Positions 1 to 44,466 of a stretch of 44,466 bases of DNA are shown piece by piece. The translations under genes and the position numbers were made by a program. Source of the stretch: Bacteroidota bacterium (GTDB taxonomy: Bacteria; Bacteroidota; Bacteroidia; Chitinophagales; BACL12); the NCBI GenBank assembly GCA_043727235.1, contig JAYSYX010000051.1, forward strand, positions 1 to 44,466, read 5' to 3'. The notes below the pieces were generated by a model that did no database searches, was not told the DNA's origin, and saw only the letters and a program-made list of their open reading frames with translations. The first letter of the stretch is position 1, and each line of letters begins with the position of its first letter.

Positions 1-23
1 TCTTTTATTTTGATTTGTACCAT

Positions 24-58
24 TATTGAGACCTTCGCTAAAAGCGAAAGCCTCAATA
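24..58 (-). other. 16-bp stem-loop (terminator-like or REP-like)
   Basis: Minus strand TATTGAGGCTTTCGCT-TTT-AGCGAAGGTCTCAATA pairs fully with two G-U wobbles; no U tract follows. Confidence 0.55.
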
Positions 59-209
59 CTCTCCCAGAAGACCTTTCAATCAAAGAAATCACAGAACTCT
101 AGACTTTCTTGAATTTCGATAGAAAATTCATTTCCCTCGGAGGAAAAAATCTTTAGATTTAGATTTGGTTAAATCACATATTAAATAAAAATTTCGCAAG
201 AAATTTAAA

Positions 210-237
210 CTCCTTACTCCTCACTCCTTTCTCCTCA
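210..237. repeat. Heptamer tandem array, 4 units, overlapping the uvrC stop codon
   Basis: Plus strand CTCCTTA-CTCCTCA-CTCCTTT-CTCCTCA. Confidence 0.85.
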
Positions 238-2046
238 CTTCAGAGGCAGAACCTCGGGATTAAAATAATTATTAATCAACTCCGCCTTAGCCTTCCCCAC
301 AACTTTAACAAGTTCTTCCACCGGAGTATTTTTAATTCGTTTCACAGATTTAAATTCTTTCATCAAAGATGCCTTTGCTTTATCTCCTATTCCTTTAATA
401 TTATCAAGTTCAGAAGTAATTGCAGCATTACTTCTTTTTAAACGATGAAACGTAATTGCAAAACGATGCGCTTCATCGCGCATTTGTTGAATAACTTTCA
501 AACTCTCACTTTTTTTATTGATATATAAAGGAGTTTGATCATCAGGAAAATATATTTCTTCCAACTTTTTTGCAATAGAACAAATTGCAACCATTCCATA
601 AATATTTAATTCTTTCAACGCATCAACAGCTGCCGACAATTGTCCTTTGCCGCCATCCACCACTATTAATTGCGGAAGCGGTGTTGCCTCCTCCAGCTTG
701 CGTTTATACCTTCTGAAAACGATCTCATGCATACTCGCAAAATCATCGGGGCCAATAACTGTTTTAATATTAAAATGACGATAATCTTTTTTGCTTGGTC
801 TTGCATTTTTAAAACAAACCATACTTGCTACTGGATTTGTTCCCTGTATATTTGAATTATCAAAACATTCAATGTGGTAAGGAAGGGTAGTTAATTTGAA
901 GTCATTTTTAATGGTTTCAAGAATGCGTGTATTTTTATTTTTCGCATCGCGTTTTTCTTTTCCTGCTTCCCTTTCTTCCCTGACATACAAAGCATTTTTA
1001 AATGCGAGATCGAGCAATTTCTTTTTTTCACCCGCCAGCGGAATTGTTTGAAGTATGGAGTCATCACTTAATTCTGATTTTAGTGGTACAATTATTTCTT
1101 TTGCATCACTATGGAATTGTAAACGTAATTCAGTAATTGCAATACTTAATAATTCCTCCTTCGATTCATCCAGTTTTTTAATGAGCTCCAGTGTTTTGGC
1201 CTGAGTTACCATACCCTGCATTATTTTGAGATATCCTATTACGGCAAAATTTCCTGCATCCGCAATACTAAAAACATCTACATTGTCGATACTTGTGTTA
1301 ACCACTGTACTTCTGCCCTGATAGTCCTCTATACTCGCAAGCTTTTTGTTTAATTCTTCTGCAGCCTCAAATTCCAATAGCTCTGCATGTTGTTGCATTT
1401 TTTGTTTAAAGCTGCTTTTTACAAAACTCAAATTGCCTTTCAGAATATTGACAATATTTTGAACATTATCCATGTATTCTTTTTCAGTCATCAATCCCTC
1501 ACATGGTCCCTTGCAATTTCCTAAATGATATTCAAGACAAATCTTGAATTTGTGATTTTTAATATTTGTTTCCGATAAAACATAATTGCATGTGCGAATG
1601 GGAAAAACGGATTTTATGAATTCAAAAATGGATCGTACTTTTCCTTTTGAGGTGAATGGCCCGAGGTATTGTGAACCATCTTCTATCCTTTTGCGGGTAA
1701 AAAATATTCTGGGAAATCGTTCATTTTTTATTACGATATATGGGTATGTTTTATCGTCCTTTAAATTTACATTGTATTTAGGTTGCTGATTTTTAATTAA
1801 TGTATTTTCTAATAAAAATGCATCCGATTCTGAATTAACAATAGTAAATTCTATTTTTTCAATTTGTTTCACCATTAATTTAATTCGTCCACTGTAATCG
1901 GTCTTTTGAAAATAACTGCTCACCCGCTTTTTTAAATTTTTGGCTTTTCCTACATATAATATTTTATTCTCCTTATCGTAATATCGGTATATTCCCGGTT
2001 TTGACGGAAGGGTAATTTCAATATTATTGAATTGATCCAAATTCAT
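235..2046 (-). CDS. uvrC: Excinuclease ABC subunit C
   Basis: N-terminal GIY-YIG domain (PGIYRY..YVGKAKNLKKRV), PKYNVNLKDDKTYPY, RNase H-like ECFDNS and DGGKGQL, RDEAHRFA, C-terminal HhH (IKGIG). Confidence 0.98.
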   Translation of the reverse strand: MNLDQFNNIEITLPSKPGIYRYYDKENKILYVGKAKNLKKRVSSYFQKTDYSGRIKLMVKQIEKIEFTIVNSESDAFLLENTLIKNQQPKYNVNLKDDKTYPYIVIKNERFPRIFFTRKRIEDGSQYLGPFTSKGKVRSIFEFIKSVFPIRTCNYVLSETNIKNHKFKICLEYHLGNCKGPCEGLMTEKEYMDNVQNIVNILKGNLSFVKSSFKQKMQQHAELLEFEAAEELNKKLASIEDYQGRSTVVNTSIDNVDVFSIADAGNFAVIGYLKIMQGMVTQAKTLELIKKLDESKEELLSIAITELRLQFHSDAKEIIVPLKSELSDDSILQTIPLAGEKKKLLDLAFKNALYVREEREAGKEKRDAKNKNTRILETIKNDFKLTTLPYHIECFDNSNIQGTNPVASMVCFKNARPSKKDYRHFNIKTVIGPDDFASMHEIVFRRYKRKLEEATPLPQLIVVDGGKGQLSAAVDALKELNIYGMVAICSIAKKLEEIYFPDDQTPLYINKKSESLKVIQQMRDEAHRFAITFHRLKRSNAAITSELDNIKGIGDKAKASLMKEFKSVKRIKNTPVEELVKVVGKAKAELINNYFNPEVLPLK

Positions 2047-2051
2047 TAATG

Positions 2052-2059
2052 CAAATATA
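2052..2059 (-). promoter_or_regulatory. Bacteroidota -7 promoter box for uvrC
   Basis: TATATTTG on the minus strand, 5 nt before the ATG at 2046. Confidence 0.6.
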
Positions 2060-2179
2060 ACTGGTTGTGATTTCCTTAACAGGAACTAAATTTCAGAGGA
2101 CATATCTAATGTCTCTTGGGTTGAAAAATGAAATTATAAATTTGCCGAAGACGGATAACAAATTGCAATTCAATTTTTT

Positions 2180-4468
2180 TTAATTATATCCCTCCATCAA
2201 CTCCTCATATTCGTTGATCTGATTATAATTGTATTTACCACAATTTAGTTCTATTGTAGGCGTACCTTCAAAGGGAGAAAATTTAGCTGCCGGATCAATA
2301 CCGAGCGCTTTATCTGCATAAACCCGTTTCATAAATAGTCCGTAAATAGGCAGAGCCATATTTGCACCCTGTCCTAAAGCAGTGGAACGGAAATGCACTA
2401 CGGGATCATCAGCTCCAACCCATACACCACAAACCAATTGTGGAACCATTCCCATGAACCATCCATCTGTATTTTCTTGGGTAGTTCCTGTTTTACCGGC
2501 CACTTCAGAGGTTATTCCACCATATTCTTGTCGACGCAATCTTTGACCGGTTCCGTTGTTTACCACATATTTCATCATTTCCAACATTACCGCAGAAATT
2601 TCTTCGCGCATTACTTCCACTCTTTTTGCGGGAAATTCCGCTATTATATTGCCATTTTTATCTTCAATTCTCGAAACAAAAACAGGGCGAACCGCAACAC
2701 CTTTGTTTGCATATGCCGAATAGGCTGCCGTCATTTCATAAACTGTTACTTCCGGTGTTCCCAAACAAATGGAAGGTTGAAATGGAATTTCTGATTCTAT
2801 ACCCATATTTTGTGCAAGATCAATAACCGGTTGAATTCCAACCTCCCGCAATAAATAAGCCGTTACTGTATTTACTGATTTTCCAAGGCCCTGCGAAAGC
2901 GTTAACATACCACCATAACTTCCATCCGAATTTTTAGGGGTCCAATCGCTCACAAGACTCCATTTTTTACCCTTCTCGAAGGTGACAGGAAGATTTGGTA
3001 TCTTATAACAGGGTGAAAATCCTTTATCAGCAATAGCTGCCGTGTAAACAAATGGTTTAAATGTTGAACCAACCTGACGGCCTTGGGCAGGTTTTACGTG
3101 GTCCAATTGAAAATAACGCATATCAACTCCGCCTACCCAGGCTTTAATTTCACCGGTATGTGGATCCATTGCCATAAAACCGGGCTGGAGGATCTTCTTT
3201 ACATATTTGATGGAATCATATGGCGACATTACTGTATCCAGATCATAATTTTTCGCAAACCATGAAAAAACGGTCATGGTGTCCTTAACCTGAAACGCTT
3301 TATTTATTTCTTCTTCACTTTTACCTGATTTTTTCATTTTGCGATAACGCTCGCTTTGTTTAACCGCATTATCAATTAATCCCGGATTTGTGCGACCACT
3401 ATATGGGTATGCCCAGGGTTCATATTTGTTGCCTTTCCAGTGAGTATAAAAATCCTTTTGTAATTTGGTAAGCCACTGACTCGTTGCCTGTTCAGCATAA
3501 CTTTGCATACGGCTATCGATAGTTGTGTAGATCTTTAATCCATCTTTATAAATATCCCATTTCCCACCGTCGGGTTTTTCATTTTCTTCTACCCAATCAG
3601 CAAGCCATTGACGCAAATATTCTCTGAAATAAGTTCCGTTTCCAGCTTTGTGATCTTGTCTTTTAAAATCCAGTGTAATTGGTTTTTGTTTATATAGGTC
3701 AAAATCTGCCTTACTTAGATCTCCGGTTTCAACCATGGAATACAATACTATATTTCTTCTTTCCATGCATCTTTCAGGAAACCGCACCGGGTTAAAAAGG
3801 GAGGGATTATTTACCATGCCAACCAGTATTGCCGACTCATCAATTGTAAGTGAGTCTACTGTTTTATTAAAAAAAGTTTTGGAAGCAGTTTTAATTCCGC
3901 TTGCATCATAAATGTATGGAATGGTATTCAAATACATTACAATTATTTCCTCTTTAGTATATCTGCGTTCAAGTTTAGCTGCAGTTACCCATTCTTTTAA
4001 TTTAATTACTGCGAGTGAAAATTTATTACTTGCAACCGGTCGGCCATATAAATTTTTTGCAAGTTGTTGAGTAAGAGTACTTCCACCCCCTGCTTCTTCC
4101 TGTCGCAATATGAGCGTTTTAATAATCACACGCATAACACTTTTTGCATCAATTCCGCTGTGATCATAAAAACGCCTGTCTTCAGTGGCAATTAATGCTT
4201 CAATTAAATGCGGAGGAATTTCTTTTAAAGTGGCATTTGTTCTGTTTTCTCTGTAAAATCTTCCCAATAATTCTCCGTCAGAAGTTAATATTTGAGTTGC
4301 AAGGCTACTTTGAGGATTTTCCAATTCGTCGAATGAAGGTAATTTCCCAAAAACACCTAGTGATAATAAAAGAACAAATAATGCCATTACCCCGGCACCG
4401 ATAAAAAAGATCCGCCAAAACCATTTTATCTGTTTTTTATATACAGCTATTTCTTCTTTTACCGACAT
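2180..4468 (-). CDS. mrcA: Class A penicillin-binding protein (PBP1A; transglycosylase/transpeptidase)
   Basis: N-terminal TM helix; GT51 motifs ATEDRRF and GGSTLTQQLAKNL; transpeptidase motifs STFK, SVN, KTG. Confidence 0.93.
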   Translation of the reverse strand: MSVKEEIAVYKKQIKWFWRIFFIGAGVMALFVLLLSLGVFGKLPSFDELENPQSSLATQILTSDGELLGRFYRENRTNATLKEIPPHLIEALIATEDRRFYDHSGIDAKSVMRVIIKTLILRQEEAGGGSTLTQQLAKNLYGRPVASNKFSLAVIKLKEWVTAAKLERRYTKEEIIVMYLNTIPYIYDASGIKTASKTFFNKTVDSLTIDESAILVGMVNNPSLFNPVRFPERCMERRNIVLYSMVETGDLSKADFDLYKQKPITLDFKRQDHKAGNGTYFREYLRQWLADWVEENEKPDGGKWDIYKDGLKIYTTIDSRMQSYAEQATSQWLTKLQKDFYTHWKGNKYEPWAYPYSGRTNPGLIDNAVKQSERYRKMKKSGKSEEEINKAFQVKDTMTVFSWFAKNYDLDTVMSPYDSIKYVKKILQPGFMAMDPHTGEIKAWVGGVDMRYFQLDHVKPAQGRQVGSTFKPFVYTAAIADKGFSPCYKIPNLPVTFEKGKKWSLVSDWTPKNSDGSYGGMLTLSQGLGKSVNTVTAYLLREVGIQPVIDLAQNMGIESEIPFQPSICLGTPEVTVYEMTAAYSAYANKGVAVRPVFVSRIEDKNGNIIAEFPAKRVEVMREEISAVMLEMMKYVVNNGTGQRLRRQEYGGITSEVAGKTGTTQENTDGWFMGMVPQLVCGVWVGADDPVVHFRSTALGQGANMALPIYGLFMKRVYADKALGIDPAAKFSPFEGTPTIELNCGKYNYNQINEYEELMEGYN

Positions 4469-4477
4469 ATACTAATA

Positions 4478-7093
4478 TTAATCTTTTAAATAATTATCCT
4501 CGAAGAAAACTTCGTATCCCGAAACATCCTTTGCTTTATAGAACTGCACATAATTTGATTTAGAAATTACCATAGGGGTAAATGTATCCTTTGTGAGTTC
4601 ATTAAAAACAGCTGTGTTATCTTTAATTGTATAAAAATAGGTAAGAGCTTTAGCTGCGCCGGTAAATGATTTTACCATAATAATACTGTTTTCTTTACCG
4701 AGTAATAAACTGCTGATCTTCAAATTATCAGTATCGAAATTGGCAGCATCGAAGGTTGCTATATTATTTTTCATGGTTGTAGCTTCCTTGCCGGTTGAAG
4801 CCATAACAAATAAAAAGTAATGTTCTTCCTCCGGTTTATAAGTATAAGTAATTGTAGGTGCTACTTTTTCCACGGCGTCCATCACACTCCCTCTGCGCAA
4901 ATAGTCTAGAATTTCCTGTGCGCGAATTCCAACTTCATGTGTCGGATATTTTATAGCTACTTTTTGTAATTCATTTTTGAAAATATCAATGCTGTCGACT
5001 TCTGCAAAGGTTAATGCATTTAGCATATCAAACTTTGGTTTTAAAGGATTTGGCACGAACAAACTATCCGCAATATGAGATCTGTTTTTTACTTCAACAT
5101 AATTTTTCTCCTGAAGCAAGTCATAGGTTTGTGTATAATAAATATCCAGAGCATTTTTTTTGTCATCCCTTTTTTTGAAAAAGTCGGGATCTGCGATAAT
5201 TCTAGCATAATCTGATTCCGGATATTTTGATAGAATAGCATTTTTATACATTTCCTGTTTTGGATTTCCGGTCAGCCTGTATAATTGGTAATAGGCTTGA
5301 ACTTCATAGTAATTTGCGGGAAAGTCTGTTACATTCTCTTCAAAATATTCAATTGCTTTAGGTTTGTTCGAGAAGTTCTCCTTATAAATTATTCCGGCTC
5401 TGTATAATGCACCTGCAATTTTAGCATTGGATGCTGCTAATTGTTCCGGAGTTTTTGGAAGACTTGCAATAATTGCATCTATGGTAATATTTTTTCCGGT
5501 AAGATCGATAGTTTTCGTACCGGCAGTATCCACAACTACAGTTTCTTCTTCACCAAAACTTCCTTTTTCACTTCTTCTCCAATTATCTTCAAGTTTACGT
5601 GTATCCCATTTTTTCTTGAATTCAGAAAAACCGCGTGAGCGCAATGTGATATTATAAAAATAAAAATCGCCTCCTGTAGTGGTTCCAGCTTGCACAACAT
5701 TATTCGGATCAATAATTTCGTTATTTAAAGTATCCTTTTCTTCCTCCTCCACAATAATTTTCTCTAATTCCTTGAGCAATTCTTTTTCTGATAGTCCGGC
5801 CCAATATTGTAATTTTTTTTCTGTTTCAATAATGGTCAATTCATCCACTAATAATTTTAAATTATCGCGCAACAATTTAACTTCTTCAAAACGAGGCTGA
5901 TCTTTCGGGAGATTTAATATAGTGCTGTCATAATATGCATAAGCTGATTTATATTCCACATCTGCATAATAAATATCGCCAAGCCGCATATATGAAATTC
6001 CTTTTTGTTTTCCTTCATTTGTACTTCTTATTGATTTATTCAGATATTCCATTCCGAGTTCCTTCTGTTTGTCGGCAAGAGCAATATCGGCAAGGGTATA
6101 ATAAATCAAACCATAAAATTCAATATACTTTTCGTCTTTAAGTAAACTTAATAATTCATCTTTAGATTCTTTTCCTGAGACACCATAATTTTGCATGGTT
6201 AATTTAGCCATATTCAACTTGGCATAAAAATCCATGTCGTAGGTAGGTTTACCATCTAATACCAATTGATAGGTGGCTAGTGCTTTTTCGTAGTTGTTTT
6301 GTTCGGTGTATAATTGTGCTAAAATAAAATTATAACGAACTACCATTTTTTTGTCATCCGTATTTTCAATTGCAGCCATTAATGGCTCAATTGCATTTGT
6401 ACGTTGATTTTCTTTAATATAACAATCAGCTTCAACAGAATATAATTCCCCCAATAACCAGGTTGGAAAATTGTCCCGACTCTTTAACACACTTAAAACA
6501 GTATGTGCATCGCTGTATTTTTTTTGTTCTATCAATGAACGCGCTACCCAAATACCAGCCTGACTGGCAACCGGCTGATGTTTAAGTCTTTCGAAAAAAT
6601 TTAACTCTCCGTCCTCATCCTCCTTAACCCTTTTGTTTTCTGATTGTTTTTCAATAATATCTGAATATTCAGAAACAATATATTGAAATGTGCTTAGAGC
6701 ATCCTCATAATTCCGCTTGTAAAAACTCGATTTTCCGATCAGGTAATAACTATCATCCACCCATTTGCTCTTTTTATGCATTTGTATAACAAAAGAGGTC
6801 TTTTTTACAATTTCATCCATAGCAGGTTGAACTCCTGAAGCCTGTTCCTGTGTGCCATATTTGAAAATGGGTAATATTTCTTCATAATTATCAGTTTGTC
6901 CCTCCCAAAGGGTACGTTCATTTTCCTTCATGCTTAAACGGGCATTAAAATAGCCGTTATCCCTTGCAATCAGGTCATCAATGCTCCTTACAACGATATT
7001 TTTATTGCCATTTTTGCTCGAACTGCAGGCAGAAACAAAAAAAAGAATTAAAATTGTAGCGATAAATAGGGAAAAATTTCGTTTCACAGTCAA
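4478..7093 (-). CDS. porW: TPR lipoprotein, T9SS component SprE/PorW family
   Basis: Lipobox VSAC; ARDNGYFNA, SKWVDDSYYLIGK, FYFYN..G..EFKKKW..RKLEDNWRRS motifs recalled from SprE/PorW; TPR-like helices. Start could be TTG 7093 or GTG 7087. Confidence 0.8.
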   Translation of the reverse strand: MTVKRNFSLFIATILILFFVSACSSSKNGNKNIVVRSIDDLIARDNGYFNARLSMKENERTLWEGQTDNYEEILPIFKYGTQEQASGVQPAMDEIVKKTSFVIQMHKKSKWVDDSYYLIGKSSFYKRNYEDALSTFQYIVSEYSDIIEKQSENKRVKEDEDGELNFFERLKHQPVASQAGIWVARSLIEQKKYSDAHTVLSVLKSRDNFPTWLLGELYSVEADCYIKENQRTNAIEPLMAAIENTDDKKMVVRYNFILAQLYTEQNNYEKALATYQLVLDGKPTYDMDFYAKLNMAKLTMQNYGVSGKESKDELLSLLKDEKYIEFYGLIYYTLADIALADKQKELGMEYLNKSIRSTNEGKQKGISYMRLGDIYYADVEYKSAYAYYDSTILNLPKDQPRFEEVKLLRDNLKLLVDELTIIETEKKLQYWAGLSEKELLKELEKIIVEEEEKDTLNNEIIDPNNVVQAGTTTGGDFYFYNITLRSRGFSEFKKKWDTRKLEDNWRRSEKGSFGEEETVVVDTAGTKTIDLTGKNITIDAIIASLPKTPEQLAASNAKIAGALYRAGIIYKENFSNKPKAIEYFEENVTDFPANYYEVQAYYQLYRLTGNPKQEMYKNAILSKYPESDYARIIADPDFFKKRDDKKNALDIYYTQTYDLLQEKNYVEVKNRSHIADSLFVPNPLKPKFDMLNALTFAEVDSIDIFKNELQKVAIKYPTHEVGIRAQEILDYLRRGSVMDAVEKVAPTITYTYKPEEEHYFLFVMASTGKEATTMKNNIATFDAANFDTDNLKISSLLLGKENSIIMVKSFTGAAKALTYFYTIKDNTAVFNELTKDTFTPMVISKSNYVQFYKAKDVSGYEVFFEDNYLKD

Positions 7094-7172
7094 TAGTTTG
7101 ATGCCGGATATATAACTTATTTCCTACAAAAATATTTTAAAATAAGTAAATAAAATAGCGTTTTACGCAGTA

Positions 7173-8054
7173 ATGGCGAAAGGTAACAAAAAAACCAATC
7201 TTTGGTTGGAGAAATTGCGCACCAAATACAAGTTAGTGCTCATGCACGACAAGACTTTTGAGGTGCAAACATCTCTGCGTTTAAGCTTGTTGAATGTGAT
7301 CATACTTTTCAGCACTTTATTGGTGGTTGTTGGGATGATCGTGTATTTAGCCATTGTTTTTACGCCCCTGAAGAATCTGGTTGTTGGTTACAGCGAGGTA
7401 AATACCACCCGGCAGATAACCAGAAACAATAAGATCACCGATTCTATGCTGCTTTCACTTAAGGCTTACGACATATACTTTGCCAACCTTCAAAAACGAT
7501 TGAGTGGAGAAATTGACACAATTGTTCCCCTTGATAGCATTGAAAAAAAGAATTACTCCGATATTAAGATTGCAGAAGCCTCAGAAATTGACAAAATGCT
7601 GCGGGATCAGGTGTCACAAGAGGATCTTTTTAATTTGAGTCTGGCTGACCCTCGTGAGGTTACCAGTGATCAAAACCTGGAATCTCTGCACTTTTTCCCG
7701 CCTGTGAAGGGCTCTGTAACCTCCGAATTCAGCTCAAGGGAGAAACATTATGGTATTGATATCGTAGCTCCTGAAAACACTCCTGTAAAGGCTTGTCTTG
7801 GTGGAGTTGTTATTGACAGTTATTGGAGCCTTGAAAGCGGAAATGTGATCATTCTGCAGCATGACCACGGGCTTATTTCTTTTTATAAACATAATTCGCA
7901 GATATTAAAAAAAATCGGAAATACAGTAAAAGCCGGTGATGTTATAGCGGTGATAGGCAATACAGGTGAAATGAGCAGCGGCCCACATCTGCATTTTGAA
8001 CTCTGGCATCAAAAAAATCCAATAAATCCAAAAGATTATATTAACTTCAACTAA
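7173..8054 (+). CDS. M23 family metallo-endopeptidase, membrane anchored
   Basis: HYGID (HxxxD) and GPHLHFE (HxH) zinc motifs; one N-terminal TM segment. Confidence 0.93.
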   Translation: MAKGNKKTNLWLEKLRTKYKLVLMHDKTFEVQTSLRLSLLNVIILFSTLLVVVGMIVYLAIVFTPLKNLVVGYSEVNTTRQITRNNKITDSMLLSLKAYDIYFANLQKRLSGEIDTIVPLDSIEKKNYSDIKIAEASEIDKMLRDQVSQEDLFNLSLADPREVTSDQNLESLHFFPPVKGSVTSEFSSREKHYGIDIVAPENTPVKACLGGVVIDSYWSLESGNVIILQHDHGLISFYKHNSQILKKIGNTVKAGDVIAVIGNTGEMSSGPHLHFELWHQKNPINPKDYINFN

Positions 8055-8066
8055 AATTTAAAAACT

Positions 8067-8477
8067 ATGTTTGGAAATAAAAATTCAACCACCCAGTCTG
8101 CACCCAACTCTTTTATTTCAAACAGGATCAATTTAGGAACTATTGTAGAAGGAACAATAGAAAGTGATGGCGACCTCAGGATTGAGGGTACCATTCGCGG
8201 AACTTTGCGAACAAAGGCAAAGGTTGCGGTAGGTCCTACCGGATTGATAGAGGGAGATGTTCATTGTAAAAGCGCGGATATTGAAGGAAGAATAACCGGT
8301 GATATTGAAGTTAGTGAGGTTTTAACATTAAAAGCTTCGTCCATTGTGGAAGGAAATATATATACTTCCAAGATTGTTATTGAAAACGGCGCTCATTTCG
8401 ATGGCATTTGTAATATGGGTGCTAAGGAAACTAAGATAGTAGATGCCAGACCGCAATACCAGGAAGCCACGATTTGA
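8067..8477 (+). CDS. Bactofilin (polymer-forming cytoskeletal protein, CcmA family)
   Basis: Beta-helical G-x-I-x-G pattern (GTIVEGTIESDGDLRIEG..IENGAHFDGICNM); follows an M23 gene. Confidence 0.93.
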   Translation: MFGNKNSTTQSAPNSFISNRINLGTIVEGTIESDGDLRIEGTIRGTLRTKAKVAVGPTGLIEGDVHCKSADIEGRITGDIEVSEVLTLKASSIVEGNIYTSKIVIENGAHFDGICNMGAKETKIVDARPQYQEATI

Positions 8478-8667
8478 TAATTATTTTAAATATTCTGCAA
8501 TGGCATTTCAGTTGTTTGCAGGGATATTTATCGGCGTGTGGGGCGGTATTAAACTAGATGCGTTATTGAACACTGAGCCGTGGTTTACGGTTATACTTTC
8601 ATTACTGGGGGTAGCCGCAGGGTTATACGCTGTACTCAAAGACTTTATTAAACCAAATAAGAAATGA
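8443..8667 (+). CDS. AtpZ/AtpI family small membrane protein
   Basis: 74 aa, two TM helices, KYSAMAFQ..GGIKLD..PWF..SLLGV pattern; overlaps bactofilin by 35 nt. Confidence 0.8.
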   Translation: MPDRNTRKPRFDNYFKYSAMAFQLFAGIFIGVWGGIKLDALLNTEPWFTVILSLLGVAAGLYAVLKDFIKPNKK

Positions 8668-8715
8668 TTATTTTGATTTCAAAAAGTAATATTCAAATTA
8701 TATAAATTTATTTTC

Positions 8716-9126
8716 ATGATATTGGGTGCCTTTAAACGATTGATTTTATTTGCTGTATTTATTGCTGCAATACTATTTATTTTGAGTTTTTTCAAAAATT
8801 TCAAAACAGTAATGAATTTTGGATGGGTATTATATTTTGTTTTTCTCGTATTGAGTTTTGCAACTTTATATTTATCAGGAAAAACAATGTCGGGAAAGTT
8901 TAGTGGGTTTATGAATATTTTTTTTGTGAGCATTTTTTCAAAGTTGGTCATTACCGCTATTATTGTAATGGTTTATAAAAAAAATGCAGAACCAACTTCT
9001 GATCTAAATTTTATAATTCCATTTGCAATAATTTATTTTTCCTTTTTATTTTTTGAAACATATGAACTTGTGAAGATGTCGAGGAGGATTGGCAATAATC
9101 AAAAAAATGCGACAAGTAAAAAATGA
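8716..9126 (+). CDS. Four-TM membrane protein, ATP synthase protein I-like
   Basis: Four hydrophobic segments, F...SKL and Y..FL.FE motifs; position after atpZ-like gene. Confidence 0.6.
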   Translation: MILGAFKRLILFAVFIAAILFILSFFKNFKTVMNFGWVLYFVFLVLSFATLYLSGKTMSGKFSGFMNIFFVSIFSKLVITAIIVMVYKKNAEPTSDLNFIIPFAIIYFSFLFFETYELVKMSRRIGNNQKNATSKK

Positions 9127-11069
9127 GGACGAAATATTTTTTTATAGGAATTTTCTCTCTTTATTTTATTGTGAATTCAAATGCGCAAACTTCACCTTTG
9201 CTTAATTTTGAACGCGATGTAATTAAATCGGAACAAAATGCCGCATCTGCAAAAATGACGGTATTTAATGCAGCGCCAACCGATAATTACGATGTAAAAT
9301 ATGTGCGTTGCGAGTGGAATCTTTCTCCTGATATACTTGCGATATCCGGAGCAATTACTACTTATTTTACAATATTGGAAAATAGTGATCTGATCTATTT
9401 TGATGCGAGTGATTCATTAATTGTTGACTCTGTTATTTATCACAACATTGGTCTGATATTTCAACACCAAAATAATGAAATTGAAATAGCACTCCCGGAA
9501 ACATTAACTGCGGGCGTTTTTGATTCTATTTGTGTTTATTACCATGGCATACCTGTATCATCCGGATTCGGTTCCTTCGAAATTACTCCGCATGAAACCG
9601 GGAATACTATTTGGACCTTATCAGAACCATACGGGGCAAGCGATTGGTGGCCATGTAAACAAACGATAACAGATAAGATAGATTCTGCCGACATATTCGT
9701 AACAACTCCTTCAGCATATAAATCGGGAGGTCCCGGTTTATTAATTAATGAAATTGTGGAAGGAGATAATACTACTTATCACTGGAGTACAAAATATCCT
9801 ATCGCAACTTATTTAATTGGTATAGCTGTAAGTAATTACGAAGTATATTCATTTTATGCCCCGCATCTTGAAGACTCACTTTTATTTTATAATTTAATTT
9901 ATCCGGAAACATACGAAACGGCTGTTCCTGGAATAGATATAATTGTGCCGTCCTTTGAATTATTTTCTGATATTTATTCCGATTACCCATACCCCGACGA
10001 AAAATACGGGCACATGCAATTTGGCTGGGGAGGAGGAATGGAACACCAGACAATGAGTTCAGTATCTAATTTTAATTATGAATTACTAGTGCATGAAATG
10101 GCACACCAGTGGTTTGGAAATAAAATTACATGCGGAACATGGAGAGATATCTGGTTAAATGAAGGATTTGCAACATATAGCACTTGGTTGAGTTTCGATT
10201 TTTCGGAGGATCCGAATAATTATTACGAAGCATGGCTGACAGGAACAAGAAGCACTATTGTTTCAAAACCCGACGGGTCTGTATGGGTGGAGGATACTAC
10301 TACTACAACCAGAATATTTGATGGAAGATTAACGTATTATAAAGGTGCCTGGATTTTACATATGCTTCGATGGGAATTAGGTGATTCTATATTTTTTAAA
10401 TCGATTAAAAATTATATTACCGATCCAGAATTGATATATGATTTTGCGGTTACGGATGATCTGAAGAAACATTTGGAATCTGAAGGAGATACTATACTCA
10501 CTGAATATTTTAATGATTGGTTTTACGGTCAGGGCTTCCCAACTTATTATTTATTATGGGATCAGGATGAAAATGATCAACTGAAAATTGCATTAAATCA
10601 AACCACATCAGACCCTTCAGTTGATTTCTATGAAATGAAAGTACCAATACGTATTTATGGAGAAAACGATTCGATGGATGCTGTTTTAGAGCATAAACAA
10701 ATTGGACAATTATTTCAGTTTAATGTTCCTTTCGAAATAACAGGAATTGTATTGGATCCCAATATCAGATTATTGCACGCAAATGATATTATTACACGAA
10801 CTGAATTACCGGAAGGCACCTTGCAATTGGTAGCCTATCCGAATCCTGCCGATACTGAATTAAATATTCAGATGTTCAACACTGCACTAACAGATTATAT
10901 GGCTATATTATATAATAATGCTTCTCAAATTGTGTACAGCGATTCTTATCGTCTGGATGGTTCGCGCGGTCTTATTAAAATTGATATTTCTGATCTTGCA
11001 CCAGGGCCTTATGTGTTATCGGTGAGGGATGATGAAAATGATATTGTAGTGAAAGTCATAATAAAATAG
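9123..11069 (+). CDS. M1 family aminopeptidase with T9SS type A C-terminal sorting domain
   Basis: Signal peptide; GGMEH exopeptidase motif; HEMAH..NEGFATY; YYKGAW; CTD YPNP..GPYVL..KVIIK. Confidence 0.92.
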   Translation: MRTKYFFIGIFSLYFIVNSNAQTSPLLNFERDVIKSEQNAASAKMTVFNAAPTDNYDVKYVRCEWNLSPDILAISGAITTYFTILENSDLIYFDASDSLIVDSVIYHNIGLIFQHQNNEIEIALPETLTAGVFDSICVYYHGIPVSSGFGSFEITPHETGNTIWTLSEPYGASDWWPCKQTITDKIDSADIFVTTPSAYKSGGPGLLINEIVEGDNTTYHWSTKYPIATYLIGIAVSNYEVYSFYAPHLEDSLLFYNLIYPETYETAVPGIDIIVPSFELFSDIYSDYPYPDEKYGHMQFGWGGGMEHQTMSSVSNFNYELLVHEMAHQWFGNKITCGTWRDIWLNEGFATYSTWLSFDFSEDPNNYYEAWLTGTRSTIVSKPDGSVWVEDTTTTTRIFDGRLTYYKGAWILHMLRWELGDSIFFKSIKNYITDPELIYDFAVTDDLKKHLESEGDTILTEYFNDWFYGQGFPTYYLLWDQDENDQLKIALNQTTSDPSVDFYEMKVPIRIYGENDSMDAVLEHKQIGQLFQFNVPFEITGIVLDPNIRLLHANDIITRTELPEGTLQLVAYPNPADTELNIQMFNTALTDYMAILYNNASQIVYSDSYRLDGSRGLIKIDISDLAPGPYVLSVRDDENDIVVKVIIK

Positions 11070-11100
11070 CAGATTTTCTTAATTTCCGGATTTAAATTCT

Positions 11101-12393
11101 TTAAAAGGCATATTTCAAATGTACCGAAAATGCATCCTGAAATCCCTTAACACTTTCTTCACCCGCAATGGTTAATGCACGATCATAAAGCACCTCCAAA
11201 TAATATTTATTCATAAGAGTTACACCCCCACCTGCAATAAAAGAAACATGAAAATTATTTTTGTCAATTTCATTTTCCAGCGTGTAATTTTCAATTGTAT
11301 GGATATAGATATTCTCCTCCATTATTTCCTGAGTGTTATCATTGGTTATAGAATAGGTACCTCCAAAACCAATTTTGAAATAGGGTTTATATTTGGGAGT
11401 GTTCATTTGAACTTTAAGGGCCGTGGTTAATAATGCATCTAAAATGTCGAAATTTATTTCTTCTTCCCTATAAAAAGACCCTGACGTGTAGGCGGCGAAT
11501 CCGTTTGAACTGAATTTATTAAAAATCAATTCAGTATTCAACCAAAGTGTTTGTCGTCGGCCTTCAAAGTCAATATCGTAAAATAAGCCGGCATTATATC
11601 CATTTCCATAACTATATTCAGCACGACCATAACCTGGACCACTGTCGCCTGTAGTGAATGTAATTTTTGTTATGGAAACTCCAAGCATTAAACCAAGATA
11701 TTTTTGAGTTTTTGGTTTAATAAATTGATACGAAATTTCATTTGCTTCACATCCATTAAAATCTATTATTATCGAAGCGATCTCATTAGAAGTAAATCTG
11801 CAACGATCAATTTTTCCAAGTAGCTTCGGACATCTTTTTGTTATCCTTGCCAATTGATTTTTATACTCCGCATTTTTAATTCCTGATTTAAGTTTTTCAT
11901 CGTAATAATAAATGTATAATAATTCCACTATGGAATCACCATATATCGCAAAAAAATGATTCTTTTCCTTTGCACTATAACTATATAAACTAATACCTTC
12001 TTCTGAGACTACAATTGCCTTAAGCGCAATGGTATCCTTTTCAAGTAACTGAACATATCCAAGACCCAATTTCCAAAGATCTACTGGTGTTTTATCAATT
12101 ATAACCTGGCGGCAGATATATTCCGTATTCTCTACCGAGACACTTTTTAATTTATGAGGAGTGAAAGTTTGTACAATACTCTCCCTTGATTTTTTAAATC
12201 TAAAAGTTTCAGGGCTGTCGGCCCAATCTCTGAAATCAATTAGACCTTGTAAGGTATCATCCTGATTGGTGATGATAGTTCCGGGTACAAAATTTTCCTG
12301 AGCGTTCAACCAACCGTGAAGGAAAAGGATGATAAAAAGCAAACCAATTCGAAAATTATCCGGAGGAAGGATATTATTATTTTTGTGTTTCAT
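11101..12393 (-). CDS. Outer membrane beta-barrel domain protein
   Basis: Signal peptide ending LNA-Q; C-terminal half has alternating beta strands and ends in the YAF barrel signature. Confidence 0.65.
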   Translation of the reverse strand: MKHKNNNILPPDNFRIGLLFIILFLHGWLNAQENFVPGTIITNQDDTLQGLIDFRDWADSPETFRFKKSRESIVQTFTPHKLKSVSVENTEYICRQVIIDKTPVDLWKLGLGYVQLLEKDTIALKAIVVSEEGISLYSYSAKEKNHFFAIYGDSIVELLYIYYYDEKLKSGIKNAEYKNQLARITKRCPKLLGKIDRCRFTSNEIASIIIDFNGCEANEISYQFIKPKTQKYLGLMLGVSITKITFTTGDSGPGYGRAEYSYGNGYNAGLFYDIDFEGRRQTLWLNTELIFNKFSSNGFAAYTSGSFYREEEINFDILDALLTTALKVQMNTPKYKPYFKIGFGGTYSITNDNTQEIMEENIYIHTIENYTLENEIDKNNFHVSFIAGGGVTLMNKYYLEVLYDRALTIAGEESVKGFQDAFSVHLKYAF

Positions 12394-12396
12394 TTT

Positions 12397-12409
12397 TGCT
12401 AAATTAGCA
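12397..12409. promoter_or_regulatory. Palindrome holding back-to-back -7-like boxes
   Basis: TGCTAA-A-TTAGCA inside a 27-bp divergent gap; TAAATTAG on plus, TAATTTAG on minus. Confidence 0.5.
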
Positions 12410-12420
12410 CAAAAATAAAC

Positions 12421-13599
12421 ATGAAAAAAATACTATTGCTGGGAAGTGGTGAATTGGGAAAGGAGTTCGTAATTGCTTGTAAACGTTTAGGCCATTACGT
12501 TATAGCAGTGGATTCCTATAACGATGCTCCCGCACAACAAGTTGCTGACGAAAGAGAAGTAATAAATATGTTGGATGGAGATGCGTTGGATGCAATTGTA
12601 AAAAAACATAGTCCCGATATTATAGTTCCTGAAATTGAGGCAATAAGAACGGAACGATTTTATGAATATGAAAAATGGAATATTCAGGTTGTTCCAAGTG
12701 CGCGGGCGGCAAATTTCACTATGAACAGAAAAGCTATAAGGGATCTTGCTGCGAAAGAATTGGGAGTTAAAACTGCAAAATATGCTTATGCAACAAGTTT
12801 GAAGGAATTAAAAAATGCTGTTGAAGAAATTGGAATTCCATGTGTAATAAAACCATTAATGAGTTCAAGTGGTAAAGGACAATCTACCATTAAATCAGAA
12901 TCGAATATTGAAAAAAGCTGGAATTATTCGCAGGAAGCAAAACGGGGCGATATTGCAGAGGTGATAGTGGAAGAATTTATTTCATTTGATTCAGAAATTA
13001 CTTTATTAACCGTGACACAAAAAAATGGAGAGACTTTATTTTGTGCGCCAATAGGACATCGACAAGAACGGGGTGATTATCAGGAAAGTTGGCAACCGGC
13101 ATTAATTTCTCCGGAACATATTAAAGAAGCACAGGAAATTGCAAAAAAAGTTACAGAAGCATTAACCGGTGCCGGCATATGGGGAGTGGAATTTTTTCTT
13201 AGTGCAAAAAAAGGTGTTTATTTTTCAGAGTTGAGTCCGCGCCCGCACGATACCGGAATGGTTACACTTGCAGGCACACAAAATTTAAATGAATTTGAAT
13301 TACATGCGCGGGCTGTGTTAGGATTGCCCATACCGGTAATTGAATTAATAAAAATTGGGGCAAGTGCGGTAATTCTTGCAGAGGAAGAGATGGAAAAGTT
13401 TACTTTTGAAGGCATTGAAAATGTGTTACAAACTTCGCAAACAGATATCCGTATCTTCGGTAAGCCTACAACAAGAAAATACAGACGAATGGGGGTAGTG
13501 GTGGTAAATGATAATATTGGTGGAGACGTGGATCAGGTAAAAGAAAAGGCGATGGCTTTAGCGAAATTAGTACGCTTAAAAAAAATAGATTACATTTGA
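12421..13599 (+). CDS. purT: Formate-dependent phosphoribosylglycinamide formyltransferase
   Basis: [46 protein letters not shown]. Confidence 0.97.
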
Positions 13600-13625
13600 T
13601 TTATTAACCTTTTAAAAATATAATT

Positions 13626-14120
13626 ATGATCACATTAGAACAATATGCCGACCTCTGTGTAATGATGAGCGACACAGCCGGAGATGAATCCAAAGAAATT
13701 GCCATTGCTGAATCAAATGGAGTAAGCGCAGCTGAATGGCTCGAATCAAAAAAAGGATATACAGTTAAAATGAGTGATCCCGCCGACATGGGAAAAACAG
13801 CAGTTGCCTTTATGCCATTATATCAAGCAGCCCTCGACAAAAAACGCGGAGGTGGTGAACCATGTACTTTAGAATTATACACCAAGATACACGCAGAAAT
13901 GGCATTCAGAAAAGATGCGAACGACAACACAAAACAAATCGATTACAACATCGTTTTAGCCGAAAATGGTTTCACCCACCAAACCTGGCTTGAATGTGAA
14001 AGTTACTGGACCCCTCGTGTAGGTGCCGACACTGAACCAAAATATATTCCTGAACTTGGCGCAAAATTCAGAGTTTTAATGCAGCAGGAGAGTGATAGGA
14101 TTTTTGGGATTGTGAGGTGA
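13626..14120 (+). CDS. Hypothetical protein made of two tandem helical repeats
   Basis: 164-aa ORF with ATG in A/T-rich context; internal duplication ITLEQY..AESNGVSAAEWLE versus CTLELY..AENGFTHQTWLE. Confidence 0.8.
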   Translation: MITLEQYADLCVMMSDTAGDESKEIAIAESNGVSAAEWLESKKGYTVKMSDPADMGKTAVAFMPLYQAALDKKRGGGEPCTLELYTKIHAEMAFRKDANDNTKQIDYNIVLAENGFTHQTWLECESYWTPRVGADTEPKYIPELGAKFRVLMQQESDRIFGIVR

Positions 14121-14220
14121 GGGGTTAAATAGTGACCTATAGTTGTAGTTCATTATTATAATTTAGCATCAATTCTATCCGAATTGACTTAAAAAGTAAT
14201 ATTAACATTTAATTGCATTC

Positions 14221-14976
14221 ATGAAATTAGTCTTCGTTGTTAGTTTTTTCGCACTATTATTTTTCAATTGCAGCGGCGGGAAAAAAGAGAATATTAAACA
14301 AATCCAAATTGAATTAAATAATTTGATTTCAATTCAGGCTTTTAACAGCATGATGGAAACGAAAATTGGGGGAGACACATTAACTATAATTTTATGGGAT
14401 ACATCAAGCTTGTTTTATACTCCATTTGCAGAATTAAAATCGGCGTATATTTTTTTGAGCATATATAATTATACGAAAGACTTCGTTGTTGTATCCCTTA
14501 TACATAAAATTATCAACGATAAAGAATATATTAAAAATTATAAAACTCCGGAATATAGAAAATGGTTTAAAAAAAGTGAAATGGACACCTTTATAAATGA
14601 GGCCTTTCTTAAAAACCCAAAATTTGAATCCTTCTCAAACTATATGCTTAATAATATTACTTTGTACGATTTTTTAGAACTTGATGCAACAAACGAAAGA
14701 AATTCTAAATATTTAGTTGGGTATGAAAAGACTGGAAGTATTACTGACCTAGTTTTTGAATATGCATCCTTGGATTGTGCTACATCTGATCCTATGCCAA
14801 GTGCATATTCAAAATTAAGAATGATTGGCTTGATAAAAAGTGCGGATACTTCAAATGTGACTACAAATTTTATTAATTATTTAATGTTATCTTGTAATTA
14901 TCCGAAACTTGATCCAACAGAATATCCACCATTTAAACCTAATGACGAATATTTGGATCAATTTAGAAATAAGTGA
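14221..14976 (+). CDS. Hypothetical lipoprotein
   Basis: 251-aa ORF; short signal peptide with FFNC lipobox-like site; no recognisable motif. Confidence 0.65.
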   Translation: MKLVFVVSFFALLFFNCSGGKKENIKQIQIELNNLISIQAFNSMMETKIGGDTLTIILWDTSSLFYTPFAELKSAYIFLSIYNYTKDFVVVSLIHKIINDKEYIKNYKTPEYRKWFKKSEMDTFINEAFLKNPKFESFSNYMLNNITLYDFLELDATNERNSKYLVGYEKTGSITDLVFEYASLDCATSDPMPSAYSKLRMIGLIKSADTSNVTTNFINYLMLSCNYPKLDPTEYPPFKPNDEYLDQFRNK

Positions 14977-15052
14977 AATTCATTTTCGGAAGAAAAGTTT
15001 GAATCTTGAATGTCCTAGCTGGGTTCTTGCCACCCATAAAAATAATTAATCA

Positions 15053-15151
15053 GGCAAAACCCTGCGATGGTTAATTCCCACTCATTGTCGCAGGGTTTTG
15101 TCGGTATAAAATTAAAAGTGAAAAGAACCCTGCTGGGACTTCGGTGGGAAT
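15053..15151. other. Structured element with two mutually exclusive folds
   Basis: 13-bp stem 15055-15067/15088-15100; competing pairings 15090-15097/15126-15133 and 15074-15081/15144-15151. Confidence 0.6.
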
Positions 15152-15208
15152 ATGCTTTAATCTTCGAGTTTAAATCAGTTTAAATATATGTTCCCTTTTA
15201 ATACCAAT

Positions 15209-15236
15209 AAAAAAAGCAAGTCTCTCAACTTGCTTT
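15209..15236 (-). terminator. Intrinsic terminator after accC
   Basis: Minus strand AAAGCAAGTT-GAGA-GACTTGCTTT running into a 7-T tract. Confidence 0.8.
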
Positions 15237-15258
15237 CAAATAATAATAAATTTATTTA

Positions 15259-16605
15259 TTATTCCAGATCACTTAAATCAAATCCATTCATAAAACTCGT
15301 ATCAAATACCCCGGCCCTGAATTTTGGATCGCGCATGAGTTTTTTGTGGAAGGGGATGGTGGTTTTAATTCCCTCAACAATAAATTCATCTAAGGCTCTT
15401 TGCATTTTTGCGATCACTTCTTCGCGTGTTCGCGCTTTGCAAATTAATTTAGCGATCATGCTGTCGTAATATGGTGGTATAGTATACCCTGCATACACAG
15501 CAGTATCTACGCGAACTCCATGCCCTTTCGGCGAATGAAAACTCGTTATTTTACCTGGACTCGGAGAAAAATTTCTCGTAGGGTCCTCCGCATTTATTCT
15601 GCATTCCATTGCGTGTAATAATGGAAAATAATTTTTTCCTGAAATTTTTTCTCCTGTTGCAATTTTTATTTGTTCTTTAATAAGATCAAAATCAACAACT
15701 TCTTCTGTTACGGTATGTTCCACCTGAATACGGGTATTCATTTCCATAAAATAAAAATTCTTGTGTTTGTCTACAAGAAATTCTATGGTTCCCACACCTT
15801 CATATTTAATACTCTCCGCAGCTTTTACTGCTGCATCACCCATTTTTCTTCTCAATTTATCATCCAGAAAAGGGGAGGGGCTTTCTTCCACTAATTTTTG
15901 ATGTCTTCTTTGAATAGAACAATCGCGTTCACTTAAATGACATGCTCTTCCATATTGATCACCAGCTACCTGAATTTCAATATGTCGCGGTTCCTCAATA
16001 TATTTTTCCATATACAGACCATCATTATTAAATGACGCCTTAGCTTCCATGCTTGCAGTATCAAATGCGCTTTCTACTTCATCTTCTTTCCAAACGATAC
16101 GCATGCCTTTTCCACCACCACCAGCGGTTGCTTTCATTATAACTGGGTATCCGATCTTTTTAGCTAATTTTTTAGCTTCAGCAACATCTTTTAATAAACC
16201 TTCACTTCCCGGAATTACAGGAACACCTGCTTTTTTCATGGTTTCTTTAGCTGTGATCTTATCACCCATTTTGCGGATCTGATCAGCAGTAGGTCCAATG
16301 AATTTAATTCCGTATTTGGTACAGATCTCCGAAAATGTCGCATTCTCACTTAAAAAACCATATCCTGGATGTATCGCATCTGCATTGGTAATTTCTGCAG
16401 CTGCCATAATTTTCGGTATACTTAAATATGATTCTTTTGAAGATGGAGGACCTATACAAACTGCTTCATCAGCAAAACGCACAGGCAAACTTTCTTTATC
16501 GGCAGTGGAATAAACAGCAACGGTTTTAATTCCCATTTCTTTTGCTGTTCTAATAACCCTTAAAGCTATTTCGCCGCGATTTGCTATCAGTATTTTTTTG
16601 AACAT
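15259..16605 (-). CDS. accC: Acetyl-CoA carboxylase, biotin carboxylase subunit
   Basis: [49 protein letters not shown]. Confidence 0.98.
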
Positions 16606-16617
16606 TTTATTTTAAAT

Positions 16618-16649
16618 ATCTAATGTACAAATTTGCCAATGTGCAAATT
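16618..16649. repeat. Octamer tandem array, 4 units (16-bp super-period), between accB and accC
   Basis: ATCTAATG-TACAAATT-TGCCAATG-TGCAAATT. Confidence 0.6.
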
Positions 16650-16673
16650 CAAAGTGTGTAATAAAAGAATAGA

Positions 16674-17165
16674 TTATTTAGTCTCAATTAAAAACAGTGG
16701 CTGATCATATTCCACCGGACTTGCATCATCAATAAGAATTTTAATGATCTTGCCTGAAACTTCACTTTCAATTTCGTTGAATAATTTCATCGCCTCAATA
16801 ATGCATAACTTTGAACCAACGGAAATTTCATCTCCAACCTTTACAAAAACATCCTTATCAGGACCGGCAGAACGATAAAATGTTCCAACAATTGGTGATT
16901 TAATTGTGATAGTATTTTCTGCTGCAATAGCTTCAGATTTTGATTCTTCTGACGCACTTTGAGCAGTTTTATCAGCAACTATTTGTTGCGGTTGCGCAAC
17001 TTGTTGCATTTGTGGTTGTTGCATCATCATCGGAACTTGCATAACTCCTGAAGAAGCTAATGCGGTTTTAATTTTAATGCGAAAATCCTGATTTTCGATA
17101 GTCAGTTCAGCGATGTTATTTTTATTAACCATCCTGATTAACTCCTGAATTTCTTTAAAGTCCAT
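16674..17165 (-). CDS. accB: Biotin carboxyl carrier protein
   Basis: [20 protein letters not shown] biotinylation motif, PVEYDQPLF. Confidence 0.98.
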
Positions 17166-17172
17166 AAAAAGG

Positions 17173-17736
17173 TTATTTTACACGTTCAACATATTCAAAT
17201 GACCGGGTGTCAATTTTAATTACATCACCCGAATTAACAAACATAGGCACCATAATATTGGCACCTGTTTCCAGCGTGGCATTTTTAAATGCATTTGTCG
17301 CTGTATTACCTTTTACACTCTGCTCTGCAAAAGTAACTTCTAAAACGATATGGGCAGGCAACTCACAGAACAAGGGTTTCTCCGTTTCTGCATGAAATAA
17401 AATATCTATTTCCTGACCTTCTTTAAAAAATTCTTTTCCTTCCACCATAGCTTCATCTAATGTAACCTGGTCGAAAGTTTCCTGATTCATAAAGCTATAA
17501 CCGGTCTCGTCTTTATATAAATATTGAAAAGTGCGGCGTTCTACTCTAACAGTATTAATTGTTGCACCTGATGGAAATGTATTTTCCAAAACCTTGCCTG
17601 TAGTTAAACTTTTGATCTTCGTGCGCACAAAGGCATTACCCTTTCCCGGTTTCACATGCTGAAAATCAACAACCTGCCAAACATCATTATTAAAATCGAT
17701 GCAAAGCCCTTTTCGTATATCTGCTGTATTTGCCAT
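17173..17736 (-). CDS. efp: Elongation factor P
   Basis: [12 protein letters not shown] loop, KGNTAT, ATLETG, VPMFV..IDTR. Confidence 0.98.
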
Positions 17737-17789
17737 TTTTAGTTAAGTATTGTTCTGATAGTTAAATCAGGATATTCGTTAATTTCGTT

Positions 17790-17831
17790 AGTTAATAGTC
17801 ATTAGTCAGGAGTCAATGGTAAAGGGTAACC
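17790..17831. repeat. Degenerate heptamer array, about 6 units
   Basis: AGTTAAT-AGTCATT-AGTCAGG-AGTCAAT-GGTAAAG-GGTAACC. Confidence 0.65.
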
Positions 17832-17873
17832 CAAATTGTCAATTATCAATTATCAATTGTCAATTGTCAATTT
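17832..17873. repeat. Heptamer array, 6 units, overlapping the fabH stop codon
   Basis: CAAATTG-TCAATTA-TCAATTA-TCAATTG-TCAATTG-TCAATTT. Confidence 0.9.
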
Positions 17874-18861
17874 CATAGGCCCACTTGATCAAAGTTGCTC
17901 CCCATGTAAATCCTCCTCCAAATGCTGCCAACACAATATTATCGCCCTTCTTCAATTTCGGTTCCCATTCCCATAAGCACAAGGGCAAAGTTCCTGCCGT
18001 TGTATTTCCATATTTTTCAATATTGATCATCACTTTTTCTTTGGGCAATCCCATACGATTGGCGGTTGCATCAATAATTCTCAAATTTGCCTGATGGGGA
18101 ACCAGCCAGGCTATATCTTCACTAACTAAATTATTTCGTTTCATTATCTCTTCCGAAACATCCGCCATATTCTTCACAGCGAATTTGAATACCGTCTTTC
18201 CTTCCTGATAAACAGTGTGTTCGTTGCTGTCAACGGTTTCGTGACTTGCAGGTTTTAGTGATCCACCTGCCTTTTGATGTAAAAAATGACGGCCCGAACC
18301 ATCTGATCTTAATATAGAATCCACAATACCTGTTCCATCTTCACTGGGTTCAAGCAATACAGCACCGGCTCCATCACCAAAAATAACACAGGTAGTTCGG
18401 TCGTTGTAATTAATAATTGAAGACATTTTATCTGCCCCTACAATTACAACTCTTTTATAAGTACCGGTTTCAATAAATTTTGCACCTGTAGTGAGTGCAT
18501 ATAAAAAACCACTGCAAGCAGCACTTATATCATAACTTAAAATATGATTACAACCCAGTTTATCACATACAATATTTGCTGTTGCGGGAAAGGCCATATC
18601 GGGAGTAGTAGTTGCCACGATAAGCATTTCGATGTCAGTGGCCTTTAACCCTTTTTTATCCAGTAAGCCCTTTACGGCTTCCACTGCCATATCGCTGGTA
18701 GCTAAACCATCACCCTTTAAGATCCGGCGTTCCTTGATACCGGTTCTCGACATTATCCACTCGTCAGATGTGTCTACCATTTTCTCGAGTTCGGCGTTGG
18801 TGAGCCTGTATTCAGGAACATAACCGTAGACACCGGTTATAGCTGCAAGTGGTTTATTCAT
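17860..18861 (-). CDS. fabH: Beta-ketoacyl-ACP synthase III
   Basis: DTSDEWI..RTGI, AACSGF (catalytic Cys), [27 protein letters not shown]. Confidence 0.98.
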
Positions 18862-18884
18862 GCCTGTAGTTGGTTTTACTAAAA

Positions 18885-18908
18885 ATTTACCCCGAAGTTC
18901 GGGGAATT
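18885..18908 (-). terminator. Weak terminator-like hairpin between rpmF and fabH
   Basis: Minus strand CCCCGA-ACT-TCGGGG followed by TAAATTTTT. Confidence 0.45.
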
Positions 18909-18912
18909 ATGA

Positions 18913-19092
18913 TCAGGCTTTCTTTTCGATTGCTATTTTTCCTCTGTATGTTCCACATTCAGGGCATACTCGGTGATACAAAGTTGGAGCACCACAATTT
19001 GCACAGTTGATCACATTTGGCGTTTCAATACCATGATGGGTTCTGCGGGTGCGAGTTCTTTGTTTCGAGTGACGTCGTTTTGGATTCGGCAT
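18913..19092 (-). CDS. rpmF: 50S ribosomal protein L32 (zinc-ribbon form); absent from ORF track
   Basis: Hand translation: MPNPKRRHSKQRTRTRRTHHGIETPNVINCANCGAPTLYHRVCPECGTYRGKIAIEKKA (59 aa); lies between yceD and fabH. Confidence 0.97.
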   Translation of the reverse strand: MPNPKRRHSKQRTRTRRTHHGIETPNVINCANCGAPTLYHRVCPECGTYRGKIAIEKKA

Positions 19093-19104
19093 TGTATTAT
19101 TGTT

Positions 19105-19638
19105 TTAATTTTTATTCAAATTATTTAAAATATCCCATCTGGGGTCAATTTCTTTTTTGTTTTCTTCTGCGTTTTCTGGTCCCAGCAACTTTAATATTTC
19201 AGGATCGCATCCAAAGTCACCATTCTTTTTATCGGGATGTGTCTTTTTTATCGGAATGGACAAATGAACAAATTCATACATCATATCCGATATATCTAAT
19301 ACCGAGTCGCCTTCGGAGATCCAGATAACATCTTCATTGTCCTTATCCTCCTCTCTTTCATCACCAACTTTAACATACAAGGTATAATTTCCATGTATTG
19401 GAAGGTCGAAACCCTGGCCACAGCGGTCGCATTCTGATGCTATACTGCCCGAAATGTCAAAATTCAGAACGAATAATCTGTCCTTTTTATCAAAAACCAG
19501 ATCCACAAATACCTTTCCCTGCTTTACCAGACTTTCCTCGAAGTGACTAAAAAAATTTTCCTCAAGCACAAAATTAAAGTGGTGCTCTTCCAACTTTAGT
19601 CCAACAAACGGAATCTGGTATGCCCTCAAATCTTTCAC
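19105..19638 (-). CDS. yceD: DUF177/YceD family protein
   Basis: CDRC motif, LSIP, C-terminal DPRW; directly upstream of rpmF; GTG start. Confidence 0.92.
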   Translation of the reverse strand: MKDLRAYQIPFVGLKLEEHHFNFVLEENFFSHFEESLVKQGKVFVDLVFDKKDRLFVLNFDISGSIASECDRCGQGFDLPIHGNYTLYVKVGDEREEDKDNEDVIWISEGDSVLDISDMMYEFVHLSIPIKKTHPDKKNGDFGCDPEILKLLGPENAEENKKEIDPRWDILNNLNKN

Positions 19639-19664
19639 GTCCCAACTGTTTTAAAAAAGGCTGA

Positions 19665-19672
19665 CAAAGGTA
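19665..19672 (-). promoter_or_regulatory. -7 promoter box for yceD-rpmF-fabH
   Basis: TACCTTTG on minus strand, 26 nt before the start codon. Confidence 0.6.
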
Positions 19673-19749
19673 GTGAACAAAAGGCAAAAAGGGGAAAGTT
19701 TTTGATTTTATTGGCCAAAGAGGGCATAAAAAGCGGGTTTTTGTGGCTA

Positions 19750-20157
19750 TTAGCTCACAAAATGGCCAATTTCGGCTCTTAGAGATTCCGGAATTGGCAA
19801 TTTTTGATCGTTATTGAAATTATACATCACCAAAACATCCGTCCCAATGGTGGAAAGTTCTTTATTTCCGTTAAATATCTTGTGTTGTAATCCGAAACTT
19901 GTAGTCTTAATAAATTCCACACTTGTTTCTATACTTATGGTATCAGGGTAAAAAAGTGGTTTTTGATATTGTATGGATGAGGTAGCCAACATAAAACCAA
20001 TTTTTTGCTCCTCAAGCATTTTCATTAACCCTATCTTCTCTACAAAATTTACCCTCGCTGATTGGATGTATTTGGCATACATTACATTATTAATATGACC
20101 GAAAAGATCCATTTCGCTCCAATCAACCCTTAGCGTTAAAATAACCGGTGAACTCAT
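19750..20157 (-). CDS. Acyl-CoA thioesterase (YbgC/FadM hot-dog fold)
   Basis: EMDLFGHINNVMY..AR motif, PL.YPD, PIP. Confidence 0.9.
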   Translation of the reverse strand: MSSPVILTLRVDWSEMDLFGHINNVMYAKYIQSARVNFVEKIGLMKMLEEQKIGFMLATSSIQYQKPLFYPDTISIETSVEFIKTTSFGLQHKIFNGNKELSTIGTDVLVMYNFNNDQKLPIPESLRAEIGHFVS

Positions 20158-20171
20158 CTGATGGTAAAAAA

Positions 20172-21224
20172 TTATCTCTCCGCCTCAACAAATGAACGTT
20201 TTAGAGGGTTTTTAGTGCTTTCGGCATATGAAACCCTTCGGTTACAGATATCTATTGCAGCGAAAATAGCGTGTAACATACTTTCTCCGGAAGCCTCATT
20301 TTTACCTGCAATGTCATATGCCGTTCCGTGATCTGGAGAAGTGCGTACGAAGGGTAAACCGGCAGTGAAATTGATGCCGCTTCCAAAACTTAAGCTTTTA
20401 AATCCAACAAGTCCCTGATCGTGATACATAGCGAGAATTGCATCAAATTTTTGATAATTTCCGCTCCCAAAAAATCCATCCGCCGAGAAAGGACCAACCA
20501 CATATATTTTTTTATCCTGAGCAGCTTTTATGGCAGGAATAATAATATTAGTTTCTTCATCCCCCAGTAATCCCCCATCTCCTGAATGCGGATTTAATCC
20601 CAAAACTGCAATGGTGGGATTAAAAATTGCAAAATCCTGTTTTAAACTTAAATTTATCAGCTCAATTTTTTGTAGAATTTTTTCCTTTGTAATTGCTGCT
20701 GGAATTTCTTTTATTGCTAAATGATTGGTCACCAAACCAACACGAAGATTTTCATTCATCAGCATCATCACACTTTCTTTGTTATTCGCTTTTGCATTAA
20801 AATATTCCGTATGACCATGGTAATTAAAACCACTTTGCTGCATGTTATTTTTATTGATAGGCGCTGTTACAAGAGCATCTATCTTATTGGCTAAAAGGTC
20901 TTGTGTGGCTGTTTCCAGACTTATCAAAGCAGCTTTTCCAGAAACCGGCGTGTCTATTCCGGGTTGTAAAATAATATCCTCGGTGATACAATTAATGATA
21001 TTAACTGATTTGGTATTTGTTTGATCCGCATCACTGCAGGTTGTATAATTAAATCCTTCTAAATTGAACATTTTTTTATAAAAAGAAAGAATTCTGTTGG
21101 ATCCATAAATAACCGGGGTACATAATTTTAAGATGCGGTTATCTTCCAGCGCTTTTATCAGAACTTCCGGCCCTATCCCATTTACATCTCCAAGAGTGAA
21201 TCCTATCTTTAATTTATTGTCCAT
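20172..21224 (-). CDS. pdxA: 4-hydroxythreonine-4-phosphate dehydrogenase
   Basis: GDVNGIGPE, TAPINK, GHTEY, NPHSG, MYHDQG, RTSPDHGTA. Confidence 0.95.
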   Translation of the reverse strand: MDNKLKIGFTLGDVNGIGPEVLIKALEDNRILKLCTPVIYGSNRILSFYKKMFNLEGFNYTTCSDADQTNTKSVNIINCITEDIILQPGIDTPVSGKAALISLETATQDLLANKIDALVTAPINKNNMQQSGFNYHGHTEYFNAKANNKESVMMLMNENLRVGLVTNHLAIKEIPAAITKEKILQKIELINLSLKQDFAIFNPTIAVLGLNPHSGDGGLLGDEETNIIIPAIKAAQDKKIYVVGPFSADGFFGSGNYQKFDAILAMYHDQGLVGFKSLSFGSGINFTAGLPFVRTSPDHGTAYDIAGKNEASGESMLHAIFAAIDICNRRVSYAESTKNPLKRSFVEAER

Positions 21225-21319
21225 AGATGTAAAATTAGATAACCCTTCGAAGATTTTTTAATCTGTATCGCGAATTAATGCGAAGTTTGCACTAACCAGA
21301 AGTTTAGTATTCTTTTTAT

Positions 21320-22099
21320 ATGCAACACAATTTCCACCATAAAAAATCTCTTGGGCAACATTTTTTGAAAAGTGAGGCCACGGCTTTGGAAATTGTGCGA
21401 GCCCTGAATCCCGAAAATGAAAATATTCCTATTCTTGAAATTGGTCCCGGACTTGGAATTTTATCCAAACACCTTCTAAAACTTCCAAACCCGATTTTTT
21501 TTAGTGAGCTGGATGCAAGGGTGATCTCATTTCTGGAGGAAGAACTTAAAATTGATCCCTCCTTTATAATATATGGGGACTTTTTAAAATTAGATCTCGC
21601 AAGGTATTTCAATGGAGAATTTCTGGTGATAGGCAATTTCCCCTATAATATTTCTTCCCAAATCCTATTTAAAATTCTTGATTTTAAGGCGCAGGTTCCC
21701 ATTTTAACGGGAATGTTTCAAAAGGAAATGGCTAAAAGGGTGGTTGCAAAACACGGAAATAAAGAATACGGAGTTATTACTGTGTTAGTCCAGGCCCATT
21801 ACGAATGCAATTATTTGTTTGAACTTCCCCCCTCAGCCTTTGAGCCTCCTCCAAAAGTAAATTCTGCCGTGATAAGGCTTACAAGAAAATCAACAATAAT
21901 TGATTATGATGAAAAGCTGTTTAAACAGATCGTAAAAGCCGGGTTTAATCAGAGAAGAAAAAAACTTTCCAACGCACTTTCAGGAATTCCGGGTTCAAAA
22001 GAAAAACTTGTTGGGCTTAACTTTGCCGACAAAAGAGCGGAACAATTAAGTGTAAAAGATTTTATTGATCTGACCAAAGCCTTAACTGCGGTCAAATAA
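21320..22099 (+). CDS. rsmA: 16S rRNA adenine dimethyltransferase (KsgA)
   Basis: KKSLGQHFL, EIGPGLG, GNFPYNIS, MFQKE, PPPKVNSAV, QRRK, RAEQL. Confidence 0.97.
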   Translation: MQHNFHHKKSLGQHFLKSEATALEIVRALNPENENIPILEIGPGLGILSKHLLKLPNPIFFSELDARVISFLEEELKIDPSFIIYGDFLKLDLARYFNGEFLVIGNFPYNISSQILFKILDFKAQVPILTGMFQKEMAKRVVAKHGNKEYGVITVLVQAHYECNYLFELPPSAFEPPPKVNSAVIRLTRKSTIIDYDEKLFKQIVKAGFNQRRKKLSNALSGIPGSKEKLVGLNFADKRAEQLSVKDFIDLTKALTAVK

Positions 22100-22123
22100 A
22101 TTATTTGCACCTATTATATATAT

Positions 22124-23077
22124 ATGTCTATCTTGAATAAAGTCATTATAACTGATCATATGCATCCATATCTGGAGGAACAACTGACCAAACTTGGTTT
22201 TGAGGTAGACGTTCAGCCGGATATTACAAATGAACAATTATTTGGGATAATAGATAAATATGCAGGTCTTGTATTAAGCACCAAAATAAAAGTAACGCCG
22301 ACCTTACTTGATAAGGCTACACAATTATTATTTATTGCCAGGGCAGGCAGTGGAATGGAAAATATAGATGTTACTTATGCACAGGTTAAAAATATTAAGG
22401 TGATCAACTCACCCGAAGGAAATGCCAATGCAGTTGCCGAACATGCAGTTGGATCTTTGCTGGCACTACTTAACAATATTTCCAAGTCAGACAGAGAAAT
22501 TAGGTCAGGCGTCTGGCTTCGCGAGCAAAACAGGGGAGTTGAACTTGCCGGAAAAACAATAGGTATAATCGGATATGGCAATACTGGCTCTGCATTTGCC
22601 GCAAAATTGCGATCCTTTGATGTTCATGTGCTTGCGCATGACAAATACATTTCCGGATTTGGTGATGGAAATGTTAAGGAATCTGATCCCGTCGAAATTA
22701 AGGAGAAAGCTGATATCATTTCATTTCATTTGCCACTCACAAAAGATACCTTTCATTACCTCAACGATAGCTTTATTGCCGATTTCAGTAAAAGTTTTTA
22801 TGTTATAAATACTTCCAGAGGGAAGGTTGTGGATTCGCGATCATTGCTAAAAGCGTTAGGTTCCGGAAAAGTGCTCGGGGCTGCTTTGGATGTTTTTGAA
22901 AATGAACAATTTTATCACTTGGAGGGGCACGACAAGTTAATTATGGAAAAAATGTGTGGTATGGAAAATATTATTCTTACCCCGCATATAGCAGGCTGGA
23001 CCCATGAATCACACTATAAAATCTCCAAAATATTGGCTGAAAGGATTGATGCGCTTAGACTTCTAAATGTTAAGTGA
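22124..23077 (+). CDS. D-isomer 2-hydroxyacid dehydrogenase (SerA-like, no ACT domain)
   Basis: RAGSGMENID, NANAVAEH, GIIGYGNTG, INTSRG, LDVFENE, TPHIAG. Confidence 0.9.
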   Translation: MSILNKVIITDHMHPYLEEQLTKLGFEVDVQPDITNEQLFGIIDKYAGLVLSTKIKVTPTLLDKATQLLFIARAGSGMENIDVTYAQVKNIKVINSPEGNANAVAEHAVGSLLALLNNISKSDREIRSGVWLREQNRGVELAGKTIGIIGYGNTGSAFAAKLRSFDVHVLAHDKYISGFGDGNVKESDPVEIKEKADIISFHLPLTKDTFHYLNDSFIADFSKSFYVINTSRGKVVDSRSLLKALGSGKVLGAALDVFENEQFYHLEGHDKLIMEKMCGMENIILTPHIAGWTHESHYKISKILAERIDALRLLNVK

Positions 23078-23195
23078 CAAAAATATGATATTAAAGTGAC
23101 TGGTGTATGACGGGAAAATTAATTAAAGGATATACTTTTGTTTTCAATTATTTACATAATTTAGCGACTCTTAACAAATTTTAAATTTTCGGTCT

Positions 23196-26100
23196 ATGAA
23201 TAAACTCCTTTACGCACTCGTTGTACTAGTTTTGTGTGTTGGTTCGGCAAACGCCCAATCCGGTGAGATTCAGGGAAAAGTTCTGAATGATAAGGCAGAA
23301 GGAATTCCCTTTGCAAATGTGGTTGCCTATAAAAATGGCGTACTGGTAACAGGAGCCACAACCGACTTTGATGGTAAATACGCAATTCCTGCCCTGGAAC
23401 CGGGTACTTACGAAATTGAAGCTTCCTATGTAGGATTAAAAAAACGCCTTACCGATATCACTGTATCGCAAGGTATTGTATTCCTCGACGACATATTGTT
23501 GAGCGATAAAATACTTGATGTGGTTATTATTAAATACCAGGCTCCTCTGGTTGACAAGGGAAATACAAGTACCGGAGGTGTTGTTACTAAGGAAGATATT
23601 CAAAAAATAGCTACTAGAAATGTTACTTCCATAGCCGCAACAAAAGAAGGAGTTTATCAGAGTGACGAAGGTGGTGGACTTAATATTAAGGGATCTCGTG
23701 GCGATGCTACGGAATATATTATTGATGGTGTTCGTGTTTCCGGTTCACTTAAATTACCGCAGGATGCAATTGAACAACTGGAAGTTATTACAGGTGGTGT
23801 TGATCCTAAATATGGTGATGCAACAGGTGGTTTTATCACAATTACTACAAGAGGCCCATCCAAAAACTATAATGGAAGTATGGAACTTGCCACTTCCGAA
23901 GTTTTAGATAATTATGGATACAATCTTGCCAGTTTGTTTTTGACAGGACCGATCATCATGAAAGACAAAGGTACGGACTCTGCGCAGGCGAAATTCGGTT
24001 TCTTTATAGCAGGTGAATTAGAAATGGAAAGAGATCCCGATCCTTCGGCGATAGGAAATTTTCAAGTTAAGGATGATGTGATGAATAGTTTAACTGTTGA
24101 TCCATTGCGTCCCTCTGTAACAGGATTAGGATTTAATAAAAATTCTGAATTTATAACTGATGAGGATATTGAAGCAATTCCCTACAGATTAAATACAAGT
24201 AATCGCGGACTCGCACTTTCAACTAAATTAGATTATAAATTTTCTCGTAATACAAATCTTCAGGTAGGTTTATCATGGAGAAATTTTCACGGCAATACTT
24301 ATGCAAGAACATTTGCATTATTTAATTCAGAAAATAATCCGGTAGACGATCAAAATACCTACCGTGGATATTTGCGTTTTACTCAGCGTTTTCCTGAAAA
24401 AAAATCAGCAACAACTAAAGAATCCGTTTTAGGTAATGCTTATTATTCCATACAACTGGATTATACAAAATTCTACAGCACTCGTCAGGATGGTGACCAT
24501 CAAATGAATCCATTTGCATATGGTTATATCGGACAATACAATACTTATAAAGCTCCGGTTTATTTTTATACAACTGATGAAACTACAGGATTAACAGGAT
24601 GGGTACTTGCAGGTTATGCTGATACGCTTGTTGAATTTACTCCTGGTGAAGCTAATCCTGAATTAGCTGAATATACTACTGAATATTATGAAGGAAGCGG
24701 AGTTCCGCCATCCAGTTTATTTGATATTCAACTAGGCGGAGGTCTTTTAAATGGGGAATCTTCTTCATTATTCCTTTCTACATATAATATGTGGTATAAT
24801 GCAGGAGTTCCATGGTTCAATTATTCCAAAACAAATCAGGACCAATACAGTTTGACTTTTGGTGCATCACTGGATCTTAAAAACCCAAATGCTACTAATG
24901 TTTCTAAACATGCCATCGAATTCGGATTTGAATTTCAACAACGCATCGAACGTTTTTATGGAGTAAATCCAATTGGATTATGGACCATTGCACGTCAACT
25001 TGCAAACAAACATATTTTAACACTTGATACCGATAATCCTCTACTTATTATTGATGGTGAACAATATACTTACGATGAATATATCAGCACTCCCGGTTTA
25101 TATTTTGGCGAATTTGATACCATAACTTACGACAGGTTATCATTAAGCGATGATCAGGCATATTTCGATCAGCAATTAAGAAACAGATTAAATGAAATGG
25201 GCATGCCGGTTGGTGATCTTGATTATATTAATATAGATAATCTTCCATTAGATGTATTTTCAATGGATCTTTTTAGTGCCGATGAATTATTAAATCAAGG
25301 TAGTTCATTAGTATTTTATAATGGATACGATTATTTAGGAAACGATGTAACAGGTGCACCATCCTTCAACGACTTTTTTACACAAAAGAATGATGACGGA
25401 TTATACACGCGTCCTATTGATGCATTCCGCCCGGTTTATACTGCCGGATATATTCAGGACAGATTCAATTTTAATGATATCGTATTCCGCGTAGGTGTTC
25501 GTGTTGACCGTTATGATGCAAACAGAAAGGTATTGAGGGATAAATATTCATTATATGATGTTTATTCTACTTCAGAAGTGGATGGTTCACTTAATCCAAA
25601 TGGTGAACACCCTGGAAATATCGGAGAGGATTATGTTGTATATGTTGATGATTTTAACAGCCCAAGTCCTACAGTTTTAGGTTACCGCGATGAAGATGTT
25701 TGGTATAATGCAGATGGTCAGGAAGTATCTGATCCCAACGTAATTGCAATCACTTCATCTACAGGTACAATTACACCTTACGTAATTGATCCTGACGCAA
25801 ATATTAAAGATGAAAATTATGATCCGAATTCTTCATTTGAAGATTATACTCCGCAGATCACCATAATGCCAAGGATCGCATTCTCTTTCCCAATTTCAAA
25901 AGTTAAAGACAGAGAAGCATTATTCTTTGCACACTATGATATCTTAACCCAGCGCCCTCCAACTGGAACTTCTGCAAGTCCCGCAGATTATTATTTCTTC
26001 CTGGAAAACGCAGGAGCATTATTAGATAACCCGGATCTTAAACCGGAAAAAACGATTGACTATCAGGTTGGTTTCCAACAACAATTATCACCATCATCAG

Positions 26101-26912
26101 TAATTAAAATTTCTGCCTTTTATAAAGAATTGAGAGATATGATTCAAGTGGTTAATGTGCCTTATGCATATCCGCTTTCTTATTCAACCTACGGAAATCT
26201 TGACTTTGGAACTGTTAAGGGATTAACTGTTTCTTATGATATAGCACGGAGAACAAGAAACCTTAAACTTTCTACAAGTTATACTTTGCAATTTGCCGAT
26301 GGAACAGGTTCCAGCGCAACTTCACAGATCAACCTTGTAGGTGCAGGTCAACCAAACTTAAGAACAATCATCCCGCTGTCTTATGATTCAAGACACAGTG
26401 TAAAATTAGTACTCGATTATCGTTTCGACGATCCTGAAGGTGGTCAGCCAACCTGGTTAAATGATGTAGGACTTAATACTACTTTTAATGCGCGTTCAGG
26501 TGAACCGTATACTCGTCAGGCAAATCCTCTTGCAACTGCTCAGTTTGGAGCAAATACAAGAGCAACTTTGGAAGGTGGTATAAACGGATCTCGTTTGCCT
26601 TGGCATTACAGAACTGATATCAAACTTGATAAAGCATTCACTTTTGGTATAGGTAAAAACGACCGACCTGTTAGTATGGATGTTTATTTATGGGTGCAAA
26701 ACCTGTTTGATAACAGAAACGTGATAGCTGTATATGCTTATACCGGTAACCCATTGGATGACGGATATTTAGCGTCTGCAGAAGGTCAGCAAATTGTGAG
26801 CACTGTATTAGATGCTCAATCCTTTACCGATCTATATAATATTAAAGTACAAAACCCCGATAATTATAGCATTCCAAGAAGAATACGTCTTGGTGTTGCT
26901 TTTGATTTCTAA
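23196..26912 (+). CDS. Very large TonB-dependent-receptor-type outer membrane protein with N-terminal carboxypeptidase-regulatory-like domain
   Basis: Signal peptide; GEIQGKV..GIPFANV..TDFDGKY; plug-like LNIKGSR..YIIDG..IEQLEVITGG..YGDATGG.I.ITT; late barrel motif NPDLKPEK; PRRIRLGVAFDF terminus. Confidence 0.88.
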   Translation: MNKLLYALVVLVLCVGSANAQSGEIQGKVLNDKAEGIPFANVVAYKNGVLVTGATTDFDGKYAIPALEPGTYEIEASYVGLKKRLTDITVSQGIVFLDDILLSDKILDVVIIKYQAPLVDKGNTSTGGVVTKEDIQKIATRNVTSIAATKEGVYQSDEGGGLNIKGSRGDATEYIIDGVRVSGSLKLPQDAIEQLEVITGGVDPKYGDATGGFITITTRGPSKNYNGSMELATSEVLDNYGYNLASLFLTGPIIMKDKGTDSAQAKFGFFIAGELEMERDPDPSAIGNFQVKDDVMNSLTVDPLRPSVTGLGFNKNSEFITDEDIEAIPYRLNTSNRGLALSTKLDYKFSRNTNLQVGLSWRNFHGNTYARTFALFNSENNPVDDQNTYRGYLRFTQRFPEKKSATTKESVLGNAYYSIQLDYTKFYSTRQDGDHQMNPFAYGYIGQYNTYKAPVYFYTTDETTGLTGWVLAGYADTLVEFTPGEANPELAEYTTEYYEGSGVPPSSLFDIQLGGGLLNGESSSLFLSTYNMWYNAGVPWFNYSKTNQDQYSLTFGASLDLKNPNATNVSKHAIEFGFEFQQRIERFYGVNPIGLWTIARQLANKHILTLDTDNPLLIIDGEQYTYDEYISTPGLYFGEFDTITYDRLSLSDDQAYFDQQLRNRLNEMGMPVGDLDYINIDNLPLDVFSMDLFSADELLNQGSSLVFYNGYDYLGNDVTGAPSFNDFFTQKNDDGLYTRPIDAFRPVYTAGYIQDRFNFNDIVFRVGVRVDRYDANRKVLRDKYSLYDVYSTSEVDGSLNPNGEHPGNIGEDYVVYVDDFNSPSPTVLGYRDEDVWYNADGQEVSDPNVIAITSSTGTITPYVIDPDANIKDENYDPNSSFEDYTPQITIMPRIAFSFPISKVKDREALFFAHYDILTQRPPTGTSASPADYYFFLENAGALLDNPDLKPEKTIDYQVGFQQQLSPSSVIKISAFYKELRDMIQVVNVPYAYPLSYSTYGNLDFGTVKGLTVSYDIARRTRNLKLSTSYTLQFADGTGSSATSQINLVGAGQPNLRTIIPLSYDSRHSVKLVLDYRFDDPEGGQPTWLNDVGLNTTFNARSGEPYTRQANPLATAQFGANTRATLEGGINGSRLPWHYRTDIKLDKAFTFGIGKNDRPVSMDVYLWVQNLFDNRNVIAVYAYTGNPLDDGYLASAEGQQIVSTVLDAQSFTDLYNIKVQNPDNYSIPRRIRLGVAFDF

Positions 26913-26932
26913 ATAGATTTAAACTGTTGAAT

Positions 26933-29900
26933 ATGTTAAAAAATAAACTGAATTGGATTTTACTTTTCACCTTGTTCGCAAGCATGAATGTTTATGCTAA
27001 GGAGAACATTGGGATCACAGGTAAACGTTTAAATACCTATGCTAAACTTACGGCAGGATGTTCTGATGCCACTACGCAAGTAGATCTTGACATCAACAAC
27101 GTGCGTTGCCGATTGTTAGGTGCAGGTGATTTCTGGTGGGATCTTCAAAATGATGCAAAATATGAAATTCCGAAGGTGGACCCTTCAACAGGGACTATTC
27201 CTGTAAGCTCCAGTTTTGCGGGTGCTCTTTGGGTTGGTGGTATTGATGCCGGCGGTCAGTTGAAGATTGCAGCACAAACCTATCGCCAGAGCGGAAACGA
27301 CTTCTGGCCTGGTCCGTTGGATACTGACGGAACCATTGAAGAAGCTACGTGTAACGCTTATGACCGTCACTGGAAAGTAAACAGAACAGAACTCGACGAT
27401 TTTTTTGAAACGATATTGGAATATGGTGGAAATCCCGGAGTTTCTGAAACACCTGCAGAAATTCCCGAAAACAGAATTCCAACCGTGGTTCGTGAGTGGC
27501 CTGGTTTGCAAAACCCTATGGCTACAGGTAAGGCAGGAGAATTGCTGAACGTTACCCGCGATCTAGCACCTTTTGTGGATGTTAATTTCAACGGTATTTA
27601 TGAGCCTCAATTGGGAGAATATCCGGATATTGATGGTGATCAGGCTATTTTCTGGGTATATAATGATAAAGGAAATATCCATACTGAATCCGGTGGAGAT
27701 GCAATTGGCATTGAGATCCAGGCACTGGCTTTCGGATTTACGACAAATGATGAAATTAACGACATGACCTTCTATCGTTACAAGGTTACCAATTTTGCAA
27801 CTACCTCGCTCGACTCTACTTATTTCGGACAATGGGTGGATTCAGATCTTGGAGCTTATGACGACGACTGGGTTGGATGTGATACAGTACTTTCTTTGGG
27901 TTTATGTTATAATGGTGACCTTGTTGATGGTCCTACCTCTCCAAACTACGGTGCTAATCCTCCGATCTTTGGAACAGACTTTTTCCAGGGACCTATTAAA
28001 TATACATTTGATGATGGCGTAATTACAGATAGCGTGAGATTGGGTATGTCATCATTTTTATATTACGATAACAACTTTCTAATCACCGGTAACCCAGAGG
28101 TTGCGGCACATTATTATGGTTATATGTCCGGAACATGGAAAGATGGATCTCCATTTACCTATGGTGGAAACGGATACGGTGGAACTGAACGCACAAATTT
28201 TATTTTCCCGAGTGATCCTTCCGATCCTACAGGATGGAGCGAATGTACTGAAGGTAACACTGCTTTCGACAGACGTTATTTACAATCATCAGGTCCTTTC
28301 AAATTATTACCCGGTGCTAAAAATGAAATAGTGATGGGTGCAATATGGGTTCGTCCTCCGGTATCCGGTGGTTGTCAGACCTCCTTTGACCTTGCCCGTC
28401 TGGCAGATCAGAAGGCACAGGCTTTATTTGATGCGAATTTCCAATTGATAGGTGGTCCTGATGCACCGGATCTTGATATCCGCGAATTAGATCAGGCATT
28501 GGTTCTTTCATTAACAAATGGTCCAACTTCAAATAACATAGGTGAAGCATACGAAGAAACCGATCCATTGATCGTGAGTATTGTTAGTCAGTTACCTGAC
28601 AGCGTTATAGAAGCAAATCCGGGAATTACTGACACAACTTATGGTTTCCAGGGATATAAGATCTATCAGTTGGAGAATGCACAGGTATCTCCGTCTGAAT
28701 ATAACGATGTAACAAAAGCAAAACTAATTTTCCAGAGCGACCTTAAAGATGGTATTGATAAGATCGTAAATTATAGTTTCGATGTTACTATCGGAGCTGA
28801 TGTTCCGGAATTAATGGTGGAAGGATCTGACGAAGGGGTGAAACATACCTTTTATGTGACAGATGATGCCTTCGCTGCTGGAAATTCAACATTGGTAAAT
28901 TTCAAGACATACTATTTTTCTGTAGTGTCGTATGCACATAACAACTTCCTGCAATATGATGTTACCAATCCGAATTCTCAGAAACGACCATATTTGGAAG
29001 GAAGGAAAAATATTAAAATTTATACCGCAATACCGCATAAACCAGATCCTGAAAATGGAGGTATGGTGCTGAATGCAGATTATGGCGATGGTCCCGATAT
29101 CACAAAAATTGAAGGTATTGGAAATGGAGGAAATTTCCAGGAATTAACAGATGCTTCTGTGGAAACTATACTTACGAATTCATTTATGCTCGCACCTGTT
29201 TACAAGGGTCGCAAAGCTCCGATAGACGTGATGGTTTATGATCCTGTTCGTTTGCCTGCTGCTGAATTCGAATTAAAAATGGTGGATTCTACAAATAGTA
29301 ATCCATTAAATGCGGATAGTACCTGGTGGGTGTTAACTAATCTTACCGATGGTATTTCAGTTGTGTCCGATTTCCCGATTAATTTTGTAAATGAACAGAT
29401 AATTCCTGATTGGGGATTGTCGGTTACTGTGCACAATGTTCAAAATCCGGGTGGTCAAACCGTAAGTGGTTCTTTCGTAGAAAAAGAAGAAAACAATGGT
29501 TTATTGGGTGCTACATTGACTTATGAAAATCCTAATAAACAATGGTTGACAGGAGTTCCTGATAATGATGGTACTGTATTAGACTGGATCCGTTCAGGTA
29601 TTGCCGATGGACTTTTTGCCGATGTATTGCCAAATCCGGATGAGAATCAGGTGTTTGAAGGAATATTGGGTGGAACCTGGGCTCCTACAGAACTTGTTGC
29701 TTTTAATACAGCAGATGTTCCATATATGCCATTGCGTTCAATAGTTGGCTTACGTCCTCAAATTCCAATTGAAGAAACAATTGGGGTGGATGTTGTTTTC
29801 ACATCCGACAGATCGAAATGGTCGAAATGTATGGTTGTTGAAAGCGGGGAATGCACAACAGTAAGAGATGAAGTAAAATTGGATTTACGTCAGTTGCCTT

Positions 29901-30811
29901 CAATGGATAGTACAAATTCACCTTCATTGGATGGTTCAATTGGTTATTCTTATTTCCCTGGTTATGCAATTGATGTGGAAACAGGAACAAGAGTAAATAT
30001 TTTCTTTGGTGAAGACGGATGTTCTGGTCAGCCAGACGGTAGAGGAAAAGATATGGTATGGAACCCTTCATCCACTTTCTTTGATGAAACCTTTAATCCG
30101 ATATATGGTGGTAAACATTATTTATATGTAACCAAAACCAAATACGACGGGTGCAAAAACATGCACGATTCGCTTCAGTGGATCGGCGGTTCAAAACCGG
30201 AGACCTCTTATTATAAAGATGTATTCCTGAATGTTGTTTGGATCTCAATGCCATTTTTACAACCGGGTTATACTTCCACCGTGGGACAAACAATGGAAAT
30301 CCCGACAACAACTACGGTTCAGTTGCGAGTAACTAAACCTTATTTGTCACAATTTGTTACGGGAGAAAATCTTGGATTTCCTCTTTATCGTTTCTCTACT
30401 GCCTCTTTAGCTCCTGGTGTAAACAATACAGAAGTGGCGAGCAGTGCATTGGATCTGATAAGAGTGGTTCCAAATCCTTATTATGCCTATTCCGCATATG
30501 AAACAAGTTCCTTGGACAATAATGTTAAGATCACAAACCTTCCTCCACAGTGTACAATTTCGATATTTAGTTTGGATGGCACCTTAGTTCGTAGATTTGA
30601 ACGCGACGTTAGTGCAGATAATACAGCAGGTGGAGAATTGAATGCAAAGGAATCGAATACAGACACTGCTCTAGATTGGGATTTAAAAAATGAAAAGAAT
30701 GTTCCACTTGCCAGCGGTATGTATATAGTGCATATTGATGCCGGAGCACTTGGAGAAAAAACAATTAAATGGTTTGGCGTAATGAGACCAATAGATCTGG
30801 ACACTTTCTAA
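26933..30811 (+). CDS. Large secreted protein with T9SS-type C-terminal domain
   Basis: Signal peptide; FN3-like segment (PDAPDL..FQGYKIYQ..YYFSVVSY); CTD-like IRVVPNPYY..ISIFSLDGTLVR..ASGMYIVHI. ATG 26933 preferred to TTG 26927. Confidence 0.8.
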   Translation: MLKNKLNWILLFTLFASMNVYAKENIGITGKRLNTYAKLTAGCSDATTQVDLDINNVRCRLLGAGDFWWDLQNDAKYEIPKVDPSTGTIPVSSSFAGALWVGGIDAGGQLKIAAQTYRQSGNDFWPGPLDTDGTIEEATCNAYDRHWKVNRTELDDFFETILEYGGNPGVSETPAEIPENRIPTVVREWPGLQNPMATGKAGELLNVTRDLAPFVDVNFNGIYEPQLGEYPDIDGDQAIFWVYNDKGNIHTESGGDAIGIEIQALAFGFTTNDEINDMTFYRYKVTNFATTSLDSTYFGQWVDSDLGAYDDDWVGCDTVLSLGLCYNGDLVDGPTSPNYGANPPIFGTDFFQGPIKYTFDDGVITDSVRLGMSSFLYYDNNFLITGNPEVAAHYYGYMSGTWKDGSPFTYGGNGYGGTERTNFIFPSDPSDPTGWSECTEGNTAFDRRYLQSSGPFKLLPGAKNEIVMGAIWVRPPVSGGCQTSFDLARLADQKAQALFDANFQLIGGPDAPDLDIRELDQALVLSLTNGPTSNNIGEAYEETDPLIVSIVSQLPDSVIEANPGITDTTYGFQGYKIYQLENAQVSPSEYNDVTKAKLIFQSDLKDGIDKIVNYSFDVTIGADVPELMVEGSDEGVKHTFYVTDDAFAAGNSTLVNFKTYYFSVVSYAHNNFLQYDVTNPNSQKRPYLEGRKNIKIYTAIPHKPDPENGGMVLNADYGDGPDITKIEGIGNGGNFQELTDASVETILTNSFMLAPVYKGRKAPIDVMVYDPVRLPAAEFELKMVDSTNSNPLNADSTWWVLTNLTDGISVVSDFPINFVNEQIIPDWGLSVTVHNVQNPGGQTVSGSFVEKEENNGLLGATLTYENPNKQWLTGVPDNDGTVLDWIRSGIADGLFADVLPNPDENQVFEGILGGTWAPTELVAFNTADVPYMPLRSIVGLRPQIPIEETIGVDVVFTSDRSKWSKCMVVESGECTTVRDEVKLDLRQLPSMDSTNSPSLDGSIGYSYFPGYAIDVETGTRVNIFFGEDGCSGQPDGRGKDMVWNPSSTFFDETFNPIYGGKHYLYVTKTKYDGCKNMHDSLQWIGGSKPETSYYKDVFLNVVWISMPFLQPGYTSTVGQTMEIPTTTTVQLRVTKPYLSQFVTGENLGFPLYRFSTASLAPGVNNTEVASSALDLIRVVPNPYYAYSAYETSSLDNNVKITNLPPQCTISIFSLDGTLVRRFERDVSADNTAGGELNAKESNTDTALDWDLKNEKNVPLASGMYIVHIDAGALGEKTIKWFGVMRPIDLDTF

Positions 30812-30822
30812 AACCGAAACAC

Positions 30823-31884
30823 ATGACTAAAATGAAAAATATACTTGTTACCCTATTTATAGCGATCCCGGCAGTGGTATTAGCAGGAAATCCTGACCGC
30901 TCGGGAGAGGCAGGCGCATCAGAATTACTGATAAATCCATGGGCTCAGAGTTCAGGATGGTATGGTTTGAATATCTCCTCCGTTCGCGGTGTGGAAGCCC
31001 CGAATATCAATGTTGCCGGATTATCCTTTTTGGAAGGCAGTCAAATAGAATTTTGCAGAACAGAATGGTTAGTTGGATCTGAGATCAGTTTAACTACCTT
31101 CGGCTTTGCACAAAAAATTGGAGATGGCGCTATCGGACTCACTTTAACATCAATGGACCTCGGTGAAATAGAAGTTACTACCACCGAAAGTCCTGATGGA
31201 ACAGGAGCTTACTATAAACCCCGTTTTTCAAACCTCGGACTTTCCTATTCCAGGAAATTTGCCGATTATTTGAGCGGTGGAGTTACTGTACGGGTAATAA
31301 CTGAGAGCATTTCCGATGTGAAAGCGATAGGAGTTTCAATGGATGTTGGTATACAATATATCACCGGACCTGCGGAACACCCTGAACAGATCAAAATGGG
31401 AATTGCCCTCAAAAATGTCGGAACACCGATGAAGTTCAGCGGCGACGGATTGAGTTTTAGAGGTAATGTTCCTGATGGAGATTATTCTATGACTCAGGAC
31501 TTCAGAGCAGAGACTTTCGAATTACCTTCTTTATTGACCATTGGAGTGTCGTACGACTTTTATTTCGGTCAGGAGCATCGCTTAACAGCTGTGGGTAACT
31601 TCGTTTCCAATTCCTTCTATAAAGATCAGTTTGGTGCCGGATTGGAATATGCCTTGAAGGTGAAAAATACTGAAATGTTCATGTTACGTGCAGGTTACAG
31701 ATACGAAAACGGAATTACTGACGACGTTGAAAGAACTTCCGCTTCTACAGGTATTGCTGCTGGAATGACATTCCAATATCCAATAGATAAATTGGGAAAT
31801 AATATTGTTGCTTTAAATTATTCTTACAGAACTTCTTATCAATACGAAGGTTCCCATTGTTTTGGACTTCGTTTAAGTTTCTGA
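30823..31884 (+). CDS. PorV/PorQ family outer membrane beta-barrel
   Basis: Signal peptide; GEAGASELLINPWAQSSG resembles the PorV N-terminal motif; N.AGL, GLSYSRK, DVGIQY, FELPS; terminal Phe. Start at 30823 or 30832 rather than 30769. Confidence 0.8.
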   Translation: MTKMKNILVTLFIAIPAVVLAGNPDRSGEAGASELLINPWAQSSGWYGLNISSVRGVEAPNINVAGLSFLEGSQIEFCRTEWLVGSEISLTTFGFAQKIGDGAIGLTLTSMDLGEIEVTTTESPDGTGAYYKPRFSNLGLSYSRKFADYLSGGVTVRVITESISDVKAIGVSMDVGIQYITGPAEHPEQIKMGIALKNVGTPMKFSGDGLSFRGNVPDGDYSMTQDFRAETFELPSLLTIGVSYDFYFGQEHRLTAVGNFVSNSFYKDQFGAGLEYALKVKNTEMFMLRAGYRYENGITDDVERTSASTGIAAGMTFQYPIDKLGNNIVALNYSYRTSYQYEGSHCFGLRLSF

Positions 31885-31898
31885 TTAAATACTTTTTA

Positions 31899-31906
31899 TA
31901 ACTTTG
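31899..31906 (+). promoter_or_regulatory. -7 promoter box for greA
   Basis: TAACTTTG followed by C. Confidence 0.65.
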
Positions 31907-31908
31907 CG

Positions 31909-31944
31909 GAAACGTTTCTGAACAGGAAACGTTTCTTTTTTTTT
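31909..31944 (+). terminator. Intrinsic terminator after the PorV-family gene, inside the greA leader
   Basis: GAAACGTTTC-TGAACAG-GAAACGTTTC then 9 T. Confidence 0.8.
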
Positions 31945-31961
31945 ATTTTAAAAACAATGTC

Positions 31962-32438
31962 ATGGGTGAAATAAGCTATTTGAGTAAAGAGGGAATGGAG
32001 AATCTGAAGATCGAAATTCAAGATCTAAAAACGAATGGTCGCAAAGAAATGGCTAAACAGATAAATGAGGCCCGCGAAAAAGGAGATCTTGCAGAAAACG
32101 CCGAATACCATGCTGCTAAAGAAGCACAGGGTTTGATGGAAATGAAAATTGCCAAACTTGAGGAGTTGTTAATGAATGCAAGATTGTTAGATGAATCAAA
32201 AATAGATATCTCTAAAGTTTCTGTTTTTACTACGGTTAAATTGCACGATACAAAATTCAATAAGGATATATCTTATAAGCTTGTTTCTGAAAAGGAAGCC
32301 GATATTAAAACCGGAAAAATTTCTGTTACTTCCCCAATAGGAAAAGGATTATTGGGAAAAAGTGTCGGTGACGTGGTAAATATTATTGTTCCGGCAGGTT
32401 CCATCGAATTTAAAATATTAGATATCTCAGTTGTATAA
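31962..32438 (+). CDS. greA: Transcription elongation factor GreA
   Basis: AREKGDLAENAEYHAAK, ISVTSPIGKGLLGK, VPAG. Confidence 0.97.
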   Translation: MGEISYLSKEGMENLKIEIQDLKTNGRKEMAKQINEAREKGDLAENAEYHAAKEAQGLMEMKIAKLEELLMNARLLDESKIDISKVSVFTTVKLHDTKFNKDISYKLVSEKEADIKTGKISVTSPIGKGLLGKSVGDVVNIIVPAGSIEFKILDISVV

Positions 32439-32830
32439 TGCCAACTCTTTTTTCAAGAATTATTAATGGTGAAATTCCTTGTCATAAAATTGCAGAAGAT
32501 GAGAATTTTTTTGCATTTCTTGATATTATGCCTTTAGCTCCGGGGCATGTATTGGTGGTTCCTAAAAAACAAATAGATTATATTTTTGATGTGGATGATG
32601 ATTTGTTAAGCGGAATTTTACCTTTTGCAAAAAAAATTGCCATAGCAATGGAAAAGGTGATTCCCTGCGAACGCATAGGAATTGCTGTTATCGGATTGGA
32701 AGTGCCACATGCGCATTTGCATTTAATACCGCTTCGGACAATGGACGATATTAACTTCTCGCGTCCTAAATTAAAAATGTCGGATACAGAACTCGAAGAA
32801 ATTGCAGTTAGAATTGTCGCACATTTGTGA
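32438..32830 (+). CDS. HIT family protein
   Basis: FSRIINGEIP, AFLDI.P..GHVLVVPK, VPHAHLHLIP; TAATG overlap with greA. Confidence 0.95.
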   Translation: MPTLFSRIINGEIPCHKIAEDENFFAFLDIMPLAPGHVLVVPKKQIDYIFDVDDDLLSGILPFAKKIAIAMEKVIPCERIGIAVIGLEVPHAHLHLIPLRTMDDINFSRPKLKMSDTELEEIAVRIVAHL

Positions 32831-32857
32831 TCTCAATACCTAAATTAATTTGAACTG

Positions 32858-33424
32858 TCATTTTTTTACCTTGCCGGGATTGGCATTGATATAATCTGAC
32901 CAACCATTAAATTGTTTTCCCTTTAGTGCAATTTTTTTTCCGGAATTGAAATGACATACAGCTACTGCAAGTGCATCTGTAGCGTCAAAATATTTAGGCA
33001 TTTCTTCAATTTTTAAAGTGCTTTCCAACATTTTTGCAACCTGTTCTTTTGATGCATTTCCTTTGCCGGTAATAGATTGTTTTATTCTACGGGGACTATA
33101 TTCAATAACAGGTACATTATTATTTACCCCTGCAATAATAGCTGCGCCCTGCGCTCGTCCCAGCTTTAACATCGATTGTACATTTTTACCGAAAAAAGGT
33201 GCTTCTATTGCTAATGCATCTGGTTTATATTCCTTTATATATGCAGTGAGTTTTTCATAGATAATACCCAATCGTATAAAATGATCATCGGTCTTTTTTA
33301 GTTGTATAACACCGTTTATTAATATTTTGATAGTATTTTTATCGGCACAAATAATACTATAACCCAATATATTTGTTCCCGGGTCAACACCCATTATTAT
33401 TTGCTGTTGAATTTTTTCTGACAT
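32858..33424 (-). CDS. ruvC: Holliday junction resolvase
   Basis: GVDPG, AIEAPF, LGRAQG, GNASKEQV, DATDALAVAVCH; ATG 33424 preferred to GTG 33436. Confidence 0.96.
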   Translation of the reverse strand: MSEKIQQQIIMGVDPGTNILGYSIICADKNTIKILINGVIQLKKTDDHFIRLGIIYEKLTAYIKEYKPDALAIEAPFFGKNVQSMLKLGRAQGAAIIAGVNNNVPVIEYSPRRIKQSITGKGNASKEQVAKMLESTLKIEEMPKYFDATDALAVAVCHFNSGKKIALKGKQFNGWSDYINANPGKVKK

Positions 33425-33437
33425 TACTTGAAGCACA

Positions 33438-34418
33438 TTGAAAAATAAAACGAATAGATCCTTCCTTTGGTCACTGGGTATAAAAGTAGCAGTTTTACTT
33501 TTATTGGCTTTTGCACTTTATAAACAATTGTATAATAATGAAGACCTTCTTCAAATTCCTGTTTTGCTCCAAAACCGTTCCGGCGCGTATTTGGTATTTG
33601 TGTTTTTGATCCTTGTCGGACTCATGTTTCTTAATTGGGGCATCGAAGCATATAAATGGAAATTGCTTATTCAGAAATTAAATCCCATTCGTTTCGTTAG
33701 AACTTTCAAAGCAGTTTGGACCGGTGTGACCCTGGGATTGTTCACACCAAACCGTGTTGGTGAATTTGGAGGGCGTATATTGTACGTTCCACGCAAATTT
33801 CGTATCCCGGCAGTGATCGTTTCTTTGATAGGAAGTTTTAGCCAAAATCTTGCTACTATTATTACTGGTGTTATAAGCATGGTTATCTATTTGTACAAAG
33901 TGGAAAATATCGCCTCCTTTCTGTTTTTTTCCGTTATTCTGATAAGTTCTATAACCATAATTTTATTATTGCTGGCCTATTATAATCTGGATGTGGTGAT
34001 ACAGGTTTTTAAAAGAAACAAATTTCTAAAGAGAATTTATCCCTATACGGAAGTGCTTAAACAATACCATTCTGCTGATGTTACAAGGTTATTGCTGTTA
34101 TCCATTTTGCGATATGCTGTTTACACGGCACAGTATTTGATTTTTCTGCGATTGTTTGGTGCAGAGATAGGTGTTTTTGATGGAATTGTTGCCATAGGGG
34201 TTATTTACCTTGCACAAACAGTGGTTCCAAGTTTTGCGATAGTGGATCTGTTGACCAGATTGCCGATCGCGACACTCATTTTTTCAAATTATGAAGTAAA
34301 TGTGGGAATAACGTTGGCGGCAACTTCAAGCATCTGGATACTTAATCTAATAGTGCCGGCAACATTGGGTTATATATTTATTTTTAAATATAATTTTTTT
34401 AAAAACAAACAATCATGA
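33438..34418 (+). CDS. Lysylphosphatidylglycerol synthase TM-domain (flippase-like) membrane protein
   Basis: About 8 TM segments; NWGIEAYKW, FTPNRVGEFGGR motif; TTG start. Confidence 0.82.
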   Translation: MKNKTNRSFLWSLGIKVAVLLLLAFALYKQLYNNEDLLQIPVLLQNRSGAYLVFVFLILVGLMFLNWGIEAYKWKLLIQKLNPIRFVRTFKAVWTGVTLGLFTPNRVGEFGGRILYVPRKFRIPAVIVSLIGSFSQNLATIITGVISMVIYLYKVENIASFLFFSVILISSITIILLLLAYYNLDVVIQVFKRNKFLKRIYPYTEVLKQYHSADVTRLLLLSILRYAVYTAQYLIFLRLFGAEIGVFDGIVAIGVIYLAQTVVPSFAIVDLLTRLPIATLIFSNYEVNVGITLAATSSIWILNLIVPATLGYIFIFKYNFFKNKQS

Positions 34419-35263
34419 TCAAACCATTATTATTTGCATCCTTATCCCTTGGAACATTATTTTCTGATAATAAAGAAAATGATTTTCCATCTGCATCTTT
34501 ACCGGTTTCGGAAACTTGTGAAATTCCGCATATGGCATTTCAATCGGGAGAATCGTTAACGTATAAAGTATATTATAACTGGGGTGCAGTTTGGTTGAGT
34601 GGTGGTGAAATATATTTTAAACTCACCAGCGAAACCTACAAGGGAGTTTCGGTTCTGCATGCTGCAGGTGAAGCAAATAGTTATAAATCATTCGACTGGT
34701 TGTTTAAAGTTCGCGATAAAGCAGATACCTGGATGAACAGTGAAACTTTGCAGTCGTATAAGTTCACACGCGATGTATATGAGGGTGGTTATACTTTTTA
34801 TCGTTCTTACGATTGGGACAGAGAAAAAAATATAATTTATTCTTATCAGGATAACCGCAAGGGAAAACAAGTTACCAAAACAATTACTGATGTTGATCCA
34901 TGCGGTGTTGACCTCCTCTCCACTTTTTACTGGATGCGCACGTTGGATCTTACCAATGCCAAAACGGGTGATAAAATACATGTTAAAATGGCTATTGATG
35001 ATGAAGAATATGATATGTATGTGCGTTATGATGGCAAAGAAGTATACGAAACTAAATTGGGAAAATTTAATTGTATAAAATTAAAACCATTGCTCAAAGA
35101 AGGTGAAATATTTAAGGAAGGAGAAGGAATGACCCTTTGGTTAACCGACGACGACAACAGGATTCCAGTGAGAATTGAATCTGAATTGCGTGTAGGAAGA
35201 ATTACCTGCGATCTGAAATCATATGGTGGAAATAAATATCCATTTTCCTCTAAGGTTGAATAA
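34415..35263 (+). CDS. DUF3108 domain exported protein
   Basis: AFQSGESLTYKVYY, FKVRD, WLTDDDNRIPVRIE..VG; ATGA overlap with upstream gene. Confidence 0.82.
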   Translation: MIKPLLFASLSLGTLFSDNKENDFPSASLPVSETCEIPHMAFQSGESLTYKVYYNWGAVWLSGGEIYFKLTSETYKGVSVLHAAGEANSYKSFDWLFKVRDKADTWMNSETLQSYKFTRDVYEGGYTFYRSYDWDREKNIIYSYQDNRKGKQVTKTITDVDPCGVDLLSTFYWMRTLDLTNAKTGDKIHVKMAIDDEEYDMYVRYDGKEVYETKLGKFNCIKLKPLLKEGEIFKEGEGMTLWLTDDDNRIPVRIESELRVGRITCDLKSYGGNKYPFSSKVE

Positions 35264-35272
35264 AAAAATAAT

Positions 35273-35303
35273 AAAAAAACCGGGTTTAAAGCCGGTTTTT
35301 TTT
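35273..35303. terminator. Bidirectional intrinsic terminator
   Basis: AAAAAAACCGG-GTTTAAAG-CCGGTTTTTTTT between convergent genes. Confidence 0.88.
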
Positions 35304-35316
35304 ATTTTATTTGTTT

Positions 35317-36216
35317 TCAGATATATTTAATAATACTTTGTTCAGGACTCGTTTTTAATAAAACTTCTTTTCCTAAATACAGAGCCCTGTTGTCATCCTG
35401 ATGTCCTGCAGGAAACCCAAAACAAACAGGAATATCATATTCCTTAAATTGTTCCAGAATTATATTTTCCACTGTTCTGCCAAAGGGCACCTGATTATCT
35501 TTAAGTTCGGTCATACCTCCAATCACCACCCCTTTCAGATGATCTAATTTACCCGCGAGTTTTAAACTCCACATCATACGGTCTATATGATATAGATATT
35601 CATCTACATCTTCAATAAATAGAATTTTACCGGCGCTTGAAAATCCGAATCTTGTACCTAACAGGGAATATAATATTGATAAATTTCCCCCGATCAGAAT
35701 GCCACTTGCTTCTCCATAAACGTTGGACGCATCAGGAGCAATTGTATATTCAGGCATTATTCCAAACAATAAATTTTTTAATGATTCCAATGATGCAGAA
35801 CTATTTTTTGGAAAGGTAAAGGGCATAGCTGAATGAATTACCGGAAGTCCGAGTTTATCTGTTATATGGTTAAATAAAACAGTCATATCACTAAATCCGC
35901 AAATAAATTTCGGCGATAACATAAAACCTGTAAAATCAATTTTCTCCATTATTCTTATTGTACCGTATCCTCCTCTCGCACAAATAATGGCTCTTATTTC
36001 AGCATTATCTAAAAATTGCTGAAGATTTTTTGCTCTTATACCGTCATCACCCGCAAATTGTCCTTCTTTCGATGAAATAGATTCTCCGTATACCGGAACA
36101 AGTCCCCAGGATCTCAAAAGCTCATCGGCAAATTCCATCTCTTTTCTTTCGATCCATCGGGCCGTTGATAGTATACCAATTTTATCTCCGGGCTTCACAG
36201 CTAAACGGTTGACCAT
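35317..36216 (-). CDS. LD-carboxypeptidase (S66 family)
   Basis: ARGGYG, GFSD (Ser), GGNLS, EDVDE (Glu), AGH (His); ATG 36216 removes the overlap with metG. Confidence 0.93.
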   Translation of the reverse strand: MVNRLAVKPGDKIGILSTARWIERKEMEFADELLRSWGLVPVYGESISSKEGQFAGDDGIRAKNLQQFLDNAEIRAIICARGGYGTIRIMEKIDFTGFMLSPKFICGFSDMTVLFNHITDKLGLPVIHSAMPFTFPKNSSASLESLKNLLFGIMPEYTIAPDASNVYGEASGILIGGNLSILYSLLGTRFGFSSAGKILFIEDVDEYLYHIDRMMWSLKLAGKLDHLKGVVIGGMTELKDNQVPFGRTVENIILEQFKEYDIPVCFGFPAGHQDDNRALYLGKEVLLKTSPEQSIIKYI

Positions 36217-36224
36217 ATTATTTT

Positions 36225-36232
36225 TACTTTTG
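36225..36232 (+). promoter_or_regulatory. -7 promoter box for metG
   Basis: TACTTTTG followed by C, 21 nt before TTG 36254. Confidence 0.6.
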
Positions 36233-36253
36233 CAGTTCAAAATTGACAAAAAC

Positions 36254-38347
36254 TTGCAACACCCGGAAAGATATTTAATAACATCAGCACTGCCTTATGC
36301 AAACGGGCCATTACATATTGGTCATATTGCAGGAGCATACCTGCCAGCGGATATTTATGTTCGTTATTTGCGGAGGAGAAAAAGAGACGTTGTTTTTGTT
36401 TGTGGAAGCGATGAACACGGCGCAGCTATTACCATTCAGGCAAAAAAAGAAAATACTGCACCTCAGGTCATCATTGACAAATATCATGAGATCATTAAAA
36501 ATGCATTTCAGGGATTGGCAATAAGTTTTGATATTTACCACCGAACATCTTCAAAAATTCACCATGAAACTTCAAGCGAATTCTTTTTGAATTTGTATAA
36601 CAAAAATGTATTTGAGGAAAAAGAAAGTGAACAGTATTTCGACGAAAAATTTCAACAATTTCTTGCCGATAGATATATAGTTGGAACCTGTCCCGTATGT
36701 GCAAATCAGAATGCCTTTGGCGACCAATGCGAAAAATGCGGGACCTCACTTTCCCCCGATGATCTTATAGATCCTGTATCCTCCTTAAGCAATGAAAAAC
36801 CGATTAAAAGAAAGACCACACATTGGTACCTTCCCTTAAATAAATATCAGGACTGGCTTACAAAATGGATAATTGATGGAGAAGGCAGAACTGAGGAATG
36901 GAAAAAAAATGTTGTGGGCCAATGTTCAAGTTGGTTAAAACAAGGATTGCATCCGCGTTCCATTACAAGAGATCTTGATTGGGGGGTAAAAGTTCCATTG
37001 CAAAATGCGAAAGGAAAAGTATTATATGTGTGGCTCGATGCGCCGATTGGGTATATAAGTGCAACAAAACAATGGGCAATAGATAATAATAAAAACTGGG
37101 AGCCATATTGGAAAGATAAAAACACAAAATTGTTACATTTTATCGGCAAGGATAATATCGTATTTCATTGTCTGATATTTCCCTGTATTTTGAAAAGTCA
37201 CGGTGATTTTATTATTCCTACAAATGTACCTGCAAACGAATTTATGAATATGGAAGGAGATAAAATGTCTACTTCACGGAATTGGAATATTCAATTGCAT
37301 AAATATTTGGAAGAATTTCCGGATAAAGAAGATGTTTTGCGTTATGTTTTATGTGCAAATATGCCAGAGACCAAGGATAGCGAATTTACCTGGAAGGACT
37401 ATCAGGCGCGAAATAACAACGAATTGGTCGCTATATTGGGAAATTATGCGAATCGGGTTTTGGTATTAACGCATAAATATTTTGATGGAAAAATTCCATC
37501 TGAAAATACGCTGTTATTGAAGGAAGATTACATTATTAATTATTATAAGAATATTCAAAATATAATAGATGAAGTTTATGTTCCCTCCCTTGAAAATTAT
37601 CGTTTCAGAGATGCATTAAATGCAATGATGGATGTTGTTCGTCTGGGCAATAAATTATTGACGGATTTCGAGCCCTGGAAATTAATTAAAACAGACACTG
37701 AAAAAACAGCCGGAGTGTTGCGAATTTGCCTTGAAAGTTTGTTGGATATTGGAATATTGTGTGAACCTTTTTTGCCTTTTACTGCAATAAAAATATTTAA
37801 TACACTCGGAATCAATGGCGACCCCGGATTTGAATTCTTTAATTCAAAACTGGAAACAGCAAAACAGCTCGGAGAAGCAATTTATTTATTTAAAAAAGTG
37901 GAAGATGATGTAATTGAGGCGAAATTATCTGCGCTTGAGGAGATTCGAATAGCAAAAAATGAACAATTCGAAATTAAAAATGAACAGACATTAAATGTTT
38001 CTGAAAAACCGGCGATAAAATCAACAATTCAATTTGAAGATTTTTCAAAATTGGATCTGAGGACAGGAATTATTAAAATCGCAGAAAAAATAGAAGGTGC
38101 TGATAAACTTTTGAAATTATCGGTGGACCTGGGTTTTGAAATGCGAACAATAGTTTCAGGTATTGCCAAACATTTCGATCCCACCGAACTTGTTGGTAAA
38201 AAGGTAATCGTACTTGTTAATCTCGCTCCGAGAAAAATGAAAGGAGTAGAAAGTAATGGAATGATACTTATGGCAGAAAGTCCATCCGGAAAATTATATT
38301 TTGTGGCAGAGGAAGGCTCTTCTTTACCGGGTTTACCAATAAGTTAA
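36254..38347 (+). CDS. metG: Methionine--tRNA ligase
   Basis: ALPYANGPLHIGH, CPVC..CEKC knuckle, GKDNIVFH, KMSTS, C-terminal tRNA-binding domain; TTG 36254 inferred as start. Confidence 0.97.
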   Translation: MQHPERYLITSALPYANGPLHIGHIAGAYLPADIYVRYLRRRKRDVVFVCGSDEHGAAITIQAKKENTAPQVIIDKYHEIIKNAFQGLAISFDIYHRTSSKIHHETSSEFFLNLYNKNVFEEKESEQYFDEKFQQFLADRYIVGTCPVCANQNAFGDQCEKCGTSLSPDDLIDPVSSLSNEKPIKRKTTHWYLPLNKYQDWLTKWIIDGEGRTEEWKKNVVGQCSSWLKQGLHPRSITRDLDWGVKVPLQNAKGKVLYVWLDAPIGYISATKQWAIDNNKNWEPYWKDKNTKLLHFIGKDNIVFHCLIFPCILKSHGDFIIPTNVPANEFMNMEGDKMSTSRNWNIQLHKYLEEFPDKEDVLRYVLCANMPETKDSEFTWKDYQARNNNELVAILGNYANRVLVLTHKYFDGKIPSENTLLLKEDYIINYYKNIQNIIDEVYVPSLENYRFRDALNAMMDVVRLGNKLLTDFEPWKLIKTDTEKTAGVLRICLESLLDIGILCEPFLPFTAIKIFNTLGINGDPGFEFFNSKLETAKQLGEAIYLFKKVEDDVIEAKLSALEEIRIAKNEQFEIKNEQTLNVSEKPAIKSTIQFEDFSKLDLRTGIIKIAEKIEGADKLLKLSVDLGFEMRTIVSGIAKHFDPTELVGKKVIVLVNLAPRKMKGVESNGMILMAESPSGKLYFVAEEGSSLPGLPIS

Positions 38348-38508
38348 CTTTATATGATTAGTGGGGAGAGCCTTAATTAAATTTACCGACCACGCAACGC
38401 AGTATCTCTGCCTTGTCGTCTTTCGAGGGTTGTCTTAGAATTACAACTCAAATTCATGAAAGTCAAATTTGTTTTTCAACCTGTACTGGTTGATTGGTTG
38501 AATAGCTA

Positions 38509-38516
38509 TATCTTTG
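38509..38516 (+). promoter_or_regulatory. -7 promoter box for the polysaccharide locus
   Basis: TATCTTTG followed by C, 20 nt before ATG 38537. Confidence 0.65.
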
Positions 38517-38536
38517 CACGAAATTTTAAAAAAAGT

Positions 38537-40909
38537 ATGAAGAAGATTTCTTCGTTGGGCTTGATCGTAATGATTGCAAGTTCCATTTTTACTCTTAATG
38601 CGCAAACACCTGTTATTCCAACAGTTTCTTCGGGAACTCTTGAATCTCTTGGTTTCGATCAAACGGAAATTGATGCCATAATGGAAACTACAGGCACTTC
38701 TACAACCACAGCGGTAGAATCAGCCACAATTATCTCGGATGCGCAACAGGCAGCTGTAGACGCAGCTAATAGCCAGATCAATACTTTAGCACCAAATACC
38801 GGGACAATTGCTTCTCCGGCTATTCAGGAAGCTATTGCGGAAGTATCAGGCGAAGTACTTGCTCCGGCGCCCATTTGGGGCCAGGATTTTTTCCGCAGTG
38901 GCTCTATAGACCTTTTCGAAAAGGTGCCAAATTCCAAGGTGGGCGATAACTATATTCTCGGCGAGGGGGATATGATCACTATTGCAATCTATGGTTATGC
39001 CTATTTCAATTCAAACTTCACCATCAACGAAGAGGGGTATATCACAGCAATTGAAGTTGGTAGAATTTATCTGAAGGGATTGACCTTTAGTGCTGCTAAA
39101 CAGCTATTGCGTCAGCGTTTTGCCTCAGCATTCGACCTCACTAACTCCAAATTTGATGTGACTCTAACCTATTCCAAAAGTATTAAAGTAAATATAGTGG
39201 GTGAGGTAATAAATCCTGGTTCCTACAACATATCCTCTTTTAACACTGCCTTTAATGCACTGGTGGCAGCAGGTGGTGTAACAGATATCGGATCTGTGAG
39301 AAATATTCAGATCAAAAGAAACAACCGCGTTATCAAAACGCTGGATGTTTATCAATTCCTGATGAATCCGGGCTCAACCGACGACACTTACCTGGAAGCC
39401 AACGATTATATCGTGGTGAACGGTATTGGAAGGGTGGTTCAAGTGGATGGGGAGGTTAATAGACCTACAAAATACGAATTGGTTCCAGGTGAGAATCTGA
39501 ATGAACTGATTTATTATGCAGGTGGATTGAAATCAACTGCTTACAAACGCAACGTATCTATTTTCCGATATATCAATAATGAAAATGTTGTACTCGATTT
39601 TAATCTCGACAGCGTTGAAAGAGAGCAAATAAATTTTCCGCTTCTGAATGGTGATAAAATTGTGTTCTCCAAAATACCGGAAGTGATAGAAAATATCGTG
39701 ACCATACAGGGTTCTTGTCGTTTCCCCGGTAATTATCAACTCACAGCGGATATGCGTATATCCGACCTGATAGAAAAAGCAAAGGGTTTGAATTATGACG
39801 CTTACACTGACCGCGCATATTTAATTCGCAAGGATGCAAAAATGAATGATGTTTATATTCCTTTCGAATTAGATGAAGTTTTGGCGAATTCCAATTCTCC
39901 ATTCAATTTTAAATTGGCGAAATTTGATGTTGTAGATATCTTTTCAAAAGAGGAATTCAGAGAAACATTTAATGTATCCATAGCAGGTGCAGTTAAAATG
40001 CCCGGTACATTTCCTTATTATCAACAAATGACCTTAAAAGATCTTCTTTATTATTCCGGTGGATTAAAAGTAGAGGCCGCGAATAATAAAATAGAAGTTT
40101 CCCGTATTGTGAACTTCAGTGATGCGAGCAGTCAAAATGAACCAACAAGAGTAATTGTACAATCTGTTTCCGTTGATAAAGCACTTGATGTGGATGATGC
40201 AGCGAATTCTTTTATACTTCAGCCTTACGATCAGGTGTATGTTAGAACTACTCCGGAATTTGAATATCAAAAAAATATTACCGTATTAGGAGAGGTTAAA
40301 TATCCGGGTGTATATACATTGTTATCTCGCACCGAAACTTTAGCAGATGTAATTGAAAGAGCCGGCGGTTTAACGCAGTGGGCATATGCTGAGGGTGCAA
40401 CAATGAACAGAATGGATGTTACTTCCACTTTGGTGTTTCTTGGAAAAGCAATGGAAAATCCTGAATCGAAATATAATTATGTAATGCGTGAAGGTGATAT
40501 CGTAACGGTGCCTAAACAGGGTGACCTTGTTGCATTAAAGGGAGAAATTAAATATCCTTTTATCGGCGATCCGGGAACTGTTGTAGTTCCTTATGAAAAA
40601 GGAAGATCTGCTCGCTATTTTATTAAAAAATACGGTAAGAATTTCGATGATGATGCCCAAAGAAGTGAAACTTACGTTGTAGAGCCGAACGGTTATGTGC
40701 ATAGAACACATAATTTCCTCTTTATACACTTCTATCCCAAAGTAAAAGTTAAAGGAAGTCAGATAGTAGTTCCTCAGAAACCGCAGGATAAGGAAGAACC
40801 GGAAGGACCGGAAGAAATAAAGGAACCATTTGACTGGAATACTTTTGCAACTACGTTTAGTGCAGGTATACTGAGTTTTGCGACAATTTATGTATTGTTA
40901 CAACGCTGA
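38537..40909 (+). CDS. Polysaccharide export protein with multiple SLBB domains (Wza/KpsD-like)
   Basis: Poly_export motif YILGEGD.I.I..YG; repeated V.GEV..PG.Y and AGGL SLBB units; C-terminal hydrophobic helix; signal peptide from ATG 38537. Confidence 0.9.
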   Translation: MKKISSLGLIVMIASSIFTLNAQTPVIPTVSSGTLESLGFDQTEIDAIMETTGTSTTTAVESATIISDAQQAAVDAANSQINTLAPNTGTIASPAIQEAIAEVSGEVLAPAPIWGQDFFRSGSIDLFEKVPNSKVGDNYILGEGDMITIAIYGYAYFNSNFTINEEGYITAIEVGRIYLKGLTFSAAKQLLRQRFASAFDLTNSKFDVTLTYSKSIKVNIVGEVINPGSYNISSFNTAFNALVAAGGVTDIGSVRNIQIKRNNRVIKTLDVYQFLMNPGSTDDTYLEANDYIVVNGIGRVVQVDGEVNRPTKYELVPGENLNELIYYAGGLKSTAYKRNVSIFRYINNENVVLDFNLDSVEREQINFPLLNGDKIVFSKIPEVIENIVTIQGSCRFPGNYQLTADMRISDLIEKAKGLNYDAYTDRAYLIRKDAKMNDVYIPFELDEVLANSNSPFNFKLAKFDVVDIFSKEEFRETFNVSIAGAVKMPGTFPYYQQMTLKDLLYYSGGLKVEAANNKIEVSRIVNFSDASSQNEPTRVIVQSVSVDKALDVDDAANSFILQPYDQVYVRTTPEFEYQKNITVLGEVKYPGVYTLLSRTETLADVIERAGGLTQWAYAEGATMNRMDVTSTLVFLGKAMENPESKYNYVMREGDIVTVPKQGDLVALKGEIKYPFIGDPGTVVVPYEKGRSARYFIKKYGKNFDDDAQRSETYVVEPNGYVHRTHNFLFIHFYPKVKVKGSQIVVPQKPQDKEEPEGPEEIKEPFDWNTFATTFSAGILSFATIYVLLQR

Positions 40910-40943
40910 TAATATTCAATAAAGAAAAGGGAGAATTAAAGTT

Positions 40944-42089
40944 ATGCAATACGATCGTCCTTATAATGATGAAATAAATATTGGAGATTTATTTACCAAA
41001 TTCGGTGAATACCGCCGTTATATTTTAAAAAAATGGTGGGTTGTGTTGATCGTGGCAATTATTTTGGCCATTCTTCTCCGCTTTTATGCAAATTGGAAAA
41101 AGGAAAGTTATATTTCTCATGCCGATTTTGCAGTGAAAGGAACCGAGGGATCTTCGACTTCTTCATTAGCATCTTTAGCAAGTTCATTTGGTATTGGATT
41201 GGCAACGGGAACAGAATTTACCAATGAATTATTTTTAGTAGTTCTACAATCAAGAACACTTGTAAAACAGGCATTAACTGAAAAAAGAACTTTGTCCGTA
41301 AAAAAAGGGGTGCCGCCTCGCGAAGATTATTTAGCGAATTTTTATATTGAAATGTACCCGAAATGGGCTAAGAAAAAAAAGATAAAGGATTTTAAATTAG
41401 AAAATGGGAGTTTAGATTCTCTCACCAGAAAAGAGGATAGTTGTTTAACAGTAATTTATGACGAATTTATTGAGAATGATATCACTACTGAATTTAGTGA
41501 TGATCTTGGCATGAACCAAATGGAAGTTTCGTCGCTAAGCAGAGATTTTTCTTTTTATATGGCTGATTATCTTGCATATGCAGGGTCAGCTTACTACATC
41601 AGTACGCAGGTAAAAAATGAAGAAATAACTGTTAGTTTTTTACAGGTCAAATCAGATTCCCTGAGACAATTATTAGAACAAAAAGAAGATCAGTTGGCAA
41701 AATTACAAGATAATTCAAGTTATCAGGTAAAATTTGCAGGTTACCTGGGTCAAAACAGATTATTGCGCGATATAGGATTGGTTACTACGGAATACTCCAC
41801 CACCTTTGCGCAATTGCAATTGGCATTATTCGACCTTCAAAATAAAACACCACTTGTTGATATTATTGACCAGCCAAGATATTCGACCATTAAGGAAAAA
41901 GAACAAACAACAATGTTCATGATCATCGGTTTTATATTAGGTGCATTTCTCACAAGCATAGGTCTGGGAGTTCGTAAATATATACGCGATTCTGTTGAAG
42001 AGGGTAAACAAAAACAATTGGTGATTGAAAAATATAATAAAGAAAAAAGTAACCAATCGCTAATAGATCCAGATAGTAATAAAATTTGA
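40944..42089 (+). CDS. Polysaccharide co-polymerase (Wzz-like), no kinase domain
   Basis: DEINIGDL N-terminus, two TM helices flanking a coiled-coil region, LQSRTL, IIDQP before TM2. Confidence 0.82.
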   Translation: MQYDRPYNDEINIGDLFTKFGEYRRYILKKWWVVLIVAIILAILLRFYANWKKESYISHADFAVKGTEGSSTSSLASLASSFGIGLATGTEFTNELFLVVLQSRTLVKQALTEKRTLSVKKGVPPREDYLANFYIEMYPKWAKKKKIKDFKLENGSLDSLTRKEDSCLTVIYDEFIENDITTEFSDDLGMNQMEVSSLSRDFSFYMADYLAYAGSAYYISTQVKNEEITVSFLQVKSDSLRQLLEQKEDQLAKLQDNSSYQVKFAGYLGQNRLLRDIGLVTTEYSTTFAQLQLALFDLQNKTPLVDIIDQPRYSTIKEKEQTTMFMIIGFILGAFLTSIGLGVRKYIRDSVEEGKQKQLVIEKYNKEKSNQSLIDPDSNKI

Positions 42090-42123
42090 CACCAAGGTGT
42101 TTAATTAAAGAATTTGTCGGAAA

Positions 42124-43596
42124 ATGGTTTTTAATTCATTACATTTTTTAATTTTTTTACCTGCTGTCATCTTCCTGTACTTCTCCATTCCTTATAAATG
42201 GAGATGGTTGCTGTTGTTGTTTGTAAGTTATTATTTCTACATGTGCTGGAAAGCAGAATATGCTTTTCTTATCGTTTTATCAACCTCTATTGATTATTTG
42301 TGTGGTTTGCAAATGGCGAAACACGAGGATAAAAAGAAACGAAAACCCTGGATGATCATGAGTATTGTGATGAATTTATCCATACTCTTTTTGTTTAAAT
42401 ACTTCAATTTCTTTAATGATTCCGCGCGAGTTGTATTCGACAATCTCAATATATTCTATAATGTCCCGGAATTTAAATTGTTGCTCCCTGTAGGTCTGTC
42501 ATTTTATACTTTTCAGGCTATTAGTTATACCGTGGATGTATATAAAGGAACAGCAAAGGCGGAAAAGAATTTTGGATATTTCGCAACCTTTGTCGCCTAT
42601 TGGCCGCAGCTTGTTGCAGGGCCAATTCAGCGAAAAGAAGATTTTCTCCCACAATTAAAACAAAATTTTGATTTTGATTATGACAGAGTAAAACAAGGTC
42701 TCATAAGAATTTTATATGGATTCTTTAAAAAGGTGGTTATTGCGGACAGACTTGCAATTTTTGTAAGGGAAGTATATAATCAACCGGGAGAACATGGAGG
42801 ATTTGCCGTTATTTTAGCCACCTGGTTATTTGCAATTCAGGTGTATTGCGATTTTTCTGGTTATTGTGATATTGCAATAGGCTCTTCCCGAATAATGGGT
42901 CACAATCTGAGAGAGAACTTTAAAACACCATATTTCGCAAAATCTATCAGAGAGTTTTGGGAACGATGGCATATTACACTTACTGTGTGGGTGCGCGACT
43001 ATCTCTATATCCCGATGGGTGGAAGTAAGGTTTCTTTTCCCCGCATGTTGTTCAACAATTTGGCAGCATTAACAATTATGGGATTCTGGCATGGCGCAAA
43101 CTGGACATTTATCATGTTTGGATTTGTACATGGATCCTATATAGTAATCTCGAGAATATGGGATAGATACTTCCCCAAAATAAATTTGCCAACGCTCTTG
43201 CCCAAAGCAAAATGGCTGACAAATTTCTTGTTGATGTTCTGGATTTTTAATTTAACTTGTATTCCCGATATTTTCTTTTGTTCGAGGAATATTGACGAAT
43301 CCTGGATCATTATTAAAAGCATATTTAATCAACCCGACACCACCTGGGCACTTATTAATTCAAGTTCAGCTGCAGGTTCAACACCAAGTGTGATCGAATT
43401 TTGGTTATCTCTATTTTTTGTAGGCATTTTATTATACACGGATTATAATTTATATCTAAATAAAGATGTAACAATAGAAAAAAGAATTGCAGCAAAACCG
43501 GTTTATTTCAGGTGGGGATTTTACGTTTTAATAACAGTATTGGTTTCCTGGTTTGCAGTTACAACAGATTCGGTATTTATATATTTCCAATTTTAA
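42124..43596 (+). CDS. MBOAT family O-acyltransferase (AlgI/PatA/DltB-like)
   Basis: MVFNS, LPVGLSFYTFQ, PQLVAGPI, DFSGY, FWERWHITL, GFWHGA (catalytic His), terminal FIYFQF. Confidence 0.95.
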   Translation: MVFNSLHFLIFLPAVIFLYFSIPYKWRWLLLLFVSYYFYMCWKAEYAFLIVLSTSIDYLCGLQMAKHEDKKKRKPWMIMSIVMNLSILFLFKYFNFFNDSARVVFDNLNIFYNVPEFKLLLPVGLSFYTFQAISYTVDVYKGTAKAEKNFGYFATFVAYWPQLVAGPIQRKEDFLPQLKQNFDFDYDRVKQGLIRILYGFFKKVVIADRLAIFVREVYNQPGEHGGFAVILATWLFAIQVYCDFSGYCDIAIGSSRIMGHNLRENFKTPYFAKSIREFWERWHITLTVWVRDYLYIPMGGSKVSFPRMLFNNLAALTIMGFWHGANWTFIMFGFVHGSYIVISRIWDRYFPKINLPTLLPKAKWLTNFLLMFWIFNLTCIPDIFFCSRNIDESWIIIKSIFNQPDTTWALINSSSAAGSTPSVIEFWLSLFFVGILLYTDYNLYLNKDVTIEKRIAAKPVYFRWGFYVLITVLVSWFAVTTDSVFIYFQF

Positions 43597-43599
43597 GAC

Positions 43600-44466
43600 A
43601 TGAAAAAATTATTCGTTAGGTTTGGTTTGTTGGTTTTAATAGTTCTGGTTTTAAGTCAGATCGCTATTATCGCCATGCCATTTTCATGGGGTAATATAAG
43701 ATTGAATTCAAAATATGAATCCTATGTAGATAACAGCGATCAATATAATACCTTGTTTATTGGTGCTAGTACAACCTACAGACATATAAATCCTGTTGAA
43801 TTCGATTCTCTTGTAAATGCACAGCGACCTGAATTAAATATAAAGTCATACAATTTCGGAATACCCGCAAACAGAACTCCGCAATCGGTTTACATGCTCG
43901 AAAATTTAATTAAATATGATAAATCGAATTTAAAATATGTGGTCATCGATCTCTCAGAACTTACAAAAATGGGAGCAGATAATCTCCACAAAAAAGAAAT
44001 GATATTTTGGTATACCCCCAATAATATTTTGGATGTGATGAAAGCAAGTTGGGAATCTGAGAAGGGCATAGCTAAAAAAATTAGTGTACCTGGATTACAT
44101 GCATTCTCTTTTTGTGAAAAATCATTGATGGTAGGTATGGGAACGGCAATGGTGCAGCAGGCAACAGGAATGAATGCGGATGAAAGAACCTTAGGGCCCG
44201 ACAGGAGAGGATTTTATTCTCTTGATCAGGAAATGAAAGATGATCCGGATGGAGATCTTGCAGTGCGTTACTCCGAATTGCGTACACCGGATACAATTGC
44301 TTATCGCACCCAGCGCTGTCAGTTTTTATTCGATAAATACGAAAATGCAACATCCAACCCAAATAAAACTATTGAAAAAAATCTGACCGATCTGATTAAA
44401 TTTTGTGAAGAAAATAATATTAAATTAATCATCATGCTATCGCAACGTTTAGGCGACAGGTATGAA
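43600..44466 (+). CDS. SGNH-like periplasmic acyltransferase partner (DltD/AlgJ-like), truncated by window end; absent from ORF track
   Basis: Open frame from ATG 43600 to the end: MKKLFVRFGLLVLIVLVLSQIAII.. (anchor), NTLFIGAST (block I-like Ser), SYNFGIP (block II-like). Confidence 0.7.
   Translation, partial: MKKLFVRFGLLVLIVLVLSQIAIIAMPFSWGNIRLNSKYESYVDNSDQYNTLFIGASTTYRHINPVEFDSLVNAQRPELNIKSYNFGIPANRTPQSVYMLENLIKYDKSNLKYVVIDLSELTKMGADNLHKKEMIFWYTPNNILDVMKASWESEKGIAKKISVPGLHAFSFCEKSLMVGMGTAMVQQATGMNADERTLGPDRRGFYSLDQEMKDDPDGDLAVRYSELRTPDTIAYRTQRCQFLFDKYENATSNPNKTIEKNLTDLIKFCEENNIKLIIMLSQRLGDRYE

Follow-up and report, generated by a model that had tools for sequence, protein, structure and literature searches.

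Three adjacent genes of a Bacteroidota bacterium appear to encode a single machine of the outer-membrane surface, a reading to which we give a probability of roughly one half. The genes lie within a 44,466-nt stretch of DNA (the window) and encode a TonB-dependent transporter, a very large protein of an uncharacterised family, and an outer-membrane barrel of the PorV/PorQ family. [quoted passage not shown] The barrel-held domain would fix the big protein at the cell surface, where it would serve the adjoining transporter as an external lid or capture subunit, a part played elsewhere by the lipoproteins SusD, BtuG, XusB, and DdbD. TonB-driven removal of the plug would then allow import of the captured substrate.

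The three genes occupy positions 23196-26912 (gene 1, transporter, 1238 aa), 26933-30811 (gene 2, secreted protein or cargo, 1292 aa), and 30823-31884 (gene 3, barrel, 353 aa), all on the + strand, as are the other features located below. With ATG starts chosen, the gaps between them are 20 nt and 11 nt; the reading frame of gene 2 opens at 26927 and the ATG at 26933 was used, while that of gene 3 opens at 30769 and the ATG at 30823 was used. A candidate promoter of gene 1 itself, TACTTTTG at 23133..23140, was read directly in the 118-nt gap upstream and fits TAnnTTTG, the Bacteroidota -7 consensus. The triad is closed by an element resembling an intrinsic terminator (31908..31946), a hairpin of 12 pairs at 31908-31936 followed by a T run. 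The orientation, spacing, and terminator described in the initial annotation thus agree with the coordinates obtained here.

The triad is passed on as a unit. The transporter gene lies at most 400 nt upstream of the cargo gene in 70/74 loci and the barrel gene at most 400 nt downstream in 69/75, with the transporter just upstream in 25 of 29 foreign loci. Order and strand are the same in all 20 loci from other classes, whose GC content runs from 32 to 67%, and the short gaps are kept there too; among closer loci with enough flank, about 93% retain order, strand, and short gaps. Of 41 genomes searched within the order, 36 yielded both transporter and cargo and the other five neither (G079, G421, G001, G151, and G431, the last 75% complete), so that co-occurrence of the two is complete. 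Lone cargo copies with neither transporter nor barrel occur at three loci (L065, L077, and L094) and tell against the single-machine reading. Because the same gene order recurs in nearly every locus examined, the arrangement is far beyond chance, and both the retained layout and the complete co-occurrence argue against three mere neighbours with no shared function, an explanation to which we give almost no credence.

Gene 1 encodes a TonB-dependent transporter, with a CarboxypepD_reg-like N-terminus, a plug, and a predicted barrel fold of the 22-strand type. The N-terminal domain (PF13620; residues 25-93, 23268..23474) scores 48.7 bits against a Pfam cut-off of 32.3 and the Plug domain (PF07715; residues 129-212, 23580..23831) 37.2 bits against 23.9. 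Between them lies a conserved stretch, ILDVVIIKYQAPLV (residues 106-119, 23511..23552), with the pattern L-x-E-V-x-V/I-x-x-Y-x-x-P-L-I; in 79 homologues the column counts are 51 for V109, 76 for V/I111, 53 for Y114, 71 for P117, and 71 for L118, and this conservation marks the stretch as a putative TonB box. The protein ends in ...VAFDF. No Pfam barrel family was matched at E<=0.01, and searches of the PDB with the gene 1 and gene 3 sequences returned nothing at E<=0.01. The AF2 model of gene 1 (pLDDT 90.6, pTM 0.86) gave 173 Foldseek matches in the PDB at E<=1e-3, the best 50 of which are all transporters (TMt 0.61-0.78), headed by PhuR (8the; E 5e-26, TMt 0.67) and including XusA-XusB (9gbc) at rank 42.

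Two earlier suggestions about this protein required revision. It had been credited with long acidic insertions: it does exceed the solved transporters among its matches by some 450 residues, with the extra length in loops of the predicted barrel, and its overall pI of 4.56 is acidic, but no 30-residue window holds nine or more D/E, and the description holds only in part. A role in sensing had also been proposed. The Pfam search found no STN signalling domain, and no sigma/anti-sigma pair or other regulator recurs nearby; sensing thus has no support, and a TonB-dependent transducer was rejected on both counts. The N-terminal CarboxypepD_reg domain and oversized barrel are reminiscent of Oar-type proteins, and Oar reportedly aids secretion of PopC in Myxococcus. 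On that model the TonB-dependent-type protein would help to secrete or assemble the big protein. We consider this very improbable: the cargo ends in a domain of the T9SS kind, the genome has T9SS attachment components, and Oar-type families in Pfam and NCBIfam gave no match at E<=0.01.

Housekeeping genes surround the triad. The window flanks encode KsgA, a 2-hydroxyacid dehydrogenase, GreA, HIT, and RuvC, and, as first described, contain no SusD, glycosidase, or regulator, nor a sigma/anti-sigma pair. Of 101 loci (the window and 100 foreign ones), 64 have greA close by and 62 have HIT, and a survey for a fourth conserved partner turned up only greA, HIT, ruvC, and the 2-hydroxyacid dehydrogenase, with no recurring degradative enzyme, regulator, or inner-membrane importer. 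Such housekeeping surroundings are unlike those of typical nutrient-uptake loci and count against the surface-machine reading.

These neighbours, the lack of a recurring regulator or catabolic gene, and the presence of the triad in most families of the window's order would all suit a housekeeping envelope role, in which the triad, instead of importing nutrients, would assemble a constitutive structure on the surface or help maintain the outer membrane, the transporter-like barrel serving as a platform. There is a Bacteroidota precedent in BamG-BamH, where a FadL/PorV-like barrel holds a surface protein within an essential machine (PMC12578637). The presence of a plug, together with the conserved TonB-box-like motif, speaks for active transport, however, and the triad is not universally required, since many of the T9SS-bearing families sampled gave none; examples from the window's own class are f6 (0/28) and f13 (0/12). 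On balance a housekeeping role seems improbable. Families f6 and f13 may include the best-studied model lineages, and if they do, absence of the triad there could explain why the module was overlooked.

Gene 3 is a private paralog belonging to a separate, triad-specific clade of the PorV/PorQ family. It scores 135.2 bits to the family model NF033709 (PorV_fam, cut-off 90) and falls well below both the PorV equivalog NF033710 (56.4 bits, cut-off 250) and the PorQ equivalog NF033711 (52 bits, cut-off 220). The genome holds eight PorV_fam genes. Its housekeeping porU-porV pair resides on another contig, C290, where PorV reaches 416 bits to NF033710, and its PorQ (318 bits) and PorZ (554 bits) are on contigs C395 and C448, so gene 3 can be dismissed as the genome's only or housekeeping PorV. 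In the tree, all 17 of the triad barrels included group together (SH-aLRT 100), apart from the porU-linked PorV clade (97). The private PorV paralog postulated at the outset is borne out by both the gene inventory and the phylogeny.

The product of gene 2 is Sec-exported and beta-rich, and it closes with a divergent version of the T9SS C-terminal domain (residues ~1172-1292, 30446..30808; PNPYY...ASGMY...KWFGVMRPIDLDTF). The window's domain matches neither TIGR04183 nor PF18962 at E<=0.01, and its only NCBIfam matches are weak ones to the C-terminal domains of PorZ (E 1.7e-3) and PorU (E 8.2e-3); Por_Secre_tail was nonetheless matched in 22 of 95 family members, and the domain reported initially is real but divergent. 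The PNP, G-x-Y, and K-x-x-K-like motifs visible in the gene 2 alignment are presumably those of type A C-terminal domains. The PorZ model NF052228 aligns with residues 1172-1270 only and scores 16.9 bits there, far under its cut-off of 260. Likeness to PorZ and PorU is confined to this domain and the genome encodes PorZ and PorU elsewhere; gene 2 was accordingly rejected as a divergent copy of either.

Structure prediction places this domain on the barrel. When gene 3 was modelled together with the last 260 residues of the gene 2 protein, the predicted complex scored 0.84 and the best of three controls 0.00; among solved complexes, 58 of 80 attain the mark applied to such scores, and among mismatched pairs, 2 of 110. 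At least 98% of contacts are shared between runs, the partner has a pLDDT of at least 66, and the predicted interface spans gene 2 residues 1175-1286. The model thus supports docking of this domain on the barrel, in line with the tethering proposed in the initial annotation, with the proviso that resemblance to solved PorV-cargo structures, and not this particular pair, may account for the score. The C-terminal domains of PorU and PorZ are described as retained and bound to PorV and PorQ in PMC10202324, which also raises the idea that cognate PorV-like barrels may shield a C-terminal domain from cleavage. By analogy, the gene 2 domain would likewise remain uncleaved.

The gene 2 protein belongs to an uncharacterised family. 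It is acidic (pI 4.33), with 12 Cys and the DVNFNG motif at residue 216, all as originally noted, and its signal peptide lacks a lipobox Cys. The AF2 model of residues 25-1175, comprising about four beta-rich domains, is mostly beta and confident (pLDDT 91.9, pTM 0.82). No Pfam family was matched, that of SusD included, and the missing lipobox Cys and the beta-rich model likewise speak against a SusD-like lipoprotein, a candidate we rejected. Relatives number 7524 cluster representatives at E<=1e-3, with source names that include KSB1, Calditrichota, Kryptonia, Ignavibacteria, and Marinimicrobia; ESM Atlas returned only the protein's own unnamed clusters. The family has no solved relative, its profile matching only the PorZ C-terminal domain in the PDB (5m11, E 0.036). 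For the previously reported FN3-like segment there is a weak signal: fn3 appeared in 1 of 10 family members (E 0.077) in a Pfam scan, and comparison with viral models gave only weak FN3-type fold matches (TM <=0.12). The suggestion of an adhesin found nothing in its favour, and the AF2 model, one confident multi-domain body, looks unlike a fibrillar stalk.

What, then, might such a body do? The most conserved part of the protein is an N-terminal module (residues ~40-476, 27050..28360) with invariant D245, D303, D305, D312, and D332. Across 85 aligned sequences, the positions that never vary hold mostly Asp, Gly, and Pro, and none of them is His, Ser, Cys, or Glu. Pfam reveals no recognisable catalytic domain, in keeping with the early remark that no catalytic motif was recognised. 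Because of this composition, the invariant residues point to a calcium-stabilised binding body in preference to a classical hydrolase.

The same data bear on a looser arrangement of enzyme and importer, in which the private barrel would be a mere shuttle from the translocon, the cargo, a secreted enzyme or binding protein, would be released or linked to LPS, and the transporter would import the liberated product with no stable three-part complex. When the gene 2 fold was compared with PDB structures, only beta-sandwich portions of glycoside hydrolases and phosphorylases aligned, weakly and in part (TMq 0.11-0.17), so that the cargo may yet be an enzyme. Moreover, the N-terminal module also stands alone elsewhere in T9SS proteins of about 550 aa that have no transporter nearby; all five of the short paralogs with the stand-alone module carry a canonical type A C-terminal domain, ordinary and presumably cleaved. 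PorV itself is described as a shuttle in PMC10202324. Against these points stand the missing catalytic signature, the complete co-occurrence of cargo and transporter in the 41 genomes, and the pairing of a specialised C-terminal domain with a barrel clade that tracks the triad, which suggests a lasting partnership. We regard the looser arrangement as unlikely.

Returning to the surface machine, one plausible role for the cargo is to stand in for SusD as the transporter's lid or partner. The proposal draws on strict adjacency, co-occurrence, and published precedents for partners other than SusD; transporters often adjoin the gene for a surface substrate-binding subunit, as with DdbC-DdbD (PMC12478041, section 9). 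More tentatively, and with less than even confidence, the triad could be an ancient alternative to SusCD across the FCB superphylum, with a T9SS-delivered lid held beside the transporter by a PorV-like barrel through an uncleaved C-terminal domain. Were that so, one class of TonB-driven uptake, possibly that of a macromolecule, would depend on prior type IX secretion. If the reading of the triad as one machine is true, it would physically join two hallmark outer-membrane systems of Bacteroidota, TonB-dependent uptake aided by a surface partner on the one side and type IX secretion using PorV-family anchors on the other, in a module kept across several classes of the phylum. It would also offer a concrete case for the idea, taken from the T9SS literature, of a cognate PorV-like barrel that protects and holds a C-terminal domain. 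In the literature searched we found no published description or functional study of the triad, consistent with what was said at the outset, and supplementary catalogues of T9SS cargo or transporter partners could list the family.

Several known systems resemble parts of the triad. In SusC/SusD (RagA/RagB), BtuB-BtuG, XusA-XusB, and DdbC-DdbD, a CarboxypepD_reg-like transporter likewise adjoins the gene of a surface partner (PMC12478041, section 9). The gene 2 protein, in contrast, is neither a lipoprotein nor SusD-like, being 1292 aa long, beta-rich, exported by Sec and T9SS, and equipped with its own anchor barrel. Gene 1 also differs from SusC: it matches no SusC/RagA-type NCBIfam model at E<=0.01, and SusC or RagA chains are absent from the best 50 of its 173 fold matches. 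Type B cargo with PorP/SprF-like barrels is similar in that the cargo is co-encoded with a dedicated small anchoring barrel, as the abstract of PMC9143113 describes, whereas the triad domain appears type A-like, given the Por_Secre_tail matches among relatives, and its barrel belongs to the PorV/PorQ family. In BamG-BamH of the Bacteroidota BAM complex, a FadL/PorV-like barrel of the 14-strand type uses its extracellular loops to hold a surface protein (PMC12578637), but the barrel family is another one, the partner is a lipoprotein, and the assembly is part of BAM, with no T9SS domain and no transporter.

The closest parallels are PorZ-PorQ and PorU-PorV of Porphyromonas gingivalis, in which, according to PMC10202324, a large T9SS-exported protein keeps its C-terminal domain on a PorV/PorQ-family barrel. 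The triad departs from them in that gene 3 scores under both equivalog cut-offs and forms its own clade, and in that the gene 2 body is unrelated to PorZ and PorU, the C-terminal domain alone matching. Finally, unlike these pairs, the cargo and barrel of the triad share an operon with a TonB-dependent transporter.

Three genes lie together on the forward strand of C51, contig JAYSYX010000051.1 of a 4.09 Mb Bacteroidota assembly in 460 contigs. ORF reading assigns them to a transporter of 1238 residues (gene 1, 23196-26912), a cargo protein of 1292 residues (gene 2, 26933-30811) and a barrel of 353 residues (gene 3, 30823-31884). The gaps of 20 nt and 11 nt between them hold given the ATG of gene 2 at 26933 and the gene 3 start at 30823; a TTG is also present at 26927, and a further ATG lies upstream of gene 3 at 30769. 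The triad ends at a hairpin of 12 pairs and its T run (31908-31946), in keeping with the layout described in the initial annotation. The 118-nt gap 5' of gene 1, read directly, includes TACTTTTG (23133-23140), a candidate -7 promoter element that fits the Bacteroidota consensus. The triad is flanked upstream by genes for PdxA, KsgA and a 2-hydroxyacid dehydrogenase and downstream by genes for GreA, a HIT protein and RuvC. As had been stated, no SusD, glycosidase or regulator is encoded in these flanks within the window.

The proposal that the three genes form a conserved unit is borne out well beyond the window. A phylum-wide search placed the C-terminal part of the transporter directly upstream of the cargo in 25 of 29 foreign loci. 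Eighty named Bacteroidota contigs were then surveyed, all from MAGs or uncultured isolates and labeled Chitinophagales, Saprospiraceae, several Flavobacteriales families, Bacteroidales and others. The transporter lay no more than 400 nt upstream of the cargo in 70 of the 74 contigs having at least 1500 nt upstream, and the barrel no more than 400 nt downstream in 69 of the 75 having at least 1300 nt downstream. The exceptions are four second or lone cargo copies (loci L062, L065, L077 and L094), L127, where the barrel is missing, and L112, where a gap of 618 nt intervenes. In other classes of the phylum, the regions around the stronger cargo matches kept the same order and strand of transporter, cargo and barrel in 20 out of 20 cases, at GC contents of 32-67%.

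The genes also occur together across genomes. Within a family-balanced sample of 41 genomes from the window's order, transporter and cargo are each found in 36, and the same five genomes lack both (one of these, G431, is only 75% complete). The cargo is matched at E<=1e-10 in 160 of 401 genomes of the phylum sample, though about a third of these matches, at 1e-10 to 1e-20, are weak and possibly partial. Family f25 has no cargo match in 87 genomes and only weak PorV_fam matches, in 39 of the 87, a pattern consistent with a T9SS-less lineage. Cargo matches are also missing from several T9SS-bearing families of the window's class, such as f6 (0/28) and f13 (0/12). By source name, cargo homologues extend to candidate division KSB1, Candidatus Kryptobacter, Calditrichaeota, Ignavibacteriae and Marinimicrobia.

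When all ORFs of 101 loci (the window and 100 foreign loci) were clustered, the cargo was present in every one of the 101, and transporter and barrel in 96 each; the next commonest clusters were greA (64), HIT (62), ruvC (28) and the dehydrogenase (26). Clusters of enzymes, regulators, TonB/ExbBD or SusD did not recur among these loci. The greA and HIT-family genes that follow the triad in the window (31962-33436) have matching places in 62-64 of the 101 loci, a conserved housekeeping neighbourhood that is unusual for a nutrient-uptake locus.

Pfam detects two domains of gene 1 above its cut-offs, a CarboxypepD_reg-like one at residues 25-93 and a plug at 129-212, but neither a barrel family nor an STN domain. 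With no STN domain, and no regulator in the flanks or recurring in the 101 loci, the suggestion that the system serves in sensing is not upheld. Residues 100-1238 were modeled with AF2 from a 79-sequence alignment (pLDDT 90.6, pTM 0.86), and the model matches TonB-dependent transporters over their full length, with 173 Foldseek matches at E<=1e-3. PhuR (8the) heads these (E 5e-26, TMt 0.67), BtuB reaches a TMt of 0.77-0.78, and XusA, in complex with the lipoprotein XusB, ranks 42nd; the best 50 of the 173 include no SusC or RagA chain. The chain exceeds the transporter structures matched by about 450 residues, and a secondary-structure map of the model places the surplus in structured insertions between barrel strands, which would form extracellular loops. 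The receptor had been credited with long acidic insertions: the insertions are indeed long and the protein is acidic overall (pI 4.56), but no strongly acidic tract is present, with no 30-residue window holding 9 or more D/E. A conserved hydrophobic stretch between the N-terminal domain and the plug (residues 106-119) resembles a TonB box, as judged from sequence, and the chain ends in ...VAFDF.

The signal peptide of the cargo lacks a lipobox Cys, and the protein's reported 12 Cys, DVNFNG motif (at residue 216) and acidity (pI 4.33) were all recovered. No Pfam family matches it at E<=0.01, nor even at E<=1. The family is large, with 4665 matches at E<=1e-3 among 8000 candidates scored, and 7524 representatives at that threshold (2600 at 1e-30) in a library clustered at 50%. 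The nearest homologues bear source names of Chitinophagales MAGs, and named members are called "hypothetical protein" or "T9SS sorting domain-containing protein". Residues 25-1175 are modeled as mostly beta (85-sequence alignment, pLDDT 91.9, pTM 0.82), and because the pTM is high we read the predicted body as compact and multi-domain rather than a stalk. Fold searches returned no whole-fold relative; partial matches, all of them weak (TMq 0.11-0.17, best E 1.8e-5), were confined to enzymes with large N-terminal beta-sandwich domains (dextran dextrinase, GH94, GH116 and GH161), and viral models yielded nothing beyond weak FN3-type matches. The invariant residues in the 85-sequence alignment are N, P, G, F and seven Asp; since Asp is invariant and no His, Ser, Cys or Glu is, the cargo would be suited to metal-stabilised binding rather than classical hydrolysis.

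The sole NCBIfam matches of the cargo are weak and fall at its C-terminus (residues ~1172-1271), to the C-terminal domain of PorZ (E 1.7e-3) and to that of PorU (E 8.2e-3). PorZ (5m11) is likewise the sole structure matched by the family profile, at this domain (E 0.036). Por_Secre_tail was found in 22 and FlgD_ig in 23 of 95 family members, searched over their last 260 residues; the domain therefore appears, on these profile matches, to be a divergent type A-like one, and it bears a conserved extra tail, ...KWFGVMRPIDLDTF. The N-terminal module (residues ~40-476) also stands alone in proteins of ~520-565 residues. Eight fetched regions each encode at least one (L202:7550-9145, L203:7384-8991, L204:7193-8890, L205:6961-8526, L206:7541-9208, L208:6790-8484, L209:6778-8409), and none of the eight has a transporter or barrel match close to it. 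The five short proteins scanned all have a canonical type A domain (TIGR04183 above cut-off in each), a contrast that underlines the apparently specialised subtype in the triad. In the remaining region (L207:1606-10230), which comes from the other-class genome G128, six short paralogs form a tandem array on one strand. Additional cargo paralogs follow the triad barrel in tandem in some genomes, at L145:11663-19501 (G097, three more copies), L062, L082, L120 and G363:C15:28022-37393; these suggest local duplication of the surface protein.

Gene 3 passes the NCBIfam PorV/PorQ family model (135 bits, cut-off 90) and falls below the PorV (56 of 250) and PorQ (52 of 220) equivalogs. It is not the genome's only housekeeping PorV, as there are eight PorV_fam genes, and PorU (1301 bits) lies directly upstream of PorV (416 bits) on contig C290, with PorQ on C395 (318 bits) and PorZ on C448 (554 bits). 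A quick-search tree, with groups set by gene context, included 64 PorV-family proteins: six of the eight paralogs from the window's genome, paralogs from five other-class genomes and 17 of 21 triad barrels. One duplicate locus, a partial copy on C35, one further copy from the window's genome and paralogs matching neither query at E<=1e-5 (phmmer) were left out. The 17 triad barrels form a single clade (SH-aLRT 100) and the porU-linked PorVs a separate one (SH-aLRT 97), as expected of the private paralog that had been postulated. Other-class triad barrels match the window's barrel at 142-185 bits, the best non-triad paralog at 93.

Several other paralogs of the window's genome (G000) adjoin proteins with C-terminal sorting domains. 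They lie beside large proteins at C358:1115-7317, C369:1-3843, C18:1-7628, C415:4831-7750 and C395:35-4134, and several of these proteins end like T9SS C-terminal domains; on C358 the barrel precedes a 1667-residue protein with a PorU-like C-terminal part (76 bits). Dedicated pairing of barrel and cargo may be a recurrent pattern. Three genomes of other classes, G036, G097 and G128, have 16-20 family model matches each, not all separate genes, to the eight of the window's genome.

Docking of the cargo on its barrel was modeled with the barrel (92-row alignment) and the last 260 cargo residues (95 rows). The pair scored 0.84 and the best of three controls 0.00; the score mark is one that 58 of 80 solved complexes attain, as do 2 of 110 mismatched pairs, and these counts are approximate here because our own alignments were used. 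The runs share at least 98% of contacts, with a partner pLDDT of at least 66, and the predicted interface spans fragment residues 143-254 (cargo residues 1175-1286), within the C-terminal domain. Because PorV has been solved in complex with cargo, the pass may stem from resemblance to those structures. The model supports the expected binding of the C-terminal domain to the barrel, short of proof, and a dedicated barrel paired with that domain is well supported by computation. The putative link between cargo and transporter rests on strict synteny and co-occurrence, and the cargo may act as a lid or capture subunit. The observation made in the initial annotation is confirmed, and its overall interpretation partly supported.

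Parts of this arrangement have precedents. The C-terminal domains of PorU and PorZ are kept, bound to PorV and PorQ, and it has been proposed that a domain may be shielded from cleavage by a cognate PorV-like barrel (PMC10202324). BamG is a FadL/PorV-like barrel whose loops hold the surface lipoprotein BamH (PMC12578637), and Bacteroidales transporters often adjoin a surface substrate-binding subunit, as in DdbC-DdbD (PMC12478041). PMC12611786 adds nothing on the triad locus, and no published description of the triad, or of the combination it represents, was found in the full-text literature, supplements being outside the scope. The triad resembles transporter and surface-partner systems in that a transporter is encoded beside a putative surface protein, and PorV-family systems in that a C-terminal-domain protein is predicted to be held by a barrel; in this reading it combines these two known principles in one locus.
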